Part shown: piece by piece, positions 1-64,000 of the stretch
Numbering within the stretch: the first letter of the stretch is position 1
Layout of the letters: every line of letters starts with the position of its first letter
Source of the DNA: Planctomycetota bacterium
Lineage (GTDB): Bacteria; Planctomycetota; GCA-002687715; CAIWVZ01
Direction: 5' to 3'
DNA length: 64,000 bases
Assembly (NCBI GenBank): GCA_044222185.1
Contig: JBGANV010000004.1
Coordinates: 320,001-384,000 of the forward strand
Notes under the pieces: generated by a model
Databases searched by the model: none
Told to the model about the DNA's origin: nothing
Seen by the model: the letters and a program-made list of their open reading frames with translations, nothing else
Translations under genes and position numbers: made by a program

Positions 1-355
1 CGAGGAGCGCCGCCGTCGTTCCCTGGTGGCCGGCGGTCTCGGCGTCCGCGAAGCCGAGGAGCGCCGCGACGGCCGAGGATGCCACTCCGAGGGCCAGAAT
101 TCGCGTGGACCATCGGCTCGGAACGAAGCGGCGCCGCCGCCCGTCGAACCACTCGAACGCCGCCGCGACGGCGATGAGCGCCACGGGGAAATGGACGACG
201 GCCGGGTGGAACCGCCCGGCGAGCTGCCAGACCGCCGACCGCACCTCGGGCGTCAGCTGAAGTCCGGCGAGCCCTCCGGCCGCGGCGATCACGGAGACGA
301 CGGCCAGCCATCGACTGGGTGAGGGGTGTCGGTTGCGTTGTCCGTCGTCGGTCAT
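1..355 (-). CDS. DUF2231-family membrane protein, 3' part outside window
   Basis: Manual translation from ATG at 355: MTDDGQRNRHPSPSRWLAVVSVIAAAGG...GRFHPAVVHFPVALIAVAAAFEW; the HPxxVHFP motif plus hydrophobic helices is typical of DUF2231. Not in the ORF track because it runs off the edge. Confidence 0.7.
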   Translation of the reverse strand, partial: MTDDGQRNRHPSPSRWLAVVSVIAAAGGLAGLQLTPEVRSAVWQLAGRFHPAVVHFPVALIAVAAAFEWFDGRRRRFVPSRWSTRILALGVASSAVAALLGFADAETAGHQGTTAALL

Positions 356-555
356 GGCGTTCGCGGGTCCGGGCGCGCCGAGTCTAAACCAAAGTGGCAG
401 CGGCGTGTTGAGTCGATCCTCGCGTCGTTCGGGGGCGGCCGCGGCGGGCTGCGCGCCCGGAGGTTGAGAATCGCCCCGGCCGTAGCCACAGTCTGGCCCC
501 GTCATGGGCGCGGTCGCGGGCGCGCGATGCCGCCAACGGGAAGAGGAGTTTCGCC

Positions 556-2487
556 ATGTCCGGAGCCGAGACGTCATCCGCTCAAGAGCACAAGTTCCAG
601 GCCGAGGTCAGCAAGGTCCTGGACATCGTCATCCATTCGCTCTACAGCCACCGCGAGATCTTCCTGCGCGAGCTGATTTCGAACGGCGCCGACGCCATCG
701 ACAAGCTGCGATTTCGCGGCGTGACCGAGCACGACCTGATCGGCGACGACAAGGATCTGGAGATCCGCATCGTTCCCGACCGCACGGCGCGCACGCTGAC
801 CATCTCCGACAACGGCGTGGGCATGACGCAGGAAGAACTCGTCAAGAACCTGGGCACGATCGCGCACTCGGGTTCTCGTGAATTCCTCGAGGTCCTGAAG
901 AAGCAGGGCGTGGGGTCGAACGGCCCCGAGCTGATCGGCCAGTTTGGCGTCGGGTTCTACAGCGCGTTCATCGTCGCCAACCTCGTCGAGGTCACGTCCC
1001 GCGCGGCCGGTACCGACCAGGCCTTCGTGTGGAAATCGGACGCTCGCGAGCGCTTCACGGTCGAGCCGGCGACGGCACCCGCCGGCCGCGGCACGAGCAT
1101 AACCCTGCACATGAAGGACGACTGCCTCGAGTTCCTCGACGAGTGGAGGCTTCGGGAACTCGTGCGCAAGTACTCGGACTTCGTGTCGTTCCCGATCAAG
1201 CTCGAAGTGACGCGCGAGGTCGGTGAGAAGGACGACAAGCACCCCGTCAAGTCGACGGAGACGGTGAATCGCGCCAGCGCGTTGTGGAAGCGGCCCAAGT
1301 CCGAGATCAAGCCCGAGGACTACGTCGAGTTCTACAAGCACCTGACGCACGACACCGAGGCGCCTGCGGACACCGTGCATTTCTCCATCGAGGGCACGCT
1401 CTCGTACACGGGCCTCTTGTTCATCCCGAAGCATGCGCCGTTCGACATGTTCGATCGGGATCGCAAGCGAGGCGCGCGGCTCTACGTGAAGCGCGTCTTC
1501 ATCATGGAGGACTGCGAGGACGTCATCCCCGAGTACCTGCGTTTCGTGCGCGGTGTGATCGACTCGGAGGACCTCCCGCTGAACGTGTCGCGCGAACTCC
1601 TTCAGGAGGATCGCGTGGTGAAGGCGATGCGGAAGACCGTGACGGCGAAAGTCCTCGCGGCTCTCGAGTACATGGCCGAGAGCAAGGCGGAGGAGTACCG
1701 CACCGTGTTCGGCGTCTTCGGGGCCGTACTCAAGGAAGGCCTCCACTTCGACTGGGAGAACAAGGACCGCATCGCCAAGCTCGTGCGCTACGCCAGTTCG
1801 CGTGAGGAGTTCACGTCGCTCGCCGACTACGTCAAGCGGATGAAGGAAGGCCAGGACGCGATCTACTACGCGTTCGGCGCGTCCCGCAAGGCCGTCGAGG
1901 GGAGTCCGCACATCGAGGCTCTCATCAAGCGGGGGTTCGAAGTTCTCTACATGACCGACCCGATCGACGAATGGGCGGTCGAGTCGATCCGCGAGTTCGA
2001 AGGCAAGAAGCTCGTCTCGGCGATGAAAGAGGACCTGGATCTCGAGACGGAGGAGAAGGACGGCGAGAAAGCCGAGGACACCAAGGCGAAGACGTCGCGG
2101 CTCGCATCGCTGATCGACCGCACGGAGGACATCCTGGAGGATCACGTGAAGGAGGTCCGGATCTCCACGCGCCTCACGGATTCGCCGTGTTGTCTCGTGG
2201 TTCCCGAGGGCGGCCTCCACTCGCACATCGAACGCATGCTGCGGTCGCAGGGGCGCGACGTCCCCGAGGCGAAGCGGATCCTCGAGATCAACGCGGATCA
2301 CCCCGTCATCAAGCGGCTCCACATCCTGAACGAGCTGGACCCCATGGGTGATCGCCTGAAGGACCTCGTGCACCTGCTCTACGATCAAGCTCTGCTCGCC
2401 GAGGGGAGCCCGATCGCGGACCCGCACCAGTTCGCGCGCCGCATGTCCGAGCTCATGACGCAGGCGCTCGGGCCCGACAAACCCTGA
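556..2487 (+). CDS. htpG: Molecular chaperone HtpG (Hsp90)
   Basis: FQAEV, IFLRELISNGADA, DNGVGM, IGQFGVGFYSAF and DLPLNVSRE motifs; GAGGAG RBS upstream. Confidence 0.98.
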   Translation: MSGAETSSAQEHKFQAEVSKVLDIVIHSLYSHREIFLRELISNGADAIDKLRFRGVTEHDLIGDDKDLEIRIVPDRTARTLTISDNGVGMTQEELVKNLGTIAHSGSREFLEVLKKQGVGSNGPELIGQFGVGFYSAFIVANLVEVTSRAAGTDQAFVWKSDARERFTVEPATAPAGRGTSITLHMKDDCLEFLDEWRLRELVRKYSDFVSFPIKLEVTREVGEKDDKHPVKSTETVNRASALWKRPKSEIKPEDYVEFYKHLTHDTEAPADTVHFSIEGTLSYTGLLFIPKHAPFDMFDRDRKRGARLYVKRVFIMEDCEDVIPEYLRFVRGVIDSEDLPLNVSRELLQEDRVVKAMRKTVTAKVLAALEYMAESKAEEYRTVFGVFGAVLKEGLHFDWENKDRIAKLVRYASSREEFTSLADYVKRMKEGQDAIYYAFGASRKAVEGSPHIEALIKRGFEVLYMTDPIDEWAVESIREFEGKKLVSAMKEDLDLETEEKDGEKAEDTKAKTSRLASLIDRTEDILEDHVKEVRISTRLTDSPCCLVVPEGGLHSHIERMLRSQGRDVPEAKRILEINADHPVIKRLHILNELDPMGDRLKDLVHLLYDQALLAEGSPIADPHQFARRMSELMTQALGPDKP

Positions 2488-2517
2488 TCCGCGGTCGCTC
2501 ACAACCGGCGGATCGAG

Positions 2518-3291
2518 ATGAACCTCCTCCTCCTTTCACGCGACGAAGTCGACGGCGAAGGACGCGCGGTTCTCTCGGGACGCCGCGCGCGACACCTTTG
2601 CGAGGTGTTGAAGGTCCGACCCGGCACGCGCCTGCGCGCCGGGATCCTGGACGGGAACCTGGGCACGGTGGAGGTGGATCGGATCGCCGGTGACCGAGTC
2701 GAGATCCGCGGAGACTTCCCGGAGGTTCCTCCGCTGGGGACACGCGACACCCTGGTCCTCGCGGTGCCCCGGCCCAAGGCTCTCGCGCGGATCCTCGAGC
2801 ACGCCACGGCCCTCGGCTTTGCCCAGATCCTCCTCACGAGGAGCTGGCGTGTCGACCGGAGTCACCTCGGGTCCAGCATTCTGGATCCCGCGACCGTTCG
2901 CGAGCACCTCGTTGCCGGGCTCGAGCAGTCTCGCCGCACGCGGCTCCCGGTCGTGCGGCTGTTCGAACGCTTCCGCCCGTTCGTCGAGGACGAACTCCCG
3001 GCGCTCGTCGACGGCGCGAGCCGGTTCGTCGCACACCCGGCGGCTGCCACGCACGCCGCCGAGGTTCCAGTCGAGCCGGCCCGCCCGCTTGCGGTCGCCG
3101 TGGGCCCGGACGGAGGGTTCATCCCGTTCGAGGTCGCGCTGCTCGAGGCACGTGGGTTCATGCCCGTCTCCCTCGGACCCCACCCGCTTCGGACGGACGC
3201 GGCGGTCGTCGCGCTGCATTCCGCCCTCTCCGTCGTCAGGGAACTGGCGCAGCCGGGGCGGTCGGCGGCCGCACCGCGGAAACCGACGTGA
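2518..3291 (+). CDS. rsmE: 16S rRNA (uracil1498-N3)-methyltransferase, RsmE family
   Basis: HLCEVLK, EQS, VGPDGGF and SLGPHPLRTDAA SPOUT motifs. Confidence 0.9.
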   Translation: MNLLLLSRDEVDGEGRAVLSGRRARHLCEVLKVRPGTRLRAGILDGNLGTVEVDRIAGDRVEIRGDFPEVPPLGTRDTLVLAVPRPKALARILEHATALGFAQILLTRSWRVDRSHLGSSILDPATVREHLVAGLEQSRRTRLPVVRLFERFRPFVEDELPALVDGASRFVAHPAAATHAAEVPVEPARPLAVAVGPDGGFIPFEVALLEARGFMPVSLGPHPLRTDAAVVALHSALSVVRELAQPGRSAAAPRKPT

Positions 3292-3506
3292 CGTTCGGAG
3301 GCGTTCGGACCTTCATGGGGGATCGTCCGCGGGTTGCGGGGTGCGGTGCTGCGATCGACCCGCGAGCGTCACGGTTTCGTGACGAAGTTCGTGGGGCGTG
3401 CGCTCGCGACCAGGGCGGCGCCGGATTCACCTGTGTCATCCGTAACTCGCTCATCTCATTCCGCTTGCGCGGCTGCCGCGCGGGGCCGGCACATCGGGGC
3501 TGACCG

Positions 3507-3522
3507 CGGCATCCTGGTTGCA
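3507..3522 (+). promoter_or_regulatory. Putative sigma54 (-24/-12) promoter
   Basis: CGGCATCctggTTGCA has exact GG-N10-GC spacing and lies about 60 bp upstream of ATG 3583. Confidence 0.6.
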
Positions 3523-3582
3523 TTGCGGGTGCGCGGCGACCGAGACGACGTCTCGAGTTCGCCTTTTCTCGGGAGTTTGCTC

Positions 3583-4551
3583 ATGAAGAGATCGCTGCGC
3601 ACCTCCGGCATGCTTTGGATCGCCGGGATCACCTTGTTGGTTGGCCAGGTTCACGCTCACGGGTTCGTCGGACCTCCTGGCGGGTCGACGCCGTTCGTCC
3701 CGGTGGGGGGCGGAAACGTCGGGCAGACGGGGCCCGTCGGCGGCGTCACGCCGCCGGCTCCAGGCCAGGGGGGAGGCACCCTGCCAGGTCGCCAGCTGAC
3801 CGGCGGCGGCGACCCGAGAGCTGCCACGGGTGGCACGTTCGCGGGCGGCGCGGCTGCCCGAGGCGGTGGCGGCCGCGGCACCGGCGGAACGACGGGCGCG
3901 GCGAAGCCGAAGAGCTTCGACGCGAAGTGGAAGGAACGCCTGCATGGCGCGTGGAAGGCCGCGTTCCTCCCGGTGATCCACCGCGACGGGTACGCCTCCA
4001 AGGTTGCCACGATCGACGAGGCCATGACGCTCGCTCCTGCGGAAGGCGGGTGGGCACGCGATCGTCGTCCGGCCGTCGTCATCACCTACGATTCGATGAA
4101 CCCCGAGCACGTCCGCGCGCTCGCCATGCTCGAGTCCGATGACCGGGTGCGCTCTGCGACTCACTTCTTCGACTGCTTCAAGGTCGACGTCGGCGGCGCG
4201 ACGCAGGAGAAGTCGCTGGACGTCAAGCTCTCGACGTATCGCGCCGACGGAACGTTCATCGAGACCGTCGCCGGGCAGCGCAAGCTGTCGGCGGCCTTCG
4301 ATCTGATGGAGCGCGCATGGAAGGCCGAGTCGAAGACCGAGCTGACCGATCGGCTTCCGAAGATGACGTCGCTGCTGAACGACCGCGCCCAGGTCCAAGA
4401 CTTCATCGCCGGGTGGGACGCCGCGATCGTCTGCCCGGATTGCGGTCATGAACGCGCCGACGCCATCGAGAACGTCGAGCGGGGCAAAGTCGGTCTTCGC
4501 GAGTGTGAAAAGCAGGTCGAGGCGCTCCGCGCCATCGCGTCTGCGAAGTGA
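3583..4551 (+). CDS. Secreted hypothetical protein A (signal peptide, Gly/Pro/Thr-rich linker, thioredoxin-like core, CPDCG motif)
   Basis: ATG 3583 after GGGAG; signal peptide ending VHA; clear paralog at 49676..50647. Confidence 0.8.
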   Translation: MKRSLRTSGMLWIAGITLLVGQVHAHGFVGPPGGSTPFVPVGGGNVGQTGPVGGVTPPAPGQGGGTLPGRQLTGGGDPRAATGGTFAGGAAARGGGGRGTGGTTGAAKPKSFDAKWKERLHGAWKAAFLPVIHRDGYASKVATIDEAMTLAPAEGGWARDRRPAVVITYDSMNPEHVRALAMLESDDRVRSATHFFDCFKVDVGGATQEKSLDVKLSTYRADGTFIETVAGQRKLSAAFDLMERAWKAESKTELTDRLPKMTSLLNDRAQVQDFIAGWDAAIVCPDCGHERADAIENVERGKVGLRECEKQVEALRAIASAK

Positions 4552-4615
4552 TGGACGACTGGGTGTGGCGGGCCACGTGCGCGCCACACCGTCTGGGTGC
4601 AAAAGGCGGGTAGCG

Positions 4616-5818
4616 ATGGATCTCTCCTTCAGTGCGCGGTGCTGTGTTCGTGTCGTCCTGTCTGCCGTCGCGGCGACCCTGCTCGCGACGGCCCAGACGC
4701 AGCCCGCCCGGGTCCCCGACGGGACATCGCGTTTCGCACCACCTCCCATTCGAGCCGAAGGCGGCGCCGTCATCACGGCCTCCGCCGTCCTCTGCCGCCG
4801 CTGTGTGGATGAGAAGCTCCAGGCGCAGGGCTGTTGGACGCTGCCGGCGCGGCGAACGTTGCTTGGCCAGGACCCGATCGTGGTCGTCCCCTGGCTGACG
4901 CACCTCTTCGGCAAGGCCCCGATCGTGCTGCTGACGCCGCGCGTGACGCTCGTCGTCTGCTCGGACGGTGGCACCGTCGACGAGTTGTCTCCGCGCGAGG
5001 CCGAGATCCTGAAGGCATGGTTCCCGAAGAACGCGTCGCCGGCGCGCACCCTCGACGGACACCAGTACGCGCACCTCCTGGCCGAGCGCCTCATGGCCAT
5101 CGAAGCGCAGGTCGGCGAGATCCTGGATCTTGGTCCCGACGGTCGGGCCAAACCCGACTCGGGGCCCACGTCACCGTTCGCGAGCGATGCTTCCGAGTTG
5201 TTCGTGTTCTCGACGAAAGCGGCTTACGAGGCCTTCGTCTCCCACACGTTCGAAGCCGGCACCTGGCCCACGACGGCCGTGATGCTCGATTCGGGACCGA
5301 CGGCTGCGCTCCTCATCGAGGATCCGAAGTCGGTCTCCGATCGGCGCCGCTTCGCGTTCACGGCGACGAATCTCCTCGTCCGGGCGCTCTCTCGTGCGGG
5401 TGATGGGCTCCAGGCCTGGCTTCGCATCGGCCTTTCGCACGTCATCGAACAGCAGGTTCCGGGGAAGGTGGCGGCTCCGGGCGATTCGCAGACGCTCCCG
5501 CCGGACATGAAATCGCCACCGGACTGGCACGTGTTCACCCGCGAGTTGGCCAACTCGGGAAAGAGCGGCGTGCTCTCGGCACTGGCCGCATCGACCGAAC
5601 GCGGACTCTCGCTGCGTAGCCGGCTTCAGGCGGCGAGCGTGGTCCGGTGGCTGATCGAGTCGGACCCGGCCAGGTTCGGCGCCTTCATGCGCCGGCTGAT
5701 GTACGAGATGCCGACGACGCCTGCGGCGAAGGCTCTCCTGAACGCGTCACGTGCAGGCCTCGGGAAGGACACGGTGACGCTCGAGAGCGACTGGAAGCAG
5801 GCGATCCTCGCGAAGTAG
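4616..5818 (+). CDS. Secreted hypothetical protein B (degenerate peptidase-MA/DUF1570-like, CxxC)
   Basis: Signal-like N-terminus, CRRC, HQYAH, WLRIGLS, C-terminal LESDW; paralog at 48236..49480. Confidence 0.75.
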   Translation: MDLSFSARCCVRVVLSAVAATLLATAQTQPARVPDGTSRFAPPPIRAEGGAVITASAVLCRRCVDEKLQAQGCWTLPARRTLLGQDPIVVVPWLTHLFGKAPIVLLTPRVTLVVCSDGGTVDELSPREAEILKAWFPKNASPARTLDGHQYAHLLAERLMAIEAQVGEILDLGPDGRAKPDSGPTSPFASDASELFVFSTKAAYEAFVSHTFEAGTWPTTAVMLDSGPTAALLIEDPKSVSDRRRFAFTATNLLVRALSRAGDGLQAWLRIGLSHVIEQQVPGKVAAPGDSQTLPPDMKSPPDWHVFTRELANSGKSGVLSALAASTERGLSLRSRLQAASVVRWLIESDPARFGAFMRRLMYEMPTTPAAKALLNASRAGLGKDTVTLESDWKQAILAK

Positions 5819-5822
5819 GAGC

Positions 5823-5851
5823 ACCGTCCGCCGCGGAGGGCGGCGGACGGT
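5823..5851. terminator. Perfect 12-bp hairpin between convergent genes
   Basis: ACCGTCCGCCGC-ggagg-GCGGCGGACGGT; no U-tract. Confidence 0.55.
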
Positions 5852-5863
5852 CGGGGGCATGGA

Positions 5864-6496
5864 TCAGCCGGCGACGCGCTTGATCGTGCAGCCTTCCGGC
5901 TTCGTGCTCGACGTCGTGAGCGGCTTGCCAGCGAGCAGGAGTTCGAGCGCGTCCTTCACGTACTCCTTGGTCACCTTGTCGCTCTTCCACGCGTCATCGG
6001 TGAGCGCGCCCACGTACACGACCTTCATGTCCTTCGTGTCGATGACGAAGAGGTGCGGCGTGACGAGCGCGTTGAACACGTCGGCGATCTTGTTGTCGGC
6101 ATCGAGCAGGACCGGGATCGCGATGTTCTGCTTCTTGACGTACGCCTTGGTCTTCTCGACGTCCGCCTCGGCCTTGTTCTCCGCCTTGTTGGCGGCGATG
6201 TGGACGAACTGCACGCCCTTGGTCGAGTAGTCCGTGTTCAGCTTGCCCAGGCGGGGCTCGGCGCCCTTGGCGGCCGGGCACTCCCGCGACCAGAAGTCGA
6301 TCACGATGTACTTCTTGTCGGTCGCCAGGCTCTTCAGCGACACGTCCTTGCCGTCGAGGTTCTTCAACGTGAAGTCGGCGACGACGGACCCGACGACGTA
6401 GCCCTTCGCCTTGGGCTCTTCCTTCTTCTCCTGCGCGATGGCAGCGAGCGGCAAACCGAGCGCGACGATCAGCATCAGACTGCGTTTCATGGTCAT
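5864..6496 (-). CDS. Secreted redoxin / AhpC-TSA thioredoxin-family protein
   Basis: DFTLKNLDGKDVSL, FWSRECP, TPHLFVID, YVGALTD and terminal GCTIKR; signal peptide. Confidence 0.88.
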   Translation of the reverse strand: MTMKRSLMLIVALGLPLAAIAQEKKEEPKAKGYVVGSVVADFTLKNLDGKDVSLKSLATDKKYIVIDFWSRECPAAKGAEPRLGKLNTDYSTKGVQFVHIAANKAENKAEADVEKTKAYVKKQNIAIPVLLDADNKIADVFNALVTPHLFVIDTKDMKVVYVGALTDDAWKSDKVTKEYVKDALELLLAGKPLTTSSTKPEGCTIKRVAG

Positions 6497-6558
6497 CCTC
6501 CAGGTTCCTCGTCGGCGAGGGCGTTCGTTCGATCCTTCTCAGGGCGTGCGGGGCGCGC

Positions 6559-7593
6559 TCATGCGTCCCGGAACGTGAATCGGTGCGTGACGGCGATCGG
6601 CTTGCCGTCGAGCTCACCGTAGGGGTTCAGGAAGAAGTTGTGTCGTTCGGATTTCGATGGCGGGGTGAGCGGAATGTCCCGCCCCGTCGTGAAAGCCACG
6701 CGGTCCTCCGACACGTTGCCGAAATAGTACTGCCGCGAGTCGGGGTTCTTTCGGGCCTGAGCGACGTCCACCGGAATCCAGCCCAGGTCAGCCACGTAGA
6801 ATTCGGCCCAGCTGTGATTTCCGGTGATCTCCTGGTCCTCGGACGTCGGCCCGGACGGAAGCAGCAACCCGCAGGTGAAGCGCGTGGGGATGCCGCGGGC
6901 GCGGGTGAGGCTCGTGAAGAGCGAGTGGAAGTCCATGGCGTCGCCGAAGCCGGCATCCGCGGCCCAGAGGCTGTCTCCCAGACCCCAACCCGCTCCGATG
7001 GTGCGGAACTCCATCGTGCGGAGCACGTCGTCGTAGACCGCTCGGGCCACGTTGATGGGGTTCTGCTCGCCGCGCGCCAGGCCGTCGGCACGGACCTTGA
7101 GACGCCCGGTCACGGGGACCCTCTCGTTGGGTCCGAGCTCCGCGGCGAGCGACGCCAGCTCCTGATCGTTCAACGCGCGAGGCGCGGTCTGGCGGAAACG
7201 GCTCGCGAGGATCTCGTGGCGTTCGAGCGTCCAGGCGATCCCGCATTCGATCGTCCCTCGCGGCGCGTCGACGTCGAGGTGAAGGAACGCGTTCTGATTC
7301 ACCGGCTCGACGCGGCGCGTGAGCGTCCCGACCTTCACCTCATCGGTCTTGACGTCGATGAGCGACTGGTTGTCGTCGAGTTTGGGGGCGGCGATCCACA
7401 GGTCGAGGTGCGCCGCATCGGATTCGGCTGGAACCTCGACCTTGGCGGTGACGCGCAAGACCGTCCGCCGGCGCGCGGGGAGTCGGACATCCGACCGCGC
7501 GGCCTGCGTGGAGAGCACGGGGGACGACGCCGCGTCCTGCGCCAGGACTGGCGCAAGAGCGATCGCGGCCCACGTGGCAATCAAGATGCGCAT
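6559..7593 (-). CDS. Secreted transglutaminase-like domain protein lacking the catalytic Cys
   Basis: ARAVYDDV, GWGLGD, DFHSLFTSLTRARGIPTRF, HSWAEFY and GWIPVD motifs. Confidence 0.88.
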   Translation of the reverse strand: MRILIATWAAIALAPVLAQDAASSPVLSTQAARSDVRLPARRRTVLRVTAKVEVPAESDAAHLDLWIAAPKLDDNQSLIDVKTDEVKVGTLTRRVEPVNQNAFLHLDVDAPRGTIECGIAWTLERHEILASRFRQTAPRALNDQELASLAAELGPNERVPVTGRLKVRADGLARGEQNPINVARAVYDDVLRTMEFRTIGAGWGLGDSLWAADAGFGDAMDFHSLFTSLTRARGIPTRFTCGLLLPSGPTSEDQEITGNHSWAEFYVADLGWIPVDVAQARKNPDSRQYYFGNVSEDRVAFTTGRDIPLTPPSKSERHNFFLNPYGELDGKPIAVTHRFTFRDA

Positions 7594-7638
7594 GGCGTCA
7601 CGATGAAGTGAGCTTCGAGACCTGGGGGCCTTCGTGCC

Positions 7639-8289
7639 TCAATCGTGCTTTTCAGCCGCGCCGTCCTTCGCCTTCGGAGCGGAGGCCTTGGCCTTCTCCA
7701 GCGTCTTCGCCGCGTCCTTCTTCACGTCCTCCACGGCGTCCTTGGATCCGAGGTGGACCAGGTTGTCGCCGATGAGGCAGAACGTGTTGTCGGCGACCGG
7801 CTTGCCCGAGACCGGGCAGGTCTTGTTGCCGACGTCGACCACCTTCGCGTTCGAGAGCCTGGTCACGATGATGTCGCCGTTCGCCAGAGCCGGCTTCACG
7901 CAGTCCTTGCAGCAGACTTTGAACTCGAAACCCTGGTACTGCACTTTCACGCCATCTTTCTCGATGGCGTGGCCTGAGATCGGGCAGGTCTTCGTCTCGA
8001 GCGCCTTCGTCTCCGGATAGGCCTTCGCATAGAGGGCGTCGGTGTCCTTGCCGGCATTGCCCTGGCACTTCTTGCAGCAGAGGCCGATCGTGCCCTTGTC
8101 CGTGTGGACCGAGAACGCGGGCCTCGTCGGCTTGTGCATCATCGGGCACTCGGCGTTGACGTATGACGGGACGGTCACCGTCATGCCTTCCTGCGCGTCG
8201 GTCTTCGGCTTCTCGGCCGGCTTGGCCTGAGCAACGGCGAACGAGGCGATCAGGGCGAACGAAAGAACGGCGATCGTGGTTCGAAGCAT
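7639..8289 (-). CDS. Secreted YHS/TRASH-like metal-binding repeat protein
   Basis: Signal peptide; repeats CPMMHKP...CCKKC, CPISGHA...CCKDC, CPVSGKP; GGAGG RBS before ATG 8289. Confidence 0.75.
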   Translation of the reverse strand: MLRTTIAVLSFALIASFAVAQAKPAEKPKTDAQEGMTVTVPSYVNAECPMMHKPTRPAFSVHTDKGTIGLCCKKCQGNAGKDTDALYAKAYPETKALETKTCPISGHAIEKDGVKVQYQGFEFKVCCKDCVKPALANGDIIVTRLSNAKVVDVGNKTCPVSGKPVADNTFCLIGDNLVHLGSKDAVEDVKKDAAKTLEKAKASAPKAKDGAAEKHD

Positions 8290-8644
8290 GTGTGCGTCCT
8301 CCAAGGCGTTGAGCGCGGATACTACGAGCGCCCTTCGCTGCGAAAACGGATGGGAGCGGCTCGGCATTCCCTTCGCGAAAACAGTGCCGTGGTCGCCAGG
8401 GTGCGCCCCGAGGGGGGCAGGGCTCGATCCGCACCCTGTCCGAGCGCCCGAGAATGACGCTCCGATGTCTTTAGGAACTCACTGCTTACGTCAATCGGTC
8501 GATCCGCGCTTCAGCCGGGTGCGTGTGGCGAGGCTGCCGCCGGCGACACCCGCGGCACGTCCTGCGGAGTGGACACGCGTTTCGTTGGTGTGGGGCCGCG
8601 GCCGAGTCCCCGCCGCGACCCGCCGGAGGGCGCGTTCCCGAGTT

Positions 8645-9610
8645 ATGTTGCCGCTCGTGAAATCGACCACTTTCATCGTCGCCCTGGCGTTCGTTTCCAG
8701 TCTGACCGGCTGTGGCAAGTCCGAGCCCGAACCTGCGGCGAAGCCGCCGGAGGTGGTCTTCAAGAAGGCCGAGTCGACCAAGTCGCCGGACGCGGCGAAG
8801 AAGCCCGACGAGGACCTCGTCTCCGGTGCCGAAGCCACTCGGCGCGACATGGCGAAGAAGATCGTCGCCGCGTTCGCCAAGGCCAAGAACACGGACCAGA
8901 AGCTCGAAATCCTCGACAAACTGACGCGCGGCACGCTGAAGTCGCCGGAGCTCGTCGCGCCGTTGACGCCGTTGCTGAAGGACTCGGACGCCGACGTGCG
9001 CGCCTATGCGATCAAGGCCCGCGCCATGGTCTCGCCGACGGACGCGCTGACCGACGTGCTCGCCTCCATGAAGGACGAGGAGGTCTCGGTCCGGCAGTCG
9101 GCGGCCGAAGCGTTCGGGGTACTCGAGCCCGTTCCCATGGACGTCCTGTTCATGCAACTCGGCAAGGAGCGCGAGGCACAGGTTCAGCAGGCGCTGCTCA
9201 TGGTCCTGCCGAAGAAAGGTGGTCCGGCGGAAGCAGCCAAGCTCGTCGCCATGATCAAGGACCTGGACATCCACGCGGCGCCTTCGGCCATCGACTTCCT
9301 GGCCAAGTTCCCAGACCAGGCCAAGCCCCACGCCGACACCCTCGCCTGGTACCTCGACCGGGACGACGTCTCGGCCCGATTGGCCGTCGCCCGCCTCCTG
9401 GGGGAGTGGAAGATCAAGAGCAAGCCGTCGCTGATGGCACTTGCCCGTTGCCTCAACGACAACGAGCTGCCCGTCCGGAAGGCCGCGTTCGAGGCCCTGA
9501 AGGCGCTCTCGAACGACGATTTCGACTTCAATCCGGAGGGGTCCGAGGAGAGCCGCAAGGAGTCCGTAGCCAAGGCCAAGGAATGGGTTGCGAGCCTCGA
9601 CGGCAAGTAG
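8645..9610 (+). CDS. HEAT-repeat lipoprotein
   Basis: Lipobox LTGC; repeats LKDSDADVR, KDEEVSVRQSAA, LNDNELPVRKAA. Start could be GTG 8657. Confidence 0.8.
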   Translation: MLPLVKSTTFIVALAFVSSLTGCGKSEPEPAAKPPEVVFKKAESTKSPDAAKKPDEDLVSGAEATRRDMAKKIVAAFAKAKNTDQKLEILDKLTRGTLKSPELVAPLTPLLKDSDADVRAYAIKARAMVSPTDALTDVLASMKDEEVSVRQSAAEAFGVLEPVPMDVLFMQLGKEREAQVQQALLMVLPKKGGPAEAAKLVAMIKDLDIHAAPSAIDFLAKFPDQAKPHADTLAWYLDRDDVSARLAVARLLGEWKIKSKPSLMALARCLNDNELPVRKAAFEALKALSNDDFDFNPEGSEESRKESVAKAKEWVASLDGK

Positions 9611-9817
9611 GCTCGAACTTCGGCTGCGGCCTGGATCCGCAAGGCTGACCCCCCGACAGACGCTGTCCAAAGGCCTGGCTGAAGCTGGCTGGCCGGCACG
9701 GTCGATCCTCCCTCGCGGGGCGTCTTTTGGGGAGTGTGGTAACTTCCACGCCCTTCTAAGGCTGGCGTGCAGTCCTGGAGGCACGCGGCACGGGAGTGAT
9801 TCTAGGGGCGCAGAGCG

Positions 9818-11149
9818 TTGCCCGACGACGGTAGTAGTGGTTCCAACTGGCTTGCCCGTTCGGCCGTCCTGGTTCAGGACGCCAGCTCGAACACCGCCAT
9901 CATCTGGCTGACGGGCATCGTCCTGGCGGTGGTCGTGGCGTCCGAAAGCGCCATCCGCAACTCACGACGGATCCGGCTCGAAAAGCTCGTCCGGAACGAG
10001 CGACGCCGGGACACCATCATCCGGTTCCTCGAACGCGAGCCCGAACTCCTGGACTCGCTCCTCATCTTGCGGCTGATCGCGACGGTCGTGCTGACCCTCG
10101 CCATCGCCGATCACGTGTCCGAGCGGGCGCTCAGCCGCCACTTCAACGACCTGGCCCTGACGCTCGGGCTCGTCCTGCTCGTCCTGATCGTCGGCGTGTA
10201 CGGCGTCGTCCGCCAGGCCGTTCGGGCCTCGCCGGAGCAGTACCTCTTGCTCCTCTATCACCCGATCCGGATGTTCGACCGGGTGTTCCTGCCGGTCCGC
10301 TGGCTCCTCGGACAGATGGGAGCGGGGATTGCCCGTCTTCTGGGAGTCGTGCGCACCACGGAGGACGACGAGGAGGAGTTCCGCGAGGACATCCTCGATG
10401 CGGTCTCCGGCGGCGAACACACGGGCGTGCTGGGTGAGCAGCAGGCCGAGATGATCGAAAAGCTCGTGGATTTCCACGACCGCGCCGTGTCCGAGGTGAT
10501 GACGCCCCGGACCCGGATCGTCTCGCTCGCCGTCGACACCCCGCTGGCGCAGGCCGTGAAGTTCGCGGTCGATTCGGGCCATTCCCGCATCCCGCTCCAC
10601 GATGGCACGGTCGACCACGTCGTCGGAATCCTCTTCGTGAAGGACCTCCTGAAGTACTGGGACAAGGCGAAGGAACATCCACCCGCGCTGAAATCGATCA
10701 TGCGGCGCGCGCCGTTCGTGCCCGAGACGAAGCGGATCAAGGACATCCTCAAGGACTTCCAGAGCGGCGCCACGCACATGGCCATCGTCCTCGACGAGTA
10801 CGGCGGGACGGCCGGGCTCGTGACGATCGAGGACGTGGTCGAGGAGATCGTGGGGGAGATCCACGACGAGCTCGACCAGGAGGAAGCGGCCCAGCCGGAT
10901 CCGCTCGTCGTTCGCAGCGAACACGAGGCCGAGGTCTCCGCGCGCGTCCGCATCGACGAGCTGAACCAGGCGCTGAAACTCCAACTGCCCGACGACGGCA
11001 GCTACGACACGGTCGGCGGGTTCCTCTTCAGCAAGCTCGGACGCATCCCGCACCGCGGTGAGGACTACGCGTTCGAGAACATCACGTTCGAGATCCTGGA
11101 CGCGGACGAGCGGCAGATCAATCGCGTCAAGGTGATGGTCGGCGAGTGA
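9818..11149 (+). CDS. Hemolysin-family CNNM/CBS/CorC_HlyC protein
   Basis: TM region, VSEVMTPR, GHSRIP, DEYGGTAGLVTIEDVVEEIVGEI, YDTVGG. Confidence 0.93.
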   Translation: MPDDGSSGSNWLARSAVLVQDASSNTAIIWLTGIVLAVVVASESAIRNSRRIRLEKLVRNERRRDTIIRFLEREPELLDSLLILRLIATVVLTLAIADHVSERALSRHFNDLALTLGLVLLVLIVGVYGVVRQAVRASPEQYLLLLYHPIRMFDRVFLPVRWLLGQMGAGIARLLGVVRTTEDDEEEFREDILDAVSGGEHTGVLGEQQAEMIEKLVDFHDRAVSEVMTPRTRIVSLAVDTPLAQAVKFAVDSGHSRIPLHDGTVDHVVGILFVKDLLKYWDKAKEHPPALKSIMRRAPFVPETKRIKDILKDFQSGATHMAIVLDEYGGTAGLVTIEDVVEEIVGEIHDELDQEEAAQPDPLVVRSEHEAEVSARVRIDELNQALKLQLPDDGSYDTVGGFLFSKLGRIPHRGEDYAFENITFEILDADERQINRVKVMVGE

Positions 11150-11913
11150 AGGACACGGGGATCGCGACCGAAGCGATCGTCCTTCGACGCTTCGACTACA
11201 GCGAGAACAGTCAGATCGCGCGCCTCTACACGCGGTCGCACGGTCGCGTCTCGGTCATCGCCAAGGGTTCGAAGAAGCCCAACCCGGACCTGCGCGGTCC
11301 CATCGACGTCTTCTGCCTCGCGGAAGTCGCGTTCCGACCGCGAAAGCCGGAGGAACTCGCCGTGCTGACGCGGTATCGCGTGGCCACGGGCTTTCGCGGG
11401 CTTCGCCCGCGCCTCGAACGCATGGTCGCTGCGTTCTACCTGGTCGAGCTGCTGGCGGAGGGGACTCGCGACTTCGATCCGGACGAGGCCATGTTCGACC
11501 ACTTCCGCGACGCACTCGTGGCGTTGGAATCGGCGACGCCGGCCGAGTGCGACGCGGTCGTGGCTGCAACCGAGCTCGGATACCTGCGGCATGCGGGCAT
11601 CCAGCCGTCGCTGACGAGCTGTGCAGGCTGCGGCGCCGCTCCCCGCGCTGGCGCGCCCGTTTCGCTCTCACCGGGGCGGGGCGGCGTCGTGTGCGCGCGA
11701 TGCCTTCCGCCGGAGACGCCCGGTCTGATCCGTTTCACGGCCGGTCAGCTCCGCACGCTGGCTGCTCTCGCGCAGGCGGCTCCGGGGTCGGCTCACCGCA
11801 TCAGCGTCCTCGCGCGCGACCGCGAGGCCCTGCGGCGCTTCCTGGACCGCGCCCTCGAGCACGTTCTCGAAAAGGAGCTGCGCTCCGCGCCGTTCCTCCG
11901 CCGGGTGTGGTGA
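11146..11913 (+). CDS. recO: DNA repair protein RecO
   Basis: EAIVLRRFDYSENSQI, GRVSVIAKG, Zn finger CAGC...CARC. Confidence 0.95.
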   Translation: MKDTGIATEAIVLRRFDYSENSQIARLYTRSHGRVSVIAKGSKKPNPDLRGPIDVFCLAEVAFRPRKPEELAVLTRYRVATGFRGLRPRLERMVAAFYLVELLAEGTRDFDPDEAMFDHFRDALVALESATPAECDAVVAATELGYLRHAGIQPSLTSCAGCGAAPRAGAPVSLSPGRGGVVCARCLPPETPGLIRFTAGQLRTLAALAQAAPGSAHRISVLARDREALRRFLDRALEHVLEKELRSAPFLRRVW

Positions 11914-12065
11914 AACCTCGCGCGGCGACTCGCTCTCGCGAGCGGGACGGGCGGTGACACGACGCCGTGACCCCGGCGCCGTGCATCCCCAATCCCTTGC
12001 GGGCGTAGCGCCACCGCCATAGCATGCCGCCGCGCCGGACCCGGGGACCCGCGCACACCTCCCAG

Positions 12066-13190
12066 ATGTCGAAACGCATCGTTCCGGCTCTCCTCTTGAT
12101 CGGGCTCGTCGGCTTCCAGGCCTGCGGCAGCTTCGGCCGCAAAGTGAACCAGGCACTCCCCGAATGGATGCGCACCGAGCCCGGTGCGGAGGAAAAGGAA
12201 CGCCTCGTCCACCTTCGCAAGCGCGTCGAGGCGTCGCCGGAGGAGAAGGCGGCCCGCGCAGCGGCCTTCGCCGAGGCCAAGGCCGACTACGACGCCGAGA
12301 ACTGGAGCGCCGCAGGCGACAAGCTCGAGTCGTTCCTCAGCGACTTCCCCGCGTCCGAGTTCGACGAGGAAGGCCGCTTCCTCTGGGGCGAGGCCCGCTA
12401 CCGCGAGGAGGAACAGGTCGAAGCGTTCGCGGCCTACAAGTCCTACGCCCTGAACTACCCGGTCTCGAACCGCGCCCCGATCGTCGAGGAGCGGCTCTAC
12501 ACCATGGGGAAGGACTACATCGAGGGCAAGCACGAGACGTTCTTCGGCATCTTCAGCAACACGGGTCGCGGCGAGGACATGCTGAAGTACATCGTCCAGA
12601 CGTTCCCCAACTCGGAGCGCGCCGACGACGCCCAGTGGCTCCTCGGGCAGTACTACACCCAGGAGGAGGATTGGGAGAAGGCGGTCCCCGCATACGACTA
12701 CCTGGTGAAGGTGTACAAGGGCTCGGAGTGGTATCCGGCCGCCCGCTACCACTCCGCGTATTCGCGGTACCGACGCGTGAAGGGCAACTACTACGATCAG
12801 GTCGTCGTCACCGAGGCCCGACAGCAGTTCGCGAGCTACGTCGCGGACTTTCCGGGCGGTGAGTGGCGCGCGGACGCCGAGCGGATCATCACCGAGCTCG
12901 ACCGCATCGCAGCCGAGAAGATCCTCCTGATCGGCCAGTGGTACATGTCCCAGGACAAGCCGTACTCCGCCCGGTACTACTTCCTTCGCTGCAAGGCGCT
13001 CTACCCCGACTCGGCGGCAGCCGCCACGGCGATGGAGCACTTCCGCGAGGTTGCCGACGCCGTTCCCGAGGGCGACGACGCGGCGATCATCGAGGCCGAA
13101 GAGGCGCGGGTGCGCAACGCCGGACGCGAGAGCCGTCCGGCCAGCCGCCCGGAATCGATCCCGGATTCGGCCCCGTCGGAAAAGCGGTGA
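12066..13190 (+). CDS. bamD: Outer membrane protein assembly factor BamD (TPR lipoprotein)
   Basis: Lipobox FQAC; TPRs with FP(S/N)S and YPDS signatures; lies between recO and lptE. Confidence 0.85.
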   Translation: MSKRIVPALLLIGLVGFQACGSFGRKVNQALPEWMRTEPGAEEKERLVHLRKRVEASPEEKAARAAAFAEAKADYDAENWSAAGDKLESFLSDFPASEFDEEGRFLWGEARYREEEQVEAFAAYKSYALNYPVSNRAPIVEERLYTMGKDYIEGKHETFFGIFSNTGRGEDMLKYIVQTFPNSERADDAQWLLGQYYTQEEDWEKAVPAYDYLVKVYKGSEWYPAARYHSAYSRYRRVKGNYYDQVVVTEARQQFASYVADFPGGEWRADAERIITELDRIAAEKILLIGQWYMSQDKPYSARYYFLRCKALYPDSAAAATAMEHFREVADAVPEGDDAAIIEAEEARVRNAGRESRPASRPESIPDSAPSEKR

Positions 13191-13723
13191 TGGGCACGGT
13201 CCCGCGACGCTGGCTTTGCCCGTGGCTCCCGGCCGCGCTGCTGCTGGCGGTGCTTGGGTGCGGCTACTCCACCGGATCGCTCATGCCCAACGGCGTCGAG
13301 CGCATCTGCGTGGAGATGGCGCGCAACGACACCTTCTACCGGGAGGACGAGTTCCTGCTCACGCGCTACGTGACCCAGGAGCTCATCCGGCGGACGCACG
13401 TGCAGGTTCGCAAGCGCGCGGACGCGGAGGCCGTCCTCGTGATGAAGATCACGAGCCTCGACCGGGTCCCACTCGTGGAGGTGAACCGCGACGTCGTGTC
13501 GGAAGAGGGGTTGATCGGGAACGTCGAGGTCGAGCTCTACGAGCGCTCGACCGGGAAGACGATCACCAAGTTCAACCTGAAGCGCCGCTCCGAGGGGAAG
13601 GCCCCGCGGGGTGAGGACCTGACGTTCGAGCGCGACGCCCTCATGCGGGAACTCGCCGAGGACGCAGTCGTCGAGTTGCAGCACCAGTCGTTCCTCGTCG
13701 AACGCGGCTACACGAGTCCCTGA
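13190..13723 (+). CDS. lptE: LPS assembly lipoprotein LptE
   Basis: LGCGY lipobox, NDTFYR, ADAEAVL; start overlaps the bamD stop (TGATG). Confidence 0.8.
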   Translation: MGTVPRRWLCPWLPAALLLAVLGCGYSTGSLMPNGVERICVEMARNDTFYREDEFLLTRYVTQELIRRTHVQVRKRADAEAVLVMKITSLDRVPLVEVNRDVVSEEGLIGNVEVELYERSTGKTITKFNLKRRSEGKAPRGEDLTFERDALMRELAEDAVVELQHQSFLVERGYTSP

Positions 13724-13868
13724 CGTCCGGTTCTCCATCGTCGCCCGCGGGGGCATACAGGGCGCCGCGTGTTGCGATACCATGCGGGTCCGAAATGCGC
13801 CCCCACTCCGCGACCCGTCCGACCGCTCTTTCGCGTCATCGCGTACCCCGATGCCGGAGGGCTCGGTC

Positions 13869-14726
13869 ATGACCACGCGAGTCGTGCCGCTCGGCAGGGG
13901 ACGCACGCGGAGCGCGGGGGAACCGACGGCGCTCGTCGGCATCCTGAATGTGACGCCCGACAGCTTCAGCGACGGTGGGCGTGTCGTGAACGTCGAGGAT
14001 GCGGTCGCGCGCGCGCGGGCCATGGCTGAACACGGAGCCATCGTCATCGACGTCGGCGGCGAGAGCACACGGCCCGGCGCCGAAGCGGTGAGCGAGGCCG
14101 AGGAGCTGCGCCGCGTCACACCGGTCGTGCGAGCCATCGTCGACCGCGTCGGCATCGTGGTCTCGGTCGACACGACCAAGGCCGCGGTGTTCCAGGCGGC
14201 GTGGGACGCGGGCGCGTCCATGCTGAACGACGTGAGTGCCATGGCTGCCGATCCATCCATGGCGAGCTGCGTCGCCTCCACGGACGCCGCCGTCGTCTTG
14301 ATGCACCGACGCGGCACACCTTCGACGATGGTCGCTCAGGCGAACTACACGGACGTAGCGGCGGAGGTCGCTCTCGAACTCGCCGCGGCCGTTGCGCGCG
14401 CCAGCAGTGCCGGCATCGACGCCGCGCGCGTCATCCTCGACCCGGGCCTGGGATTCGCCAAGCGGCCCTCGCACAACTGGGACCTGATCCGCTCGCTCGA
14501 AACGATCCGCGGGCAACGCTTCCCACTCATGGTCGGACCATCGCGCAAGTCGTTCCTCGGGTCCCTCACGGACCGCGCCGATCCCGCCGAGCGCGACGTC
14601 GCCACGGCTGTCGTCGTCGCGGAACTCGCACGCCTGGGAGTCGAACTCGTCCGGGTGCACGACGTGCGCGCAGCTCGCGATGCCGTGCTGGTTTCGGCAG
14701 CGCTCCACGGGGAGGGCGCCTCGTGA
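13869..14726 (+). CDS. folP: Dihydropteroate synthase
   Basis: GILNVTPDSFSDGG, DVGGESTRPGA, DPGLGFAK, SRKSF, RVHDV. Confidence 0.97.
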   Translation: MTTRVVPLGRGRTRSAGEPTALVGILNVTPDSFSDGGRVVNVEDAVARARAMAEHGAIVIDVGGESTRPGAEAVSEAEELRRVTPVVRAIVDRVGIVVSVDTTKAAVFQAAWDAGASMLNDVSAMAADPSMASCVASTDAAVVLMHRRGTPSTMVAQANYTDVAAEVALELAAAVARASSAGIDAARVILDPGLGFAKRPSHNWDLIRSLETIRGQRFPLMVGPSRKSFLGSLTDRADPAERDVATAVVVAELARLGVELVRVHDVRAARDAVLVSAALHGEGAS

Positions 14727-15514
14727 ACTGGGTCGAAGTGGCGCGGACGGCGACGGAACTCCTGATCCTCGCGACGATCATCTACGCGTTCATCCGCTTT
14801 CTGCAGGAGACGCGCGGCAGCGCCGTGCTGAAGGGATTCATCGTCGTCACGGTGGTGTTCGTCGTCGGTTTCATCACGCTCGTCGAAACGGCCAACCTCG
14901 CCCGACTGAAATGGATCGCCGACCGCGGGCTGCTCTTGTTCCTCTTCGGACTCGTCGCGGTGTTTCAGCCCGAGTTGCGCCAGGCCCTCGTTAGCCTCGG
15001 CGAATCCACGCCGCTGCGCGGATTCTCCCGTCGCCCCAGTCGGTCGGTCAACGAGGAGCTCGTTCAGGCCGCGGCGAAACTGTCGCGCGCGGGGCTCGGC
15101 GCGATTCTCCTCGTCGAGCGCGGGGACGGCATCGCCGGCTTCGCGGAGAACGCCGTGAAACTGGACGCTGTCGTGTCGGCACCGCTCCTCGTGACGATCT
15201 TCTCGAAGGACACTCCGCTTCACGACGGCGCAACCCTCGTGCGCGGGGATCGGATCATCGCGGCCGGTTGCCTTCTCCCGCTGTCGGAGAATCCCAATCT
15301 GAGCCAGACGCTCGGCACGCGGCACCGCGCGGCGCTCGGCGCGGCCGAGGAGTCGGATGCTCTCGTGATCATCGTGTCCGAGGAGACTCGGCGCATCTCC
15401 GTCGCTCAGCGCGGTCAGCTCGAGCTGGGCGTGACACTGGACCGGCTCCGCGAGCTTCTCGAGTTGCCGGCTCCCGCGGAGGAGGACGTTCCCGTGAGTG
15501 GGCAGACCGCATGA
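14723..15514 (+). CDS. cdaA: Diadenylate cyclase CdaA (DacA)
   Basis: Three TM helices, FQPELR, PLHDGA and GTRHRAA catalytic motifs, VSEET. Confidence 0.95.
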   Translation: MNWVEVARTATELLILATIIYAFIRFLQETRGSAVLKGFIVVTVVFVVGFITLVETANLARLKWIADRGLLLFLFGLVAVFQPELRQALVSLGESTPLRGFSRRPSRSVNEELVQAAAKLSRAGLGAILLVERGDGIAGFAENAVKLDAVVSAPLLVTIFSKDTPLHDGATLVRGDRIIAAGCLLPLSENPNLSQTLGTRHRAALGAAEESDALVIIVSEETRRISVAQRGQLELGVTLDRLRELLELPAPAEEDVPVSGQTA

Positions 15515-16671
15515 CGACGGGCGACATCGCGCCGCCGCGCACGACCGGGATTCGCCGAGCCGAGGGCGGCCGGCGCGGGTTCTTCGTAGCGCTGGTGACC
15601 GAGCACGTGATCGCCAAGCTCGTCGCGTTGCTCTTTGCCGGCGTGATCATCGTCCTCATCGACCGCGAGCTCACGACGATGTTGCTCGACGCCGAATTCG
15701 ACGTGCGCATCGCCGGAGCGGCCGAGGCGCAGACGACGAACAACGGCGGTCGCCGCGTGATCCTTCTCGAGCCCGAACCCGGCGTAACCGTACAGGCGCT
15801 GGACCGCCGCACGACCCGCGTCACGATCAACGGTCTGAAGAAGTTCGCCGAGGCGCTGCAGGCCGGCAACGGCCAGGTCGGCCACGTCGTCATCAAGAGC
15901 GACTGGTTGACGCGCGACAGTCAAGGCGTGTCGCGGACGCCCCGGAAGGTCGAGGGCACCGACGTCGACTTCGGGATCCCCGGATTGAAAGTGTCCCTGA
16001 CTCCGTCGCTCCAGATCGAACTCGACCCGGAGATCGAACGCGAGCTGAAGCTCGTTGGTGATGCTCACGACGTCGCGCCCGGGCTGGTTGCCGAGGTGAC
16101 CTATGAACCGCCGTTCGTGCGGGTGCTCGGGCCGCAATCGTGGTTCCGCGGACGTGGGGCCATCGATCAAGTCAACCTCACGGTGAGCTGCGCGGGGAAG
16201 ACCGAGGCCTTCACGGACCGTGTCACCGTGCTTCCGGACGAACTCGTGCAGAAGCAGGTTCGGCTGGCGCCCGGGCAGCAGATCACGGCGAGGGTCGCGT
16301 TCCGCGACGGCGAGGACGCCACGCTGGACGTCGACCAGGTGCCGTTGAAGACCCTGGACTCGCCGGGCAGCGAGTACACGTTCGCCTTCCAGGCACCCCT
16401 CGACGGACCAAGGCCGGTCGTCACCGTGAAGCTCACGGGGAACCGCGAGGCCGTGGCGCGCTATCGCGGGGCTGCGAAGGAGGAACTGCGCGCGATCAAG
16501 GCGTGGATCAACACCGACACCGTGGTCGCGAAGCTGTCTCAGGTGCTGACGGATCCCAGCGCCGACCCGCCGGTCCAGACGGCGGACGTGCGTGTCATGG
16601 GAGTCCCCGCCGACTTGAAGGTCGTCGGCGTGACTCCCGACAAGGTCGACGTGAAGGTGCGAAAGAAGTAG
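15511..16671 (+). CDS. cdaR: CdaR/YbbR-like regulator
   Basis: Single TM helix followed by beta-rich repeats (PPFVRVLGP, VTVKLTG, TPDKVDV); sits between cdaA and glmM. Confidence 0.65.
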   Translation: MTTGDIAPPRTTGIRRAEGGRRGFFVALVTEHVIAKLVALLFAGVIIVLIDRELTTMLLDAEFDVRIAGAAEAQTTNNGGRRVILLEPEPGVTVQALDRRTTRVTINGLKKFAEALQAGNGQVGHVVIKSDWLTRDSQGVSRTPRKVEGTDVDFGIPGLKVSLTPSLQIELDPEIERELKLVGDAHDVAPGLVAEVTYEPPFVRVLGPQSWFRGRGAIDQVNLTVSCAGKTEAFTDRVTVLPDELVQKQVRLAPGQQITARVAFRDGEDATLDVDQVPLKTLDSPGSEYTFAFQAPLDGPRPVVTVKLTGNREAVARYRGAAKEELRAIKAWINTDTVVAKLSQVLTDPSADPPVQTADVRVMGVPADLKVVGVTPDKVDVKVRKK

Positions 16672-16700
16672 GCTGCGCGGAACTCAGTCGGGGGCCCCAG

Positions 16701-18044
16701 TTGACCAGGAAGTACTTCGGTACGGACGGGATTCGCGACGTCGCGGGGCGAGGCCTGCTGACGGACGATCGGGTTCGAGCGTACGGCCGTGCCTTCGGGC
16801 GGTTCGTCGCAACGCGCCATGCCGGTGGGCGAGTCCTCATCGGCCGTGACACCCGCGCTTCCGGGCCGGGCATCGTGTCCATGCTCAGCGAGGGCATCAT
16901 CGCCGCTGGCATCGACGTCGTCGACGGCGGGGTCCTGACGACGCCCGCCGTACAGGCGTTGTGTCGCGACGAGGGGTTTGCGTCCGCGATCGTCGTCTCG
17001 GCGTCGCACAACCCGGCCGAGGACAACGGGATCAAGGTTCTCGGCAGTGACGGCCGCAAGCTGGCCGACGACCTGGAAGTGGAGCTCGAAGGCCTGATCG
17101 ACGCGGACGCGCCGCTGAAGGCCACCACACCGGGGCGGCTCACCAAGGATGCGGACGCCGAGAACCGCTACGTGCACTTCATGCACGAAAGCTGCTTTCC
17201 GGCGCTCGATCTTCGAGGGCGGACGATCATCCTCGACTGCGCCCACGGAGCCGCGTCCCACCTTGGACCGCGGCTGCTGGATGCCTTCCACGCCCGCAGC
17301 TTCGTTTTTCACGCGCAGCCGGACGGTCTGAACATCAATCGGAACGTGGGTGTCTTCCACGTGGCTGACCTGAAGGACGCCGTGGTCGAAAACGCGCCCG
17401 CCATCGGCGTTGCGCTGGATGGGGACGCCGACCGCGCGCTCTTCCTGGACGAGAACGGCGTCGTGCGGGACGGCGACCACATCATGGGGCTGCTCGCGGA
17501 CGACCTGGCCCGGCGTCATCAGCTTCCGGGGCGGCTCGTCGTCACGACGGTGATGGCCAACCTGGGCCTCACGACCTACCTGAAACGCCACACGATCCAG
17601 CAGGAGACCGTTCCGGTGGGCGACCGCTACGTCTCGGCGCGCATGGCGGAGACGGGCGCCACGCTCGGCGGGGAGCAGTCGGGGCACATCATCTTCCGCA
17701 GCGGCACGCGCTGGTTTGGGGACGGGCTCTACACGGCGTTGCGAGTCCTCGACGTGATGGTTCGCAGCGGGAAGTCGCTGGCCGAACTTGCCGCCGGCAT
17801 CGAGAAGTTCCCTCAGGTCCTCATCAACGTGAAGGTGGCGACCAAGCCACCGGTCACCGAGATCCCGGGCCTGTCGGCGGCCCACGCCGCCGCAGAGAAG
17901 GAACTCGCCGACGAGGGGCGCATCGTCCTTCGATACTCGGGGACCGAATCGATCCTGCGAGTGATGGTGGAAGGCCGGCACGAGGAACTCGTCAAGCGAA
18001 TCGCCAACGACCTGGCGGACATCGTTCGCCGGGCGATCGGGTGA
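16701..18044 (+). CDS. glmM: Phosphoglucosamine mutase
   Basis: YFGTDGIR, SASHNPAEDNGIK, DGDADR, GGEQSGH, RYSGTE; TTG start. Confidence 0.95.
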   Translation: MTRKYFGTDGIRDVAGRGLLTDDRVRAYGRAFGRFVATRHAGGRVLIGRDTRASGPGIVSMLSEGIIAAGIDVVDGGVLTTPAVQALCRDEGFASAIVVSASHNPAEDNGIKVLGSDGRKLADDLEVELEGLIDADAPLKATTPGRLTKDADAENRYVHFMHESCFPALDLRGRTIILDCAHGAASHLGPRLLDAFHARSFVFHAQPDGLNINRNVGVFHVADLKDAVVENAPAIGVALDGDADRALFLDENGVVRDGDHIMGLLADDLARRHQLPGRLVVTTVMANLGLTTYLKRHTIQQETVPVGDRYVSARMAETGATLGGEQSGHIIFRSGTRWFGDGLYTALRVLDVMVRSGKSLAELAAGIEKFPQVLINVKVATKPPVTEIPGLSAAHAAAEKELADEGRIVLRYSGTESILRVMVEGRHEELVKRIANDLADIVRRAIG

Positions 18045-18048
18045 CGAG

Positions 18049-18945
18049 ATGGCCGCACTGGCGGCGTTCTCGGCGGGCGCGAGGTTCGACGATCGAATCC
18101 GCGCGCTCCCACGCCTGGGCGTCGGCATCTCCACGGAGTTCGGCGCCGGGCGAACGGGCCTCGACATCCTTGCGTTTCGATCGGCCCGGCCGGATCTGGT
18201 CTCGTTCCTCGAGGTGGGTGTCGACCTGGATCGCGGACTGGATGCGGACGCGCGCGCCTGGATCCGCGCCGGGCTGCCGACGACCTACCACTTCCTCGAC
18301 CTGAACCTGGAGGAGATCGAGGACCTCGATCGGGACACCCTGGACGAGGTCGCCGCGCTCGCCCGGGAGGCCGGCGCCGCGTGGCTGTGCGGGGACGCCG
18401 GGCTGTGGCACGTCGGTCCGAGGGATCGGGGGCATGGTGTGCTCGTTCCGCCGATCCTCGTGCCGTCCGGCGCCGACGCCATGGCCGAGGCGACGATCCG
18501 GCTGCGGGAGTGCACCGGATTCGAAGTCCTGCCGGAGAACCCTCCGGCCCACGTCTTCCCCGGGCCACTTCACCTCCTCGACTATTTCGGGCGCGTCTGC
18601 GACCGGGCGGATTGCGGCCTCGTCCTGGACCTTTCGCACCTCGCCGTGTTTCAGCGGGTTCGCGGCCACGAGCCCCTTACCGCCCTGGATGGGTTTCCCA
18701 TGGATCGCATCCTGGAGATCCACGTGGCCGGCGGGCGCACCGTCGAAGTCGACGGACGCACCTTCGTCGACGACGATCACGGAACGGACGTGCTCCCCGA
18801 GGTCTGGGACATCTTCGACTTCGTGCTGAGCCGTGCTCGGAACCTTCGCGCGATCGTCTGCGAGTGCGAGCGGAATCCCGTCGGCCAGGTCGTGCCGCTA
18901 TTCGAGCGCCTGGTGGCGGCAACGCGGCTTGCAGGCCGGGCCTGA
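18049..18945 (+). CDS. DUF692-family multinuclear non-heme iron oxidase (MNIO)
   Basis: LGVGI, LEV, TYH, ENPP, LDLSH, EIHVAGG, DDH, PEVW and terminal ExE pattern of the DUF692 TIM barrel. Confidence 0.85.
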   Translation: MAALAAFSAGARFDDRIRALPRLGVGISTEFGAGRTGLDILAFRSARPDLVSFLEVGVDLDRGLDADARAWIRAGLPTTYHFLDLNLEEIEDLDRDTLDEVAALAREAGAAWLCGDAGLWHVGPRDRGHGVLVPPILVPSGADAMAEATIRLRECTGFEVLPENPPAHVFPGPLHLLDYFGRVCDRADCGLVLDLSHLAVFQRVRGHEPLTALDGFPMDRILEIHVAGGRTVEVDGRTFVDDDHGTDVLPEVWDIFDFVLSRARNLRAIVCECERNPVGQVVPLFERLVAATRLAGRA

Positions 18946-19772
18946 TGGACACGCGTCGCCTTCAGCGGACGTTGTTCCGCATGCAGCTCGACCCGGCCTT
19001 CGCGGCCGCCATCTTCGCGGGCGACGTCGCCGCGGAACGCTCGACGGGACTCGATCGCGCGGGGCTCGCGATGCTTCAGTGCCTCGACCCGGTCGCCGTC
19101 GCCGCGGACCCCGGCGGCCGGCGGCGGGGACAGGTTCTCGGAAATCTGTCGACGGAGTTCGTCCTCACGGTGAGCGTCGCGTTGAGCGCTGAGCGTCGCG
19201 CGGATTTCCTGAACGAGTTCACCGGTTCTGAAGATTTCCACAACGCCATCACCGAGGACTCACCGCTTCCGCTGGCATTCGCCGCGTTCGCCGAGCGCGC
19301 AGCAAATGCCTCGAATTCGCGGCATTTTCAGGCGATCGCGAGGCTCGAGGCCGCCATGGCCCGAGCGCGTCGCGCGCCGCGAGCCGTGACGTTGCCCACG
19401 AGCGGGGCCTTCACGCTTTCACCTCACGCGTGGCTGGTCGCGCTTCCCGACGGCGCGCTGGCCTGGGCGGAGGACGCCCGGCTGCACATCGATCGCAGTG
19501 AAGCGTTGCCGGCGGCGCGCGTCGTCGACGGCGCGGACGGCGGGGAGACAGCCTTGGTGAAGGCGACGCCCGCACCAACACCGCGGAGGTTGTCTCAGAT
19601 CGTGGTCGAGAGACTGGAGGATGCCGTGGCTCGGCTGCTGCGCGCGGCAGAGCACGGGCTCGATGAAGCGACGCGTGATCGAGTCGCCGAGTGCACGGGC
19701 GCGACGCGCGATGAACTCGACGACTTCATCGCGTCGCTCGTCGACGACGGAGTGCTCGTTCGCGGTGAGTGA
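18945..19772 (+). CDS. Putative MNIO partner protein (DUF2063-like, possible C-terminal winged helix/RRE)
   Basis: Translationally coupled (TGATG); ARLEAAMARARR; C-terminal LDDFIASLVDDGVL resembles PqqD/wHTH ends. Confidence 0.6.
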   Translation: MDTRRLQRTLFRMQLDPAFAAAIFAGDVAAERSTGLDRAGLAMLQCLDPVAVAADPGGRRRGQVLGNLSTEFVLTVSVALSAERRADFLNEFTGSEDFHNAITEDSPLPLAFAAFAERAANASNSRHFQAIARLEAAMARARRAPRAVTLPTSGAFTLSPHAWLVALPDGALAWAEDARLHIDRSEALPAARVVDGADGGETALVKATPAPTPRRLSQIVVERLEDAVARLLRAAEHGLDEATRDRVAECTGATRDELDDFIASLVDDGVLVRGE

Positions 19773-19887
19773 GAGCGTCGCGTCGAGCAAAAAAAATTTC
19801 TTCTTGAGCGACGAACAGCACGATAGACTCCGCGCGGCTTCATTCGGAAGTCGATGGTGCAATGGAGCGAGATGCGGAGGTCCTTTG

Positions 19888-20136
19888 ATGGTGAACGTCC
19901 AGTCGCCGGCGTTTGCGCGCGTCGGAACGAAAGTCGAGCTCGTGATTCTCGATCATGAAAAGCTCGCAGAGGTGCGGGCGCGTCACTCTGGTGGCGATCT
20001 CTCCTTCCGGTTGGTGCGCGGGAAGGATGGCCTGGCTCGCATCCGATTCGTGATGCCCGAAGCCGACGAAGTGATGTTCCGGGTGCGCGGCCAGACGGAC
20101 GGGCCGAGGCTCGTACTGGTTCGAGCCCAGCACTGA
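19888..20136 (+). CDS. Small hypothetical protein (82 aa)
   Basis: GGAGGT RBS before ATG 19888; an A-tract and TAGACT -10-like hexamer upstream (19788-19829). Confidence 0.55.
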   Translation: MVNVQSPAFARVGTKVELVILDHEKLAEVRARHSGGDLSFRLVRGKDGLARIRFVMPEADEVMFRVRGQTDGPRLVLVRAQH

Positions 20137-20279
20137 TCGCGCGGTTCGAGCCGCCTTTTCGCGGCTCCCGGCGATGATCTCCCGCCGCCGTACCCCCGCG
20201 GGGCGCCGGCGCCTGCGATTCGAATCCACGTCACCGGCCTTGCCCTGATTGCGCACACGGCGGAACCTTCCGCCACCCC

Positions 20280-20786
20280 ATGGCCGAACGGACTCTCGAG
20301 CAGCGCTACCGCCTACTTCTGGCCGCATTCCGGCAGGACGCCGCGTCCTCCGCCCTCCGCGAGCACCTCCGCTCGGACTTCGACCCGGCGGCCGAACTCG
20401 TGGCCCACGTCTTGTCCCAGGACCTGGCGATCGCGCCACAGGAAATCGATACCGAGCAGCTGTCGACGCTCATGCGATCACTGCTCCCAGGCCGTATCGC
20501 AGGGGACGAACGATATCGGAGCGACCTTCCCGACGTCCTCGATGGGTTCCTGCAATTCATCGCGAGGGAGGAGACGCTGCCCTCCGCGTGGAACTGGTCG
20601 ACGGCGATCGATGGGCTCAGGCGCGACTACGAAGCCGCGCTCCGCAATCCCAACCGGCCCACGTCGGCCGCGGCCGTCAAGCACACGCCCGACCGGCGGC
20701 CCGCGCCCAAGATCGGCCGCAACGACCCGTGCTTCTGTGGGAGCGGGAAAAAGTACAAGCAGTGCTGTATGAAGCTGCTCCCGTGA
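20280..20786 (+). CDS. SEC-C metal-binding domain protein
   Basis: C-terminal [20 protein letters not shown]. Confidence 0.88.
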
Positions 20787-21577
20787 GCCTCCAAACCGAC
20801 TCCGCCACGACCACGCCGGCCGCTTCGGGCCGCCCGCGGTCCTACCCGCACGCCATGAGGCTCAAGCCCTGGGTGTGGCACACGACCTTCGTGATCGCCC
20901 AGCTCATCCTGCGCGTCACGCACCGGATCGTGGTCAGAGGCCACGACGTTCCGCCTGGCGCCCCCGTCATCATTGCGGCCAAGCACGCGTCGGGGTGGGA
21001 CGTTCCGCTCCTCTCCTGGATCGCCAAGCGGTATCTGGGCATCAAGCCCTACTTCCAGATGGGCTCGTTCATCGGCTACCCGGTCCTCTCCCGGATCATG
21101 GGCGGCATGCGAGCGTGCGGCGGGTTTCCCGTGATGCGGCCCAAGGAGGTGCTGCGGCTTCGCAAACGCACCGACGTCGACCGCGCCAGGATCCACGAGA
21201 TGATGGACGAGGTGAACGGAATCGCGGAGGCGACGCGCCGTGCCGTCCTCGAGACCGGCCAGGTGCTCGTGTTCTTTCCGGAGGGCACCCGCGACAACGA
21301 CTCGGTCCGGCCCGTTCGAGGTCTCCACGAGATCCACAGCGCGCTGTCGGTGGCGCGATCGGGAAGGGCGGTGTGGGCCTGGCCAGTGGTGCTGTCCTAC
21401 GGCCCGAAGAAGGTGTTCCGCCGGCTCCTGCTCGTGGACCTGCTTCCCGCCATTCCCGTCGGCGCCGGGTCGGCGGAAGAGCTGGCGGCGGAGATCGAGG
21501 CGGGATTCCGATCCCGCTGGGTCCCTTCGTCCGACGTTCCCGCCGCCGTCGCCGCACCCTCGGACGGACGAGGCTGA
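20783..21577 (+). CDS. Lysophospholipid acyltransferase (PlsC family)
   Basis: AKHASGWD (HX4D) and FFPEGTR motifs; start may be at 20855. Confidence 0.85.
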
Positions 21578-21652
21578 CCTGCGGAGGACCTGCCGAGTGC
21601 GACCTTCGCGCTGCCTTGCCCGGTCCCGCCAGGCGTGCGAACCTCCTCCACC

Positions 21653-22219
21653 ATGCCGTTGATACGCCCAGGCAGCCTGATCGTCGCCCGGCCTTCGATG
21701 GAAGACGAGAACTTCCGGCGGACCGTCATCCTCCTGTTCCAGCACGACGACTCAGGTTCCATGGGGATCGTCGTGAACCGTCCGACGACCTACCGCGTGG
21801 CGGACCTCGTCCAGAAGATCGACGGGCTGGAGGGCCGGCAGGACCGTCTTTGGATCGGCGGCCCCGTCCAGCCGAGCGCCGTGTGGGTGCTTCACTGCCG
21901 GGAGGACGTCTCCGAGCCGGGCGCGCGCGTCGCGGCCGGGCTTTTCATCGGCGGAAGCCCCGTGCTCCTGCGGGATTTGATGCGGCTCACACCGGCCAAC
22001 CCGGCACCGGGCGTGTTTCGCGTCGTTCGCGGGTACGCCGGGTGGGCACCCGGACAGTTGGCCGCCGAGGTCAAGGCCGGGTCGTGGCGCGTCACGGACA
22101 TCGACCGGGACGTCATCTTCGGCGCCGAAGCGGACCTCCTGTGGGAGGACGTCCTCGTTCGGGCCCAGCTCCCGTTCCGCGTGCCGCCGGACGCGATCCG
22201 GAACGCCCGCCTCAATTGA
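21653..22219 (+). CDS. YqgE/AlgH family protein
   Basis: DENFRRTVIL, GSMGIVVNRP, GGPV, GYAGWAPGQL..E...GSW. Confidence 0.93.
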   Translation: MPLIRPGSLIVARPSMEDENFRRTVILLFQHDDSGSMGIVVNRPTTYRVADLVQKIDGLEGRQDRLWIGGPVQPSAVWVLHCREDVSEPGARVAAGLFIGGSPVLLRDLMRLTPANPAPGVFRVVRGYAGWAPGQLAAEVKAGSWRVTDIDRDVIFGAEADLLWEDVLVRAQLPFRVPPDAIRNARLN

Positions 22220-22734
22220 GCGCGTTCGAGCTCCACCTCGTCCCAGGGTACTTCACCGAGGCGCCGGCGCGGCTTCTCGAGCGGCTGGGGCTGGCTCCGG
22301 CGGACGGTGCGCCCCGCGACGCCATGCACGTCGAGCCCATGGAGCTCCTGGACGGACTCGGGCGGAGGATGAGGGGCATCCTGACGGTTCGCCGGGTCCG
22401 CCTCGATCGAGAGCTCGTCGGGTTGACGATCCCAAAGCTGAACGTCGCGAACCCGGCGGATCTGGAGTTGGCGCTGCTCGGGCTGTCGTGCTCGGCTCTC
22501 GCGACGGAGTCCCAGGGCGCCACGCTCATCGGCATGGATCTGGGAATGCCCGGCGGGGCGTCGATCGAGGGGACCGTGGCCGAACAGGTCGACGCGGCGA
22601 TCGCGCGGCTCGGGGAGAGGATCCTCGTCGTCGTCGCCACGGCCGACACGGCTCGGTCTCTCGGCGAACCCCCGGGTTTTCTGCGATCGGAGCTCGCCAA
22701 TCTCGTCGAGTTCCGCCGGACGTCGGCGCAGTAG
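22216..22734 (+). CDS. Hypothetical protein
   Basis: TTG start overlapping the yqgE stop; fills the gap before glnS. Confidence 0.5.
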   Translation: MSAFELHLVPGYFTEAPARLLERLGLAPADGAPRDAMHVEPMELLDGLGRRMRGILTVRRVRLDRELVGLTIPKLNVANPADLELALLGLSCSALATESQGATLIGMDLGMPGGASIEGTVAEQVDAAIARLGERILVVVATADTARSLGEPPGFLRSELANLVEFRRTSAQ

Positions 22735-22820
22735 GCGGAGCGGTCGGCGGCGCCTCGGTCTGCGCGCGGCAGTGAGCCATGGTTTTCAGAAGCTCGCGCG
22801 GCTCGATAGCATCCCCGATC

Positions 22821-24512
<1,692 letters not shown>

Positions 24513-24539
24513 GTCCGGCGCGCGGTTCTCCGGCGGCCG

Positions 24540-24567
24540 TTGACAGCGGCGAGCGCGGGCCTAAGCT
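24540..24567 (+). promoter_or_regulatory. Putative sigma70 promoter of the RHS gene
   Basis: TTGACA-N16-TAAGCT. Confidence 0.5.
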
Positions 24568-24704
24568 CGCGCTCATCGAAGTTGGAGCCTCACTGCCGCT
24601 GCGCGCTCGTCGGCCGCGTCCCTTGCAGCCACGGCGCACGCGACCGCGCGTGACGTGCCGGAGTTTTGGCGCTGGGCCGCGGCAGCACTCCGGAGATCTG
24701 CGTC

Positions 24705-27700
24705 ATGACGCGGACTTCCTCGCCGTGGTGCTCGTGGACGCTGGCCGTTGTCGTGATCGCCTCGCTGGCCCCGGCGCAACTCCGCGTCGGCGTGATGCCG
24801 GGTTACCCGAACGCGCCCAAGGTGACTCCGGAGGAGCGGCGGCCCGTGCGACCCGGCGTCCCGACGTTCGTGTGGGGAAACGCCAACGGCGGCAACGGAA
24901 CGGCGAACGGCGCGAGCTACACCTGGTCGTTCTCGCCGAACCAGAACCTCAGCATCGTCCGCGTCGCCGGCGGATCTCCGAACGGCCCGTTCACGGGCAC
25001 CGTCACCAACGATCGGTTCATCGCCGAGGAGATCGTCTTCAACCTCCTGAACCAGAGCACGCGCGAGACGGTGACGGCGACGCTCACGGTCGACGCGGGC
25101 GCGGGCGGCATCGCGGCGCGATCCGTGCAGCTCGCCGTGATCGCCACGAACGACCCGGCTGCCTCGCAACCGCTCCAGCGTCTGGCGATCGACGCGAACA
25201 TCGCCATCGAGGACGGGCTCCGCTACCTCTACCGGAATCAGAATGCAGACGGGTCGTGGACCGGGAACAGCGTCGCCGGCAACATCCCGTGCGCTGCAAC
25301 GGGATTCGTCGTGTGGGCGTTCGAGAACCAGCGCCACCTGCCCACGAACGACGTCAACGAGGACATCTACGCCGAGTGGGTTCAGAAGGGGCTCGACTTC
25401 CTCTTCCGCAGCCTTCAGGTGTTGAGCGGGCCCAACGACACGCTCGCACCCCGTGCCAACCTGGGCCGCGGTGCCACGCAGAACGGCCGCTCGGACCTCA
25501 ACTCGAACGGCAAGGTGATCACCCTCTGCCCGGGCACGACGTCGGGTTACGCGTCGTCCATCGCGTGCGCCGCGATCATCGCGAGTGCAGCGCCGAACCG
25601 CGTCGTCGGCGTTTCGCCCTCGGGAACTCCGGGCGCGATCGGCATGACCTACAAGCAGGTCGTCGAGGACGTGATCGACTGGTTCGGTCACACGCAAAAC
25701 GAGGGCGGCAACGGCGTGTGGAACGGGCGCGGCGGCTGGAACTACGACCCGACCTCCACGCAGACGCGCAGCGACATGTCGATCAACAGTTGGATGTTCG
25801 TGGCGCTCGAGGGCGCTGACGACGTCTTCAACATCGACATCCCGGACTGGATCGCGCAGGAGGCGGAGTACGCCCTCGTCAACCACCAGTCGAACGTCAC
25901 GGGCGTGAGCCCGTTCGGGTACACGAATGCGGGTTCGTGCCTGGGCCCGTTCCAGCAGATGATGGCGACGAGCGGTGGGGGACTCTCGGGACTCGTCGTC
26001 GTCGAACGCGAAGGACCCCACGTGACGCCGGCGCAGATCATCAACGCACAGTCCGGGCCGCTGAACTCGATCACCGCGAAGCGGAACTCCGCGCTGGCCT
26101 ACATCGGACAGTACTGGCACGAGGTCTCCAACGGCCCGTACTGCAACGGCCACTTCAACAACTACTACGGCATGTGGACGCTGGCGCGGGCGCTGCGTCT
26201 CACGGCGAAGGCCATGGGGCTGCCGCAGGGTCAGAACCTGTCGATCGTCAACAACGGAGTCTCGTTCGACTGGGAGACGGGGGAGGATCTGCTCACCGGG
26301 ACCGTCGCGGGGCTGGGCAACGGGGCCGGCGTGACGCCCGTGGTCAGGGAGGGATACGCGAACTGGCTCGTCCGCAATCGATCCACGTCGGGCGATTCGA
26401 CGGTGCGCGGCCGGTGGAACTCGGGCATCAACTTTCTCGGCCCGATCATGGAATCGGCGTGCGCGGTCCTCGTGCTGACGCCGCGCGTGTTCCCGTCGCC
26501 ATGCCCCGCGGTCGTGAACATCCCCATCGTCGAGCTGTCGCCGCCCGTCAACACGGGAGTGCCGCCGGGCACGCAGGCCGTGCTGTCCGGTCGCGCCGTC
26601 TCGGCGACGCCCGAACGTCCGATCCTCGCCGTGCTCGTGAACGACGTGCCGGCCGACAGCCTGGATGCGTCCGGTCGGTTCTTCAAGACGGTGACGATCA
26701 ACGGCGGCATCAACACGTTCACCGTGCGCGCGGTGGATGCCTGCGGCGCGTCCGAGGTGCTCCACACGATCGTGGGTGGGACGAGTGTCAACCAGTTCCA
26801 GAACCTGTCGAACGTCACCACGGACATCGCGATCCAGTACACGAACACCACGTTCAACACGCTCACGAACGAACTCGTGTTCACGGGCATGGCGTGCAAC
26901 TCGGGGACGCAGATCCTCGACGGGCCGGTCGTCCTCGTCATCGACAACATCACGCAGCCGTCGATCCAGATCGTGAACCCGGACGGCACGACGCCCAGCG
27001 GGAAGCCCTACTTCGTGTTCCTCGACAACCCGGCGCAACCGCACCTGGGACCGGGGCAATGTTCGCCGCCGAAGACGATGCGGTTTCACAACCCGAGCCA
27101 GCTGCCGCTCGTCTTCTCCCGCACGTGGCTCGCGGTGACGAATCGCCCGCCCGTGTTCGTGAGCTCGCCCGTCGTGACGGCGGGCGCGTCGCAGGCGTAC
27201 GTCTACCAGCCGCAGGTCGTCGATCCCGACGGCGACACGCTGACGTTCAGCCTGGACCAGGCACCGGCCGGCATGACGATTCAGCCCGCGCTCGGGCTCG
27301 TGACGTGGACGACGCCGCCCGTCGCGTCCGCCGCCACGTTCAGCGTCGTCGTGCGCGCGAGCGACGGCCGCGGCGGATCCGCCACGCAGTCGTACTTCCT
27401 CGACGTGCTCTCGCAGCTTCCGAATCACCCGCCGGTCTTCACTTCGGTTCCGCCGTCCCAATCCGCCATCGGCGCCAGCTATCACTACCAGGTGACGGCG
27501 TTCGATCCGGATGCGGACCCGATCACGTTCAGCAAGATCGCGGGGCCGTCGAGCCTCACCGTCAGCGCCTCGGGTGCCGTCGACTGGCCGTTCGTGGTGC
27601 CGGGCACGGTCACGCTGACCGTGCGCGCCTCCGACCCGTCGGGCGCCTACTCGGAGCAGACCTGGGCCTTGTCCGCTGGCTCGCTCACGTCGAGCGCGGG

Positions 27701-30700
27701 CGCGCCCCTCATCTTCGGGACGCCGCCCACGATCGGAGTGGCGGGAAGCCCCTATCTGTATCAGGCCGTCGGCTCGACACCGGCGCCAGGGCAGACGCAC
27801 ACGTGGAGCCTCGGACCCGCGCCCACGGGCATGCAGGTCGACCCCGCGTCCGGGCTCGTCACGTGGACTCCGGGCTCGGCGCAAGTCGGCGTGCACAACG
27901 TGCTCCTGACTCTGTCGAACGGTGCCGGCGGTTCGGCAGCGCAGGCGTGGAGCGTGCAGGTCTACCTGCAAGCGCCCAACCGACCGCCCGTGATCACGTC
28001 CACTCCGCCGCTGATCGCGGAAGTGAACGTGCCGTACTCGTACGCCGTCGTGGCGCAGGATCCCGATCAAGATGCCATCGTGTTCGGGCTCGTGAATCCG
28101 CCAGCGGGGATGACGATCAACTCGGCGACGGGCGCCCTCGCGTGGACACCGTCGTCCGCGGGCGGGCAGACGGTCGCCATCAGCGCCACGGATCCGCACG
28201 GCGCTTTTGGCAGCCAGGTCTACTTCCTCAACGTCCTGCCGCCGAACCACGCGCCCGTGATCGTCTCCACCGCAGCGACGACGGCGACCATCGGGTCCAC
28301 GTACTACTACGACGTGAATGCGACGGACGCGGATGCGGACCCGATCACGTACTCACTGGTGACGGCACCGACCGGGATGTCGATCGGAGCGGCGACGGGC
28401 GTGATCGCGTGGAACCCGACGCTCGCGCAGGTCGGCCCGAACCCCGTCGTCGTGCGGGCCTCGGACGGCCGCGGCGGTCAGCCGACGCAGTCGTTCACCG
28501 TGACGGTGACGCCGGACAACCAGGCTCCGCTCGTCAGCATCCTCGTGCAGCCGTCGACGGTGCCCGCGCCCATCATCAACGCGCCGATCACGATCTGCGT
28601 CCAGGCCGGTGACAACGTGGGCGTCGTGAGCCGCACGCTCTCGATCGCGGGCGTTCCCGCGACGTTGGATGGGTTCTGGTGCACGACCATCACGCCGGCT
28701 CAGCCCGGTCCGATCGTCCTGGCGGCGACCGCGGCGGACGCGGCAGGCAACGTCGGTACGACGTCGACGACGATCAACGTGGTCGACCCGAACCCGGCCA
28801 ACGCGCCAACGGTGTCGCTCGTCAGCCCCGCGCCGGGGACCGTGATCACGGGCCCCACGCCGATCGTGGCGAACGTCGTGTCGGCGCAGCCCCTCGGCCT
28901 CACCTGGCAGGTGCGATTGACGAACGCTCGCACAGGCGTCGTGAAGGTCGTCGCCCAAGGCAACGGCACCGTCAACCAGGGCACGCTTGGCGTGATCGAT
29001 CCGACGTTGCTGCCGAACGACGGCTACACGGCGGAGATCACGGCGACGAACGGGGCGTTCACGTTCACGCTGCCGTTCGAGATGGGCGTCGCGGGCACGT
29101 TCAAGCTTGGCAACTTCCGTTACGAGACGGTCGACGTGGCAATCCCCGTCGCGGGAATCCCGCTCGCGGTCACCCGCCGATACGACAGCCTCGACACGTC
29201 GCCGGGTGATTTCGGTGCGGGTTGGTCGCTCGGGCTCAACGTGCGCGTGAGCGACGTCCCGAAGGAGTCGCCGCGCGAGGGCTTCCACGTGGGTACGCGG
29301 GTCTACGTGACGCGGTCCGACGGTCGCCGCGTGGGATTCTCCTGCACGGCGACGCCGACGTCGTGGCTCTTCCCGTTCATCGTGCAGATCGGCTTCACGC
29401 CCGACGCTGGCGTGACGGACACGCTCGAACTCGCCCAGCCCGAGTTCGTGATCGTCTCCCAGGGCGTGCTCTTGAGCGGGTTCGCCGACGTGTTCAATCC
29501 GGATGAATACAAGTTCACGACGCAGCAGGGGGTCGTCTACACGCTCAGTGAGGCGACCGGACTCGAGAACGTCGTCGACGCCAACGGCAACTCGCTCGCG
29601 GTCACGCCCCAGGGCATCTTCAGCTCGACGGGTGTGGCGCTGCTCTACCAGCGCGATTCTGCTGGCCGCATCACGAGCATCACGGAGCCGCAAGTGCCGG
29701 GCTCCTCCGGCCCGCCGAGCCAGCTCACCTACGTGTACGACGCCATCGGGAACCTCACCGAGTTCCACGACGAGCTGGGACGCACGGTGAAGTACTTCTA
29801 CCAGCAGCCCGGTGCGCCGCATTACATGACGCGCGCCGAGGATCCCACGGGCAATCCCTTCGTCCGCAACGTCTACGACGGCAACGGCCGCTTGATTGCG
29901 CAGTGCTCTGGCGATGGCGATCCGGCGCAGGTTCCTGCGAATCCCTGCGGTGCGACGCCCACTCCCGGTTGCACGCTCTACTGCTTCGACCCCATGTCGA
30001 CGACGCAGACCATCTACACGGCTCGCGGGCACCGCGTCGATCTCGTGATCGATCTGCGCGGGAACGTGCTGCTGGAACGCCACTATCTCGCGAACGGCAC
30101 GCCCGTCGACACGACGTTCACGTACTGGCCCGGCACCGATCTCGTCCACACGACCACGGACGCCGAAGGCAACGTGACGACGCAGACGTACGACGCGGCG
30201 GGCCGCATCGTCTCCGAGACGGGGGAGACGGGCACGTACACGTTCACCTACAACGGCTGCGGCGAGCTCGCGACGGAGACGGATCCACTCGGCAACACCT
30301 ACCAGTACGTCTACGACTCCGCGTGCCAGTTGCGGACGATCATCGATCCGCTCGGCGGCCACACCCAGGTCGACTATCAATCGACGTGCGGCGTCGGCGG
30401 CTGCCACGTCAGCGGGTACACGGACCCCGTGGGAAACCACTGGTCGGTCACCTACGACGCCTTCGGCAACCCGCAGACGACGACCGACCCACGCGGTTTC
30501 CAGATCCACTCCCAGTACGACGCGGTGGGGCAGCTGGTGCGCGAGACCGATCGAACGGGCCGCCAGGCGGACTACGCCTACGACGCGTCGGGTCGCATCA
30601 CGACCGTCACCTACAACACGACGCCGCCGGAGATCGTGCGCTACACCTACGACAGCGGCGGCCGGCTCGTGCGCGTCGTCGACAACCGAACGAGCGTGTT

Positions 30701-32354
30701 CGTGGACTACTGGCCCACGGGTCTCGTGCGCACGGTGAAGACGAGCGGGCCCGGCGGGTGGGAATCGGCCATCGCGTATGCGCGCATCTCGAACGGCCAG
30801 GTCGTCCCCGGATACGACGCCAACGGGAACGTGACGCACATCACGGATTCCACCGGCGCCGTGACGGAGTACGTCTACGACGAGCTCGATCGGATCGTCG
30901 GCGCCCGACACTACGGGTTGCCTGGGGCCCAGGTCGCGCCCAAGTCGCTCGACGTGACTCTCGATCGGGTCGGCAACCTGATCGACGTCGTCCGGTCGAG
31001 CGCCGGGGCTGCGGACGTACCGTTGCTCGCGACTCACTTCGATTACGCCTGCGTCGGTTGCGGATCCAAACTCACCGGGATCCACCATCGCCTCGCCGAT
31101 GCCAGCGTCGTCGAAGATCTGACGTTCACGCGCGACGTGCTCGGACGCCCCGTCACGCGGACCGATCGCGACGGGTCACACGCGTACGCGTACGACGGGC
31201 TCGGGCGGCTCCTCGGCGCCACGCACACCGGCTCCACGCTGCCGCTGGAAACCTACAGCTACGACGCGACCGGCAACCGCGCGTCGAGTCACCTCAGTCC
31301 GCAGTACACCTACGGGTATCAGGCCGCGAGCGGCGGCAATCAACTGCTGCAGGACGGCACCTACGCGTACACGTACGACCCGAACGGCAGCCTGATCGAA
31401 CGTCTCGATCAGGCGACGCAGGCGCGGATCAACTACACCTACGACCACCGCTCGCGGCTCGTGGGGATCACGCACCGCAACTCCGTCGGTACGGTCGTCA
31501 GCCAGTCGCAGTTCACCTACGACCCCTTCGATCGGATCATCCAGGTCCAGGACGCGGCCGGCACGCGGCGGATCATCTGGAGCGAGGGAAATCCGCTCGC
31601 GGTCGTGGATGCGCAGGGCACCGTCCTGCGGCGCTCGTTCTACGGACCCGAGACCGACGACCTTCTCGCCGAGGAAGTGGCGGGCCAGACGCAGTGGGTC
31701 ACGCACGACGACGTGGGCACGGTGCGGACGCGCGTGGTCGATCCCGGGACGATCACGACGCAGTACGCCTACGATTCGTTCGGGCGCCTGATCTCGCAGA
31801 CGCCCGCGAACGCGTCGTCGACGGCGCTGTTCGGCGGGCGCGACGCCGTGGATGGCTCGGGGCTTCTCGCGTTCCGCGCGCGGTTCTACGACCCGCTGAC
31901 GGGACGCTTCACGCAGGAAGATCCCGTTTCGCCGTACCAGTACGAGTGGCCCGAGAACGATCCGCTGTTCATGACGGATCCGTCCGGCAAGAACGCGATC
32001 ATCGAGTACCAGGTCCTGCTCGGCCGCGGCCTCAACTACGTGTACGTGGGATGTGACATCGCCCAGACGCTCGTCTACGTGGGGATCACGCTCAACTTCG
32101 CCGCGCGCGCTGGTCAGCACGCGGCTGCGGGCCGGAGCTTCAAGATCTGCAAGGTGATCGACAAGGGCGTCTCGAGGAAGGAGGCGCGCCTCCTCGAGCA
32201 GTGCCTCATCGACAAGTTCGGTGGACCGAAGGGACCGCACCTCCAGAACAAGATCAACAGCATCGGGAGATCCTCGCCTCTGAGGAATCTCCTGAAGAAG
32301 GTCTGCGGGCCGTTCGCACCGTTGTTGGACTGCGCCAAGCTCGTCTGCAAGTGA
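24705..32354 (+). CDS. Giant Sec-exported RHS/YD-repeat polymorphic toxin: prenyltransferase-like alpha-toroid, putative Ig (He_PIG) repeats, DUF6531, YD repeats, RHS core, C-terminal GIY-YIG/URI nuclease
   Basis: Signal peptide; GLRYLYRNQNADGSW and GGWNY; repeats NRPPVF/NHPPVF/NHAPVI; RRYDS...DFGAGWSL; many YDxxGR; RFYDPLTGRFTQEDP...PLFMTDPSG; tip YVGIT...R..QH...AR.LEQ.LI...NKINSI. Confidence 0.9.
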   Translation: MTRTSSPWCSWTLAVVVIASLAPAQLRVGVMPGYPNAPKVTPEERRPVRPGVPTFVWGNANGGNGTANGASYTWSFSPNQNLSIVRVAGGSPNGPFTGTVTNDRFIAEEIVFNLLNQSTRETVTATLTVDAGAGGIAARSVQLAVIATNDPAASQPLQRLAIDANIAIEDGLRYLYRNQNADGSWTGNSVAGNIPCAATGFVVWAFENQRHLPTNDVNEDIYAEWVQKGLDFLFRSLQVLSGPNDTLAPRANLGRGATQNGRSDLNSNGKVITLCPGTTSGYASSIACAAIIASAAPNRVVGVSPSGTPGAIGMTYKQVVEDVIDWFGHTQNEGGNGVWNGRGGWNYDPTSTQTRSDMSINSWMFVALEGADDVFNIDIPDWIAQEAEYALVNHQSNVTGVSPFGYTNAGSCLGPFQQMMATSGGGLSGLVVVEREGPHVTPAQIINAQSGPLNSITAKRNSALAYIGQYWHEVSNGPYCNGHFNNYYGMWTLARALRLTAKAMGLPQGQNLSIVNNGVSFDWETGEDLLTGTVAGLGNGAGVTPVVREGYANWLVRNRSTSGDSTVRGRWNSGINFLGPIMESACAVLVLTPRVFPSPCPAVVNIPIVELSPPVNTGVPPGTQAVLSGRAVSATPERPILAVLVNDVPADSLDASGRFFKTVTINGGINTFTVRAVDACGASEVLHTIVGGTSVNQFQNLSNVTTDIAIQYTNTTFNTLTNELVFTGMACNSGTQILDGPVVLVIDNITQPSIQIVNPDGTTPSGKPYFVFLDNPAQPHLGPGQCSPPKTMRFHNPSQLPLVFSRTWLAVTNRPPVFVSSPVVTAGASQAYVYQPQVVDPDGDTLTFSLDQAPAGMTIQPALGLVTWTTPPVASAATFSVVVRASDGRGGSATQSYFLDVLSQLPNHPPVFTSVPPSQSAIGASYHYQVTAFDPDADPITFSKIAGPSSLTVSASGAVDWPFVVPGTVTLTVRASDPSGAYSEQTWALSAGSLTSSAGAPLIFGTPPTIGVAGSPYLYQAVGSTPAPGQTHTWSLGPAPTGMQVDPASGLVTWTPGSAQVGVHNVLLTLSNGAGGSAAQAWSVQVYLQAPNRPPVITSTPPLIAEVNVPYSYAVVAQDPDQDAIVFGLVNPPAGMTINSATGALAWTPSSAGGQTVAISATDPHGAFGSQVYFLNVLPPNHAPVIVSTAATTATIGSTYYYDVNATDADADPITYSLVTAPTGMSIGAATGVIAWNPTLAQVGPNPVVVRASDGRGGQPTQSFTVTVTPDNQAPLVSILVQPSTVPAPIINAPITICVQAGDNVGVVSRTLSIAGVPATLDGFWCTTITPAQPGPIVLAATAADAAGNVGTTSTTINVVDPNPANAPTVSLVSPAPGTVITGPTPIVANVVSAQPLGLTWQVRLTNARTGVVKVVAQGNGTVNQGTLGVIDPTLLPNDGYTAEITATNGAFTFTLPFEMGVAGTFKLGNFRYETVDVAIPVAGIPLAVTRRYDSLDTSPGDFGAGWSLGLNVRVSDVPKESPREGFHVGTRVYVTRSDGRRVGFSCTATPTSWLFPFIVQIGFTPDAGVTDTLELAQPEFVIVSQGVLLSGFADVFNPDEYKFTTQQGVVYTLSEATGLENVVDANGNSLAVTPQGIFSSTGVALLYQRDSAGRITSITEPQVPGSSGPPSQLTYVYDAIGNLTEFHDELGRTVKYFYQQPGAPHYMTRAEDPTGNPFVRNVYDGNGRLIAQCSGDGDPAQVPANPCGATPTPGCTLYCFDPMSTTQTIYTARGHRVDLVIDLRGNVLLERHYLANGTPVDTTFTYWPGTDLVHTTTDAEGNVTTQTYDAAGRIVSETGETGTYTFTYNGCGELATETDPLGNTYQYVYDSACQLRTIIDPLGGHTQVDYQSTCGVGGCHVSGYTDPVGNHWSVTYDAFGNPQTTTDPRGFQIHSQYDAVGQLVRETDRTGRQADYAYDASGRITTVTYNTTPPEIVRYTYDSGGRLVRVVDNRTSVFVDYWPTGLVRTVKTSGPGGWESAIAYARISNGQVVPGYDANGNVTHITDSTGAVTEYVYDELDRIVGARHYGLPGAQVAPKSLDVTLDRVGNLIDVVRSSAGAADVPLLATHFDYACVGCGSKLTGIHHRLADASVVEDLTFTRDVLGRPVTRTDRDGSHAYAYDGLGRLLGATHTGSTLPLETYSYDATGNRASSHLSPQYTYGYQAASGGNQLLQDGTYAYTYDPNGSLIERLDQATQARINYTYDHRSRLVGITHRNSVGTVVSQSQFTYDPFDRIIQVQDAAGTRRIIWSEGNPLAVVDAQGTVLRRSFYGPETDDLLAEEVAGQTQWVTHDDVGTVRTRVVDPGTITTQYAYDSFGRLISQTPANASSTALFGGRDAVDGSGLLAFRARFYDPLTGRFTQEDPVSPYQYEWPENDPLFMTDPSGKNAIIEYQVLLGRGLNYVYVGCDIAQTLVYVGITLNFAARAGQHAAAGRSFKICKVIDKGVSRKEARLLEQCLIDKFGGPKGPHLQNKINSIGRSSPLRNLLKKVCGPFAPLLDCAKLVCK

Positions 32355-32364
32355 GGTTCGATCC

Positions 32365-34284
32365 ATGACTCGATGCCTGACCGTGTGCGTGGTGGCGGCG
32401 CTGGCGAATGCGGGGCTCTGCGCGCAGCAGATCCGATACGTGCGGATGCCGTCGCAGCCGGTGATCGCGACGGTCGTTCGTGGAGCGGGCTCTGGTCCCG
32501 GTGGCGGCCCGTCGCTCGTGGGCACGGGGCTCCAGAACGGCGGATTCTCTTCGGGGCTCGCCTCGTGGACCGTGGCGACCTACGGCGGTGGCTCGCAGGC
32601 GGGCTCGGTGTCCGTCGCCGGCGGCCGGGCGGTGTTGCTCGAGGGGGCGTCGTTCCTCGTGACGCTGAGCCAGACGTTCACGATTCCGCAGAACGCCACG
32701 TCGCTGTCGTTCGACGTGTTCCTCTCGCCGGGGTTCGACACGTCGGCCACGGTCGTGCCGGATGCGTTCGAGGCGGCGCTCCTCGACTCCGCCATGCACT
32801 CGGTCGTTCCCACGTGGAACGCGCTCGCGACCTCGTTCGTGAACTACCAGGAGAACGGCACCGTCCATCAGGGACCGGGAGTTCAGCGGACGGGCACGCG
32901 CGTGACGCTCGACATCAGCGGCGTGCCGGCTGGCACGCAGGTCACGCTCTTCTTCGATCAGGTGGGCGCGGACGCGGACACCGGCAGCGGCACGTCGGTC
33001 GATGGCGTGATGGTGCAGACGCCGCCGTTCTTCGACGTCCCGAGTCCGTGTGGGCAGACGATCAGCGGGCAGGTGGGCGTGCCGCTCGCATTCACCGTGC
33101 TCGCGCGGGATCTGGATCCGCTGGATTCGGTGGCTGTGACGGTGTCTGGTCTTCCGAATGGCGCCGCCTTCGGCACCGGGCCGGTGACGGGCAACCCGGC
33201 CTCCGCACCCTTCACGTGGATTCCCGGATTCGGTGACGGCGGCACCTACGTCGTGACGTTCACGGCGACGGATCTCTTCGGCGCCACGGCGTCATGCCAG
33301 GTGACGCTGTCGATTGCGAGCAGCGGACCGGCGTTCACGTCGCCTGCGGCTTGCGGCGGCACGCTCACCGTCGCCGGCGGCGGGACGCTCACGTTCAACG
33401 TCGCGGCGACGGATCCCGATCCGGGCGATCTCGTGTCGATTTCCGTGAGCGGCGCGCCCGCGGGGCTCACGTTCCAACCGGTACTCCCCGCGCTGGGGAA
33501 TCCCGCGGCGACGACGGCGAGTTGGACGCCGACGGCGGCCCAGGGTGGCCCGCACGCGCTCGTCTTCACGGCGACCGACCTGGGCGGACACTCGACGACG
33601 TGTTCGCTCTCGATCCTCGTGTCGGGAACGGCGCCGGTGTTCGCGAATCCGATCTGCGGCGGCGCGGCGATCGGGGCCAGCGTCGGAGTTCCGGTGACGC
33701 TTCCGATCCTCGTGACCGACGCCGATCCCGGCGACGTGGTCACGCTGAGCGTGCTTTCCGCGCCCTCGAACGTCACGTTCACACCGAGCTTGCCTGCGAC
33801 GGGCAACCCCGTGGCGGCGACTCTTCATTGGACGCCGACGAACGCGCAGGCCGGATCGCGGACGGTTCAGCTACGTGCCGTCGACGGACAGGGCCACGCG
33901 GTGACGTGCTCCGTGCAGTTCGCCGTCGCCGAGTGCTACCTCATCTCGAATCTCGCACCGGCGTACTTCACCGTCGCACCGGGGGACGTGGCGCTGGTGG
34001 ATCCGGTCGGCGCGCTGTGGAGTCCCGTGACGCTCGAGAGCATTCCCGGGGGCACGCTTCCCACGGACCCGTCGTTTGCGGGAGTCCACGTCTACACGCA
34101 GCTCGTGATGTTCAACCCGACGGTGTTCCCCACGGATCCCGTCCGCATGTCGAACGGGCTCCACATCGTCATCGGCGGCGGCGTGACGTCTTACGGACCT
34201 TCGAGCGGGATGACGCAGTGGACGAACTACGTGCCGCTCCAGGGCGCTTACTTCTCGGTGGCGTTTTCGATCGCGGGGTTCTGA
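32365..34284 (+). CDS. Secreted Ig-like repeat protein, companion of the RHS gene
   Basis: Signal peptide; jelly-roll-like N-domain (NGGFSSGLASW); three Ig repeats (DxDPGDxV...WTP...TATD); starts 10 bp after the RHS stop. Confidence 0.85.
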   Translation: MTRCLTVCVVAALANAGLCAQQIRYVRMPSQPVIATVVRGAGSGPGGGPSLVGTGLQNGGFSSGLASWTVATYGGGSQAGSVSVAGGRAVLLEGASFLVTLSQTFTIPQNATSLSFDVFLSPGFDTSATVVPDAFEAALLDSAMHSVVPTWNALATSFVNYQENGTVHQGPGVQRTGTRVTLDISGVPAGTQVTLFFDQVGADADTGSGTSVDGVMVQTPPFFDVPSPCGQTISGQVGVPLAFTVLARDLDPLDSVAVTVSGLPNGAAFGTGPVTGNPASAPFTWIPGFGDGGTYVVTFTATDLFGATASCQVTLSIASSGPAFTSPAACGGTLTVAGGGTLTFNVAATDPDPGDLVSISVSGAPAGLTFQPVLPALGNPAATTASWTPTAAQGGPHALVFTATDLGGHSTTCSLSILVSGTAPVFANPICGGAAIGASVGVPVTLPILVTDADPGDVVTLSVLSAPSNVTFTPSLPATGNPVAATLHWTPTNAQAGSRTVQLRAVDGQGHAVTCSVQFAVAECYLISNLAPAYFTVAPGDVALVDPVGALWSPVTLESIPGGTLPTDPSFAGVHVYTQLVMFNPTVFPTDPVRMSNGLHIVIGGGVTSYGPSSGMTQWTNYVPLQGAYFSVAFSIAGF

Positions 34285-34481
34285 CGCGCGCTGCCGGGAC
34301 CTCCGCACCCCCCGTCCAATCGAGGGTGTGGATCTCCCGCCACGACAGGAGGCGGACGTCTCCGCGCCGGCCGGACGTCTCGCCGCCGTACACGACGACT
34401 CGTTCGCGGATCGTCGGCGTGCGCACATCGCCGATGAGCACGGATTCGAGGCCGGCGCACTGGTCGAGGCTTCGCGTGCAA

Positions 34482-34502
34482 ATTGTCAATCGGATTGACA
34501 AT
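34482..34502. repeat. Perfect AT-rich palindrome (operator or REP remnant)
   Basis: ATTGTCAATC-G-GATTGACAAT. Confidence 0.6.
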
Positions 34503-34639
34503 CTGTACAGGCAAGCCGAAGTGCCTCGTCTTGCGTCGCTTCCTGCCCGGGGAACGAAGGTGTCGGAGCGAGGGACGTCCGCGGGCAGATCCCGGGACAT
34601 CCGACTGGCACGCGTGGAGAGCCGGTCCTCATTGGACGG

Positions 34640-34776
34640 CCGACCGGATCTCCGTGCAGCTCCAGGTTCCCCCGGGACTCGGCGGTCTGACCTTCCGAGT
34701 CCAGGGATTCGCGAGGTTGGCCTTCGCAGCGAACGGAGTCTTCGCCACGAGCAACGCGCTCGACGTCACGTTCTGA
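34640..34776 (+). pseudogene. Orphan 3' fragment of a secreted-protein C-terminal domain
   Basis: Frame reads ...ISVQLQVPPGLGGLTFRVQGFARLAFAANGVFATSNALDVTF*, similar to the end of 32365..34284. The upstream part of the frame does not look like coding sequence; the left boundary is approximate. Confidence 0.45.
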
Positions 34777-34785
34777 ACGAGCGCG

Positions 34786-35049
34786 TCACCCGCCGCTGAG
34801 CGCTCCGAGGATGTGCACCACGTCGTCCGCGCCGACCTTCGTCGTCAGCGCGCGGACGGCCTTCTTGCCGATGAACACGGCGATGTGGGGGCGCACGCGG
34901 TCCTGCTCGTCGACGATGCGGAAGCGGATCCCCGGGTGGCGGCGGTCCAGATCCTCGAACAGCGCCGCGAGCGTCGCGCCCTTGGCATCTACGTCGGACG
35001 CACCATCGGCGTACGACGTGAGGATGCTGCCGAGGTGGACTTGCGTCAT
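34786..35049 (-). CDS. MoaD/ThiS family ubiquitin-like sulfur carrier
   Basis: 87 aa, beta-grasp pattern, C-terminal ALSGG. Confidence 0.9.
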   Translation of the reverse strand: MTQVHLGSILTSYADGASDVDAKGATLAALFEDLDRRHPGIRFRIVDEQDRVRPHIAVFIGKKAVRALTTKVGADDVVHILGALSGG

Positions 35050-36179
35050 GAGATCTGCGCCCAGCGGAGCCCGTAGATGTGCGGGAGCGACGCGAACGCC
35101 CGGTTCCAGTTCTCGCCCCCATCCCGGCTTTCCCAGATCTCACCGCCGGTCGTGCCGAAGTAGATCCCGGGCTTCTTGCGGTCGCCGTCGCAAACCATGG
35201 CCTGGCGTTTGACGGTGAAGTACGCGTGCTCTCGCGGCAGGCCGCGGTCGAGCCGCTCCCACGTGCGACCAGCGTCCTGCGTGCGATAGATCGCCGGCTT
35301 GGCGTCGATCGGCGTCCGCGGCCAGAGCGACGTCCCGTTCATGGGGAACACCCAGACGGTGTCGCGGTCCGCGGGATGGCCGACGACCACGAATCCGATG
35401 TCGCCGATCGCCTTCGGCATATTCTTGCCGATGCGCACCCAGGTGTCTCCGTCCTTGCGATCGAGGCGATAGATGCCGCAGTGATTCTGCTGGTAGAGGC
35501 GGTCCGGGTCGGCGGGATGCAGGATCGCGCAGTGCGGGTCGTGCCCATACTCGTCCGGCGGACCCGGCTTGAAGTCCATGGCGACGCCACGATTCATCGG
35601 CTTCCACGTCTTGCCGGCGTCGAGGCTCTCGAACGTGCCGCCGGACGAGGTCGACACGTAGAGGTGCTTGGAATCCTTCGGGTGGACGAGGATCGAGTGG
35701 AGCATGGATCCGTCGGGCGTTCCGGAGTCGCCTCCGCCGGTCCACGCGAGCCATTTGGGGTTGCCGTTGAAGCCCTCGACGCCGCTCCACGTCGCGCCGC
35801 CGTCCCGCGAGTGGAAGAGAGCGGGCGGGCTCGTGCCGCAATACCACGAGCCCGGCTGATCCGCCGGGCCGGGCTCGAGCCAGAAGTTCATCTTCACGGC
35901 TTGCCCGCGAGAGGTCCCCTTCGCCGCGCCGGCCTTTTTCTCGAACTGCGGCGGGCGCTTCGCCTCGGTCCACGTCTTCCCGAGGTTCTTCGAGCGGAAG
36001 ATCGTGGGTCCCAGGTGACCGCCCGTGGAGGTCAGGAGGAGCGTACGACCGTCGCGCGGATCCACGCGGAAGTCGTGGACTTTCGAGCCCAGGTGGAACG
36101 GTCCGTGGATCTTCCACGCGCGGCTCCCGCGTTCGAGCAGGAAGCCGCCCTTGATCGTCGAGACGAGCAACGCCTTCAT
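35046..36179 (-). CDS. BNR/Asp-box beta-propeller (sialidase-like glycosyl hydrolase family)
   Basis: Asp boxes SKNLGKTW, SRDGGATW, SLDAGKTW, TQDAGRTW, SRDGGENW; QQNHCGIYR. Confidence 0.88.
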   Translation of the reverse strand: MKALLVSTIKGGFLLERGSRAWKIHGPFHLGSKVHDFRVDPRDGRTLLLTSTGGHLGPTIFRSKNLGKTWTEAKRPPQFEKKAGAAKGTSRGQAVKMNFWLEPGPADQPGSWYCGTSPPALFHSRDGGATWSGVEGFNGNPKWLAWTGGGDSGTPDGSMLHSILVHPKDSKHLYVSTSSGGTFESLDAGKTWKPMNRGVAMDFKPGPPDEYGHDPHCAILHPADPDRLYQQNHCGIYRLDRKDGDTWVRIGKNMPKAIGDIGFVVVGHPADRDTVWVFPMNGTSLWPRTPIDAKPAIYRTQDAGRTWERLDRGLPREHAYFTVKRQAMVCDGDRKKPGIYFGTTGGEIWESRDGGENWNRAFASLPHIYGLRWAQIS

Positions 36180-36364
36180 GAGGTCTCCTATTCGTTCGGG
36201 CCGAGGTGCCGGGACCTGCCCGCGAGGGGCGCATCATGCCCAATATCCTCCCGGCGCGCCAAGCGTCGCTTCGCCGTGAACACGCACTCGCATCTCGTCC
36301 CGTCGTGGATTCCGTCCGAGTTGCGCGTGATGAGGCTGAGCTCGCGCCGAGTCGCCAGCGAGCC

Positions 36365-36415
36365 CCGCGGCGGGCTGGAGCCCGCCGATCCAGCCGCGGT
36401 GGACCGCGGCGTTCC
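36365..36415 (+). repeat. 51-bp REP-like repeat, copy 1
   Basis: CCGCGGCGGGCTGGAGCCCGCCGATCCAGCCGCGGTGGACCGCGGCGTTCC; near-identical copies at 36579 and 41029. Confidence 0.85.
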
Positions 36416-36578
36416 GGAGCGCCAAGCTTTGCTTGGCCGGATGGGCAGGCTCTGCCTGCCCGCGAGCTCGCTGCCGCATTCCGTGCTGCGTCTCTGCCAG
36501 CACGCGGCATCGGCGACGACGCTGAGCCCACCCGGTTCGCCGCGGGTCGCATCGCGGATCAGCGGCCCGATGCGGACT

Positions 36579-36629
36579 CCGCGGCGGGCTGGAGCCCGCC
36601 GATCCAGCCGCGGTGGAGGGCGGCGTTCC
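36579..36629 (+). repeat. 51-bp REP-like repeat, copy 2
   Basis: Near-identical to 36365..36415. Confidence 0.85.
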
Positions 36630-36668
36630 ACCTCGAAAACCGCCCCGGCACGCCTCACAATCCGCGCC

Positions 36669-37382
36669 ATGCCTCCCGAGTCCCGGACCGCCATCACGTC
36701 GACGCTTCGCGAGCTGCCGCACTTCCGGTTGCTGAAGCGCGACATGCTCGACGCCGTCGCGGCCGCGTGCAACCTGCGCGTCTACGAAACTCCCCAGCCC
36801 GTCTTCTTCGAGAAGGATCCGTGCCGGTCGTTCTGGGTCGTGCGCGCGGGGGGCGTGAAGCTCTTTCGACTGCGACCGGACGGCCGCGAGCAGGTCATCA
36901 ACCACCTTCACTCAGGCCAGAGCTTCGCGGAGGCGGCGCTCCTGAACATCGGCGTCTATCCCGTGAACGCCATGACGACGGAGCCGCCGACGGAGTTGAT
37001 CGAGATCTCGGGCGAGCACCTGCGCCGGCTGATGCGCGAGAACGACGGGATGGCCGCTGCGATGGTCGGATCGCTGTCGATGAAGCTCCTCGACCTCGTT
37101 CAGCGGATCGACGAGCTCTCGGCATCGAACGCGGCGACCCGCCTCGCGCGGCACTTCTTGCGGTTGCCGGGCGCGGGCCCATCAGACCGTCCCACGATCG
37201 AGCTCTCGGTGACGAAGAAGGACCTGGCCGCGAGCCTCTCGATCACACCGGAGACGCTCTCCCGCATCCTGCGCAAGTGGCAGGACGACGGGCTCATCGA
37301 GAGCAACGGCCGCAGCATCACGATTCTCGACGCGGCGCAGCTGATGCAGCTTTCGGACGGCGAGGACGGGACGCCGGTTTGA
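36669..37382 (+). CDS. Crp/Fnr family transcriptional regulator (Dnr/HcpR-like)
   Basis: cNMP-binding domain (GGVKLFRLRPDGREQVI, SFAEAA) and HTH KDLAASLSITPETLSR; lacks the FNR Cys cluster. Confidence 0.92.
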   Translation: MPPESRTAITSTLRELPHFRLLKRDMLDAVAAACNLRVYETPQPVFFEKDPCRSFWVVRAGGVKLFRLRPDGREQVINHLHSGQSFAEAALLNIGVYPVNAMTTEPPTELIEISGEHLRRLMRENDGMAAAMVGSLSMKLLDLVQRIDELSASNAATRLARHFLRLPGAGPSDRPTIELSVTKKDLAASLSITPETLSRILRKWQDDGLIESNGRSITILDAAQLMQLSDGEDGTPV

Positions 37383-37704
37383 CGGGCGGCGGCGCGCGCA
37401 CGCCCGCGAGCTTGCGTTGCGCCTGATCCAGCGCCCGGGTGCACATGAGATCGCACAGCCGCCGCACGACGTCGTCTCCGATGGCGCAGACGATGCTCGT
37501 GCCGTCGCGGCGCCGCGTCACGAACCCGACGGCCGCGAGCACGGCGACGTGCTTGCTCGCGTTGGCCTGGCTCGTGCCCAGGTGATCCGCCAGCTCACCG
37601 ACGGTCGCGTCCCCCTGCATCAACCGTTGGAGGATTCGCAGCCGCGCCGGCTCCGACAGCGCGCGGAACTGGCCGGCGACGTCGTCGAACAACGCATCGG
37701 ACAT
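37318..37704 (-). CDS. ArsR/SmtB family repressor (possible persulfide sensor)
   Basis: FRALSEPARLRIL, TVGELA, SQANASKHV; C-terminal cysteines (IVC, LCDLMC); last gene of the sulfurtransferase operon. Alternative start at 37731. Confidence 0.88.
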   Translation of the reverse strand: MSDALFDDVAGQFRALSEPARLRILQRLMQGDATVGELADHLGTSQANASKHVAVLAAVGFVTRRRDGTSIVCAIGDDVVRRLCDLMCTRALDQAQRKLAGVRAPPPVKPASRPRRPKAASAAPRRES

Positions 37705-37747
37705 GGCGGGGGGGGAGTGCTGGCGGCTCATGAAGGCTCCGTGTTCG

Positions 37748-39187
37748 TCAATTGTCCACGCCGGTGGCGACGGGCAGTTCGGGCTTCGCCGCCCATTCCT
37801 TCCACGAGCCGTCGTACCACCGCACGTTCGTGTGTCCGAGCAGGAAGCGCAACGTGAAGTACGTCTCGCTCGCCTGATGACCCGTGCGGCAGGAGACGAT
37901 CGCCGTCTTCTCCGGCGTCAGTCCAAGCGCCTCGTATCCCGCGCGCAGTTGCTCCTTCGGCCGCCAGAACAGGCCGTCGCCCACCCTCGCCAAATCCGCT
38001 GCGACCGGCCGATTGCGCGCGCCCGGAATGTGGCCGCCGCGCGGCTCGTTCACCGTTGCGCCGGAGAACTGGTCCTGCGGACGGCTGTCGATGATCAATG
38101 CACTCCCCGTCGTGCTCGCCGCCTTCACGTCGTCGAGCGAGGCCTTGACGAAGTTCGTCGCCGCGCGCGGCGTGTAGACCTTCGCCTTTGGAGTCGTCGC
38201 GTCCTTGACGACGGCGCCTCCAGCTCCCGTCCACGCGGCGAGGCCGCCTTCGAGGATCGCGACCTTCTCGTGGCCCAGACTCAGGAGCGCCAGCGCGAAG
38301 TGCGTCGCGTCCTGCATCTTCTCCGTGGAGTAGGCGACGACTTCCGTGTCGGCGTCGATCCCGAGCGCCCCGAGCTTCAGCGCGAGCGCCGCGGGATCGA
38401 GGAGTTCGTCGGCGACGCCGTCTCGCGTTCCGCGCACGAGGCTGATGGGAGCGTGGACGGCTCCGGCGATGTGACCGGCAGCGAAGTCCTCCGCCTTGTC
38501 GCGCGTGTCGACGACCACGACTTGCCCGCTGCGTTTCGCCACCCATTCAGCCGAGACGATGGTCGGTGTGGTCAGCCGTTCGGGATCCGTCGCATAGCGC
38601 TGAATCGTCGGCTGCGAGGTGGCCTGTGGTTTCGGCGCCTCCTGTGGACCGAGGATCGCCGCGCGCAACGCCGCGAATCGCGGCAGCGCGGCGGCGGCGT
38701 CCGCCTCGTTGGTGATGCCGCGCAGCGACGGCGGAGTCAGCTCGTCGCGTTTGAATCCCGCGAGGCCGTCCTCGAGCACGCGCACGTCGCGCCGCCCGCG
38801 TTGCGCGAGCGCGACCCACGCCTGTGCCGGGTGCGTCATGCCTTCGGAGACGAGCACGACGAGCGATCCGTGGAATCCCGCGAGCAACGCCCGTCCCTCA
38901 TCGCCGAGCAGCGCCGGAAGATCCAGGTTGTGCGATCGCGGGAGATGGAACGCTGCGAAGTCCGCCGCGGGCCGCACGTCGACGACGAGCACGTCGTCTT
39001 GGTTCGCGAGCCATCGGTCGGCAAGTTCGCGCGTCGAGATGTGATCGGCGCCGGTCTCGACGTCACGGGCCCACGAGAGGTCGGCGACGTTCGGCGACCC
39101 CGGGTGCCAGCGCACGAGGAGCGCGACCGCGACGGTCAACGCCGTGGCACCGAGGGCCGCCAGTTGCGTCTTGAGAGAGATGAGCAT
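37748..39187 (-). CDS. Membrane-anchored three-domain rhodanese / sulfurtransferase
   Basis: DVRPAADF..FHLP, GHIAGA, GHIPGA, active-site CRTGHQAS, YDGSWKEW. Confidence 0.92.
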   Translation of the reverse strand: MLISLKTQLAALGATALTVAVALLVRWHPGSPNVADLSWARDVETGADHISTRELADRWLANQDDVLVVDVRPAADFAAFHLPRSHNLDLPALLGDEGRALLAGFHGSLVVLVSEGMTHPAQAWVALAQRGRRDVRVLEDGLAGFKRDELTPPSLRGITNEADAAAALPRFAALRAAILGPQEAPKPQATSQPTIQRYATDPERLTTPTIVSAEWVAKRSGQVVVVDTRDKAEDFAAGHIAGAVHAPISLVRGTRDGVADELLDPAALALKLGALGIDADTEVVAYSTEKMQDATHFALALLSLGHEKVAILEGGLAAWTGAGGAVVKDATTPKAKVYTPRAATNFVKASLDDVKAASTTGSALIIDSRPQDQFSGATVNEPRGGHIPGARNRPVAADLARVGDGLFWRPKEQLRAGYEALGLTPEKTAIVSCRTGHQASETYFTLRFLLGHTNVRWYDGSWKEWAAKPELPVATGVDN

Positions 39188-39202
39188 GGAACGATCTCCT
39201 GT

Positions 39203-39775
39203 TCAGTCGGCGGTCCGGACGGTGAGCCGGCCCGTGATCGAGAAAGCGATGAGCGCCAGGGCGACGACCCCGGCGACGACGGCGGTGGGCGCGAGCCCGA
39301 ACACCTGGGGGAGGGTGAGAACGCCGCAGGCGCCGGCGGATGCGAACGATCCGATGGCAGGCCAGGCGGCGGCGAACGCCAGGCTCCCGGCCCCGGCGCC
39401 GAGCAGGAACGCGAGCGCGTCGACCTTGCCCGATGCGGCGCCGACGAGCGCGGTTCCCGGACACCAGCCGCCGGTGACGAATCCGACGCCGAACACGAGC
39501 CCGCCGACGATCTGCGGCCAGAGGAACGTCTCGAGGCGCGTCACGCGATCGTCCGGGACGAGGCCCGTGAGCGAGAGCACGTGCATGCCGACGGCCGCGG
39601 TCACGATGGCGGAGAACATCACCTTCAGCACGGCGAAATCGCGGCGGTAGAAGATCGCCGTGAGCTTGCGGCTCGAGCCGAAGCCCGCGCGCTCGAGCCA
39701 GAAGCCGAAGAAGATGCCGACGACGAGCGCCAGGCCGCGGGCCGAGTCCGTCGCGAGGAAATCGCCGCCGTTCAT
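39203..39775 (-). CDS. YeeE/YedE sulfur (thiosulfate) transporter family protein
   Basis: FGFWLERAGFG, GGLVFGVGF..GGWCPGT. Confidence 0.9.
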   Translation of the reverse strand: MNGGDFLATDSARGLALVVGIFFGFWLERAGFGSSRKLTAIFYRRDFAVLKVMFSAIVTAAVGMHVLSLTGLVPDDRVTRLETFLWPQIVGGLVFGVGFVTGGWCPGTALVGAASGKVDALAFLLGAGAGSLAFAAAWPAIGSFASAGACGVLTLPQVFGLAPTAVVAGVVALALIAFSITGRLTVRTAD

Positions 39776-40329
39776 GACCACTCCTTCCTCACGAGCGGTG
39801 CCGCGGCGAACCCGCCGGCGAACACCGCGAACATGAACGCCCAACTGCCCGCGAGGAGGAGCGACCCGCCGGTCAATGCCTGGCCCGACGTGCATCCACC
39901 CGCGAGTCGGCTCGCAAAGCCCACGATGCCGCCGCCGATCACGGCGAGGGCGAGGCGGCGAAGACGCGATGCCGTGGGACCCGCTTCGATCGCAGGCCGC
40001 ACGCGCCGAGCCGCGAGGGCCGAGATGAATCCACCGAGGATCGTGCCCAGCGCCATGAACACGAGGTAGTGCGAGAGCGGGGATCCACCGGACGCGAACC
40101 ACTCCGACAGATACCCGTTCTGCTCGACGAGCTGCGGCGACGCCGCATGCGCTCCGACGGCCGCGACGCGCGCGAGACCGCCGGAGGCGCCCAGCCCCGC
40201 GCCGAGGACGACGAAGGAGAGGACCAGCGTCAAGCCGATGCCGATCCCGGCGAGGTAGGGGTTCCAGTACGTCACCGGTGCCGGTCGGCTCGGCGGCGTG
40301 ATGCGGAGTTCTGAGTCGGTTCCGTGCAT
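39772..40329 (-). CDS. YeeE/YedE sulfur (thiosulfate) transporter family protein
   Basis: YWNPYLAG, GLGASG, RLAGGCTSGQALTG. Confidence 0.9.
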   Translation of the reverse strand: MHGTDSELRITPPSRPAPVTYWNPYLAGIGIGLTLVLSFVVLGAGLGASGGLARVAAVGAHAASPQLVEQNGYLSEWFASGGSPLSHYLVFMALGTILGGFISALAARRVRPAIEAGPTASRLRRLALAVIGGGIVGFASRLAGGCTSGQALTGGSLLLAGSWAFMFAVFAGGFAAAPLVRKEWS

Positions 40330-40341
40330 CGTGCGTCTCCT

Positions 40342-40815
40342 TCAGCAGCCCGAGCTTCGAGGTTTCACCGGCTGCGATGCGGTCGCGGCTTTGGATGACG
40401 GCCGTGTGTCGGCGGGAGTGGACCGCAGTTCGATCTCGTTCCACCACCGCAGCGTGCCTCCGGCGAGGACGCGCACGTCTTGGGTGCCGGCTTGCGCGGT
40501 CGCGAGCGCCGCGCCCGCAACGGCCCACGCCGCCGTGCCATCGCGATCGACGACCACGACCTTGGCTCCCGCGCCGGCCGCGGCGATGGATGTGGCCACG
40601 TCGCCGGGAGCGAGGTTCTTCGCGCCGGGAATGTGGAATTCCGCGAACTGCCACGCCGGGCGGATGTCGAGGACGAGCCAGCCCGAAGCCTTGGATTTGA
40701 GTTCGTTCCACAACGCCGTCGGCTCGATGGCTGGCGGAATCCCCGACGTGGACGTGGCGAAGAGCCCGAGCGAAGTTGCCGTCACGAACGAAGCGAGAGC
40801 CCAGCGCAACTGCAT
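40342..40815 (-). CDS. Exported rhodanese-like protein with C-terminal GC
   Basis: Signal peptide; LDIRPAWQFAEFHIPGA, VLAGG..RW; ends SSGC. Confidence 0.85.
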   Translation of the reverse strand: MQLRWALASFVTATSLGLFATSTSGIPPAIEPTALWNELKSKASGWLVLDIRPAWQFAEFHIPGAKNLAPGDVATSIAAAGAGAKVVVVDRDGTAAWAVAGAALATAQAGTQDVRVLAGGTLRWWNEIELRSTPADTRPSSKAATASQPVKPRSSGC

Positions 40816-40852
40816 GATCGTCTCCTGTGGGTCGGGTGTGCCGTCGAAGGTT

Positions 40853-40878
40853 ACTAAATAACTAAGTAGTTAAATAGT
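40853..40878. promoter_or_regulatory. ArsR/SmtB-type 12-2-12 inverted-repeat operator
   Basis: ACTAAATAACTA-AG-TAGTTAAATAGT, an AT-rich island 38 bp upstream of the first sulfur-operon gene. Confidence 0.75.
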
Positions 40879-41028
40879 CGCCAATCGGAGCGCCAGGCTC
40901 CGCCTGGCCGGACCGGGCAGGCTCCAGCCTGCCCGAGAACTCGCCGCGTGCGAAAGTTCCGCCCACAACGACGCCGCCGGACGTCGCGTGCCGATCGACG
41001 GGCTGCGAACGCGCGATCGTGGCGAACT

Positions 41029-41079
41029 CCGCGGCGGGCTGGAGCCCGCCGATCCGGCCGCGCTGGAGCGCGGCGTTCC
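41029..41079 (+). repeat. 51-bp REP-like repeat, copy 3
   Basis: CCGCGGCGGGCTGGAGCCCGCCGATCCGGCCGCGCTGGAGCGCGGCGTTCC. Confidence 0.85.
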
Positions 41080-41084
41080 TGGTC

Positions 41085-41113
41085 TTTAGATGGCGCGACC
41101 GATCGCCTATCCT
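41085..41113 (+). promoter_or_regulatory. Putative sigma70 promoter for the leader-rbfA-like-rtcB transcript
   Basis: TTTAGA-N17-TATCCT. Confidence 0.45.
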
Positions 41114-41166
41114 GCCCGCCTCGAAACCACTTCGGCGCCGCCGTTTCGCGGTGCCGGGAGGCCGCC

Positions 41167-41217
41167 ATGCGATTCCGTGTGACTCACACCATCGCGACGA
41201 GCCTCGGGCGCGACTGA
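41167..41217 (+). CDS. Putative leader peptide MRFRVTHTIATSLGRD
   Basis: Strong GGGAGG SD (41156-41161) 5 nt before the ATG; 16 codons; lies in the 5' leader of the rbfA-like gene. Confidence 0.5.
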   Translation: MRFRVTHTIATSLGRD

Positions 41218-41304
41218 TCGACATCCGCCGCACCGGGCTCTCGCCGTTCTTGGGCGAAATTCCAAGTCTCTGACGCGCTGATCGCGTCCCCGGAGAGAGT
41301 CCAC

Positions 41305-41709
41305 GTGAATCGAAAGTCCCGATGGGGGAAGGATCCGTCCCCCGGGCCCGACGACGGGCCGTCCCAGGATCCGCTCGTATCCAAGTTCTTCCATCCCGCG
41401 CCGAAGGCCGCCTTCGAGCGCAAGGCTCGCCAGCTTTGCGAGGAAGTCCGTCGCACCCTGGAGTTCGCGCTCGATTGGGAGTGTGACGACGACCTGCTCG
41501 CCGAGCTTTGGATCGCCGCCGTCGATCCGGCCCCCGACGCCTCACGCTTGCGCGTGTCGATCGAGATTCCGCCCGGCCGCGATCCCGTGGCCGTGCTCGA
41601 ACGCCTCGATCGCATGCGGCCGCGTCTGCGGGCGGAGGTCGCGAGAGCCGTGACGCGCAAGCGCGCGCCCGACTTCTTCTTCGCCGTGGGAAGCGGAGGT
41701 GACGCATGA
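41305..41709 (+). CDS. RbfA-like (ribosome-binding factor A paralog, KH fold)
   Basis: RKARQLCEEVRRTL...D.LL..LWIAAVDPAPDASRLRVSI...LRAEVARAVTRKRAPDFFF follows the RbfA pattern; not in the infB-truB context. Confidence 0.75.
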   Translation: MNRKSRWGKDPSPGPDDGPSQDPLVSKFFHPAPKAAFERKARQLCEEVRRTLEFALDWECDDDLLAELWIAAVDPAPDASRLRVSIEIPPGRDPVAVLERLDRMRPRLRAEVARAVTRKRAPDFFFAVGSGGDA

Positions 41710-42848
41710 CTGCGCCGCACGGAGCGAACGTGCGCGTGTGGGCGGCTCATCGCCTCGCAGCGGACGTGCGCGGCATGATCGACCGCGTCGCCGCGTCGGC
41801 AGACGTCGTTCACGTCGCGGTGATGCCCGACGTCCACCTCGCCGAGGAGGTGTGCGTCGGGTGCGTCGTCGCCACCACGAACACGCTGTACCCGCAGGCC
41901 GTCGGCGGCGACATCGGGTGCGGCATGGCGGCGATGGCGCTCGAGGCGTCCGCCGACGACGTCGACGAGGTCCGCGCCGCGCGGATCCTCGACCGATGGG
42001 GCGCCGAGATCCCCGCGATCCGGCGTGCTCGCGCGAATCACGTCGCCATCCCCGACTCCGTGCTCGCGATGCCGCTCAGTCGTAGTGGCCTCGAGACGTG
42101 CCGAGACCGCGACGGCACCGTCGAGTTCGCCACGCTCGGGCGCGGGAACCACTTCATCGAGTTGCAGGCGGGCGACGACGATCGGCTCTGGCTGATGGTT
42201 CACAGTGGCTCACGGGCGATCGGGCCCGAGGTCCGCAATCATCACCTCTGGATCGCGCGCGCCGCAGGTGCGGCGGCGTACCTCGCAGGGCTCGGTGCGG
42301 ACCGCGACGACGGCCGTGACTATCTGGCCGACGTAGCCTTCGCCATCGCCTACGCGGAGGCGAGCCGGCGAGCCATGCTCGCGCGCGCCGCCGCGAGCGT
42401 CGCGGACGTCCTGCGATGCGCGATCGACGAGGCCTCGGTGATCACCTGCGTCCACAACTCCGTGCGGCGCGAGGTCCACGACGGACGCGCGTCGTGGGTG
42501 CATCGCAAGGGCGCTGCGCCCGCGGCCCACGGCGAGCCGGGCATCATCCCGGGATCCATGGGCGCCGAGAGCTTTCACGTCGTCGGACGTGGATGCTCGG
42601 CTGCGCTCGCCTCCAGTTCGCACGGAGCGGGCCGCGTGATGGCACGCGGCGACGCTCGCCGTCTCATCTCGCGTCGGCGACTCGAGCGCGAGATGGAGGG
42701 CGTGTGGTTCGACCATCGCCTCGCCGCGCGTCTCGTGGATGAAGCGCCCTCGGCCTACAAGGACATCGGCGAAGTGATGCGCGCACAGGCCGACCTCGTG
42801 CGCATCGAGCGGCGGCTGCGACCGCTCATCAGCTACAAGGGCGCGTGA
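41706..42848 (+). CDS. rtcB: RtcB family RNA 3'-phosphate/5'-OH ligase
   Basis: MPDVH, GDIGCG, GRGNHFIE, VHSGSR, HN, HRKGA, PGSMG, SHGAGR, EAPSAYK; ATGA overlap with the upstream gene. Confidence 0.95.
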   Translation: MTAPHGANVRVWAAHRLAADVRGMIDRVAASADVVHVAVMPDVHLAEEVCVGCVVATTNTLYPQAVGGDIGCGMAAMALEASADDVDEVRAARILDRWGAEIPAIRRARANHVAIPDSVLAMPLSRSGLETCRDRDGTVEFATLGRGNHFIELQAGDDDRLWLMVHSGSRAIGPEVRNHHLWIARAAGAAAYLAGLGADRDDGRDYLADVAFAIAYAEASRRAMLARAAASVADVLRCAIDEASVITCVHNSVRREVHDGRASWVHRKGAAPAAHGEPGIIPGSMGAESFHVVGRGCSAALASSSHGAGRVMARGDARRLISRRRLEREMEGVWFDHRLAARLVDEAPSAYKDIGEVMRAQADLVRIERRLRPLISYKGA

Positions 42849-42906
42849 CGGGCCGTTGCTCCCCGATCGCCGCAGGCAGGTCGCGGCCCCGCAACGACTT
42901 GCGCCG

Positions 42907-42926
42907 TCCTTGACATCCGTCAAGGA
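42907..42926. promoter_or_regulatory. Crp/Fnr-type box upstream of NO reductase
   Basis: TCCTTGAC-ATCC-GTCAAGGA, a perfect 8-bp inverted repeat (TTGAC-N4-GTCAA). Confidence 0.8.
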
Positions 42927-43004
42927 GCGGCGCGCCGCGCTTTCCGATGATCCTGCCGAACGCCGCGCGCGCTCGTGCCAGCGGCCTGGAAAGCGAGGTT
43001 CGTC

Positions 43005-45359
43005 ATGTCGGTGCTGTCGAAGTTCACGATCGGGCGAGTCCTGGTCTTCACGGTGGTCGTCGGGTTCTCGGTGCTGCTCTTCGGTGGGTGGCAGCTCTTC
43101 CGCAACCGGGCGCCGATCCCGGGCCGGGTCACGAGCGAAGCCGGCGAGGTCGTGTTCACCCACGATCAGATCCTGGGCGGCCAGGCCGTCTACCAGAAGT
43201 ACGGACTCATGGACTGGGGCTCGGTCCTCGGACACGGCACGTACTTCGGGCCGGACTTCACCGCCGAACTCCTCCACAAGCGCGTGGAGCTCCTGCGCGC
43301 GGCCGAGGCGACGGCGCGCGGCGGCAAGGCCTACTCTGATCTGGATGCGAGCGCGCGTGCGGCCATCGACGCCGCCGTGAAGGCGCAGATCAAGCTCAAC
43401 CGCTACGACGAAGCTCGTGACACGCTTATCCTCGCACCGAGCGACGTGACCGCGTTCCGCACGATCGAGGCGGACGTCCGGCGCCGCTTCACGCAAGGCG
43501 AACCGGGTCGCGCCATGCCCGCGGGAGTGGTGAGCGAATCCCACATGCCCGCCGAGCGCGCGTGGGTCGCGAGCGGTGATCAGATCCACCAGCTCGCCTC
43601 GTTCTTCTGGTGGACGTCGTGGATCGCGGGCACGAAGCGCCCCGACCGTGACTCCACCTACACGAACAACTGGCCTTTCGACGAGGACGCGGGCAACACG
43701 CTCTCGGCCGGCGCCATCACGTGGAGCGGAGTCTCGGTGGCGGGCTTGCTCCTCCTCCTGCCCATCGTCCTGCTCGTGTGGTTCCGTGGCCGCTACATGA
43801 TGGAGGACGCGTATCCGGAAGGGCAGTTCCCGCGGCAGGAACTCTCGTGGCTGCCGGTCTTCCCGAGCCAGCGCAAGACGATCAAGTACTTCGTGACCGC
43901 GGGCGCGCTCTTCCTCGTGCAGACGCTGCTCGGCGCCTACATGGCGCACTACTACGTGGAGGATGGTTTCTACGGCGTCGACCTCTCGAGCATCCTGCCG
44001 TTCAACGTGGCGAAGACGTGGCACCTCCAGCTCGCCATCTTCTGGATCGCGACGGCCTGGCTCGGCATGGGCATCTACGTGGCGCCGCTGATCGGCGGCC
44101 GCGAGCCGAAGAAGCAGGGACTCCTCGTCGATCTGCTCTATGGCGCGCTCGTGTTCGTCGCCGTGGGCTCGCTCGCCGGTGAGTGGCTCGGCGTGAAGGG
44201 CCGCCTCGGCAATGCGTGGTGGTGGCTTGGACACTCGGGTTGGGAACTCGTGGAGCTGGGCAAGGTGTGGCAGATCCTCCTCGCCGTCGGCTTCGGCCTG
44301 TGGCTCGCGATCATCTGGCGCGGCGTCCGCGCGGCGATCCAGGGCAACAACGACCGGCCGGGCCTGGTCAAGCTGTTCATGGTGAGCGCCGTCGCGATCC
44401 CGTCCATGTTCGCGGCGAGCTTCCTCATCACGCCGGGCAGCCACCTGACCATGGCGGACTACTGGCGTTGGTGGGTGATCCACCTGTGGGTCGAAGGCAT
44501 GTTCGAAGTGTTCGCCGTCGTCGCCCTGGGGCTCATCATGGTCCACATGGGACTCGTCACCGCATCGTCGACCGCGCGTGCGCTCAAGTTCCAGCTCACG
44601 CTGCTCCTCGGCAGCGGGATCGTCGGCATCGGACACCACTACTACTGGATCGGAACGAACGACTTCTGGGTCGCCATGGGAAGCGTGTTCAGCGCCCTCG
44701 AGGTGGTGCCGCTGACGCTGCTCGCCGTGGAGGCGGCCGAACAGTGGATGGTGATCAAGCGCGGCGGGCGTGAGTTCCCGTACAAGCACGCGTTCGGGTT
44801 CCTCGTCGCCGTGGCGTTCTGGAATCTCTTCGGCGCCGGCGTGCTCGGGTTCTTCATCAACCTGCCCGTCGTCAACTACTTCGAGCACGGATCGATGCTG
44901 ACGGCCAATCACGGCCACGGCGCGACGATGGGCGTCTTCGGCATGCTGGCGATCGCGCTCGCGCTGTGGTGCTCGCGCAACGTCGTGAAGGAGGATCGCT
45001 GGACGAACCGGCTGTTCACCACGAGCCTGTGGGGCCTCAACATCGGCCTCTTCGGCATGGTGGTGATGACGCTCACGCCGGTCGGCGTGATGCAGATGCT
45101 CGAGTCGATCCGCCACGGGTTCTGGTCGGCGCGCACGCTGGAGTTCTACCGGCAGGACACCGTGAACACGCTCTTGTGGCTGCGCATGATCCCCGACTCG
45201 ATCTTCATCGGCTTCGGCGTGATCCCGCTCCTGATCGGGCTCGTGCGCGGGCTCCTGAACCTCCGCCCCGCGACGCCCATCGAGTCCGAGATCGATCGCC
45301 GCGTGCGGCGCATCGGCGTGACCGAACCCGAAGTCGAGCTCGTCGGCCAGACTCGCTGA
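43005..45359 (+). CDS. norB: Quinol-dependent nitric oxide reductase (qNOR)
   Basis: GSVLGHGTYFGPDFTA, YTNNWP, HLQLAIFWIATAW, WWVIHLWVEGMFEVF, GIGHHYYWIG, FSALEVVPL, NHGHGA. Confidence 0.95.
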   Translation: MSVLSKFTIGRVLVFTVVVGFSVLLFGGWQLFRNRAPIPGRVTSEAGEVVFTHDQILGGQAVYQKYGLMDWGSVLGHGTYFGPDFTAELLHKRVELLRAAEATARGGKAYSDLDASARAAIDAAVKAQIKLNRYDEARDTLILAPSDVTAFRTIEADVRRRFTQGEPGRAMPAGVVSESHMPAERAWVASGDQIHQLASFFWWTSWIAGTKRPDRDSTYTNNWPFDEDAGNTLSAGAITWSGVSVAGLLLLLPIVLLVWFRGRYMMEDAYPEGQFPRQELSWLPVFPSQRKTIKYFVTAGALFLVQTLLGAYMAHYYVEDGFYGVDLSSILPFNVAKTWHLQLAIFWIATAWLGMGIYVAPLIGGREPKKQGLLVDLLYGALVFVAVGSLAGEWLGVKGRLGNAWWWLGHSGWELVELGKVWQILLAVGFGLWLAIIWRGVRAAIQGNNDRPGLVKLFMVSAVAIPSMFAASFLITPGSHLTMADYWRWWVIHLWVEGMFEVFAVVALGLIMVHMGLVTASSTARALKFQLTLLLGSGIVGIGHHYYWIGTNDFWVAMGSVFSALEVVPLTLLAVEAAEQWMVIKRGGREFPYKHAFGFLVAVAFWNLFGAGVLGFFINLPVVNYFEHGSMLTANHGHGATMGVFGMLAIALALWCSRNVVKEDRWTNRLFTTSLWGLNIGLFGMVVMTLTPVGVMQMLESIRHGFWSARTLEFYRQDTVNTLLWLRMIPDSIFIGFGVIPLLIGLVRGLLNLRPATPIESEIDRRVRRIGVTEPEVELVGQTR

Positions 45360-45374
45360 CGGACGCGCCGCGCG

Positions 45375-47633
45375 TCAGCGCTTGCGACTCTCCGCGCCTT
45401 GCGTGTCGCCACGCAGGGCGCGGTTCACTTGGGCGAGCAGCTCATCGGCGCGAGACACGGGCTCGAAGCAGAGCGTGTCGATGCAGACGGTGGCGCGGAC
45501 GCGGTCGGTGGGGACATCGTCCCGCGTCAACACGACGTGGGGTGAGTAGCCGACCGTGATCGGGGCCCGCAGCAATCGCGCGACGGCGATGGGGCCCCCG
45601 AGTGCCACGCGCGCCACGGGCCGGGCCACGAGGTCCCAGGCGATGAGGCCGTACGTGGAATCCACGGGTGACTTCGCCACGTCGACCGACACGGCGTCGA
45701 GCGCGCGACGGGCCGCATCGAGATCCGCCGGCTCGCCGCTGATGCGCGCCAGCCGGGCGAGGGCCACGTTCATCTGCGAGATCCCCGAAGGCCATGCTCC
45801 GTCGTGGACTTCGCGCGTGCGGAAGATGAGGTCGGGCTCGACCGAGTCGAAGAACCCGCCGTCCGACGCGCCGAACCGTGCCCGCGTCGCCGTCGTGAGG
45901 CTTCGCGCTCGCTCGAGCCAGCCCGGATCGAGCGTGAGTTCGTGGAGGTCGAGGAACGCCTCGATCATCGCCGCCTGATCACTCAGCTCGCCCGCGGGGC
46001 TGGCATCGCCGACCGAGAGCCGACGCGCGTAGAGACCGTCCGACCGCAGCGATTTCGACGTCAGCACGCGGACGATCTCGACGGCCGCGTCGCGATAGCG
46101 GACGTCGTTCAGTGCAAGCGACGCGCGCGCGAGCGCGGACGCGAACCATGCGTTCCACCCCGTGATCACGTGATCGACCCGCGCCGGTTGCGGGCGCACG
46201 CGTCGGGCCGCGAGGAGCTTCCCGCGGGCTTCGCGGAGCGCGCTCTCGACGGCGTCGAGCCCGAGGCCCAGGGTCTTCGCGACTTCGGCGGGCGCTCGGC
46301 GCTCCGCGATCGTCTCCTCACCCGATCCCGCGGGCGGGCGATCGAACCCGGCCCAGCTCGTGAACGCCGCGAGTTCGGTGCCCGACAAGACGGCCGCGAC
46401 CTGCTCGCGCGTCCACAAGTACGTTGCGCCCTCGACTCCGTCCGTCGTCGCGTCGAACGCCGCGATGAATCCACCACTGGCCGCGCGCATGTCGCGCAGG
46501 GTGAAATCCAGCACCTCGCGCGCCAGGGATGTGTACGTTTCGTCGCCAGTCGCCTGCGACAGCTCGATCAGGACGCGGGCGTTCAGCGCCTGGTCGTAGA
46601 GCATCTTCTCGAAATGCGGCACCTGCCAGGCGCGGTCGGTCGAATAGCGGTGAAAGCCGCCGGCCAGATGATCGCGGATGCCTCCGCGCGCCATGGCGTC
46701 GTATTGGTGCCGGACGGCGTCGAGTGGGGCGCTCACGTCGCGAGATCTGGCCCACTGACGCAACAGGAGGAGCGACAGGGTCGGCGACGGGAACTTGGGG
46801 GCGAGTCCGAACCCGCCCTTTTCGTCCTCGAGATCCTTCAGGCGATCGGCCGCGACGCGCATGGGGTCGGAGGGCCGCGACGTCGTCTCCCTGCGCTCGC
46901 CCCAGACCCCCAGGACTTCCAGTGCGCGGCGCTGTTCTGGATCGAGCTGGTCGAGCGGACGCGACGGCTTGCTTGCGGCCGCGCCCGGCACGGCCTTGGC
47001 GCGGGCGTCGAGCTCATCGAACGGGAGGTTGGCGAGCGTCATCACGCGCGCCAGCCCGTCGGCTGCGTCGGTCAACGTCTGCCGCTTTTCCTTCCACGCT
47101 TCTGCGACTGAATGGACGAGCGTGCGGAAGCCGCGTTGGTTCGGTCCGTCATCGGGCGGGAAATAGGTCCCCGCAAAGAACGGCTTGCGGTCCGGTGTCA
47201 GGAAGAGGTTCAGCGGCCAGCCGCCCTCGCCGATGGCGCGCACGGCCGCTTGCATGTAGACGCGGTCGACGTCGGGGCGCTCCTCGCGATCGACCTTGAT
47301 CGAGACGAACGACGCGTTCAGCTCGGCGGCGATCGCAACGTCCTCGAACGACTCCCGCTCCATCACGTGGCACCAATGGCAGGACGCGTACCCGATGGAG
47401 AGGAAGATCGGCTTCTGCTCGCGGACGGCACGGGCGAAGGCCTCTTCGCCCCACGGGTACCAGTTCACCGGGTTGTGACCGTGCTGGCGAAGGTAAGGGC
47501 TCGCTTCCTTCGCGAGACGGTTCTCGTAGGCCGGCCGGGTCGATGTCGGGGTCGACTCCTGCGCTGCGCCGATCGTCGCGAGGGCGATCGAAACGATCGC
47601 AACCAGACTGCGCCGCTCAACTCCGCGGCGCAA
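45375..47633 (-). CDS. YyaL/SSP411-family thioredoxin domain-containing protein (DUF255)
   Basis: [53 protein letters not shown]; N-terminal signal peptide. Confidence 0.93.
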
Positions 47634-48168
47634 TGAACGCCTCGCGGTAGTACCGAAGCTCGGCGACGGACTCGCGAATGTCAGCCAGGGCGTCGTGCAG
47701 GTTCTTCTTCGGCGGCGGCGAGTACTTGTCCGGGTACCAGCGCTTCAACACTTCCTTGAACGAGCTCACGTCCACGTTGCGGTAGTGGACGAAGTCGTGG
47801 AGCTTCCGCATGCCGTGCCAGAGGAAGATGCGGTCGTTCCAGATGGAGTTGCCGCAGAGCGGCGCGTTCTGGGGAAGCACGTGCTGCTTCAGGAACTCCA
47901 GCGTGAGGCGCTCGGCGTCGGCGCGCGAGGTGGTGGACTGGCGGACCCGGTCTATCAACCCCGACTTCGTGAACGTGTCGCGCGACCAGTCGGAGAGCGT
48001 CAACAGCTCGTCCTCCGTCGCGTGGCAGACGAAGCTCGGGCCTTCGGCGACCAGTTCCAACTCGCCGGTGGTGACGATCGTGGCGATTTCGATGATCTGG
48101 CAGCGCGTGGGATCGAGTCCGGTCATCTCCAGATCGACCCAGACGAGTCTGTCGGCATTCGCGGGCAT
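47617..48168 (-). CDS. orn: Oligoribonuclease
   Basis: [45 protein letters not shown]. Confidence 0.96.
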
Positions 48169-48235
48169 GGAGCCTCCGTCCGTGAGACGGAGCATAGACG
48201 CATGCCAGTCCACCCGAAAGGCGGAGACGGTCGGG

Positions 48236-49480
48236 CTACTTCGAGAGGACCCACTCCCGCCAGCCTGCCTCGAGCGTCACGAGGTCGACGTTCCAGGTGT
48301 CTCGCACGGCGAGCGAAAGTGCCTTCGTCCGCGAGGATCTCGGGAGCGATGAAGCCAGTTCGTCGACGAAGAGCGCGAACTTCGCCGGGTCGAGCGCGAT
48401 CAGATAGCGCACGAGGCTCGCGGCTTCGGCCCTTGGGAGCGGACCGATGGCGCGGATCGGCATGAGGCTGAGGGCCGCGATCGATGCCCCCTTGCCCGCA
48501 TTCACCCGCTCGAACGCCGCCTTCGTCGCGTCGACGAGCGGTTCCTGTCCCGGCCTGAACGTCGAAGGCTCCAGCGCGAACGCGCGGAGGTCCCGAGCCT
48601 GGATCACGTCCGCGAGTCCCACCTCGAGCCATGGGGGCAGCACCGAGTCCTCCGAGCCAGCCAGCCCTCGCATGAGCTGGAGCGCGGCGCTCCAGTCGAA
48701 CCGACGGCGCTGCGCGGCGGTGTCGTCCTCCGAAAGCGTCAACGTCGCCATCGGTCCGTGATCGAAAAGCCCGCCGCCGAGCGCCCAAGTGTCGGGCGGG
48801 AGTCCCTGCCCGGCGAACGCGGCGGCGGCCACGTCCGTCGAGAAGAGAAATAGTTGGGCGCTCAGCGGCGTGCGAATGCTGTCGGTGCGGAGCGGGTCGG
48901 CGGCCCAGCCGCGCCCGTTCGCGTCGAGGAGTGCCGCGAGGGCGGCCTCGACTTGCAAGAGACGTTCAGCCCAGACGTGCGCGACCTGATGGGCGGTCAG
49001 CGCAGTGCACTGGGGTGGGAAACCCGGAAACACCACCCGAAGGCGTTCCACTTCGGCTTGCGTGAGGTCCGTGACCTTCGCCTTCGGAACGCAGACGACG
49101 AGACTCGCGTGATGCGTGTCGATCACGATCGGGTCCACGCCGGAGATCGCCTTGAGCCACGGCATCACGCTTCGAGGGTCGCGTCCCAGGATCTGCCGCG
49201 TGGTCCACGCGGTCTGCTGCGGCCGGGCGGCCTGCTGCCTCGCCTGGATGCAGGTCCGACAGGCGCTCGCGAGTGCGACGTACGGTTCCGTGGGGCCATG
49301 CCGCGACGGCGGCGGAGGCGCATTGACCCACGACATGCCCGTGGCGGCAGTCTGCGGCCTGACGCGGAGCGAGTCAGGCACTGCCACGGACGCGGTCGTC
49401 GTCCCGTGTTGCGCGTGGGCCGCTCCCTGGAGCACGAGGCCCATGATGATTGCGCACAGACTGAGTTTCAGACGAGTCAT
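48236..49480 (-). CDS. Secreted hypothetical protein B' (paralog of 4616..5818)
   Basis: Signal peptide AHA; CRTC, LGRDP..VMPWL, HQVAHVWAERL, RRRF, WLEVGLA, DPAKF, LEAGW. Confidence 0.8.
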   Translation of the reverse strand: MTRLKLSLCAIIMGLVLQGAAHAQHGTTTASVAVPDSLRVRPQTAATGMSWVNAPPPPSRHGPTEPYVALASACRTCIQARQQAARPQQTAWTTRQILGRDPRSVMPWLKAISGVDPIVIDTHHASLVVCVPKAKVTDLTQAEVERLRVVFPGFPPQCTALTAHQVAHVWAERLLQVEAALAALLDANGRGWAADPLRTDSIRTPLSAQLFLFSTDVAAAAFAGQGLPPDTWALGGGLFDHGPMATLTLSEDDTAAQRRRFDWSAALQLMRGLAGSEDSVLPPWLEVGLADVIQARDLRAFALEPSTFRPGQEPLVDATKAAFERVNAGKGASIAALSLMPIRAIGPLPRAEAASLVRYLIALDPAKFALFVDELASSLPRSSRTKALSLAVRDTWNVDLVTLEAGWREWVLSK

Positions 49481-49675
49481 GGAATTCGATCGAGGAAGCA
49501 GCCTTGCCACCCCAAGTCGCCGCGCGGTTCCGACATCGTCGACCGACGACGGTCGCGCGGCGATACGTGCAATCCTCCCGACCGGCGCCGGCCCTTCCTG
49601 TCCATTGCCCTGGAGTTCAGATGTGCCTGAAATCACCTGCGCAACGCCGGCCGAAGAGGACCTCACGGTTTTCGA

Positions 49676-50647
49676 TCACTTCGTAGCGGGCATTCGGAGA
49701 GCGGCGATCGAGTTGTCGCAGGCATCCCCGCGAACCTTCAACTTGCCGAGTTCCTCGACGATGTCCTCACGCTCGTGGCCGCAGTCCGGGCACACGACTC
49801 CGCCTTCGATCTGCTTCGCGCGATGGTCGACGTAGGCCTTCGACTTCAGGAGCGCGTCCATCTGCGGAGCCTTCTCCGCCAGATTGACCTTCATCTCCTT
49901 CCCGTACGCGATCTCGAGCGTGTCGTAGGCGCCGTTGAACTTCCGCTGGCCTGCGATCTGGGCCATCTCGGCGCCGTCGCGTCCGAAGACGTAGAGGCGC
50001 GCGTCACCGGCCTTCGTTCCGGTCGCATCGACCTTGAAGCAGTTGAAGAAGTTCGCGGCCGTCTTGAAGCGCGAGTCGCTCTCGAGTGCCGAGAGGAGCC
50101 GCTTGTGGTCCGCGTTGCCGGAATCGAAGACGATGACGATCGACGGGCGATCGTCACGCGCCCAGCCGCCCTGGGCCTGCGGCAGTTTCACGCCGTCCGC
50201 GATCGTACCGACGGACGAGCCGTACCCCTCGCGTTGCACGACTGGGAGGAACACGCTCTTCCACGGGATCGTGACCTTCTCGTCCCACATGGACAGCATG
50301 CCCTTGGACTTGCCCGGCGTCGCCATTCCGCCCGTCGTGCGGCCTGCGGCCCCATGCGGAGCGGCCGCCGTCGCGCCCGGAGTGAAAGTCGTTGGCGCAC
50401 CCGTGGTGCCGCCAGTGGCATTTCCACCGCCGGTCGTCGTGCCCGTGACCGCGCCACCCGTGGGGCCATTGAACTCGGGAGTCGGGGCCCCGCCGACGGG
50501 CGTCTGAGTCGGGTTTCCGCCACCCATGGCCGGCGGCGGCGGTGGTGGCGGTGGCGGCGGCGACCAGCCGTGAGCCAGAACCGGGGCTGCGATGACGGCT
50601 GCAACCAGCAGCCGGCGCAGAGTGGTCGAGAACGTGTCGGGTGTCAT
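49676..50647 (-). CDS. Secreted hypothetical protein A' (paralog of 3583..4551)
   Basis: Signal peptide, Pro10 run, Gly/Thr linker, FLPV..R.GY, GGWARD.RP, CFKVD, AGQRK, CPDCGHER; AAGGAG RBS. Confidence 0.85.
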   Translation of the reverse strand: MTPDTFSTTLRRLLVAAVIAAPVLAHGWSPPPPPPPPPPAMGGGNPTQTPVGGAPTPEFNGPTGGAVTGTTTGGGNATGGTTGAPTTFTPGATAAAPHGAAGRTTGGMATPGKSKGMLSMWDEKVTIPWKSVFLPVVQREGYGSSVGTIADGVKLPQAQGGWARDDRPSIVIVFDSGNADHKRLLSALESDSRFKTAANFFNCFKVDATGTKAGDARLYVFGRDGAEMAQIAGQRKFNGAYDTLEIAYGKEMKVNLAEKAPQMDALLKSKAYVDHRAKQIEGGVVCPDCGHEREDIVEELGKLKVRGDACDNSIAALRMPATK

Positions 50648-50909
50648 GAACTTCTCCTTCGCGAACTTCGTGGAGCCCTGGGCTCCCCAGAAGACAGGCC
50701 GGGCGGCAGGCATTGCTGAACACACCGTTGCGTGGGGCGGACGGTCCGACGTGGTCCCGACTCTCATTTCGGCGGCGCGTCGCCGCGAAACGTGACTCGC
50801 ACCCGTCGCGATCGTCTTCTGACTCGGTTCCATGAAGAACGGGTCCGTCCGCACGCATCGGAGCCCGTCGCTTGGCAGGCATCGGCGCCTCCGATGAAAG
50901 TTCGGCGTT

Positions 50910-50925
50910 TGCAAATGCGATGCCG
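50910..50925 (-). promoter_or_regulatory. Putative sigma54 (-24/-12) promoter
   Basis: Minus strand CGGCATCgcatTTGCA, with the same arms as 3507..3522. Confidence 0.6.
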
Positions 50926-51137
50926 GATCAACGCGCGCTCGGCGCGATTCGTTGCGCGTGCCTGATTTCGCGGCGAACGACCTCCGAACGCTATGCCGAC
51001 GTGGAACTCGGGTGGTCGCTCGCACCGCGCTTTTTCGCGGAAATCGCGTGATTTCGCACGGTTTTTGAGCGGGCGCGCACGGCCCGTCACCGTCGCGCGC
51101 GTCGTCGCAGGCGGAACGGCGTGCCATGATCGCCGCC

Positions 51138-53210
51138 ATGAATCGCCGTTACGCAACGGTGCCGGCGCTGCTCCTGCCGGCCGTGCTCGCGATCCTCGTC
51201 GGATGGCCCGGCGTCGATGGCACCTTCGTGCGCGACGACTGGCTGTTCGTGCCGCTGAACCCACACGTTGTGGGCGACGTCTCCCTCGGGCAGATGTTCT
51301 CTTCGCCGTTTCAGCCGGATCAGCAGCTCGGGCTGTTCCGTCCCGTGACCACGCTTTCGTTGGCGCTCGATTGGCGCGCGGCCGGCGAATCGCCGCGCCG
51401 ATATCACCTGGTCAATCTGACGTTGAATGCCGTTGCCGCGCTGGCCCTCGCGGCGTTGCTGATGAGCTGCGGACTACCCGCGATCGCGAGCGGCGGTGCC
51501 GCGGCCTGGTTCGCCGTGCACGCCGCACGATCCGAGGCCGTGCTGTGGATCTCCGGGCGCGCCGAGATGTTGATGACGGCGTTCGTGCTGCTCTCGCTGC
51601 TGACGATCCGGGCGGGGAGAGGGGGATGGCGGTGGCCGGTCGCCGCCATCCTCGCCGCACTCGCACTCGCGTCGAAGGAGCAGGGGCTCGTCGTCGCGGC
51701 GCTCGCCCCGCTCCTGCCCGGGCTGTCGCGACGCGAACGCGCGCTCGCGATCGCCTGGACCTGGGTTCCACTCGGCCTCGTGATGGCGTGGCGCCAGCAC
51801 GTGCTCGGCGGCCTCGGCCCCAGCGGCATGATGCAGGTCTTCCCTGACGTCGACGTCTGGACGCGTGCGCAGTTCGGCCTGCGATTCCTCACGCAGTACG
51901 CCGGACTTGCGCTGTGGCCGCAACGCCTCATCAACGAATACGACGATCCCGAGCAGCCCGTGGGGTGGATCTGGATCGTGGCCGGTTGCGCGATTCTCTC
52001 TGTCGCCGCCGCACTGGCGGCGATGCGACGTCCGCGAGCCACGTTCGGAGCCTGCATCTTCCTCGGGGCGTTGGCTCCAGTCCTCAACGTGCTCTATCGG
52101 ACGGGAGAGACGTTCGCGGAGCGCTTTCTCTCGTTGCCGCTCGCGGGCGTGGCGTGGCTCGTCGCCTGCGCCTTGGCGCGGCTGTCCGACCGCCGGCCAT
52201 GGATTGCACTCGCGATCGTCGTCGTGATCACCGCGCCGCTCGCCGGGCGGTTCGTGGGGAGGGCGCGCGACTGGGTGTCGCAGGATGCGTTGTTTGCAGC
52301 GCAGCTTCGCGACGCGCCCGACGTGGGCGGATCGCACCAGTTGATTGCCGCGTCGCTTCTCGACGACTTCGGCCTGCGTGACCCCAAGCCCGACGACGTG
52401 GTTCGCGCCGCGAAAGAGCTCGAGCGCGCCGTCGAACTCGCCCCGCACCGCGTCGACGTCATGTACCGGCTCGGACAGTCGCGTCTGCGCGCCGCCGCCG
52501 CGGCGAATCCCGCGGACCCACGCCGCGTGACGGACCTGCGCGAGGCGGAGAAGCTCTTTCGCAAGGCCGTGGACGTGGCGCCCAGCATTCCCGAGTTGCG
52601 TGGCGCGCTCGGGCTCGTGCTGATCCTCGAAGACCGCAAGGACGAGGCGATTCCGATCCTGCGTGACGAACTGGCGCGAAACCCCCGGGAGTTCCGGGCT
52701 GCGACGAACCTCTCGGCCGTCCTCGACGAGAGGGGACAGCACGACGAGGCGAAGGGCGTGCGGCAACGTGCGCTGACCGAGGCCCTCGCCTACGCGGACG
52801 CCCACCCCGACGATCCCGGCCCGGTCCGCGTCGCGGCTCAGCTCTGCCTCGACATGGGGAACCTCCCGCAGGCGGCCGCGCTCGCGAATCGCGCACTCGC
52901 GTGTGTTGCGCCCGGACGGCCGCGCGCGGCGTCCGCCGCGATCGCCGCGACGACGATCGAGGCGGCCGCGGTCCTGCAGCGGGCTGGCCGCGATGCCGAG
53001 GCTCGCCGCGCCTTGCAGGAGGCGCGCGACCGGCTTGACGCGGCCGCGGCGCAGCCCGGCGCGCCCCTGGCCGACCTGTTCGGCTGGGCGGACCTGCAGG
53101 CGGCGATCGGTGAGACGTCTGCGATCCGCCCGCGGCTCGCCGCGGCGCACGCGACGGCGCGCGGGCTCGAACTCCGTCAACTCGACCATCGGTTGAAGAC
53201 GCTGAAGTGA
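51138..53210 (+). CDS. TMTC-like GT-C protein O-mannosyltransferase with TPRs
   Basis: FVRDD, FRPVTTLS, YHLVNL, H..RSEAV.WISGR.E, SKE, AERFL, multiple TM helices, C-terminal TPRs. Confidence 0.8.
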   Translation: MNRRYATVPALLLPAVLAILVGWPGVDGTFVRDDWLFVPLNPHVVGDVSLGQMFSSPFQPDQQLGLFRPVTTLSLALDWRAAGESPRRYHLVNLTLNAVAALALAALLMSCGLPAIASGGAAAWFAVHAARSEAVLWISGRAEMLMTAFVLLSLLTIRAGRGGWRWPVAAILAALALASKEQGLVVAALAPLLPGLSRRERALAIAWTWVPLGLVMAWRQHVLGGLGPSGMMQVFPDVDVWTRAQFGLRFLTQYAGLALWPQRLINEYDDPEQPVGWIWIVAGCAILSVAAALAAMRRPRATFGACIFLGALAPVLNVLYRTGETFAERFLSLPLAGVAWLVACALARLSDRRPWIALAIVVVITAPLAGRFVGRARDWVSQDALFAAQLRDAPDVGGSHQLIAASLLDDFGLRDPKPDDVVRAAKELERAVELAPHRVDVMYRLGQSRLRAAAAANPADPRRVTDLREAEKLFRKAVDVAPSIPELRGALGLVLILEDRKDEAIPILRDELARNPREFRAATNLSAVLDERGQHDEAKGVRQRALTEALAYADAHPDDPGPVRVAAQLCLDMGNLPQAAALANRALACVAPGRPRAASAAIAATTIEAAAVLQRAGRDAEARRALQEARDRLDAAAAQPGAPLADLFGWADLQAAIGETSAIRPRLAAAHATARGLELRQLDHRLKTLK

Positions 53211-53431
53211 GCCGGTCGCGCCTCGGGGCGGACCCTCGGTACCGCCTCAACCTCTGGTGCTGCAATGATCTGAGACGTCAGGCCCGGTCCACGCGTCCTG
53301 AAGTGCGCCCGGCCGGTTCGCGCGTTGAACCTGAGACTGATTTGACGGAAGTGGCGGAGCCTTCGTTTTCCTGAGAGCCGAGCGGACCGCCGCGCTGGAC
53401 AGCGCCGGACGGTGGGTCTAGGCTCCCCGCC

Positions 53432-54232
53432 ATGACGTCGGCGGCCCCCCAGGCCGAGGACGTCGACCGCGCGTGCGACGGGCCCCGTGCCCGGGAGGTG
53501 TTCTCGATGGTTCCTCCAGCGACGTCGGAAGTGTTCGACCTTCAGCGCCTCGTGCCGGACCTGGTCCGACCGACGGACGCCGTCGAGCAGCGGATGCTCG
53601 ACTTCCACCTGACGCGCTATCGCTTCGCTGGCCGGTTCTGTCGCGAGTCCGACGTCCTCGACATCGCCTGCGGGGTCGGATACGGCGCCGCGCTGCTGCG
53701 GTCGCACGGCGCGCTCACGGTTCTCGGCGTCGACATCTCGGAAGACGCCATCGCCTACGCGCGCTCCCGCTACACGCGCGCCGGCGTCAGCTTCCAGCGC
53801 GATGACGCGTTCCGGTTCGAGCCCGGCCGCACGTTCAGCGCCGTCGTGAGCCTGGGGACCATCGAACACCTGGACGACCCCACGACGTTCGTTCGCCGGG
53901 CGCGTTCGTGGCTCGAGCCCGGTGGACGCTTCATCGCGTCCGTGCCGACCACGCTGACGACGGACCTGAATCCCTATCAGCGCCACGATTTCTCCCAGTC
54001 GTCCTTCGAGCGCATGCTCAAGGACTCGGGGTTCACGATCTCCGACCGCATGCACCAGGTGAGCCCCGTCTCGCCCGTGGAACTGCTCCAGAACCCGCGT
54101 TCGTACGGCGTCCGGGAGAACCTCGTCACCTATTACGCCTCACACCCGGGCAAGCTGCTGCGACGCGTGGCGTCGACGCTCGCCAACGGGTTCTCGACGC
54201 GTCACCTCGTCGTCGCCGCGCGCGCGGTGTGA
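53432..54232 (+). CDS. Class I SAM-dependent methyltransferase
   Basis: H..RY.FA, VLDIACGVGYG, GVDIS, TIEHL, LEPGG, NPY; start uncertain. Confidence 0.9.
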   Translation: MTSAAPQAEDVDRACDGPRAREVFSMVPPATSEVFDLQRLVPDLVRPTDAVEQRMLDFHLTRYRFAGRFCRESDVLDIACGVGYGAALLRSHGALTVLGVDISEDAIAYARSRYTRAGVSFQRDDAFRFEPGRTFSAVVSLGTIEHLDDPTTFVRRARSWLEPGGRFIASVPTTLTTDLNPYQRHDFSQSSFERMLKDSGFTISDRMHQVSPVSPVELLQNPRSYGVRENLVTYYASHPGKLLRRVASTLANGFSTRHLVVAARAV

Positions 54233-54310
54233 CGGCGAGGCCCGCGGCCGAGGGAGTTGCGGTCGCCGTCGGACTCTTGTCCCCGTCGGGCCTCCGTTAC
54301 ACTCCGCCCG

Positions 54311-55114
54311 ATGGATCGGGAACGAGTCGAAGTCCTCTACAACGAGCGGGTGCGGCCATTCATGTGGCGGCTCGGTCTGCCCTGGGACGCCCTGCGGCGG
54401 GGGGCTCGGGCGGCGAAGTTCGTCATGCTCGGCTTCGACGGGCGGCGGGATCCTCTGCTGCCGCGGCCGTTCAGCATCTCGGACGTGTGGCGCGATCCCT
54501 CCGGAAGGGTCGTCACCGAGCTTCTCTACAAACCCGTGGGGACGGCGACGCGGCTCATGACCGAGGTGCGGCCTGGCGATCGTTGCCACGTGCTCGGGCT
54601 CCTCGGAAACGGCTTCCCCGATCCGACGCCGGGCCTGCGGCCCGTGCTCGTCGCGGGGGGCATCGGCAACGCGCCGTTCGCGCGCCACGTGCGTGAGTTG
54701 GTCGAGGGGCCGTTCGCGAAGGACCCGTCGAAGGTCGTCCTCTTCCTCGCCGGTCGCAACAAGGACGAGATCTACATCCAGGACGTGGTTCGCCATTCGG
54801 GGATCACCATCGTGGAGGTGACGGACGATGGCTCGCTCGGCGAGAAGGGGCTCGTCACCGAGGCGCTGACGAAGCGGCTCGCGACGCTGGGGCCCATCGA
54901 GGCGTTTGCCTGTGGTCCCACGCCCATGTTGCGGGCGCTTCAGAAGCTCGCGGTGGATCGCGGCTTCCGCTGCCACCTCTCCGTCGAGGAAGTCATGGCG
55001 TGCGGATACGGAGTGTGCAACGCGTGCGTCGTGCCGTCGCGCACGCACCCGGGCGAGTACGTGAAGGCCTGCAAGGAAGGTCCGGTGTTCGAGGTGTCGG
55101 AGATCCTGGCATGA
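54311..55114 (+). CDS. pyrK: Dihydroorotate dehydrogenase electron transfer subunit
   Basis: LPRPFSI, LGNGF, AGGIGNAP, TDDGSLG, ACGPTPML, MACGYGVCNAC...CKEGPVF ([2Fe-2S]). Confidence 0.85.
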   Translation: MDRERVEVLYNERVRPFMWRLGLPWDALRRGARAAKFVMLGFDGRRDPLLPRPFSISDVWRDPSGRVVTELLYKPVGTATRLMTEVRPGDRCHVLGLLGNGFPDPTPGLRPVLVAGGIGNAPFARHVRELVEGPFAKDPSKVVLFLAGRNKDEIYIQDVVRHSGITIVEVTDDGSLGEKGLVTEALTKRLATLGPIEAFACGPTPMLRALQKLAVDRGFRCHLSVEEVMACGYGVCNACVVPSRTHPGEYVKACKEGPVFEVSEILA

Positions 55115-55677
55115 CGTGGGTGATTCGGGCGGCATGGCTGATGGCGTTGGCGTTCGCGGCTGGCTGCGCGGGGACTCACGGCCCGCTCTACTCGGAGACG
55201 GAGCCGCCGCGGCTCCTCGACGGTGAGATCCGCATGACGACGCGCTGGACTGCCGGCGTGAAGGACAATCCGGACACGCGCTTGATCGCGTGCCGCGGCG
55301 GACAGATCGCCTGCGAGTACGACACGCCGCGCGGACGTTGGGAAGGAACGGCGACGGCGGAGGATTGGAGCGATCTGTGGAATCGCCTCCAGCCCGTGGC
55401 GCCGTGGGCCGAGCATCGCAAGTCCGTCGATGAAGACGATCCGACGGGCGGGCCGTACCACGTCGTCCACATGCGCGTCGGCGAGAGGTGGAGCGAGTTC
55501 TCCTCTCAACAGCGCGCCGATCTCGTCTTCGCTTCCAGCACCGAGACCATGCAGCGGGTCCAGTACACGAACGACATCGTGAACTTCGTCTCCGCGCACG
55601 CGACCACGAAGGTTCGCACGGGCCCGCCGCCGTCGGCCACGCCCGAGTCCGCGCCAGCCGCGCCCCGCAAGCCATGA
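55111..55677 (+). CDS. Hypothetical lipoprotein
   Basis: Lipobox FAAGC; ATGA coupling on both sides. Confidence 0.7.
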   Translation: MTWVIRAAWLMALAFAAGCAGTHGPLYSETEPPRLLDGEIRMTTRWTAGVKDNPDTRLIACRGGQIACEYDTPRGRWEGTATAEDWSDLWNRLQPVAPWAEHRKSVDEDDPTGGPYHVVHMRVGERWSEFSSQQRADLVFASSTETMQRVQYTNDIVNFVSAHATTKVRTGPPPSATPESAPAAPRKP

Positions 55678-56258
55678 CGCATCCGGACCTCGATCGACTC
55701 CTGGGCGACGTCGGCCGGGTCGTGAAGGCCATCGATCCGGGGGAGACGCGCGCGCTCGTTCGTGTTCTTGCCGAGGCTCGCATCATCTTCGTCGCGGGCG
55801 TGGGGCGCTCCGGCTGCGTGGCGCGCGCGTTCGCCGTCTCGTTGATGCAGCTCGATCTCCGCGTCCACGTCGTGGGTGATCCGACCACGCCCCCCATCAC
55901 CGCGCAGGATGTCCTCCTCGTCTGTTCCGGCTCCGGTCGCACCGAGTCCATGGTCGGCCTCGCCGGCCGGGCCGTTCAAGCGGGCGCGCGCCTCGCGCTC
56001 GTGACGAGTGCGATCATCGCGCCGCTGACCCAGCTCGCTCACGTGAAGGTGCTCGTCCCTCCGATCCTCCCCAGTTCCGGCGAGATGACCGTCGTCGGCG
56101 CGCCGCCCGACACGACAGGCAAGAACCTCTTCCAGCCCATGCGCACCCTGTTCGAGCAGGCCTCGCTGCTCTGCCTCGATTACGTCGTCCTCCTCCTCGC
56201 CGAACACCGCGGCGTCAGCCCGGCACAGATGCAGAGCCGGCACGGGAATTTGGAATGA
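55674..56258 (+). CDS. hxlB: 6-phospho-3-hexuloisomerase (SIS domain)
   Basis: IFVAGVGRSG, VVGDPTTPPI, SGSGRT, PMRTLFEQ, RHGNLE. Confidence 0.85.
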   Translation: MTHPDLDRLLGDVGRVVKAIDPGETRALVRVLAEARIIFVAGVGRSGCVARAFAVSLMQLDLRVHVVGDPTTPPITAQDVLLVCSGSGRTESMVGLAGRAVQAGARLALVTSAIIAPLTQLAHVKVLVPPILPSSGEMTVVGAPPDTTGKNLFQPMRTLFEQASLLCLDYVVLLLAEHRGVSPAQMQSRHGNLE

Positions 56259-56405
56259 GTTGCGTCGCCGATGCCGCTTGCGGCGACGTTTGCGGGAAAT
56301 TGCCCCGCATGGGACGGAGTTCAGCCACTCTCCCGCGTTGATCCGCCCCGGTGCCCGTGTGACATTGAGCACCTGTCCGGTCTTCCCGGAACCAGGGAGC
56401 GTCAC

Positions 56406-57584
56406 ATGCCCGAAGCAGTCATCGTTTCAGCAGCGCGAACGGCCGTCGGCAAGTTCATGGGCACGTTGAAGGACATTCCGGCGACGGACCTCGGCGCGCT
56501 CGCGATCCGGGAGGCGGTGAAGCGGGCGGGCGTTGATGCGGCGCTCGTCGAGGACGTGATCATGGGATGCGTCCTGCCGGCGGGCCTGGGACAGAACCCG
56601 GCCCGGCAGGCGGCCATCCAGGGCGGCATCCCCGACAAGGCGGGTGCGCTCACGATCAACAAGGTCTGCGGATCGGGACTGAAGTCCGTGGCCCTGGCGG
56701 CGCAGGCGATCCGCGCGGGCGATCATCAGTGCGTGGCGGCCGGCGGCATGGAGAGCATGAGCCGCTCGCCGCACCTGATCCCGGGCTCGCGCGAAGGCTT
56801 CCGCCTCGGACACGGCAAACTCGTCGACAGCATGATCCAGGACGGCCTGTGGGACGCGTTCAACGACTTCCACATGGGCATCACCGCCGAGAAGGTCGCG
56901 GCCAAGTACGGCATCAAGCGCGAGGAGCAGGACCAGTTCGCCCTGAACAGCCACAAGAAGGCGGCGGCGGCGCAGGACGCGGGCGCGTTCAACGCCGAGA
57001 TCGTCCCGGTCGAGATCGCGCAACGCAAAGGACCGGCGCTGAAGTTCGCGACGGACGAGTCCGTGCGCCGCGACACGACGATCGAGGCCCTGGCGGCGTT
57101 GAAGCCCGCGTTCCAGAAAGACGGCACGGTTACGGCCGGCAACGCCCCGGGATGCAACGACGGCGCGGGCGCCTTCGTCGTCTGCTCGGATGCGTTCGCG
57201 CGTCAGCACGGGTTGAAGCCGCTCGCGCGCATCACCGGCTACGCCACGGGCGGCATGGCTCCCGAGTGGGTCATGATGGCTCCCGTGGACGCAGTGAAGA
57301 AGCTGAACCAGAAGCTCGGCGTGGGCATCGACCACCACGAGATCGTCGAGCTGAACGAGGCGTTCTCCGTGCAGGCCATGGGCGTCATGCGCGAGCTGGA
57401 ACTGGATCCGAACCGCGTGAACGTGAACGGCGGCGCCGTCGCCATCGGTCATCCCATCGGCGCGTCGGGATCGCGCATCCTCTGCACGCTGCTCTACGCC
57501 ATGAAGGCTCGGGGCAAGACGCGCGGCCTCGCGAGCCTGTGCCTCGGCGGCGGCAACGCCGTCGCGCTTTCGGTCGAGTGCTGA
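56406..57584 (+). CDS. atoB: Acetyl-CoA C-acetyltransferase (thiolase)
   Basis: [36 protein letters not shown]. Confidence 0.93.
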
Positions 57585-57621
57585 TCGGCGCATCCACCTG
57601 ACGAATCAACGAGAGAACCCC

Positions 57622-58251
57622 GTGAAACACCTGCTCCTCTTCGCGCTCTGCGTCCTTTCGTTCGCGCTCGCGTCCTGCGGTGACGACGTCCAGCTCGCGC
57701 CGCCGCCGAACAAGGATGCGAAGGCCGGGAAGTCGCAAGACCTTCCCATGGGACACCCCGCCGTGGGCGGCTCGCCGACGTCGGGAACGCAGCAGCCTTC
57801 GCCCCACGGGACGATGGACGGCGCATCACCGGCCGGCGCGCACGGCACACCCGGCGGCACCGATCCGTTCGCCGATGCGGGCGCGGCGGCGATGAAGGAT
57901 GGGCCCAAGCCCGCGGGCAATCCCGACGACGTGGTGCTCGCCGGCGAAGTCTCCCTCGACCCGGCCGCCAAGCTGCCCAGCCAGTACACCGTCTACATCA
58001 TGGCCGTGTTCGATCCGAAGGAACGCGCCGGCGCCATGATCAAGCGCATCGACGGATCGCCGAAGTTCCCCATCAAGTTCGAGATGACGGCGAAGGACTC
58101 GCCGTTCGGCGTCCAGAAGTTCGACCGCCCGCTCTGGGTTCGCGGGATGGTCAGCGAAACCGGCGAGGCCATGAAGTCGACGAACCGCACCACGTCGGAT
58201 GCGTCGTTCCAGCCGGGCACGAAGGACGTCAAGCTCACGCTGAAGCCCTGA
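57622..58251 (+). CDS. Hypothetical lipoprotein (LPxGHP motif, CcmH/CycH C-terminal-like domain)
   Basis: Lipobox LASC; LPMGHP; GEVSLD...FPIKFE. Confidence 0.65.
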   Translation: MKHLLLFALCVLSFALASCGDDVQLAPPPNKDAKAGKSQDLPMGHPAVGGSPTSGTQQPSPHGTMDGASPAGAHGTPGGTDPFADAGAAAMKDGPKPAGNPDDVVLAGEVSLDPAAKLPSQYTVYIMAVFDPKERAGAMIKRIDGSPKFPIKFEMTAKDSPFGVQKFDRPLWVRGMVSETGEAMKSTNRTTSDASFQPGTKDVKLTLKP

Positions 58252-58263
58252 TTCGCGGATCTC

Positions 58264-59547
58264 ATGACGCACGACTTCTTCGGTGACATGGAGCGGCGCG
58301 GGCTCGTCTTTCAGAGCACCGCGCCCGATCTGCGCGACGTGATGATGAAGGGGCCGGTGACGGCCTACATCGGCTTCGATCCCACGGCGGACAGCCTCCA
58401 CGTCGGCAGCCTGCTTCCCATGCTCGCGCTGATGCGGCTGCAGCGCGCGGGGCATCGGCCCATCGCCATCGTCGGCGGTGGCACGGGGATGATCGGCGAT
58501 CCCAGCGGGAAGTCGGCGGAGCGCTCCATGCTCTCGCGCGAGCAGCTCGCGGCGAACGTGGAGGGCATCCGCAAGCAGCTCGAACGCGTCCTCGACTTCT
58601 CGGGGCCGCGGGGCGCGTTGCTCCTCAACAATCTCGACTGGCTCGGCGAGCTGCGCCTGCTCGAGTTCCTCCGCGACATCGGCAAGGCGTTCTCGGTCAA
58701 CCAGATGGTCAACCGGGATTCGGTGCGCATTCGCCTGGAAGGGCGCGAGCACGGGATCTCCTACACCGAGTTCTCCTACGCGCTGCTCCAGGCCTACGAC
58801 TTCCTCGCGCTCTACGATCGCTACGGCTGCACGCTCCAGGTCGGCGGTAGCGATCAGTGGGGCAACATCGTCGATGGTTGCGATCTCGTCCACCGCATGC
58901 GCAACGGTGCGGCGTACGGACTCACCATGCCGCTCGTCACGCGATCGGACGGCAAGAAGTTCGGAAAGAGCGAGCAAGGCAACGTGTGGCTCTCGGCCGA
59001 GCGCACGCGCCCGTTCGCGTTCCACCAGTTCTGGCTGAACGCGGAGGACGCGGAGGTCGTGCGGTACCTGAAGTTCTTCACGTTCCTCGCCGTCGACGAG
59101 ATCGAGGCTCTCGCGGCCGAAGTCGCCGCGCACCCGGAGGCGCGCGTCGCCCAGAAGCGCCTCGCCGACGAGGTGACGGCGCTCGTCCACGGCAAGGAGG
59201 CCGTCGCGCGCTCGCACCGCGCCGCGGCGATCCTCTTCGAGGGCGCCGACCTCGGTGGGCTGGAAGCTCCCGACGTCCACGAGATCTTCGCCGACGCTCC
59301 GCGCGTGAAGGTGGCGAAGTCGGCGTTGGGTTCGCCCGCCGCCTCCCTCGTCGAGATCCTGATGTCCGCCGGGATGTTCCAGTCGAAGGCGCAGGCCCGG
59401 CAGGCGGTGACGCAGGGCTCCATCGCCGTGAACCAGAAGCCCGTGTCCGACGTGACGCGCCAGCTTCAAACCACCGACGTCCTTCCCGGCGACCTGATCG
59501 TTCTGCGCCGCGGCAAGAAGACCTATTTCGTCGCCGAAGTGGGCTGA
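58264..59547 (+). CDS. tyrS: Tyrosine--tRNA ligase
   Basis: GFDPTADSLHVGS, QAYDF, GGSDQWGN, KFGKS, S4 domain RRGKK. Confidence 0.97.
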   Translation: MTHDFFGDMERRGLVFQSTAPDLRDVMMKGPVTAYIGFDPTADSLHVGSLLPMLALMRLQRAGHRPIAIVGGGTGMIGDPSGKSAERSMLSREQLAANVEGIRKQLERVLDFSGPRGALLLNNLDWLGELRLLEFLRDIGKAFSVNQMVNRDSVRIRLEGREHGISYTEFSYALLQAYDFLALYDRYGCTLQVGGSDQWGNIVDGCDLVHRMRNGAAYGLTMPLVTRSDGKKFGKSEQGNVWLSAERTRPFAFHQFWLNAEDAEVVRYLKFFTFLAVDEIEALAAEVAAHPEARVAQKRLADEVTALVHGKEAVARSHRAAAILFEGADLGGLEAPDVHEIFADAPRVKVAKSALGSPAASLVEILMSAGMFQSKAQARQAVTQGSIAVNQKPVSDVTRQLQTTDVLPGDLIVLRRGKKTYFVAEVG

Positions 59548-59613
59548 GGCGGAACGCGCAACGACCGCGTTGAACCGGATCCGTCGCGGCCGGGGACGTG
59601 AGCGCGGAAGCCC

Positions 59614-62082
59614 ATGAACCCACGATTCGTCGATCCGGAAACCTTGCACGCCGCGGACGCGTTCGTCCGCGGACTCGCGCGCAGTCTCCTGTTCGACGCC
59701 GATCGCGCGGAGGACGTGGCGCAGGAGGCGTGGCTCGCGGCGTTGCGCACGCTGCACGAGGCTCGCGCGGGAATGCGCGCCTGGCTGACGGGCGCCGTCA
59801 AGCATCTGGCCGGCAAGTCCATCCGCACGGAGGGCCGACGGGCCGCGCACGAGGCGCATGCGGCGGCGTCCACCGGCGGCGGCGTGCCGTCGGCGCACGA
59901 GATCCTGGCCCGCGAGGCCATGCGCCGCGAACTGGTCGATGCCGTGCTGGCGCTCCCGGAGCCGTATCGCTCGCCACTCCTCCTCCGCTACTTCGAGGAG
60001 TTGCCGCCGCGAGTCATCGCGAGACGCCTCGATCTGCCGGTCGAAACGGTGCGCACGCAGGTCAAGCGCGGCCTGGCGATTCTGCGTGAGCGCTTGGACG
60101 ATCGGCACCAGCACCGCGCGTCGTGGGCTTTCCTTCTCGTTCCGTACGTCGGTCACGCCTCCGTGAAGTCGGCGCTGATCGGCGCGACGCTGAAAGGAAT
60201 GATCTCCATGAGCACGCAAGCGAAGGTCGTGGCTGCGGCGGCGCTGATCCTGGCGGCGGGCGGGTTCATGATGTGGAAACAGGCGAGCGACGCGGCGTTC
60301 GATGCGGCGCGTGCGCGGACGTTGGCCGTGGAGGCGGAGGCCTTGCAGATCGAACGCGCGGAGGCGGCTGCCCGCATTCGGGCGCAGAAGGCCGCCGATG
60401 CCGCGCCGGCCCTCGTGCCGTCGCCGTTCCGCGAGTCCGAGTCCGCGCCGGCCGTGCCGTCGGCACAGGAACCGGCGTCGCTGCGCATCTCGGTCGTGTG
60501 GGAGAAATCGGGTGCGGCGGCGGCCGGCGTTCCTCTTCAGATCACGGCCTTGATCCAGCCGAACCCGTTGATCCGCGTCACGAACGTCGTGACGGCCGCC
60601 GACGGGACCTGCCTCATGGAGAGGATCCCCGCAGCCGCGTATCGAGTCCGCTGTGGGCTTGGCGGAGAGGCGACGTCGCGCGTCATTCCGGGCAAGCGCT
60701 CGGAGATGCGACTCGCGATTCCTCACGGCACGACGGTCAAGGGATTGGTCGTCGATGCGGGCGAGCGGCCCGTCTCCGGCGCGGCCGTGTGGGTCTGGCC
60801 CGACCTCAGCGGTGGGGAAGGCAGCCCCGTGGCGACGACCGCGTCCGACGGGACGTTCGAGCTCAACAGCCTGAAGATGACGGGGTGGACGCGCATCGGA
60901 GCGAGAGCGCGTGGCTTCGCACCGTCGTTCGCGGTGATCATGACGGAGGCCGCGGGCGCCGTGTGCAACGTCAAGCTGCGATTCCACGCGGCGGGAGGGG
61001 AGATCTCGGGTGCCGTCAGCGATGCGAATGGCAAGCCCGTCGTCGGGGCCACCGTCGCCGTCGGCGACCCTTGGGGCGCGCAAATCAAGTTGCCGGACGG
61101 CGGCGTGGGGGCGAGACCGCCCGCGATCGTCGTGACGACGGACGATCGGGGCATCTACCGCATCGAGGGCGCGGCGGTGGAGAAGCTCCCCGTCGTCGTT
61201 CGCGGTGCGGGCTTCGGTCCGTGGCGCGGCGAGGTCGACGTCAGCGCGAACGTGACGACGCGACTCGACGTCACGCTTGGGCGGGGTGTCACCGTCAAAG
61301 GTGTGGTGCGCGACGACGCGGGCGCGCCGATCGCGGGCGCGAAGATCTCCGTCGGCAACTCGGACACGCTTGGCGGGGCCCTCGCGTGGAGCGCTGACGA
61401 CGGCAGCTACCGGGTCGACGACGTGAATGCGGGGGTCTTCGCGATCTCGGCTGGTCGCGACGGGCAGGGATACGTCAGCACCTCGTTCACGGCGGATGTG
61501 GGCGGCGAGATCGTCTGGGATCCGGTCCTCTCGCGGGGCAAGGTCTTCGGCGTTCGGGTCGTCGACGAGCGCGGCGCGCCGCTCTCGGGGTTTGGCGTCT
61601 TCTTCAAGGGCACGGAGGCCAGCGGCTCCGAGTCGCGCCAGGAGTACACCGGCGACGATGGTCGGGTGACGATCATCAACTGCCGCAGTGCCCGCTACGA
61701 CATCGAGGTGACCGACGTGAACGCGCGCTCCTGCCTCGTGGCCTCGCGCAAGGACGTCGCGATCGACATCGGCGAGGTGGAGCTGTCAGTCCCCGACGCA
61801 GCGAGGCCTACGTCGTACATCGTCGGCACGGTGCTGAAACCGGACGGCACACCGGCAGGCGGCGTCACCGTGCTCGAAGGACGGACGTCGGAGCATTCGC
61901 GGGTCATCCACAAGGCGGATCCGGAGGCGGGCACGTTCCGCCTCGGGCCGAGAGCCGCGGGCTCCTACGTCATCGAGATCGAATCGCCCGACTTCGAGAA
62001 GCTAACGTTGCCTCCCCACACCCTCGGGAAAGGCGAGACCTGGGACCTGGGCCAGCTCCAGCTGAAGCCGAAGAAGAAGTAG
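59614..62082 (+). CDS. ECF sigma-70 factor fused to a TM helix and carboxypeptidase-regulatory-like repeats
   Basis: [10 protein letters not shown] region 2, [15 protein letters not shown] region 4, then repeats GxVxDxxGxPVxGA. Confidence 0.88.
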
Positions 62083-62243
62083 ACCTGCCGCTTCCCGCCC
62101 TCCTCGCCCACGCGCCTCCGCGCACGAGCGGAGCCGAAGATCGCCCCGCCGCGCTCCAGCCCAGCCCTCCTGCGTCGTTCGTCGTCTGGATGACCGGGGG
62201 TCCGCGTCGTAGCTTCCCGCGGCCGTTCGGCTTCGAGAATCCA

Positions 62244-63107
62244 ATGAATCATCAACATGTCCTCGTGATCGGCGGCGGGACGATGGGCAACGGCATCGCT
62301 CACGTCTTCGCCCAATCCGGCCGCAACGTCACCCTGCTCGACGTGAAGACCGAGTTCCTCGACAAGGCGCGCGCCACCATCGAATCGAACCTGGCGCGCC
62401 AGGTGAAGAAGGGCACGCTCTCGGACGCAGACGCGAAGGCCACCGTCGGACGCATCAAGTTCGCAACCGACATGGCCGATGCGCGACAGGCGACGATCGG
62501 CATCGAGGCCGTGACCGAGAACCTGGCGGTCAAGCGCGACATCTTCCAGAAGATGGACGCGACGCTGGCGCCGAACGCGATCCTCGCCACGAACACGTCG
62601 TCCATCTCCATCACGAAGATTGCGGCGGCGACGAAGCGCCCGACGCAGGTCATCGGCATGCACTTCATGAACCCGGTGCCGGTCATGAAGCTCGTGGAGA
62701 TCATCCGCGGCCACGTGACGTCCGACGACACGACGCGTCAGACCGTCGAGCTGTCGCGCGACCTCGGCAAGACGCCGGTCGAAGTGAACGACTGGCCCGG
62801 CTTCGTCAGCAACCGCGTGCTGATGCCGCTCATCAACGAGGCGGCGTTCGCGCTGATGGAAGGCGTGGCGACGAAGGAAGCCATCGACGAAGTGATGAAG
62901 CTCGGGATGAATCACCCCATGGGTCCGCTGACGCTCGCCGACTTCATCGGGCTCGACGTGTGCCTGAGCATCATGAACGTGCTGTTCGAGGGGTTCGGTG
63001 ACGGGCGATTCCGCCCCTGCCCGCTGCTGAAGAAGCTCGTCGACGCGGGGCACCTGGGCCGCAAGAGCGGTCGCGGGTTCTACGACTACACGCAAGCTTC
63101 GGCCTGA
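62244..63107 (+). CDS. hbd: 3-hydroxybutyryl-CoA dehydrogenase
   Basis: [52 protein letters not shown]. Confidence 0.95.
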
Positions 63108-63111
63108 GCTC

Positions 63112-64000
63112 ATGGAGTACAGCCTCACCTCCGAGCAGGAGACGCACCGCGAGCGTGCGCGCGCGTTCGCGGACACGGTCGTGAAGCCGGGCGCCGGCGA
63201 TCGCGATGCGAAGAAGCTCTTCCCCCGCGACATCGTGAAAGCCGCGGCCGCCCAGGGCTACATGGGACTCCTCGTCCCGACGGCGTTCGGTGGCGCGGGC
63301 CTCGACAACGTGCGTCAGTGCCTGATCCTCGAGGAGATCGCCCGGGCCGACGCGTCGGCGCACGTCACCATCTCCGTGCACAACTCGCTCGTCTGCGGGC
63401 CGACGAACAAGTACGCGAGCGACGTCCTGAAGCGGAAATACCTGCCGCAGCTCGCCCGTGGCGAGATGATCGGGGCGTACGCCTTGACCGAGCCACACGC
63501 GGGGTCGGATGCCGCCGCGCTCTCGTGCACGGCCGTCCGCGATGGCGACGCCTGGGTGATGAACGGCTCGAAGATGTGGATCACGACGGGCGGTGAAGCG
63601 GGGCTCATCCTCGTGTTCGCCCGCACGGACAAGTCGGCCCAGAAGGCCAAGGGCATCTCCGCATTCCTCGTCGATCGGCATTCGCCCGGACTCACCGTCG
63701 GGAAGCCCGAGAACAAGCTCGGCATTCGAGCCTCGGAGACGGTCCAGCTGTTCTTCGAGAACGTCCGCATCCCCGGCGAGAACCTCGTGGGCGAGCTCAA
63801 TCGCGGCTTCAACTATGCGATGGAGACGCTGAACGGCGGCCGGATCGGGATCGCCACGCAGGCCGTCGGCATCGCGCAGGCAATCCTGGACGAGGTCGTG
63901 CTGGCTCTTCGTGGCCGCAAGCGCGACGGCGTGGCCGTGCGGACGACGCAGGACGAGGACTTCCGCGTGGCCGAGATGGCGACGAAGGTGACGGCGGCGC
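63112..64000 (+). CDS. Acyl-CoA dehydrogenase, truncated by the window end
   Basis: Manual translation MEYSLTSEQETHRERARAFA...GAYALTEPHAGSD...NGSKMWIT...KLGIRAS...GGRIGIA. Confidence 0.92.
   Translation, partial: MEYSLTSEQETHRERARAFADTVVKPGAGDRDAKKLFPRDIVKAAAAQGYMGLLVPTAFGGAGLDNVRQCLILEEIARADASAHVTISVHNSLVCGPTNKYASDVLKRKYLPQLARGEMIGAYALTEPHAGSDAAALSCTAVRDGDAWVMNGSKMWITTGGEAGLILVFARTDKSAQKAKGISAFLVDRHSPGLTVGKPENKLGIRASETVQLFFENVRIPGENLVGELNRGFNYAMETLNGGRIGIATQAVGIAQAILDEVVLALRGRKRDGVAVRTTQDEDFRVAEMATKVTAA

Follow-up and report, generated by a model that had tools for sequence, protein, structure and literature searches.

The only dedicated ribosome-repair system demonstrated in the literature covered here is the PrfH-RtcB2 pair of Escherichia coli (strains ATCC 25922 and Nissle 1917), in which an RNA ligase of the RtcB family is accompanied by a release-factor homologue. 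According to passages of PMC9304027, RtcB2 repairs free 30S subunits cleaved between A1493 and G1494, and RtcB1 repaired tRNAs, not nicked 30S subunits. A further precedent, given in part of PMC5416887, is the religation of the MazF-cleaved 16S 3' end by E. coli RtcB. How RtcB is aimed at particular RNAs is little understood beyond archease, RtcR/RtcA, Ro/Y-RNA and PrfH. Here we describe a pair formed by a gene for an RbfA-like protein and an rtcB gene, which has the look of a hitherto undescribed module for RNA repair, possibly for repair of the ribosome. We found no description of such a pair in the searchable full-text literature (a body of papers that does not include the principal survey of gene neighbourhoods in RNA repair, by Burroughs and Aravind; Nucleic Acids Res 44:8525, 2016); PMC8421152 is, in its accessible parts, not about an RbfA-RtcB pair, and the operon and cofactor passages of a 2023 RtcB review name no RbfA-type partner.

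The window, i.e. the whole 64,000-nt stretch of planctomycetotal DNA that was analysed, carries the RbfA-like gene at positions 41305..41709 (plus strand, GTG start, 134 aa) and the rtcB gene, predicted to encode an RtcB 3'-phosphate/5'-OH RNA ligase, at 41706..42848 (plus strand, ATG start, 380 aa). A Shine-Dalgarno-like element read from the sequence, GGAGAGAG (41292..41299, plus strand), is located 5 nt 5' of the GTG, while rtcB has a Shine-Dalgarno of its own, GGAGG (41695..41699, plus strand), 6 nt 5' of the ATG and still inside the 3' end of the upstream gene. In the junction sequence, GGAGGTGACGCATGACT, the ATG of rtcB (41706-41708) overlaps the TGA of the RbfA-like gene (41707-41709), forming an ATGA stop/start overlap (41706..41709, plus strand) of the kind associated with translational coupling; both reading frames and the ATGA can be read directly, which confirms the coupling claimed in an earlier sequence-only reading of this DNA. 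Like PrfH-RtcB2, the locus is a two-gene operon with a 4-nt overlap and a short RtcB of ~380 aa, the second protein being paralogous to a translation factor with a binding site on the small subunit close to the decoding region. Unlike in PrfH-RtcB2, this second protein is of the RbfA KH type, whereas PrfH is homologous to release factors, and its gene stands before rtcB and not after it.

The neighbours of the pair encode rhodanese and sulphur-transport proteins, a NorB-like oxidase and a DUF255 protein, and their annotation bears out the claim that no rtcA, rtcR, archease or prfH gene is adjacent. Genome-wide, no match to the RTC (rtcA) family was found (the genome is 93.8% complete), and no match to release_prfH reached the cut-off. 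Scans around the pair for Rfam families, promoters and terminators gave nothing above chance; a scan for sigma-54 motifs returned fewer matches than chance and none on the plus strand upstream of the pair. The locus differs from the RtcR-RtcB-RtcA operon (RtcB1 type), since it has neither RtcR nor RtcA nor a sigma-54-like promoter upstream, although the RtcB of that operon belongs to the nearest RtcB clade (34% identity) and has the same catalytic residues; in relatives, RtcBs with roughly 40% identity carry RtcR and RtcA and are without an RbfA-like gene. The sole archease match is on contig 6, directly upstream of a long RtcB (549.6 bits against Pfam RtcB), so that the same genome offers a known example of a small accessory gene immediately preceding rtcB; there, however, the accessory fold is unrelated and the RtcB is of the long type, far from the clade described below in a quick tree. 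The canonical rbfA gene (92.4 bits) sits on a different contig directly 3' of infB, so the pair is indeed away from the infB-rbfA-truB locus and the RbfA-like gene is not the only rbfA of its genome, two points on which the sequence-only reading depended. In all five other genomes checked, too, the RbfA-like gene is extra to a canonical rbfA.

The relationship of the 134-aa protein to RbfA is remote at the sequence level and clear at the level of structure. The search against Pfam RBFA (PF02033), proposed as a check of its identity, gave a match over residues 41-127 (25.1 bits, E-value 2.3e-5), but the score remained below the 34.7-bit cut-off; likewise, the NCBIfam RbfA equivalog (NF001802) yielded 25.8 bits against a cut-off of 142. 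Some relatives clear the Pfam RBFA cut-off (e.g. 38.3, 39.7 and 42.0 bits), and a PDB search with the profile of 84 relatives reported RbfA chains only, RbfA structures occupying the top seven ranks (best: 1jos, E-value 1.6e-5). The AlphaFold2 model (mean pLDDT 83.4; >90 across residues about 41-130) comprises a ~38-residue N-terminal extension of low confidence followed by a type-II KH domain (about 34-128) with the alpha-beta-beta-alpha-alpha-beta fold (helices 34-58 and 94-115, strands 69-75, 81-87 and 123-128). With this model, Foldseek ranked bacterial RbfA structures at all positions from 1 to 8 (target-normalised TM 0.73-0.82, E-values 1.7e-6 to 2.6e-4), and the rmsd to solved RbfAs is 2.1-2.5 A. 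The protein thus adopts the RbfA KH fold, the absence of which would have spoken against the proposed paralogy. It belongs to a family of ~1,600 clusters at 50% identity (E <= 1e-10) with invariant motifs, for which no dedicated curated model exists among the Pfam and NCBIfam matches.

The most conserved motifs of this family are RK..QLC in helix 1, PAPDAS in the beta1/beta2 loop and RKRAP in the alpha3/beta3 loop. Passages of PMC8177701 describe canonical RbfA as a late 30S maturation factor whose beta1/beta2 and alpha3/beta3 loops insert themselves between h28 and the 3' end of 16S rRNA, whose KH face contacts 16S nucleotides 1530-1536, and which has an AxG kink motif and a conserved Phe (F78 in E. 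coli) that stacks on A1534-C1535; the same passages report from NMR that RNA binding near the AxG motif is unspecific. Both protein types keep an Asp in the beta1/beta2 loop, an Arg after the kink and a P-x-L-x-F strand. The window protein departs from canonical RbfA in having the QLC, PAPDAS and RKRAP motifs and the N-terminal extension, in scoring below the family cut-off, in lying outside the infB context and in lacking the counterpart of Phe78: M104-R105-P106 stands in place of the AxG kink motif, and R107 in place of the Phe (E. coli F78). Where canonical RbfA has the Gly of AxG, 62 of 103 family members have Gly and 27 have Pro (89/103 together), and the position of Phe78 is occupied by Arg in 37, Trp in 15, Tyr in 12, His in 9 and Phe in 5, i.e. 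by a residue capable of stacking in 78/103. The KH domain of the window protein is neutral (pI 6.5, net charge 0), compared with a pI of 9.6 for the canonical RbfA of the same genome.

The 380-aa protein is a member of the RtcB family (Pfam RtcB, PF01139: 260.9 bits, cut-off 27). Its residues D69, C72, H149, H166, H250 and H306 align with D75, C78, H168, H185, H281 and H337 of E. coli RtcB, and all six are invariant across the 24 clade members of the clade alignment. H306 is the counterpart of H337, the residue that is guanylylated in E. coli RtcB. The roles of the other five residues as metal ligands in RtcB follow from parts of PMC8051266. All metal-binding residues and the guanylylated His are kept, just as the earlier claim of intact catalytic motifs had it, and from these residues we predict that the protein is an active Mn/GTP-dependent 3'-P/5'-OH ligase. 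It is not an RtcB2: it reached 180.6 bits against a cut-off of 407 on NF007153 and 132.4 against 271.8 on TIGR03073 (for comparison, E. coli RtcB2 scores 641 and 618 bits, respectively), and of the two E. coli enzymes RtcB1 is its closer match, at 34% identity and 196 bits, compared with 27% and 106 bits for RtcB2.

The gene order is widely conserved. Among 80 RbfA-like loci from GTDB species genomes, spanning Planctomycetota, Myxococcota, Acidobacteriota and one Parabeggiatoa, an rtcB gene lies directly downstream on the same strand in 50. Viewed from the ligase, the association is stricter still: in a metagenome scan the RbfA-like gene directly precedes 15/15 full-length RtcBs of the clade to which the window protein belongs, as well as one partial one, while 59/60 RtcBs outside the clade are not so preceded, and in a 151-genome sample of the phylum of the window 9/9 clade RtcBs have it directly upstream. 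In neither of these two samples was a clade RtcB seen without an RbfA-like gene. Where both genes could be placed (64 loci), stop and start codons overlap in 63, the spacing being -4 nt in 48, -8 in 13, -11 in 2 and +11 in 1, and adjacency and overlap persist at 36-57% protein identity over four phyla. The linkage is obligate on the side of the clade RtcB and ancient, and the proposed survey of gene neighbourhoods thus reveals a dedicated rtcB clade tied to an RbfA-like gene in four phyla. These data also bear on whether there is any partnership at all. The window protein falls under the Pfam and NCBIfam cut-offs, as one might expect if the small ORF were a degenerate rbfA duplicate carried along with rtcB or merely aiding its translation; we regard this as very improbable, given ~1,600 clusters with invariant motifs, a confident structural model, the retention of adjacency and overlap at such divergence, and a ligase clade never encountered alone.

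In the RtcB phylogeny, calculated as a quick tree, the RbfA-linked RtcBs form one clade of short RtcBs (SH-aLRT 99) on a long stem (1.2 changes per site), sister to E. coli RtcB1 (support 93) and not grouped with the PrfH-linked RtcB2. The Acidobacteriota nest beside Tepidisphaeraceae in the RtcB tree and the RbfA-like tree alike, which fits transfer as a pair; judged from these trees, the pair appears to have passed horizontally between lineages. The sequence-only reading suggested that the RbfA paralogue may recognise damaged 30S subunits and recruit RtcB, taking the place of PrfH as the sensor of damage. It is supported in part, in that the fold, the separate canonical rbfA and the conserved linkage are as it requires. 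Several of our results weigh against so simple an analogy, because the partner RtcB is nearer to the tRNA-repairing RtcB1 than to the 30S-specific RtcB2, because the RbfA-like gene lives without this RtcB in about half of its carriers, and because the 16S-stacking Phe of canonical RbfA is not kept as Phe. A peptide-release step like that of PrfH would not be expected either, since RbfA binds the free 30S subunit and not the stalled 70S ribosome.

The same relationship to RtcB1 and the RtcR-RtcA type of system lends some credit to a different kind of partnership, in which the pair does repair RNA, yet the KH protein is a general adaptor for RNA ends or substrates, or an archease-like activator, acting on tRNA, mRNA or another non-ribosomal RNA, with its descent from RbfA being merely historical. 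A small helper upstream of the ligase is a known layout, exemplified by the archease before the other RtcB of this genome; KH domains bind many single-stranded RNAs, with binding in the AxG region itself unspecific (passages of PMC8177701), and the window KH domain is not basic and does not keep Phe78. On the other hand, the fold search returned RbfA specifically and no other KH proteins, conservation within the family is highest in the loops by which canonical RbfA contacts the 30S subunit, and the RbfA-like protein shows no similarity to archease. We consider this explanation a real possibility, though on balance an unlikely one.

The RbfA-like gene is also found without the ligase. It is patchily distributed, occurring in 20/151 genomes of the phylum sample, and 11 of these 20 have no clade RtcB; among the 80 loci, 28 assessable ones are unlinked to RtcB, and in five genomes with an unlinked gene the RtcBs present are only 34-40% identical. 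That about half of the carriers are without the clade RtcB implies that the small protein also works without this ligase. In the RbfA-like tree the unlinked members are intermixed with the linked ones, and we found no motif that separates the two groups. In 11 Isosphaeraceae-type loci without RtcB the RbfA-like gene stands tail to tail with rtcA, a gene for RNA-end healing; this adjacency is convergent and restricted to one lineage, and counts as roughly one event. The solitary occurrence of the gene could be taken as a sign that the protein serves 30S assembly or maturation as an alternative factor (e.g. for stress, cold or dormancy), with RtcB serving rRNA processing or quality control in biogenesis and not the repair of nuclease damage. 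Large-genome Planctomycetota and Myxococcota often retain paralogous housekeeping factors, and the late 30S maturation role of canonical RbfA would suit such a function. We think it improbable: RtcB is not known to be required at any step of bacterial rRNA maturation, we could find no further assembly genes at the loci (infB or truB is near the RbfA-like gene in 0/30 loci without RtcB, nor is either present at the window locus), and patchiness together with apparent horizontal transfer suits an accessory system better than core biogenesis.

Our preferred reading, which we hold tentatively and would place somewhat short of an even chance, is that the pair is a self-contained two-gene RNA-repair module, in which the KH protein is the dedicated RNA-targeting partner and the small ribosomal subunit the most likely target. 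Through the overlapping stop and start codons the KH protein would be made in fixed proportion to RtcB; it would target RtcB to RNA, most likely in the small subunit, and RtcB would join RNA ends that bear a 2',3'-cyclic phosphate (or a 3'-phosphate) to 5'-OH ends. Canonical RbfA holds the tail at the 3' terminus of 16S rRNA in a clamp, and by analogy the paralogue may hold the 16S 3' minor domain of the free 30S subunit; when a nuclease has cut close to the decoding centre or in the h44/h45 region, the severed 3' fragment would then stay in place while RtcB reseals the break. We infer that the two proteins interact, that 30S binding is involved and what the break would be, with damaged 16S rRNA or the 30S subunit as the putative target. 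The repair-module reading is supported by the RbfA fold and homology of the small protein, by the beta1/beta2 and alpha3/beta3 loops, 30S-contacting in RbfA, being among the most conserved stretches of the family, and by a residue able to stack at the Phe78 position in most members, as well as by the overlap, the linkage, the single RtcB clade, the rtcA adjacency and the RtcB2 and MazF precedents. It is weakened by the frequent occurrence of the RbfA-like gene without the clade RtcB and without a distinguishing motif, by the closeness of the ligase to RtcB1, by the neutral KH domain of the window protein and its substitutions at AxG (MRP) and Phe78 (Arg), and by the context: around the pair we found no ribotoxin gene, mobile element or defence system, and PADLOC defence-system models matched neither protein. 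No relatives turned up in viral contigs. A colicin E3-type cytotoxic domain was not matched in the genome either, but this is uninformative, as the control genomes gave no match.

A more specific version, doubtful but worth stating, would make the RbfA paralogue a 30S factor for the handling of damage, one that holds on to the severed 3' piece of the 16S molecule and offers the break to an RtcB of its own. In that case the pair would be a second, independently evolved system for repair of the decoding region beside PrfH-RtcB2, spread horizontally through Planctomycetota, Myxococcota, Acidobacteriota and some Gammaproteobacteria, and where the ligase was lost, the paralogue might on its own continue to protect nicked or immature 30S subunits or to re-fold them. 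Even if the ribosome is not the target, the pair would define a new RtcB accessory factor. To the known systems it adds a group of RtcBs that is monophyletic and that we never found unaccompanied by an RbfA-type protein, itself drawn from a large family; it raises the question of whether an assembly-factor paralogue delivers a ligase to the 30S subunit, and it offers a way into the RNA repair of Planctomycetota and Myxococcota, a subject barely explored by experiment in these phyla.

A few minor observations concern the architecture of the pair. One apparent gene fusion (locus L032) was rejected as an assembly frameshift, since the C-terminal motif continues in another frame, and our search found no longer or fused RbfA-like/RtcB proteins, which by itself is weak evidence. 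Clustering of the neighbours of the 50 linked loci, carried out for a third conserved gene, recovered within-genus synteny only (9 Sorangium loci and 8 related Planctomycetota loci). The N-terminus MNR(K/S)SR is common to the window protein and its homologue P0002 (69% identity). Finally, the one RtcB of intermediate type in the 151-genome phylum sample (G093) has a divergent RbfA-like ORF ahead of it (hhalign probability 86.5%).

The RbfA-like gene (positions 41305-41709, + strand, GTG start, 134 aa) and the short rtcB (41706-42848, + strand, ATG start, 380 aa) share an ATGA, in which the rtcB ATG overlaps the TGA stop of the upstream gene, as the sequence-only reading had stated in proposing translational coupling. 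GGAGG is located 6 nt 5' of this ATG and GGAGAGAG 5 nt 5' of the GTG. Both genes were placeable at 64 loci. At 63 of these an RtcB-frame start codon overlaps the stop of the preceding gene, the overlap being 4 nt (48 loci), 8 nt (13) or 11 nt (2); at the remaining locus the two genes are 11 nt apart. The script takes the start nearest to the stop and thereby favours overlaps, but the HMM alignment of RtcB begins (model positions 2-5) right at the overlapping start codons, which counters this bias.

The small protein matches RBFA only, with sub-threshold scores (Pfam: 25.1 bits vs 34.7; NCBIfam RbfA: 25.8 bits vs cut-off 142); the RbfA assignment thus fell short of the HMM cut-offs, while the KH fold was upheld by modelling and structure searches. 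For a profile of 84 relatives, the best seven PDB matches are all RbfA chains (top match: 1jos, E-value 1.6e-5, alignment spanning the whole KH domain). The AlphaFold2 model from the 84-relative alignment (mean pLDDT 83.4; >90 at residues ~41-130) exhibits a helix (34-58), two strands (69-75 and 81-87), a second helix (94-115) and a strand (123-128), and Foldseek placed bacterial RbfA structures at ranks 1-8 in the PDB, followed by mitochondrial RBFA (best: 2dyj_B, E-value 1.7e-6, rmsd 2.1 Å, 91 columns, target-normalised TM 0.79). Since profile matches, model and Foldseek ranks agree, we regard the protein as truly RbfA-like in its predicted fold. The family is large and distinct: a 15-sequence profile recovers 2,162 cluster representatives among 1.84 billion with E ≤ 1e-3, of which 1,599 reach E ≤ 1e-10. 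Its own invariant motifs are RK..QLC (helix 1), PAPDAS (β1/β2 loop) and LR.EVA.AI.RKRAP.L.F, which runs from helix 3 through the α3/β3 loop into strand 3. The N-terminal ~38 residues of the window protein form an extension modelled with low confidence, in which many family members carry ...LCAE.H.DDG.DP..FF. This motif, approximately LC(A/G)E.H.DDG.DP(R/K).FF with a second Cys, precedes the KH domain (e.g. in the surveyed loci L027, L066, L070, L008 and L014) and is common to RtcB-linked and unlinked members.

On contig 1 of the window's genome (7.08 Mb in 16 contigs, completeness 93.8%) a separate, canonical rbfA scoring 92.4 bits directly follows infB, and an above-cut-off RBFA match (60.5-96.9 bits) is likewise present in 5/5 other carrier genomes checked; the RbfA-like gene is an additional, paralogous copy and not the rbfA of this genome. 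At the canonical locus (L001, G000:C1:1479561-1482872) the next gene encodes a family-9 glycosyltransferase (heptosyltransferase-like), not truB. A long RtcB (549.6 bits) is found on contig 6 with archease directly upstream; in this 93.8% complete genome RTC (rtcA) gave no match and release_prfH nothing over the cut-off. The pair's immediate neighbours are unrelated: an opposite-strand rhodanese/split sulphur-transporter cluster (37748-40815, - strand), a quinol-type NorB-like nitric oxide reductase directly 3' of rtcB (42975-45359, + strand; cytochrome-c-like domain and COX1) and, convergent with it, a DUF255 thioredoxin-domain protein (45375-47633, - strand). The pair therefore lies outside the infB-rbfA locus with no adjacent rtcA, rtcR, archease or prfH, in agreement with the sequence-only reading. 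The sulphur cluster encodes a 478-aa triple-rhodanese protein, a single rhodanese and a YeeE/YedE-type sulphur transporter in two half-size ORFs, one of 185 aa (profile positions 2-148) and one of 184 aa (175-309).

A conserved partnership between the RbfA-like protein and RtcB is well supported. In a metagenome scan with a 24-member alignment of the paired short-RtcB clade as query (80 RtcB loci kept), clade-HMM scores were bimodal. An RbfA-like ORF (56-168 bits) lies directly upstream at 15/15 loci scoring 444-600 bits, and also upstream of an N-terminal RtcB fragment (L141); four clade-like fragments beginning at a contig edge were left out of this judgement. It is absent at 59 of the 60 other RtcB loci, the sole exception being L173 (331 bits), where a partial match of 24 bits sits at the edge of the contig. 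The window's phylum was also sampled evenly and without bias (151 genomes); it is evidently Planctomycetota, since a 'same phylum' locus is identical to a record with that label. In this sample, 20 genomes have a strong RbfA-like match and 10 have an RtcB at E ≤ 1e-105. Nine of these RtcBs (503-569 bits) are, by coordinates, all immediately downstream of the RbfA-like match, and the tenth (385.8 bits on the clade model; genome G093, L193:2609-4122) abuts a preceding 116-aa ORF that matches the RbfA-like profile by hhalign (probability 86.5%, E-value 4.5e-6). L193, whose 116-aa ORF has no Pfam match, holds a pair that has diverged further.

From the side of the RbfA-like gene, a GTDB scan with the family profile (one genome per species) confirmed 159 relatives, of which the best 80 were kept; these are mostly from Planctomycetota, with others from Myxococcota (Sorangium, other Polyangiaceae, Sandaracinus and other Myxococcales), Acidobacteriota (2) and one Parabeggiatoa. 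According to tblastn, 50 of these best 80 of 159 have, immediately 3' and in the same orientation, an RtcB that shares 45-57% identity with the window RtcB, which bears out conserved linkage; none is found downstream in the other 30, two of which have <300 bp of downstream sequence. Eleven of the 20 phylum carriers likewise have no RtcB at E ≤ 1e-105, and in five genomes with unlinked copies the RtcBs are 34-40% identical at most. Scanning the flanks of the 30 unlinked loci against Pfam (145 of 147 chosen ORFs; 2 dropped for size) revealed a convergent rtcA just downstream in 11 (Singulisphaera and other Isosphaeraceae-type genomes), miscellaneous neighbours in the remainder, and infB or truB beside the gene in 0/30. 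The tail-to-tail loci of rtcA (RNA 3'-phosphate cyclase; L020, L022, L025, L028, L033, L036, L048, L049, L072, L075 and L084, at ~4400-5900 in each) usually have a type-I phosphodiesterase upstream and some have a HIT-family gene further on. Neighbours at RtcB-linked loci include no third conserved gene beyond genus-level synteny. A single 531-aa RbfA-like+RtcB ORF (L032:3941-5536) was rejected as a natural fusion and ascribed to an assembly frameshift, because the family C-terminal motif runs on in another frame. The downstream RtcB at L056:4360-4716 aligns in two closely spaced segments that cover no more than residues 6-96 and 330-380 of the query; this copy has probably lost its interior and is decaying.

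The 380-aa ligase scores 260.9 bits with Pfam RtcB. Residues D69, C72, H149, H166, H250 and H306 align with D75, C78, H168, H185, H281 and H337 of E. coli RtcB (metal-ligand roles: passages of PMC8051266) and are invariant in the 24 clade members, so the catalytic motifs are intact as claimed. Judged by NCBIfam scores, RbfA-linked RtcBs belong to neither RtcB1 (the E. coli RtcR/RtcA-type ligase) nor RtcB2 (the PrfH-linked one): they reach 168-201 bits on NF007153, compared with 641 for RtcB2 of E. coli Nissle 1917, which adjoins prfH, and score 173-228 bits with the extein portion of an RtcB1-like model. In pairwise alignments the window RtcB shares 34% identity with RtcB1 (196 bits) and 27% with RtcB2 (106 bits). 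In a quick IQ-TREE analysis of 59 RtcBs (midpoint root, long branches flagged), a branch with SH-aLRT 99 and a stem of 1.2 changes per site has the 48 RbfA-linked sequences, without exception, on the same side, as sister to the E. coli RtcB1 group (support 93), members of which adjoin RtcR, RtcA or Ro60 in the window's relatives, whereas E. coli RtcB2 lies outside this grouping.

In a FastTree phylogeny of 103 RbfA-like proteins, members linked to RtcB occur throughout, with unlinked ones interspersed (e.g. unlinked L008 and L010 beside linked L009), and starred branches force at least 6 changes; the label 'none' at L018, L038, L041 and L056 reflects loci that are short or broken rather than genuine absence. 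Given a monophyletic RtcB clade in which linkage is constant, the trees are most simply read as showing a pair that existed in the ancestor and from which the ligase was lost repeatedly. Both trees join the Acidobacteriota sequences to one from Tepidisphaeraceae, consistent with the pair having been transferred as a unit. No relative was found in viral contigs, and neither protein matches PADLOC models.

Sequence comparison and modelling together establish a ligase with intact catalytic residues, a partner of predicted RbfA fold, a linkage that is obligate from the ligase's side and translational coupling. The sequence-only reading had suggested that the paralogue senses damaged 30S subunits and recruits RtcB, replacing PrfH. 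As described in parts of PMC8177701, the KH face of canonical RbfA binds 16S nucleotides 1530-1536 within the exit channel for mRNA, with Phe78 stacked on A1534-C1535 and the β1/β2 and α3/β3 loops wedged against h28. Passages of PMC9304027 report that RtcB2 mends free 30S cut at A1493/G1494, not tRNAs, and that RtcB1 does the opposite, repairing tRNAs and not cut 30S; an excerpt of PMC5416887 describes religation of the MazF-cut 16S 3' end by E. coli RtcB. The paralogue would bind the same 3' minor-domain region as canonical RbfA, which would be the fragment severed by such nucleases, and hold it for its own RtcB. Such binding is supported by the two loops being the family's most conserved elements, and 30S repair is a reasonable hypothesis, to which we give slightly less than an even chance. 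It is weakened by the replacement of Phe78 (Arg in the window; R 37, W 15, Y 12, H 9, F 5 of 103 in the family), by MRP in place of AxG, and by the neutral KH domain of the window protein (canonical RbfA of the same genome: pI 9.6; median of RtcB-linked members: 8.5). It is also weakened by the clade's nearest kin repairing tRNA; an adaptor or activator role on non-ribosomal RNA, against which the conserved loops have to be set, is doubtful yet appreciable. A further weakness is that the RbfA-like gene often stands without RtcB; a role in biogenesis seems quite unlikely. No description of the pair was found in the searchable literature or in the RtcB-review passages, a coverage that excludes the Burroughs and Aravind 2016 neighbourhood survey.

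No RNA-repair gene is found near the RbfA-like genes of L186, L187 and L195 (genomes G155, G088 and G173), which encode 97-99-aa proteins without the N-terminal extension and, in one family of the window's phylum, are flanked by a TPR-protein gene on one side and by SUF/Fe-S assembly genes on the other.
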